Source: Rhodospirillales bacterium
GTDB taxonomy: Bacteria; Pseudomonadota; Alphaproteobacteria; Bin95
Length of the DNA stretch: 15,166 nt
Reading direction: 5' to 3'
Assembly: GCA_038143065.1 (NCBI GenBank)
Contig: JAYQLI010000024.1
Location: 1 to 15,166 of the forward strand
In this document: positions 1 to 15,166 of the stretch, piece after piece
Layout of the letters: the number at the start of each line of letters is the position of its first letter
Position numbering within the stretch: the first letter of the stretch is position 1
Notes under the pieces: generated by a model
The model's input: only the letters and a program-made list of their open reading frames with translations
Database searches by the model: none
Told to the model about the DNA's origin: nothing
Translations under genes and position numbers: made by a program

Positions 1-41
1 GTACCTGGTGTGCAGCTCATTTTCAAAACAGTGTATTTTTA

Positions 42-71
42 TTGACAACCGACCAACAGCTCACTTAACAT
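42..71 (+). promoter_or_regulatory. Candidate sigma70 promoter upstream of the hydantoinase/oxoprolinase operon
   Basis: Perfect -35 TTGACA at 42-47, an 18-nt spacer and -10-like TAACAT at 66-71, in AT-rich non-coding DNA about 185 nt upstream of the ATG at 255. Confidence 0.45.
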
Positions 72-204
72 TTTTGATAGCATGGAGAACGAGAGCGGCA
101 GAATGCAAGTTCAAGGTTTAAGGATAAATTTAGGGCGCCGAGCGACTGGATGCGATCTCGTCGTATAATTTAAAAAGAATTTTTAGCCGTTTAGGCACTA
201 TTCG

Positions 205-220
205 TTCCGAGTATTCGGAT
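205..220. promoter_or_regulatory. Palindromic candidate operator
   Basis: TCCGA-gtat-TCGGA inverted repeat (206-219), 35 nt upstream of the first start codon. The cognate regulator is not in the window. Confidence 0.3.
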
Positions 221-254
221 TTGCATCACCTCTTCTCATTTTGGTTGATTTCCC

Positions 255-2350
255 ATGAGCATCAGAAAAAGACTTCGCCTTGCTGTCGATATCGGCGGAA
301 CTTTCACTGATACGGTTTTGGTCAATCGGCAGAGTCATATCCTAGCTACCACCAAGACACCTACAACCCCAAATAACCCTGCGCATGGGGCTATTGATGG
401 CGCAAGACGGGTGCTGGCCGAAGCTGGAGTGAATGGTCGCAGATCGACGGCTTCATCCACGGAACGACGCTGGCCACCAATGCGCTGATCGAGCGGCGGG
501 GCGCCGTTGTAGCAACCGTCACGACTAAGGGGTTTCGCGACATCCTCGAAATTGCCTATGAGCGGCGCTATAGCCAGTATGACATCAACCTAGTCAAACC
601 AGATCTGATAGTACCGCGCTCAAGCGCCTTCACTATTGGTGGGCGCATGGATGCACGTGGGCGGGAACTGGAACCGCTTGAAGAGGTATCGCTTGCCCGG
701 CTGGTTGAGGAACTAACGGCCAGCGGTGCAGAGGCGGTGGCGATCTGCCTGATGCATGCCTATGCCAATCCAGTGCATGAGCTTAGGCTCCGGGATCTTC
801 TGCAAGCGCGGATGCCCGATCTAGTGATTTCGCTATCGCATGAGGTCAGCCCAGAGGCGCGCGAGTTCGACCGGCTTTCGACCACCATCGCCAACGCTTA
901 TATCCAACCACAAATGGCCAGCTATCTGGCAGGTTTTCAAGCCCGCTTCAACGATGAGGGGCTGACCTGCCCAATTTTGATGATGACCGCTAGTGGCGGC
1001 ATGACTACGATGGAAACCGCCGCACGTTTGCCAATCCGACTGGTAGAATCGGGCCCTGCCGGTGGAGCTATTCTGGCTGCACGCATCGCCGCCGAAACCA
1101 GCGAGCGTGAGGTGCTCAGTTTCGATATGGGCGGAACCACAGCAAAACTGTGCCTGATCGACCATTTTCGACCGCAAAGCGCACGCAAGTTTGAAATCGC
1201 ACGGGCAGCACGGTTCATTAAGGGTCGGGCATGCCGGTGCGCATCCCTGTGATCGAAATGATCGAGATCGGTGCCGGTGGCGGCTCCATCGCGCATGTGG
1301 ATCGGCTGGGCCGTTTGCAGGTCGGACCGGAAAGCGCAGGCTCGGAACCAGGACCGCAGCTTTTGCAAAGGAGGCACAGAGCCCACCGTGACCGATGCCG
1401 ACGTTATGCAAGGATTGATAGAGCCCGGCTGCTTTGCCGAGGGGCGGCTGGCGATTGACATGGAGGCAGCGCAAGTGGCGCTTGAACAAGGTGTCGGACA
1501 GACTTTGGGGCTTGATGCGGCACAGGCTGGGCGTGGGATCAGCGAGATCGTAGACGAGAACATGGCAAACGCGGGCCGGATGCATGCCGTGGAATCTGGT
1601 AAGGATCTGGGGGCGCGCCTGATGATCGCCTTTGGCGGCAATGGACCTCTGCACGCAACCCGGGTGGCGCGGCGCTCACAAGTCGACCGTATCCTGATCC
1701 CACGCGATCCCGGGGTCGGTTCGGCGGTGGGGTTCCTGTTCGCGCCGGTCTCGTTCGAAATCATCCGCTCGCGCTATGCCCGGCTCGAGGACCTTGAGCT
1801 CGACGGGCTCAACACCTTTTTTGATGAGATGAGAGATGAGGCTATTTCAGTTGTACGGGCAGGTGCACCCGAGGACGCGCTAACTCAGCGGAGGCAGGCT
1901 TTCATGCGCTATCACGGGCAAGGTCACGAAATCGAAATATTGCTACCAGACCGTGCGCTGGAGCAGGATGACATCCCCGCGCTACGGCGGACCTTTGAGA
2001 GAGAATACAGCCACCAATTCAGCCGCGCAGTGCCAGGCATGACTATCGAAATTCTAAACTGGTCGCTTGAGGTTTCCTCTGAACCACGCGCCCTTGAGCA
2101 CTATCCCGAACCTTCCACAAGACAGCGAGCAAGTCCCAACAGGTACCGCTCCATTTTGTGCGATGTCACCGGCGCTTGGCGCGAGGCAGAGGTGCACGAC
2201 CGGGCTTCGCTGCACCCGGGCGATCACCTTTCAGGCCCCGCCCTGATCATCGAGCCGCAGACCACCACCCTTGTCAGCGCCGATTTCTCAGCCAATGTGG
2301 ATGGTGGCGGCAATATCTGGCTCAACCGCAACTGGGAGGGGGGAGAATGA
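255..2350 (+). CDS. hyuA: Hydantoinase A / 5-oxoprolinase (ATP-dependent lactamase) ATP-binding subunit; frameshifted in this sequence
   Basis: Joining frames gives the family motifs in order: [112 protein letters not shown]. Frame breaks lie near 430, 1225 and 1355-1370. ORFs 255..488, 647..1252, 1231..1458 and 1271..2350 are pieces of one gene of about 700 aa. Confidence 0.93.
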
Positions 2351-3997
2351 AAATGACAGACACACGATTACAGGTCATGGAATCGGCTTCTGGCCGTGGT
2401 CGAGGAACAGGGTCAAGCGCTGATACGCGCCGCCTTTTCCCCAATCGTGCGCGAGTGTGGGGATATCTCGGCAGGTATTTTCGACCTTCAGGGCCGGATG
2501 CTGGCGCAGGCCGTGACCGGCACGCCAGGGCATATCAACACCATGGCCGAAGCAGTAAAGACTCTGCGTGGGCACTTCGAGCTTCAGGATATGAAACCGG
2601 GCGACATCTACATGACCAACGATCCGTGGATCGCCTCCGGCCATCTTAACGACTTCCTTTTTAATGATGCCGGTATTTCATAAGGATCAAATTGTCGGCT
2701 TTACCTCCTGCACCTCCCATCTGGTTGATCTAGGCGGGTTGGGCATGGGCCCCGAAGGCGCAGATATCTATGACGAAGGTCTGCTAATCCCCCCCTGTAA
2801 GCTGGTGGACGCGGGTGCACTGAACACGCTTCTGATGGAGATCATCAAGGCCAACTCACGTGAACCCATTGCTAATGAAGGCGATATCTATGCGTTAATC
2901 GCCTGCTGTGAAACCGGAGCAAAACGGCTTGCGGGTATGATGGAAGAATTTGCCATCACCCATCTAGACGATTTGGCCGAGTATATCATCAACACATCCT
3001 ATCTCGGCACTGTCGAAGCCATTGCAGAGCTGCCAAAGGGGACATGGCACAATGTGTTAACAGTCGACGGCTATGAGCAGGAAATAGACCTGCATGCTGC
3101 CTGACGATTGCCGAGGATAATATAACGCTGGATTTCGACGGCACCTCGGGTCTGTCGAACAAAGGCATCAATGTGCCCTTGAACTATGCCCACCGCCTAT
3201 TCAGTATTTGCTCTTCGCTGTATCATAGGACCGGATATTCCAAATAATACGGGTTCGCTTGCCCCTTTCCACGTCACCGGTCCAAAAGATTGCATCCTGA
3301 ACGCTCAGCCCCCAGCGCCGGTGGCCATGCGCCATACGCTGGGGCAGATGACGCCCGATTTGGTCTATGGTTGTCTTGCGCAAGTTCTGCCCAACAAGGT
3401 TCCTGCCGAAGGCGCTTCCTGCATGTACGACCTGCCTCTGCGCCATGTGCCTGAAGCGGTGTCACGGGGGATGAACTATTCGCGTTGGAACTGGTGTTTT
3501 CCGGCGGCACCGGTGCGCGGCCCGGTCTGGACGGGCTTTCGGCTACGGCGTTCCCGTCCGGTGTCTGGGGTTCACAGGTGGAACCCACCGAAGCGGTGGC
3601 ACCGGTCCTGATTACGCGGCGCGAGCTCAAACCCGACAGCGGCGGCGCTGGGCGACAGCGCGGTGGGTTAGGGCAGTATATCGAGATGCGCTCCTCGAAA
3701 GATGAGGACTTCATGCTATTCCTTTCGGTCGAAAGGGTTTTGAACCCAGCGCGCGGCCGGTATGGCGGAGGCTACGGGGGCGGCAGGGCGTATTCGCATC
3801 GGAAATGACGGGGCCGATCTGCCAGGGCAAAGGAGAGGTCCGCGTAAAAGCCGGAGAAACACTAATCTTTGAAACCCCAGGCGGTGCAGGCTTTGGTCTA
3901 CCAAAAAGAGCGAAGCCGCGAGGACGTCCGACGCGACCTTCGGGAAGGGTTAATCGGCCCAAAGGCAGCCCGCGAAATCTATGGAGTTGAGCCATGA
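2347..3997 (+). CDS. hyuB: Hydantoinase B / oxoprolinase catalytic subunit; frameshifted in this sequence
   Basis: ATG 2347 overlaps the hyuA stop (ATGA) after a G-rich RBS. Motifs: RAAFSPIVRECGDISAG, NDPWIASGHLND, SHLVDLGG, EGLLIPP, LDFDGTS, DSGGAGRQRGGLG, ETPGGAGFG and C-terminal AAREIYGVEP* (TGA 3995-3997). Frame breaks lie near 2378, 2660, 3100, 3190, 3470 and 3780-3960. Confidence 0.92.
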
Positions 3998-5071
3998 TCA
4001 GACCTACCCCTCATGTGGCGGCAATGTCGCCTTATGCGCTCGCTGAACTGAATGCACCGGCGGGCAAGCGCGTCATATCGCTGTCGCAAAATGAAAGCCT
4101 GCGCCGACCAAGCCCACAGGTGAGCGACGTCTTGGTAAGCGCCATGACAAACGCGCATCTCTACCCCGATCCGGAATGGACTGAGTTGCGCAACGCACTG
4201 GCCGCGCTGCATGGCATCCCAGCCTCGGGCATTCTCTGCGGCAACGGCTCGATGGAGTTAATTGCCTGCCTAACGCTAACTTATTGCGATGAGAAAAGCG
4301 CGGTTCTTGCACCCGCCCATGCCTACCCGTTTTTCAGAACCGCCGCGGGTTTGGCGCGAGCGCGTTACGATACCGCGCCCGAGGTCGGCGTGACCGCTTC
4401 AGTCGATACTCTGCTTGCTGCGGTCAGCCGGATACCCGCATCGTCTTCGTCGCAAATCCCGGCAACCCTACCGGCACCCGCATCCCGTGCTGAGCTTGAC
4501 CGCCTGCGTAAAGGGTTGCGTGGGGATATCCTGCTTGTCATCGACGAAGCCTATGGTGAGTTCGCCGACCATCTGGGTGAGCCCTATTCGATCTAGTCAG
4601 TCAGGGCGACACGGTGATCCTGCGTACATTTTCTAAGGCCTATGGCTTGGCCGGAATACGGGTGGGCTGGGGTCTATTCCCCTGAGAACATCGCCAGTGA
4701 GGTTCGTAAGGTCATGAACCCAAACAACGTCTCTGTTGCCTGGCAGACTGCTGATGCAACAGCTCTGTCTGACCAGGCCTATATGCGCGAGACCTGCGCA
4801 ATCACCGCCGGCCTGCGTGACGGTTTTTCGAACCGCTTGCGCAAAGTAGGCTTTATATAGCTGAAAGCTTTACTAATTTCGCACTGATCCGTTTTACGAT
4901 GCCCAGGCGGCTCAACAGGCGGACGCGATCCTGCGCGCTGAAGGCGTGGTTGCGCGTGCACAAAGCGTTGCCGGGCTGCCTGACTGCCTGCGTGTTACAG
5001 TTGGGACAGCGGAAGATCTAGATCTTGCAGCAAGTCTTTTGGAACATAGGGCTAAAGGAGGAAAGGCATGA
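3994..5071 (+). CDS. HisC-like class I/II PLP-dependent aminotransferase; frameshifted in this sequence
   Basis: Motifs: LSQNES, YPDP, CGNGSMELI, FVANPGNPTGT (alternate frame, about 4445-4480), LVIDEAYGEF, the PLP-lysine motif ILRTFSKAYGLAGIRVGW (Lys codon AAG 4635-4637), NFALIRF and LRVTVGT. Ends LLEHRAKGGKA* with TGA 5069-5071, overlapping the next ATG. Confidence 0.9.
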
Positions 5072-5809
5072 CAAAATCACGTGGACGGGAGGCGTTTCGG
5101 CATTCTAGTACCCTTCACTAACACCAACCTTGAACCTGACATGGTCCTCTTGCGACCCGACGGTGTATCTTTACATTTCGCCCGCATGGGTGGCTATGAT
5201 CAGGATGAAATACCCGATGCCAACCAGATGCACGGGCTGGGCGCGGCTGATCTTGCTGAGCCTCTGTTCCTGCTTCAGGGTGTGCGCGGATGTGATCTTA
5301 TATGGGTGCACATCGGCGACGCTTACCCACGGATTAGACTTTGACCGAGCGCTCGCCGAGCGGATCAGGGTTGGCATAGAAGCGAAGACGGTCACCGCAG
5401 CGGGCGCACTGGTACATGCACTTGAGTTCATCGGGTAAAGCGTATTGGCTTTGCCTCGCCCTATGTATCCGCGATCAATAACATGGCCATCGATTTCCTG
5501 GCAGAAGTTGGCGTCGAAACAGTGGCTCGCTCGAGGTGGGCGAAGCGCTGGATAATTACGGACAGGGCGAACTGAACCCGCAGGCCGTGTATGATCTGGG
5601 CCTTGCCGCCGATCATACTGAAGCTGAGGCGCTTTGTCCTGTCCTGCACAGACATGCGCAGCATCGAGACCATTGCGCGGCTTGAGCAGGCAGTAGGCAA
5701 GCCAGTTATCAGCTCAAATCAGGCTATGATGTTTCAGGCTATGCAACTGGCCGGTATCGGGGAACCCATGACAGGGTTCGGACAGCTTCTGGAAAGGGCT
5801 CGGCTATGA
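5068..5809 (+). CDS. Asp/Glu racemase / maleate cis-trans isomerase family protein; frameshifted in this sequence
   Basis: Strong RBS AAGGAGG before ATG 5068. Motifs: GILVPFTNTNLEPD, LHFARM, ILYGCTSA (Cys 5307-5309), RIGFASPY, LSCTDMR (Cys 5645-5647) and GKPVISSNQA. Both catalytic cysteines of the family are present. Confidence 0.88.
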
Positions 5810-7152
5810 GATTTGACCGGATTGCCGAATTCACTCTGTCTGGGCGGGATATTCCGCAAAGTGCGCTAGATATGGCCGCGACGCTTCTAATCGATACGGT
5901 AGGTGTGGCAGCGGGAGCCACTGGCCTTGCAGCCGGTCGTATTGCGCGTGATCACGCTTTTGTCTTTCACGGCGCCGGTGCGCCCGAACACGCAGCCTCC
6001 ATGATGTTCGATGGCAGACGCGCTTCGGTCCCGGGTGCAGCCTTTGCCGCGGCCACTCAAATTGACAACCTTGACGCGCACGATGGGCTCAACCAAACCA
6101 AGGGCCATATCGGCTGTGCTGTGGTGCCCGCATTGTTCGCCTTTGCCGAAAATCAGCCAGAACTAATGGCGCGCGACGCCCTAAGAGCGCTGGTCGTGGC
6201 CTACGAGATCGCGGCACGAGCTGCCTTTGCGCTACACGCTTCTGTCAGCGACTACCATACCTCAGGGGCATGGAATGCATTAGGCGTTGCAGCAATCGGG
6301 TGCCGCCTTAGGAGCGCAAATCCCGATCAGCTTCGTCAGGCTTTTGGTATTGCCGAATATCACGGCCCCCGGAGCCAGATGATGCGCGAGATTGCCAACC
6401 CGACTATGCTGCACGACGGTTCAGGCATGGGGGCTCTAATCGGATCAATGGCCGCGCTCATGGCGATGAACGGGTTCACCGGCGCCCCTGCCATAACCGT
6501 GGAGAACGAGGATGCGGCGCAGTTCTGGGGCGATCTGGGTGAGGTCTGGACGATCGAACAGAACTATATCAAGCCTTATCCAATCTGCCGCTGGGCGCAT
6601 GCAGCGCTTGATGCTTTATCCGAGTTGATGCGCGCGCACAGGTTTCACGCAGACGACGTTACTAGTATCACTGTGAACACTTTCGCCGAGTCTGCTGCGC
6701 TTTTTCCGGGAATGCCCGCGACCACGTCTCAGGCCCAGTATTCCTTGCCATTCGCTCTTGCCGTGATGCTCGTGCACGGCCGGATCGGACCCAATGAGAT
6801 CACTGGTACGGGGCTAACCGAGCCGCAAGTTTCAGCTTTGCTTCCTCGCATTTCAGTGCACGAAGCCGCTAGGCATTCCGAGCGCTTCCCCGAGGGCCGC
6901 TGGTCGGATGTGACAGTAGAGTTGAAAGACGGCAGGATGCTGGCATCGGGAGAAATGAACGCACGCGGCGGACCCGAGGCGCCGATGGATATGCATGAGG
7001 TCGAAGCAAAGTTTCACATCATGGCCGCGGCACTCTCCAAGGCACGCCGACGGACCATTTGGGAATTGCGCGAACAGCTTATGCAGCCGGAAGTAAAATT
7101 CGAGGAACTAGCGCGACTTGTTCGCGTGCCAATGGAGGAAATACATGCCTGA
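5806..7152 (+). CDS. MmgE/PrpD family protein (2-methylcitrate dehydratase / iminodisuccinate epimerase fold)
   Basis: Intact 448-aa ORF with an ATGA overlap. Motifs: LLIDTVGVAAGA, LDAHDG..KGHIG, ALVVAYEI, YHTSG, KPYPICRWAH, AQYSLPFALA, RGGPEAPM and EVEAKF. Confidence 0.92.
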   Translation: MRFDRIAEFTLSGRDIPQSALDMAATLLIDTVGVAAGATGLAAGRIARDHAFVFHGAGAPEHAASMMFDGRRASVPGAAFAAATQIDNLDAHDGLNQTKGHIGCAVVPALFAFAENQPELMARDALRALVVAYEIAARAAFALHASVSDYHTSGAWNALGVAAIGCRLRSANPDQLRQAFGIAEYHGPRSQMMREIANPTMLHDGSGMGALIGSMAALMAMNGFTGAPAITVENEDAAQFWGDLGEVWTIEQNYIKPYPICRWAHAALDALSELMRAHRFHADDVTSITVNTFAESAALFPGMPATTSQAQYSLPFALAVMLVHGRIGPNEITGTGLTEPQVSALLPRISVHEAARHSERFPEGRWSDVTVELKDGRMLASGEMNARGGPEAPMDMHEVEAKFHIMAAALSKARRRTIWELREQLMQPEVKFEELARLVRVPMEEIHA

Positions 7153-8113
7153 CACCCCGCGCATTATCTTGCACAATAGTGATACCGTGCACCTTGCTCA
7201 GTTGTTGCAGGCACGCTATCCGCATGCGGATTTTCGTGAATGCGACAGCTACGACGCCCTTCCCATACAAATCGAGAGCTACCGCCCCGAAGTGGTCTAT
7301 TCCGTGCGATTTGCAGGCACTCCGGGCTTTCCACGCGACGCACTTTTTGGCTCCCATGGCCCACGCTGGATTGCCAATGGCGGAGCGGGAACTGACCATT
7401 ACGGGCAATGGGATAAGACAAAAACGACGGTGACCAATGCCGCAGGCGTAGCCGCTGGTATGATGGCGGAATACATCTTCGGCGGCTTTTTACATTTCAC
7501 GCTTGATATCCTTGGACTGCAACAGGACAAGGGTGCGCGGGTCTGGAACTCTCGGCTTCTCAGCCCGCTTGCCGGAAAGACGCTCTTGATCGTCGGTCTT
7601 GGTCATACCGGAAGGGCGGTGGCGAAACGAGCTAAGGCTTTTGATATGACTGTGGTGGGAACACGGGCCCGACCTCAACCGATGGATTATGTTGACGAGG
7701 TGCATGCGGCCAGTGACCTGCTCAAACTGCTGCCGCGTGCAGATTTCATTGCAGTCTCTACGCCGCTCATCGCCTTGACACGCGGCCTGATCGGCAAGGA
7801 TGAAATCGCACGGATGAAGCCCGGTGTAATTCTCGCCGATGTCTCCCGTGGTGGTGTGGTGAACCAGTCTGACCTATATAACGCGCTTAAGGCCGGGCAT
7901 GTGGCGGGCGCGGCATTAGATGTTTTCGAAACCGAACCCTTGCCACTGGACAGCCCGATCTGGGCACTCGATAACGTCATCGTCTCTCCGCATTGCTCGT
8001 CGGTCTACGCGGAATGGGAAGAAGCCTCGTTCCGGCTTTTCCTAGATAATTTAGACCGCTGGATACAAGGCGAGAGACTCATGAACATAGTAGACCCAGA
8101 ACGTGGATATTGA
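7145..8113 (+). CDS. D-isomer-specific 2-hydroxyacid dehydrogenase
   Basis: ATG 7145 follows GGAGG and overlaps the MmgE/PrpD stop. Motifs: GAGTDH, TNAAG, Rossmann IVGLGHTG, and the catalytic Arg/Glu/His in DVSRGGVV, ALDVFETEPL and SPHCS. Confidence 0.93.
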   Translation: MPDTPRIILHNSDTVHLAQLLQARYPHADFRECDSYDALPIQIESYRPEVVYSVRFAGTPGFPRDALFGSHGPRWIANGGAGTDHYGQWDKTKTTVTNAAGVAAGMMAEYIFGGFLHFTLDILGLQQDKGARVWNSRLLSPLAGKTLLIVGLGHTGRAVAKRAKAFDMTVVGTRARPQPMDYVDEVHAASDLLKLLPRADFIAVSTPLIALTRGLIGKDEIARMKPGVILADVSRGGVVNQSDLYNALKAGHVAGAALDVFETEPLPLDSPIWALDNVIVSPHCSSVYAEWEEASFRLFLDNLDRWIQGERLMNIVDPERGY

Positions 8114-9042
8114 AGGAATTGCCAAAGCTCAAAGATTATTAGACCAACCAATTTTGCAGGCTGGTACTAAAGAAGTTGGGAACAATATAAATGGTCCTTC
8201 TCTATTGAAACGCCTAAATGGTTACCCAACTGCTTAGGTCGCTACTATCTTTATTTTGGACATCACTTTGGCCAAAATATTAGAATGGCATTTTCAAATA
8301 ATCTAACAGGGCCTTGGAACATCTATAAAGGGGAGTTCTTGACCTGAAAGAAACCCCATTTACCCACGAGAGACCCAATGTAAAACAACCTAAATGGGCA
8401 ATGGAAAAAGGCGTGGATGGTCTTTATCCGCATATAGCTTCACCCGATGTGCATATTAACGAATTAGATAAATCTTTAGAAATGTTTTTTCACGGCTTGG
8501 ACCATGACGGAGAACAAAGAAGTTTATGCGCAGTATCAAATGATGGACTAACTTGGCGGGTTCGGTCAAAGCGCATCAATCAAACTTATCTCAGGCTCTT
8601 TCAATATAAACACAACAAATACGCCCTGGGCTGGGGCGGCCAAATCCTAAAGAAAAATTCATCAGGTATATTTGAAATGGGCCCATGGTCTTTTGGCAAT
8701 CAAGGCCATCGCCATGCTGGTGTTTTGGTTCGGGGTGATAAATTACACGTAGTGTGGACACGTATTGGAGAAGCTCCCGAACAGATACTATACTCCACAA
8801 TTGATATGTCACACTCTTGGCGAGACTGGTATGCGACTAAAGCACAAGTGATATTAAAGCCTAAATTTGATTGGGAGGGCGCAAATTTACCAATATCAAC
8901 TTCCACCATCGGAGGACTTGCAAAACAAGAACATGCCCTTCGTGATCCTTTTTTATTTGAACAGAGTGATGGGGTTTATATGGTCTATACAGGTGGTGGA
9001 GAAACTAGCATTGGAATTGTAAAACTATTTTTAAAAATTTGA
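8103..9042 (+). CDS. Uncharacterised five-bladed beta-propeller glycoside-hydrolase-like protein; frameshifted near the 5' end
   Basis: Upstream of ORF 8401..9042 the sequence reads GTG(8103)-DIEGIAKAQRLLDQPIL...NNINGPSL / PKWLPNCLGRYYLYFGHHFGQNIRMAFSNNLTGPW / VLDLKETPF, then continues into HIASPDVH, SNDGLTW, RHAGV and LRDPFLF..VYMVYTGGGE. These blade motifs resemble GH32/43/130-like propellers. Frame breaks lie near 8205 and 8330; the start codon is tentative. Confidence 0.7.
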
Positions 9043-9095
9043 GTTACTTGATTCATTACAGTTATTGGGAACCTAGGCAGTAAGAGAGGGGTCAA

Positions 9096-9494
9096 ATGCA
9101 AAAATATTCTGGTCGATGTCTATGCGGGGCTATAAAATTCAAGACCAATGCATCACCATTATGGACCGCCCTTTGTCATTGCGAGACCTGTCGAAGGGCT
9201 TGCTCAGCTCCAGTTGTTGCTTGGGTTAGCTTTAAAGAGAACACAGTCACTTGGACAGGCAATCTCAACTATTATAAATCTTCTGAACATGGAACCCGAG
9301 GGTTTTGTGGAACGTGTGGGACACAAATGAGCTTTGTAAGTACCCGTTGGAAAGAACAGGTTCATCTTTATGCAGCATCTCTTGATGGGTCACCAGATTA
9401 TAAGCCTAGTTTACATTGCTACTTTGGCGAAAGATTAAGATGGATCTCTATTAACAATGATTTGCCAAAGTTCGAAACTTCTGCCCCACAATAA
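9096..9494 (+). CDS. GFA (glutathione-dependent formaldehyde-activating) / CENP-V family zinc protein
   Basis: Motifs GRCLCGAI, CHCETCRR and RGFCGTCGT, with RBS-like GAGAGGGG upstream; intact 132 aa. Confidence 0.92.
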   Translation: MQKYSGRCLCGAIKFKTNASPLWTALCHCETCRRACSAPVVAWVSFKENTVTWTGNLNYYKSSEHGTRGFCGTCGTQMSFVSTRWKEQVHLYAASLDGSPDYKPSLHCYFGERLRWISINNDLPKFETSAPQ

Positions 9495-9575
9495 ATGTCG
9501 GCTGCAAACAAGAAGCTTAACTTCAGCAATTTGGGTTAGCTGGTATTCACCCACAAGGAAAGGTTAGGTGTTAAA

Positions 9576-9923
9576 ATGAATAGTTTGATCAAAATGGAAG
9601 AGGATCAAATATTAAGCATAGTTGAAGCACTTATGGATAACTGTTTGGCAGGATCAAATGAGAACAATCATGCCAAGCATGTTAAAGATTTCACTGATAG
9701 AATGAAGAGAATTGTAACCCCAGAAAATCTTGCACAACAACTTTCACAAAGCCCAAGATCTTATTTCAGAGAGAGAAAGTTTATCGCTCTATTTAAACGT
9801 GAAAACTCTGTAGCGGTTGTGTGGAAGCAATATATATCGCTTTCGGAGGATGAACTTGTTAATCAGGCCATTTTTGTTCAGCGCGACAATAGAATTCTAA
9901 TTGATCATTGTATGATTTGCTAA
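9576..9923 (+). CDS. Hypothetical protein (115 aa)
   Basis: Intact ORF filling the intergenic space, with a purine-rich upstream region and AT-rich codon usage like its neighbours. A helical N-terminus is followed by beta-strand-like segments. No family confidently recognised. Confidence 0.75.
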   Translation: MNSLIKMEEDQILSIVEALMDNCLAGSNENNHAKHVKDFTDRMKRIVTPENLAQQLSQSPRSYFRERKFIALFKRENSVAVVWKQYISLSEDELVNQAIFVQRDNRILIDHCMIC

Positions 9924-10008
9924 TGTTAAAAAATGTGAAGCTATATTGCAAACGAGGTTGCCGATCTATTAATGATTTCAATTACGTCTTCCAAAACGGA
10001 GTTAGGGC

Positions 10009-11031
10009 ATGAAAGCAATTGTTGACCCACGCCAGGCCAAGCATAACCCACAACACTTCATGGCCACAGGTAAAGTTTTACCAAACCCAGAGCAGCCACG
10101 CAGAATTGAAGTCCTTCAATCAGGTGCTATTGCAGCAGGTGCGAGTTTTACTTCTCCAGAAGATTACGGAATGGGCCCAATTGCAGCAATCCATTCTCCC
10201 CAGTATTTGACATTCTTACAAACTATTTATTCTCGTTGGAGTCGTCTTGAAAACAGTGGACCAGAGGTTATTCCTAACATACACCCTAAGGCCCGATCAG
10301 ATAACTATCCCAAATCTGCCGTTGGGCAGGCAGGGTACCACCAAGCAGATACAGCTTGTCCCATAAATGGCGATACTTGGGGGTCAGTTTATTGGTCTGC
10401 GCAAACTGCCATTAGCGCTGCGGAACTTATAAAAAAAGGTAATGATTGTGCCTATGCATTATCCCGACCTCCTGGGCATCATGCTTTTTCAGACTTAGCC
10501 GGTGGTTTCTGTTTCCTGAATAATTCAGCTATAGCCGCGCAACATTTATCCTCTTATGGCAATCGTGTCGCAATTTTGGACGTAGACGTTCACCATGGAA
10601 ATGGAACTCAAGGTATTTTCTACGAGACGAATGAGATATTTACTATTTCTTTGCATGCAGACACTAAAAGATTTTATCCATTCTTCTGGGGACAAGCGCA
10701 CGAGCGTGGGAAAGATGCTGGAAACGGTTACAACTTAAATATTCCTCTGACACGAGGAACGGGTAATGAAGAATATCTAGATGCTCTGCAAACTGCACTT
10801 AAAGCCGTTTCCACATTTGGCGCTGATGTGGTCGTTGTGGCTCTTGGTCTAGATGCTTATGAAAAAGACCCCTTAAAAGGTCTAGCTATTACTACCGATG
10901 GTTTTGCGCAAATTGGCGCTGCTATTGCCAGCCTAAGGTGCCCTGCTTTGTTTATTCAAGAAGGCGGTTACCTATCAGAAGAACTCGGGCATAATTTGAC
11001 AAGCTTTATGAATGGGTTTGGAGGTATCTAG
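10009..11031 (+). CDS. Histone-deacetylase-family enzyme, acetylpolyamine amidohydrolase (APAH)-like
   Basis: Motifs PEQPRR, RPPGHHA, GGFCFLNNSAIAA, ILDVDVHHGNGTQ (Zn ligands), ISLH, NLNIPL, ALGLDAY and QEGGY; GGAG RBS; intact 340 aa. Confidence 0.93.
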   Translation: MKAIVDPRQAKHNPQHFMATGKVLPNPEQPRRIEVLQSGAIAAGASFTSPEDYGMGPIAAIHSPQYLTFLQTIYSRWSRLENSGPEVIPNIHPKARSDNYPKSAVGQAGYHQADTACPINGDTWGSVYWSAQTAISAAELIKKGNDCAYALSRPPGHHAFSDLAGGFCFLNNSAIAAQHLSSYGNRVAILDVDVHHGNGTQGIFYETNEIFTISLHADTKRFYPFFWGQAHERGKDAGNGYNLNIPLTRGTGNEEYLDALQTALKAVSTFGADVVVVALGLDAYEKDPLKGLAITTDGFAQIGAAIASLRCPALFIQEGGYLSEELGHNLTSFMNGFGGI

Positions 11032-11179
11032 GCTTCACCTACGCCTTAAAAAGGTTCAATAAAATAAGCAAGTTGGGCACAGACGCACGCAAATTGCAAA
11101 TGTGATCCTCTATTTTGGAACCCACGGCTTTACGGGTTTTATGCAGTATTTCTGCTAATTCATTGATTTTATTTTTGAA

Positions 11180-12202
11180 CTAGGCCACAAATTGCCAAAT
11201 TACTCCAGAAAGCGTAGCGCCAAATATGCCTAACAAAATATAGGCAGCAAATACCTTTGACTTAACTAACGCCCAAACTGCAATAGCAGCAGGGATAGAG
11301 CTGATACCGCCCGCAATCATAAAACTCATAGATGCTCCTTTGCTCATACCCTGATTTAAAAGCGCATCAACAAGGGGAACAGCTGCATAACCGTATAAAA
11401 ATGCTGGGGCACAAAAAATAGCAGCACTAAAAATGGTAAAAAAGCTCTGCCCACCTACCAAGGTAACTATCAAATCTGCGGGCAGATACTTGATCACGAG
11501 CGCCTCTATCGTATAGGCAAGAGCTAACCATTTTAGGAGAAAGATCGCGTTTTCATATCCAGTTAGCTTAAATATCTCTACACGGTCAGCCTTTTGCCAA
11601 AAATACCAAACTGGCTCGCCTTGGAAAGGTTCTTTAATACCACAACAGCCACCAATTTGTGGCTTTTCTTTAAGTGGGTCTGTAAAAACTGGGGTCTTGT
11701 AAAACAACATGGTTAATCCCCCACCCAATATTCCAATACCCACTGCAAATATAGTTTTACCGATAGCAAAATCCCAACCAAGCGTGCCGCTTGTAATTAA
11801 AAACATGGCAGGGTCCATCAAAGGTGAGGATAGCCAAAACGCCATCACAGCACTCAATGGTGCTCCAATAGCTAGAAGTGCCGCTATAAACGGAATAACC
11901 TCACACGAACAGAAAGGTGATAAACCACCCAAGAAAGCTGCAAAAATGATCATTCTAAACTGTGGCCCTGAGAAGGCATTTGATAATAAATTTTCAGCAC
12001 CTGTAGCTTTTAAATAAGCAACCGCGAGCACTGCAAAGAGAATGAACGGAGCAGTACCCAGTAATGCTTTCAGCATGAATGATAACGTGTCTGTGAACAC
12101 GTCCAGATCCCAAATAGAAAGAAAAACAAAAATCAAAATCAAAGTAGCAAAAGCTTTATCAATCGATTTATATGATTTTTGAAAATTAGTTAGATCAGTC
12201 AT
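11180..12202 (-). CDS. Predicted permease, ArsP_1/DUF318-type two-repeat membrane protein
   Basis: Multiple hydrophobic helices. Signature LSPFCSCEVIP, MAFWLSSPLMDP and a second-repeat GASMSFMIAG; central loop contains GGCCG. Confidence 0.88.
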   Translation of the reverse strand: MTDLTNFQKSYKSIDKAFATLILIFVFLSIWDLDVFTDTLSFMLKALLGTAPFILFAVLAVAYLKATGAENLLSNAFSGPQFRMIIFAAFLGGLSPFCSCEVIPFIAALLAIGAPLSAVMAFWLSSPLMDPAMFLITSGTLGWDFAIGKTIFAVGIGILGGGLTMLFYKTPVFTDPLKEKPQIGGCCGIKEPFQGEPVWYFWQKADRVEIFKLTGYENAIFLLKWLALAYTIEALVIKYLPADLIVTLVGGQSFFTIFSAAIFCAPAFLYGYAAVPLVDALLNQGMSKGASMSFMIAGGISSIPAAIAVWALVKSKVFAAYILLGIFGATLSGVIWQFVA

Positions 12203-12259
12203 TTCTATTATTTATCTTCAGCTTAAGTCTATAAAACAAAACTACTATGGAATTACACA

Positions 12260-12607
12260 ATGCGCAAAATTTTTTCACAAAAAAACCTACACCCAAACAT
12301 CTCAAAGCAAGTTTTGGAATACCATAAAGAAGTAATCAATGAAGTTGAGGAAGCTATTGAAGAAAATCAAATTGTAATCGTAGGGATGAGATGGAATGAT
12401 GCTGTCTGGCAAGCTAAACGAAACTTTAAAAAAGCTGGGAAAAAATTTAAGTACTTAGAATATGGTAGCTACACTAATGGGTGGAGAAAGCGTTTAGCTC
12501 TAAAGATGTGGTCAGGTTGGCCTACGTTTCCGATGATATTTATTGATCAAAAGCTTATAGGTGGGAATTCTGATTTAAGAAAGTTACTCAAATCCGATAA
12601 ATTGTAA
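12260..12607 (+). CDS. Glutaredoxin-like protein lacking cysteine
   Basis: C-terminal LKMWSGWPTFPMIFIDQKLIGG matches the monothiol-glutaredoxin WPTFP...GG signature. The protein has no Cys. It is divergent from the permease across 57 bp. Confidence 0.85.
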   Translation: MRKIFSQKNLHPNISKQVLEYHKEVINEVEEAIEENQIVIVGMRWNDAVWQAKRNFKKAGKKFKYLEYGSYTNGWRKRLALKMWSGWPTFPMIFIDQKLIGGNSDLRKLLKSDKL

Positions 12608-12618
12608 GAGCAGTATCT

Positions 12619-12644
12619 TAGCAACCTAACCGCTGCTAGTTTTT
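12619..12644 (+). terminator. Weak candidate intrinsic terminator after the glutaredoxin-like gene
   Basis: TAGCA(12619-12623)...TGCTA(12634-12638) followed by GTTTTT. The stem is short and the loop is 10 nt. Confidence 0.25.
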
Positions 12645-12681
12645 GACTCCTACCCTCTAATCTACTGATTCAATATAAAAA

Positions 12682-12702
12682 TGTAGCCCCAGTGCAGCCC
12701 CA
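12682..12702. repeat. Short tandem direct repeat TGYAGCCCCA x2
   Basis: TGTAGCCCCA (12682-12691) and TGCAGCCCCA (12693-12702): period 11, one mismatch, GC-rich within AT-rich intergenic DNA. Confidence 0.5.
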
Positions 12703-12728
12703 AAAACAAAAGTCCCGCGTGATTTTCG

Positions 12729-12950
12729 CTAAGCCTTTAACCACTTGTAACAAATCAATCTAAAATCATTGCGCCTATTTTTAATAAAGTAACCATAAAG
12801 TACAGTTAACGAGCAGACCGCCATTGCAGCGCCTAGTATTGGTAAGTCGCCATTAGCGAATATATCTGACCCAAATACGCCAACAATTCCAATAATTGAG
12901 CCTAGCCAACCTCTCTCAGCACCATTACCATTTCTGAATAAAACTTTCAT
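12729..12950 (-). CDS. Small hypothetical membrane protein, possibly extending to about 13030 across frameshifts
   Basis: The ORF has two hydrophobic segments (WLGSIIGIVGVFG and ILGAAMAVCSLTVLYGYFI) followed by a basic tail. Adjacent frames upstream read DKYVDFLNSFIVV / VIALLFALGV, with RBS-like GAGGA on the minus strand near 13032-13036. Confidence 0.5.
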   Translation of the reverse strand: MKVLFRNGNGAERGWLGSIIGIVGVFGSDIFANGDLPILGAAMAVCSLTVLYGYFIKNRRNDFRLICYKWLKA

Positions 12951-13260
12951 TATTGTTTACACCTAGCGCAAATAATAGTGCTATTACGCAACAACAATAA
13001 ATGAATTTAAGAAGTCGACGTATTTATCTAGTCCTCACTGCAACAATGAATGTTGATACTATGCGTCAACATACGCTACTGAACATACTATTTTTTTGGT
13101 GTTCATTTTTGATTTCTTTTATTGAAATTCTTTATATTAATTAATGTCGGCTTTGGCTTTAGTGGCTGTTCTTTGTCAAATCTAATGTTGGAAGTGTCTA
13201 TTGTACTGACTTAAATCTTTGTGCAATCGTTGTAGTGAGTTTAATTGCGTGAGGTCTTGA

Positions 13261-15114
13261 ATGTCAGAAGAAGAAATTGATCGTAAAATCACAGTAATCT
13301 TTGGTAAACTGACGTAGTCGGTTACAGCAAGCAGGCAAAGCCGATGAGCGGGACGGTTAAAAATCTCTGTGCTTGTGAAAAGTTGCTCACTGGGCTTTTC
13401 AAAAACATAAAGGTCGCTTGTTTAACACAGGTGGTGACCCTTTTCTTGCAGAGTTTTCTAGTGCAGTATCAGCTGTTGAATGTGCTGTAGAATTTCAAAA
13501 GCTATAGAACAAAGAAACTCCACTGAAGAAGCTACAGTAAAATTAAAATTCCGCATTGGTATAAACTCTGGTGATGTCATTAAGGAAAAAGACAACTTAC
13601 TGGGTGATGGGGTTAATATCGCAGCCAGACTTGAAGCATTAGCTCAAAGCGGTGGTACCACTATCTCAAATCAGTTTATGACTATGTCAAAGGAAAGACC
13701 CAACACGAGTTCAACGATCTTGTTTACAAAAAGTTAAACTAAACGAGTTTCATGCTTTTGACCTGCTTCCTTGATCCTTCATGCAAAAGAGAAAATTAAA
13801 AACAAAGTCTAAATCTATTATACCCATCATAGGCGCTATCGCTGCTGCTTTGTTTGTTGGGGGTTTTTATTTCACAATTTTTCAAAACATATCTGATAAA
13901 TCACAACCTATTATTTCTGGTGATAAACAATCTATTTTAGTTATGAATTTTGAGAATTTGACTAAACGATGAGGATAATGGGTTCCTAGTGACTGGAATT
14001 ACAACAAGCATTCGATCAGTGTTAAACAGTACGGAAAGTGTCAAAAGTTCCTCCTTCTAGCACTACTAATTTCATAGCTAAAAATAAGTATGAAAATGCA
14101 CAAATTCACAAAAAATATGGTTTTGACTTTATCTTAGAGGTAATGTGCAGGGTGCAGGAAATAAAATTAGAATAGCTGTCGAAATGACAGATCTGGATAA
14201 AGAAAGCATAGTTTTTTCTGATATATATGATTTTGATGAAACAAAAGATATTTTTGATCTTCAGGATGAAATTGCTCTTTCTATTCTTCAAGCTAAACCG
14301 AAATAACATCAAAATTTGCACGTCCTGAATTAGCATCTAATGATCCTGAGCTATATAAGATGCACATTAAAAAGTACAATCGCTTTTTCAAAAAATACAC
14401 GTGAAACTAATAAAAGGCAGAAAATCTCTGGAAAAAAGTATTAGAAAGGAGCCTGATAATTTTAGGTTTATGAATAGCTTTAGGATGGGTTTATTGGCAA
14501 AAAATAATTTAAGGATCTCGGAGAACCCCAAAGATGATATTCAACAAGGTTTAATGCTTGCTAAACAAGGTGTTGTCAATTCGTCAGGAACTCATGCACC
14601 TGCACTGTCACTGGAACTTTCACTTGAGTTAATGATGGGAAATCATGACGAGGCATGCAAAAAAGTTGAGAAAATTTTCCAGCATTCAGAAACAATATTT
14701 GATACTGCTTTGGGGGCTGCTGGAGCGCAAAACTGTGGAGATCTAAAGTCAGCCATATCAAACTATGAATATGTATTAAATGATGCACCGCATTTTTCTT
14801 CCTGGGCAAGAAATCTATACAGTTATGCACTGGTGGAAAATGGGGACTTTGATAAAGCGTTGAAATTTTTCGAAGCGGAGCTGCAGAAAGAACATGCTTT
14901 TAAAGGATTTCCACAAACTATGTATCTTCTTTCCGCATTTATTTATAAGAAAAGGGGTAATGAAAAAAAGGCGAATGATTTTTTCGCACAACAAAAAAAT
15001 GAAGATGGAAAAGGAAAAAGTGCTAAAATAATAAGAGGAGAATTAAGCATGCTTAAAAATAAAGGTTTTATAGACGACCTTATTAATGAGCTCAGCTCCT
15101 TAGGATTAACTTAA
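13261..15114 (+). CDS. Class III adenylate/guanylate cyclase domain + transmembrane helix + TolB-like domain + TPR region; heavily frameshifted in this sequence
   Basis: ATG 13261 follows GAGG. Joined frames give RKITVIF.TDVVGYSK, GRLFNTGGDPFLAEFSSAVSAVECAVEFQ, FRIGINSGDV and GDGVNIAARLEALA; a TM helix IIPIIGAIAAALFVGGFYFTIF; TolB-like SILVMNFENL, GNVQGAGNKIRIAVEM and DIFDLQDEIALSI; and a helical TPR-like C-terminus (ORF 14401..15114). Confidence 0.85.
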
Positions 15115-15166
15115 TTATTCAACGAAGACTCTAATGAGAGAAGCTGAATACCTTTTTCAGAAAAAA

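Follow-up and report, generated by a model that had tools for sequence, protein, structure and literature searches.

Gene content of the locus

The window, that is the whole analysed stretch of 15,166 nucleotides, harbors on its + strand six gene families recognized with Pfam in the order hyuA, hyuB, HisC-like aminotransferase, two-Cys racemase/isomerase, MmgE/PrpD and D-2-hydroxyacid dehydrogenase, which bears out the genes and the order given in an earlier note. The Pfam pieces span 249-2350 (HyuA), 2357-3990 (HyuB), 3991-5071 (Aminotran_1_2) and 5576-5809 (Amdase/Asp-Glu-racemase); MmgE/PrpD (5806-7152) and 2-Hacid_dh_C (7118-8113) are found on intact frames. The features are:

42..71, + strand: promoter-like site TTGACA-18-TAACAT in the AT-rich leader 5' of hyuA (consensus scan, 10/12 positions; a pattern match alone, given no functional weight)
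255..2350, + strand: hyuA, with Pfam Hydant_A_N, Hydantoinase_A and Hydant_A_C on three frame pieces; 4 single-base deletions
2347..3997, + strand: hyuB, with Pfam Hydantoinase_B on five pieces; 8 indels
3994..5071, + strand: HisC-like class I/II aminotransferase, with Pfam Aminotran_1_2 on three pieces; 6 indels
5068..5809, + strand: two-Cys racemase/isomerase, with Pfam Amdase; 5 indels
5806..7152, + strand: MmgE/PrpD-family protein of 448 aa, intact, both Pfam domains above their cut-offs
7145..8113 (or from TTG 7118), + strand: D-isomer-specific 2-hydroxyacid dehydrogenase, intact, with Pfam 2-Hacid_dh_C (162 bits)
255..8113, no strand: high-GC island reaching exactly from the operon's first start codon to its last stop codon

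The genes had been described as all overlapping, and there are indeed start/stop overlaps at every junction, 4-8 nt long in contig L009, in which all six genes are intact. The hyuA/hyuB junction is an ATGA overlap; hyuB/aminotransferase, aminotransferase/racemase and racemase/prpD overlap by 4 nt, and prpD/dehydrogenase by 8 nt if the dehydrogenase starts with ATG 7145 or by 35 nt if it starts with TTG 7118.

A foreign island with broken reading frames

The block is a foreign island, since its GC content is 57.6% as compared to about 41% around it (41.3% over the 254 nt preceding it and 41.7% over the following 4 kb), and since none of 36 other genomes from the host family yielded an orthologous PrpD (E ≤ 1e-60). 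L009 shows the same GC pattern, and the DNA similarity to L010 (86.6%) is confined to positions 37-8125 of the window. Flanking repeats were not found around the block, and neither in the window nor in L009 does a demethylation gene, a transporter or a regulator adjoin it. The foreign origin had not been foreseen in the earlier note.

The frameshifts, which that note had recognized, can be counted against L009 (4186-16816), to which positions 1-12620 of the window are 99.1% identical. There are 26 indels, all of 1-2 nt, as compared to 84 mismatches. Twenty-three lie in the first four genes of the operon: four in hyuA (single-base deletions at 431, 1222, 1354 and 1370), eight in hyuB (2378, 2661, 3100, 3189, 3466, 3776, 3825 and 3903), six in the aminotransferase gene (4425, 4486, 4582, 4679, 4852 and 4892) and five in the racemase gene (5087, 5287, 5435, 5532 and 5633), with none in the prpD and dehydrogenase genes; the remaining three lie in the 4.4 kb following the operon.

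The 23 frame breaks are probably assembly errors rather than decay, because the indels are small, because 19 of the 26 are in homopolymer runs of at least 3, which make up only 19% of the bases, because their share relative to substitutions is very high for natural divergence at this identity, and because the small contigs of the assembly are fragmented throughout (stop-free frames of at least 250 aa cover 31.6% of 51 small contigs vs 64.6% of the main contig). The affected stretch also begins at the contig end. That hyuA, hyuB and the genes of the aminotransferase and racemase are truly decaying, with prpD and the dehydrogenase gene kept under selection, is in our view unlikely, even though the restriction of all operon indels to the first four genes has a P of about 3.4e-4 under uniformity, so few indels follow the operon, and the pattern mirrors a natural loss: Tateyamaria and Roseovarius keep PrpD or PrpD plus dehydrogenase and have lost the remainder.

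Relatives and catalytic residues of the proteins

From their sequences HyuA (699 aa in L009) and HyuB (Pfam Hydantoinase_B, 474 bits for the intact L009 form) are predicted to be the ATP-binding alpha subunit and the beta subunit, respectively, of a ring-opening amidase of the hydantoinase/oxoprolinase type. In fold and subunit design they resemble caprolactamase and N-methylhydantoinase, the best solved relatives of HyuA (6yra, E 8.5e-95, and 7hk5, E 1.5e-108). The caprolactam route uses an omega-aminotransferase. The pair differs from CapA/CapB in its partner genes and in scoring 443 and 182 bits with NCBIfam equivalog models that have a cut-off of 1000.

The aminotransferase (360 aa in L009) has histidinol-phosphate aminotransferases as best solved relatives and scores 246.7 with TIGR01141 (hisC), under the cut-off of 276.55; S215-K216, D185 and Y188 hardly vary among 50 orthologues. 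The racemase has the fold of maleate isomerase, EutA and AMDase (Pfam Amdase, 77 bits for the intact L009 form; EutA model, 110 bits, under the cut-off of 318). Its closest solved relatives are maleate isomerases (2xec, E 3.9e-16), and C81 and C194, near-invariant in 51 orthologues, both align with the cysteines of 2xec.

The closest solved structure to PrpD, which is 99.8% identical between window and L009, is iminodisuccinate (IDS) epimerase (2hp0). Like this enzyme and cis-aconitate decarboxylase (7bra) it has both Pfam domains and conserves the histidines aligned with H99 and H150 of IDS epimerase: H101 and H151 are near-invariant in 78 orthologues, H101 aligning with H99, the proposed base. 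The relationship is, however, distant (E 2.9e-17), and Tyr145, the proposed Tyr base of IDS epimerase, has no aligned counterpart, a Ser standing opposite to it beside an indel where the alignment is uncertain. A basic pocket for polycarboxylates is attributed to the MmgE/PrpD family (PMC7347537). The dehydrogenase is closest to the D-2-hydroxyacid dehydrogenase of Haloferax (5mh5, E 3.3e-39), phenylpyruvate reductase (8hpg) and McyI.

For the operon proteins all specific NCBIfam equivalog models gave scores under their cut-offs, no NCBIfam model matched PrpD, and full-text literature searches found no characterized pathway with this gene composition, in agreement with the earlier note, in which the combination was not recognized as a described pathway.

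Conservation and modularity

Eighty loci were retrieved with PrpD alone and then scored for the other five genes. All six are colinear in 38 of them and at least four are present in 48. Since the retrieval used only PrpD, finding all six genes in the same order in 38 of 80 loci is far beyond chance. The block is 7,831-7,872 nt long in 33 of the 38, the carriers are mostly marine Rhodobacterales, and the full architecture occurs on both sides of the midpoint root of the PrpD tree (77 rows). The neighborhood comparison called for in the earlier note has revealed one translationally coupled block in many genomes, and that the six-gene operon is real and conserved is hardly in doubt.

Very probably the block consists of two separable modules, with the racemase belonging to the ring-opening step. 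Module 1, hyuAB-(aminotransferase)-racemase, also occurs alone: at least six loci with enough flank (L103, L107, L108, L109, L120 and L139) have it with neither an orthologous prpD nor the dehydrogenase gene, and among 80 HyuB-anchored metagenome loci 15 contain the racemase, 13 the aminotransferase and only 5 an orthologous PrpD. Its proteins are also found fused, as HyuB-racemase in five protein clusters (linkers of about 50-120 residues), HyuB-racemase-aminotransferase in one and racemase-aminotransferase in one. Most of the fusion clusters are small, with a single member in P0001 to P0004 and in P0006, three in P0007, three in P0008 and five in P0005, and P0001, which joins racemase and PrpD, may be an artefact of a lost stop. 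In L159 a Cys/Met-metabolism PLP enzyme and RidA take the place of the aminotransferase, and in L109 the genes downstream encode a TPP enzyme and a distant paralogue of PrpD; both variants fit a step from amino acid to 2-oxo acid. Module 2, prpD-(dehydrogenase), is likewise found alone. In 18 untruncated loci PrpD even stands by itself, and it therefore need not act on the product of module 1.

Neighboring genes

Several lineages have module 2 in one operon with genes for N-demethylation, a recurring link that was not anticipated in the earlier note. L070 and L073 have an MttB-family gene within the operon. L168 and L149 have LysR<->prpD-x-dehydrogenase-mttB with a DMGDH-like gene upstream, a Leisingera plasmid has prpD-mttB, and on a plasmid of Ruegeria SCSIO 43209 LysR<->prpD-soxBDAG-like-dehydrogenase-mttB is convergent with hyuA-hyuB-aminotransferase-racemase. 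A DMGDH-like or MttB gene is present in 11 of the 48 cluster loci, the DMGDH-like secondary-amine flavoenzyme being encoded upstream in nine loci; within about 10 kb neither was found in the other 37. GlxA/GbdR-type regulators occur in L168 and L108.

Of the linked binding protein or regulator that the earlier note had suggested looking for, none is universal and the flanks vary, yet 13 of the 48 loci have a peptide/nickel/opine-type binding protein and its ABC system after the block, and L070 has them within the operon. With an M81/MlrC peptidase, the peptide/opine-type system flanks the block in 12-13 of 48. Other flanking genes are of the DHDPS family (3/48) or encode a carbamoylase (1/48), the latter in HIMB11 (L078), where an amidase of the hydantoinase/carbamoylase family (283 bits vs a cut-off of 204) is encoded directly 5' of hyuA. 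Xanthine dehydrogenase and urate genes neighbor the block in Ruegeria THAF33.

The genes interleaved with the cluster in Ruegeria SCSIO 43209, Leisingera, L070, L073, L081, L149 and L168 (MtgB-like, DMGDH-like and/or Sox-like) resemble those of the stepwise betaine demethylation of marine bacteria (MtgBCD, DMGDH, sarcosine oxidase/NMGDH; PMC12478193 and PMC13236597). The window lacks any such gene and, as far as described there, the glycine betaine and homarine pathways lack HyuAB, PrpD and the two-Cys racemase, the homABCDER operon encoding different proteins (PMC13236597). Marine bacteria have up to seven MtgB-like paralogues, which presumably serve other methylated compounds (PMC12478193).

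Proposed pathway and its alternatives

We propose that the block is a laterally mobile catabolic operon of marine Alphaproteobacteria, and we infer the sequence of its reactions, the chemistry of ring opening and the N-methylated substrate as follows. In module 1 the two-Cys enzyme would equilibrate a chiral cyclic amide, a carboxylate of the lactam or hydantoin type, at its stereocentre; HyuAB would open the ring at the expense of ATP to an alpha-amino acid, which the HisC-like aminotransferase would convert to the 2-oxo acid. In module 2 the dehydrogenase would interconvert 2-oxo acid and D-2-hydroxy acid, and the PrpD-fold enzyme would act on one of the pathway's carboxylates in an acid/base step (epimerization, dehydration or decarboxylation). 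Because module 2 elsewhere shares its operon with an MtgB-like methyltransferase, a DMGDH-like flavoenzyme and a sarcosine-oxidase/NMGDH-like complex, the substrate may derive from an N-methylated (betaine-type) amino-acid metabolite, a tentative assignment with somewhat less than an even chance. To the picture as a whole, a conserved two-module operon for the catabolism of a chiral cyclic amide of N-methylated origin, present here as an island with assembly errors, we give a probability of roughly 0.5.

The substrate could instead be an opine lactam (a cyclized iminodiacid), HyuAB opening a pyroglutamyl-type lactam, PrpD correcting the stereochemistry of the iminodiacid, a flavin amine dehydrogenase splitting it, and aminotransferase and dehydrogenase processing the pieces. 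Opine-lactam catabolic regions of Ti plasmids include the aga region of octopine plasmids. On the succinamopine plasmid pTiEU6 (PMC6733357) a HyuA/B-like pair is proposed to open the lactams of succinamopine and succinopine, and an mmgE gene lies nearby together with peptide/opine-type ABC transport. These features are shared by our cluster; in pTiEU6 the function is itself only a proposal. The relationship of PrpD to IDS epimerase, the opine-type binding protein and the upstream secondary-amine flavoenzyme are in keeping with this scheme. We nevertheless consider it improbable: an opine oxidase or lyase is not universal; the Ser opposite Y145 speaks against it, within the uncertainty of that alignment; the MttB-family and Sox-like genes indicate N-methyl rather than N-carboxyalkyl groups; and the PrpD homologues on Agrobacterium and Rhizobium plasmids are all below 60% identity. 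As far as described, pTiEU6 is also without the aminotransferase-racemase-dehydrogenase block, and the marine cluster is linked to N-demethylation genes, not to opine oxidases.

About equally improbable is the use of a 5-substituted hydantoin, which the racemase would act on and HyuAB convert to the N-carbamoyl-L-amino acid, with a carbamoylase encoded elsewhere releasing the amino acid and the aminotransferase and dehydrogenase processing it. The classical hyu arrangement combines HyuAB with a racemase from the Asp/Glu/hydantoin racemase superfamily, as in hyuA, hyuB, hyuC and hyuE of Pseudomonas sp. NS671 with its ATP-dependent HyuA/HyuB and hydantoin racemase. Our operon likewise has an ATP-dependent two-subunit amidase together with a two-Cys racemase from that superfamily, which in relatives is joined to HyuB; N-methylhydantoinase as best relative of HyuA, the amidase in HIMB11 and the purine genes in Ruegeria THAF33 also agree. 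The block, however, contains no carbamoylase, one being adjacent in only 1 of 48 loci, and adds aminotransferase, PrpD-family enzyme and D-2-hydroxyacid dehydrogenase, of which PrpD would be left without a role, and the racemase resembles PF01177 (E 1.3e-4, score under cut-off) less than it does the models of EutA, maleate isomerase and AMDase.

A linear six-step chain, in which the amino acid from the lactam is converted via the 2-oxo acid and the D-2-hydroxy acid to a cis-enoate (dehydration by PrpD) and then a trans-enoate (two-Cys enzyme), is very improbable: although each step is within reach of its family, maleate isomerases are the closest relatives of the racemase, McyI acts on 3-methylmalate and the racemase gene directly precedes prpD in the window, seven protein clusters have the two-Cys enzyme joined to HyuB or the aminotransferase, it stays with hyuAB when prpD and the dehydrogenase gene are absent, PrpD and the dehydrogenase also occur without it, and split versions encode it in the hyuAB operon, with prpD in another under its own LysR. 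The end of the chain favored in the earlier note, from enoate to isomerized enoate, is not supported in view of these fusions and separate loci; the second option given there, stereo-inverting enzymes acting on a cyclized opine-like or pyroglutamate-like substrate, fits better.

The two-module operon for a chiral cyclic amide remains our preferred reading. The six enzymes form a conserved operon for which no described pathway was found in the literature searches and which is typical of marine Roseobacter-type bacteria.

Genes and families of the operon

Pfam found six families in one block on the forward strand (positions 255 to 8113), in the order and with the identities that the earlier note had read from the sequence alone. 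L009, a contig in the public data with the label Rhodobacteraceae MAG, matches positions 1 to 12,620 of the window with 99.1% identity, 84 mismatches and 26 gap openings, and carries all six genes unbroken. Four of its gene junctions are ATGA overlaps, the one between hyuA and hyuB included; prpD and the dehydrogenase gene overlap by 8 nt when the latter is read from ATG 7145, or by 35 nt from TTG 7118.

Genes of the block (all + strand), their state in the window by Pfam, and indels of the window relative to L009
hyuA: HyuA domains split over three frame pieces; 4 indels
hyuB: five frame pieces; 8 indels
class I/II aminotransferase: three frame pieces; 6 indels
Amdase/Asp-Glu-racemase-type protein (racemase): recognised by its last piece; 5 indels
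5806-7152, MmgE/PrpD protein (prpD): intact; 0 indels
7118 or 7145 to 8113, D-2-hydroxyacid dehydrogenase: intact; 0 indels
downstream of the block: 3 indels

HyuA and HyuB belong to their families by the Hydant_A_N, Hydantoinase_A and Hydant_A_C domains and an adjacent Hydantoinase_B, all above the Pfam cut-offs both in the window pieces and in the intact L009. The NCBIfam equivalogs for caprolactamase CapA/CapB (alpha 443 and beta 182 bits, cut-off 1000) and for acetone or acetophenone carboxylase (238, 140 and 72 bits, cut-offs 1250-1500) were rejected, and no gene for an extra small carboxylase-type subunit lies inside the block. At two related loci HyuA and HyuB are fused in single ORFs (L070, 1090-4881, 1263 aa; L103, 5886-9617, about 1243 aa), which resemble a solved N-methylhydantoinase of 1288 aa.

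The aminotransferase is of class I/II with a conserved S215-K216, and its orthologue alignment retains Ser-Lys, Asp and Tyr as in fold-type I enzymes; with 246.7 bits against a cut-off of 276.55 (TIGR01141) it is not assignable to HisC. The racemase has the two cysteines (C81 and C194) of the Asp/Glu racemase-maleate isomerase superfamily, near-invariant in 51 orthologues and aligned with cysteine positions of the maleate isomerases 2xec and 4fq7, where we take them to be catalytic. Enzymes of this two-base superfamily carry a catalytic cysteine on each side of the active site, whereas arylmalonate decarboxylase has a single catalytic Cys and a Gly at the other position. Since both cysteines are kept, the racemase is unlike the decarboxylase, whose model it matched with 73 bits (cut-off 225). 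EutA (TIGR02990) was rejected at 110 bits (cut-off 318), and neither eutB nor eutC is among the annotated neighbours of the block.

The N- and C-terminal MmgE/PrpD domains scored 108 and 109 bits (cut-offs 32.1). H99 and Y145 are the proposed base pair of iminodisuccinate (IDS) epimerase. H101 of PrpD aligns with H99 and the next conserved His is also kept; Y145 aligns with a Ser beside an alignment gap. The dehydrogenase (2-Hacid_dh_C, 162 bits) contains GLGHTG, SRGG and SPH, presumably the GxGxxG, Arg and His motifs, and fell short of the equivalog Dhydh_Halo (186, cut-off 400). Rfam at E<=1 returned no RNA element in the block and one chance snoRNA-like match outside it; no tRNA was found in the window.

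Frame breaks in the window

All 26 indels relative to L009 are of 1-2 nt, and 19 of them lie in homopolymer runs of at least three, which make up only 19% of the bases. In the same genome, the 2.86-Mb main contig is covered to 64.6% by stop-free frames of 250 aa or more, but the 51 small contigs to 31.6%; for the latter this means either a consensus of poor quality or mass pseudogenisation across about 1.8 Mb. Because of the small size of the indels, their homopolymer bias and the same problem across the small contigs, we consider the frame breaks in the window to be probably assembly errors. Real decay of the first four genes seems rather unlikely, but it stays a live rival because the 23 indels of the operon are all confined to its first 5,555 of 7,859 nt (P 3.4e-4), and thus to exactly the gene set lost by other lineages. 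The frame breaks warrant no biological reading without support from the reads. Several of the small contigs contain no stop-free frame of at least 250 aa at all.

Conservation of the six genes

A scan with PrpD, one genome per species, yielded 309 confirmed relatives, of which the best 80 were used. At 38 of these 80 loci all six genes are present and colinear, so that the co-conservation asked for in the earlier note was indeed observed, and in 33 of the 38 the block measures 7,831-7,872 nt. Nine more loci are cut by contig ends (L012, L016, L018, L020, L032, L038, L044, L055 and L079), L019 and L051 are without the dehydrogenase, and L028 and L035 are reduced to aminotransferase-racemase-prpD-dehydrogenase. 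Most of the carriers among the 80 are marine Rhodobacterales, joined by a few MAGs of Hyphomicrobiales type. Being anchored on PrpD, this set is blind to blocks without it.

In a midpoint-rooted PrpD tree of 77 rows (after removal of the short rows L020, L044 and L055) the six-gene form stands on both sides of the root, and reduced forms are nested many times. PrpD is alone in 22 rows, 18 of them untruncated, and accompanied only by the dehydrogenase in 6. To fit the well-supported branches, a minimum of 11 changes is needed for the full form and of 6 for PrpD by itself. The six-gene block is real, translationally coupled and moves as a unit.

Two modules

Among longer relatives of the racemase, fusion proteins were found: HyuB-racemase in five clusters (linkers of about 50-120 residues), HyuB-racemase-aminotransferase in one cluster with five member sequences, racemase-aminotransferase in one cluster, and racemase-PrpD in one, the last possibly an artefact of a lost stop. 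Whereas a first metagenome scan found no fused HyuB-racemase-aminotransferase protein, a second, with an alignment of the HyuB fusions, retrieved 80 HyuB-anchored loci. The racemase lies within 9 kb of HyuB in 15 of them and the aminotransferase is present in 13; the dehydrogenase occurs in 6 and an orthologous PrpD in only 5. At six loci with ample flank (L103, L107, L108, L109, L120 and L139) hyuAB-(aminotransferase)-racemase lacks an orthologous PrpD. At two loci another enzyme takes over a step: at L159 a PLP enzyme of Cys/Met metabolism, followed by RidA, stands in place of the aminotransferase, and at L109 the genes that follow encode a TPP-dependent enzyme and a distant paralogue of PrpD.

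Taken together, the fusions, the HyuB-anchored loci and the step replacements resolve the operon into two modules, hyuA-hyuB-(aminotransferase)-racemase (module 1) and prpD-(dehydrogenase) (module 2). They tie the racemase to HyuB and place the two-Cys enzyme at ring opening, not after PrpD, where the earlier note had put an isomerase step. The step from amino acid to 2-oxo acid is conserved. Given the gene fusions and the co-conservation, a plain 5-oxoprolinase with dispensable neighbours appears unlikely from the sequences.

A foreign island

The block is foreign DNA in the window. GC content steps at the start of hyuA and at the stop of the dehydrogenase gene, from 41.3% and 41.7% outside to 57.6% inside, and does so at the same limits in L009; the rest of the contig has about 38-42% GC and the genome about 47% on average. 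A complete Rhodobacteraceae genome (L010) is similar to the window at 86.6% DNA identity, limited to positions 37-8125. Nine relatives of the host genus and 15 further ones of the family gave with the operon DNA, among the matches listed, short paralogous hyuA/hyuB pieces of 63-83% identity and two further short pieces in the aminotransferase and dehydrogenase regions, and a PrpD orthologue at E<=1e-60 was found in none of 36 other genomes of the host family. Neither direct nor inverted repeats flank the island, and plasmids hold no near-identical DNA, their best matches being 72-75% over single genes.

By blastn the flanks of L009 (1-4185 and 16817-21344) are absent from the host genome, where four of the five upstream-flank proteins find no better matches than 26-48% identity and MarR has none. 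The window is a complete contig, which was perhaps mis-binned; alternatively, the 12.6 kb shared with L009 could be mobile. The low-GC part of the contig correlates in tetranucleotide usage with the main contig (r 0.86), the comparison with L009 being biased by the shared sequence. The window holds a foreign, probably mis-assembled copy of the operon.

The window is one case of a wider GC mosaic in this genome. Many more islands of 56-63% GC and some stretches of 34-38% lie on its small contigs, against the 47% average (examples are C12 130-139 kb, C33 50-56 kb, C44 1-10 kb and C46 26-35 kb).

A low-GC ORF of 313 aa (8103-9042, + strand) overlaps the stop of the dehydrogenase gene; 2 indels break it in the window, and in L009 it is intact (12298-13239). 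It has no Pfam or NCBIfam match, and in the protein atlas it met only unnamed Pseudomonadota clusters and weak GH43-like look-alikes. Its position is taken by a DHDPS-family gene in L010, L015, L057, L125 and L127. The similarity to L009 stops at 12620, and the remainder (12621-15166) contains a class III cyclase fragment (13480-13737) and an ORF of 237 aa (14401-15114). The cyclase region has DNA paralogues of 71-72% on C12, and an ArsP-type permease gene (11180-12202, - strand) has one on C4.

Neighbouring genes and N-demethylation

The earlier note had suggested looking for a linked solute-binding protein or regulator; the flanks of the PrpD-anchored loci have no universal transporter or regulator.

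Neighbours at the 48 PrpD-anchored loci with at least 4 core genes
peptide/nickel/opine-type binding protein, in most followed by permease and ATPase genes: 13 of 48
M81/MlrC-like peptidase: 12 of 48
DMGDH-like flavoenzyme: 9 of 48
Family III CoA-transferase: 4 of 48
MttB-family methyltransferase: 3 of 48
CocE/NonD hydrolase: 3 of 48
DHDPS-family gene overlapping the dehydrogenase stop: 3 of 48, also at L125 and L127

The linked peptidases, uptake ABC systems and demethylases are of a catabolic type, and a biosynthetic role was set aside. Module 2 is repeatedly associated with N-demethylation enzymes across lineages: such genes accompany the orthologous block at 11 of the 48 loci, at the HyuB-anchored L149 and L168, and on two plasmids. 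At L070 and L073 an MttB-family gene is inserted between racemase and prpD. L168 and L149 have a DMGDH-like gene, hyuA-hyuB-aminotransferase-racemase, and then a LysR gene divergent from prpD-(small ORF)-dehydrogenase-mttB, with an additional AraC/DJ-1 (GlxA-type) regulator at L168. On a plasmid of Leisingera sp. NJS204, LysR and a divergent prpD-mttB adjoin hyuA-hyuB-aminotransferase-racemase. In Ruegeria sp. SCSIO 43209 the plasmid-borne LysR is divergent from prpD, four sarcosine-oxidase-like subunit genes, dehydrogenase and mttB, a group convergent with hyuA-hyuB-aminotransferase-racemase; upstream lie a class V aminotransferase and a large FAD oxidoreductase. The window and L009 contain no betaine demethylation genes (MtgB-like, DMGDH-like or Sox/NMGDH-like).

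In Ruegeria sp. THAF33 a plasmid carries the cluster in split form and with no demethylation genes, beside xanthine and urate genes: the cluster (L101, 712-731 kb) immediately follows xdhABC, a xanthine/uracil permease, puuD and uraH. These neighbours may be a coincidence, or may hint at a purine-derived hydantoin as substrate. On plasmid 1 of Paracoccus denitrificans PD1222 (L184, 387-406 kb) a PrpD paralogue of 46.6% lies in an apparent betaine catabolic cluster with a betaine-type ABC system, nitrilase-like hydrolase, acyl-CoA dehydrogenase, CoA ligase, GlxA regulator and Rieske oxygenase, which suggests a wider, unstudied role of PrpD-fold enzymes in quaternary-amine catabolism.

According to PMC12478193, aerobic marine bacteria use MtgB-type (PF06253) proteins to demethylate glycine betaine, and up to seven paralogues per genome suggest more methylated substrates. 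Sox-like operons can be N-methylglutamate dehydrogenases, as stated in the accessible part of PMC13236597.

Comparison with known systems

The classical hyu system, an ATP-dependent HyuAB with a racemase, is closest in logic but lacks the partner set of this operon. The same holds for the HyuAB pairs on Ti plasmids that, in the accessible part of PMC6733357, are proposed to open opine lactams. The homarine operon homABCDER encodes different proteins and is unrelated in content, as far as the available text of PMC13236597 describes it. The earlier note did not recognise the combination as a described pathway, and this view stands: every specific NCBIfam equivalog (CapA/CapB, HisC, EutA, AMDase and the Haloferax dehydrogenase) was missed, and searches of open-access text and preprints found no description of the six genes together. 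The sole match for 'hydantoinase' and 'PrpD' is, by its listing, Helicobacter genomics, and the genes listed in the available part of an R. pomeroyi sRNA study are unrelated.

Pathway and substrate

In the boldest reading, with a probability of roughly 0.35, the six genes would supply the carbon-skeleton half of a marine pathway, widespread and so far undescribed, whose starting compound is an N-methylated (betaine-type) amino-acid metabolite and either is a chiral lactam or is degraded via one. The substrate would be a chiral cyclic amide derived from an N-methylated metabolite, and PrpD would act in the same pathway. Against this speaks that most loci, the window included, have no demethylation gene nearby, and that PrpD survives alone in many genomes.

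Significance

We know of no case in which the enzymes of this operon act together. Marine Roseobacter-group bacteria recycle much of the pool of small nitrogen-rich metabolites released by phytoplankton. The genes for many such metabolites are still to be found; the operon for homarine, for example, was defined only in 2026 (PMC13236597). The operon is present in dozens of marine genomes, and its cultured carriers include Nioella sediminis JS7-11, Aliiroseovarius sp. YM-037, HIMB11, and Ruegeria and Leisingera plasmids. The two modules, the tie of the racemase to the ring-opening amidase and the link to demethylation genes provide leads, and substrate discovery is therefore tractable by experiment. 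The window itself teaches more modest lessons, a foreign block and frame breaks.

Once the substrate is found, functions could be given to one subfamily each of PrpD, of EutA-like racemases and of ATP-dependent lactamases. If the betaine/lactam reading is true, three activities would be new: a two-Cys racemase would be dedicated to the lactam and work in a complex with an ATP-dependent lactamase, a PrpD-fold enzyme would convert a betaine-derived amino- or hydroxy-carboxylate, and an MtgB-like methyltransferase would be specific to its substrate. The whole set would then pass between bacterial families as a ready-made cassette.
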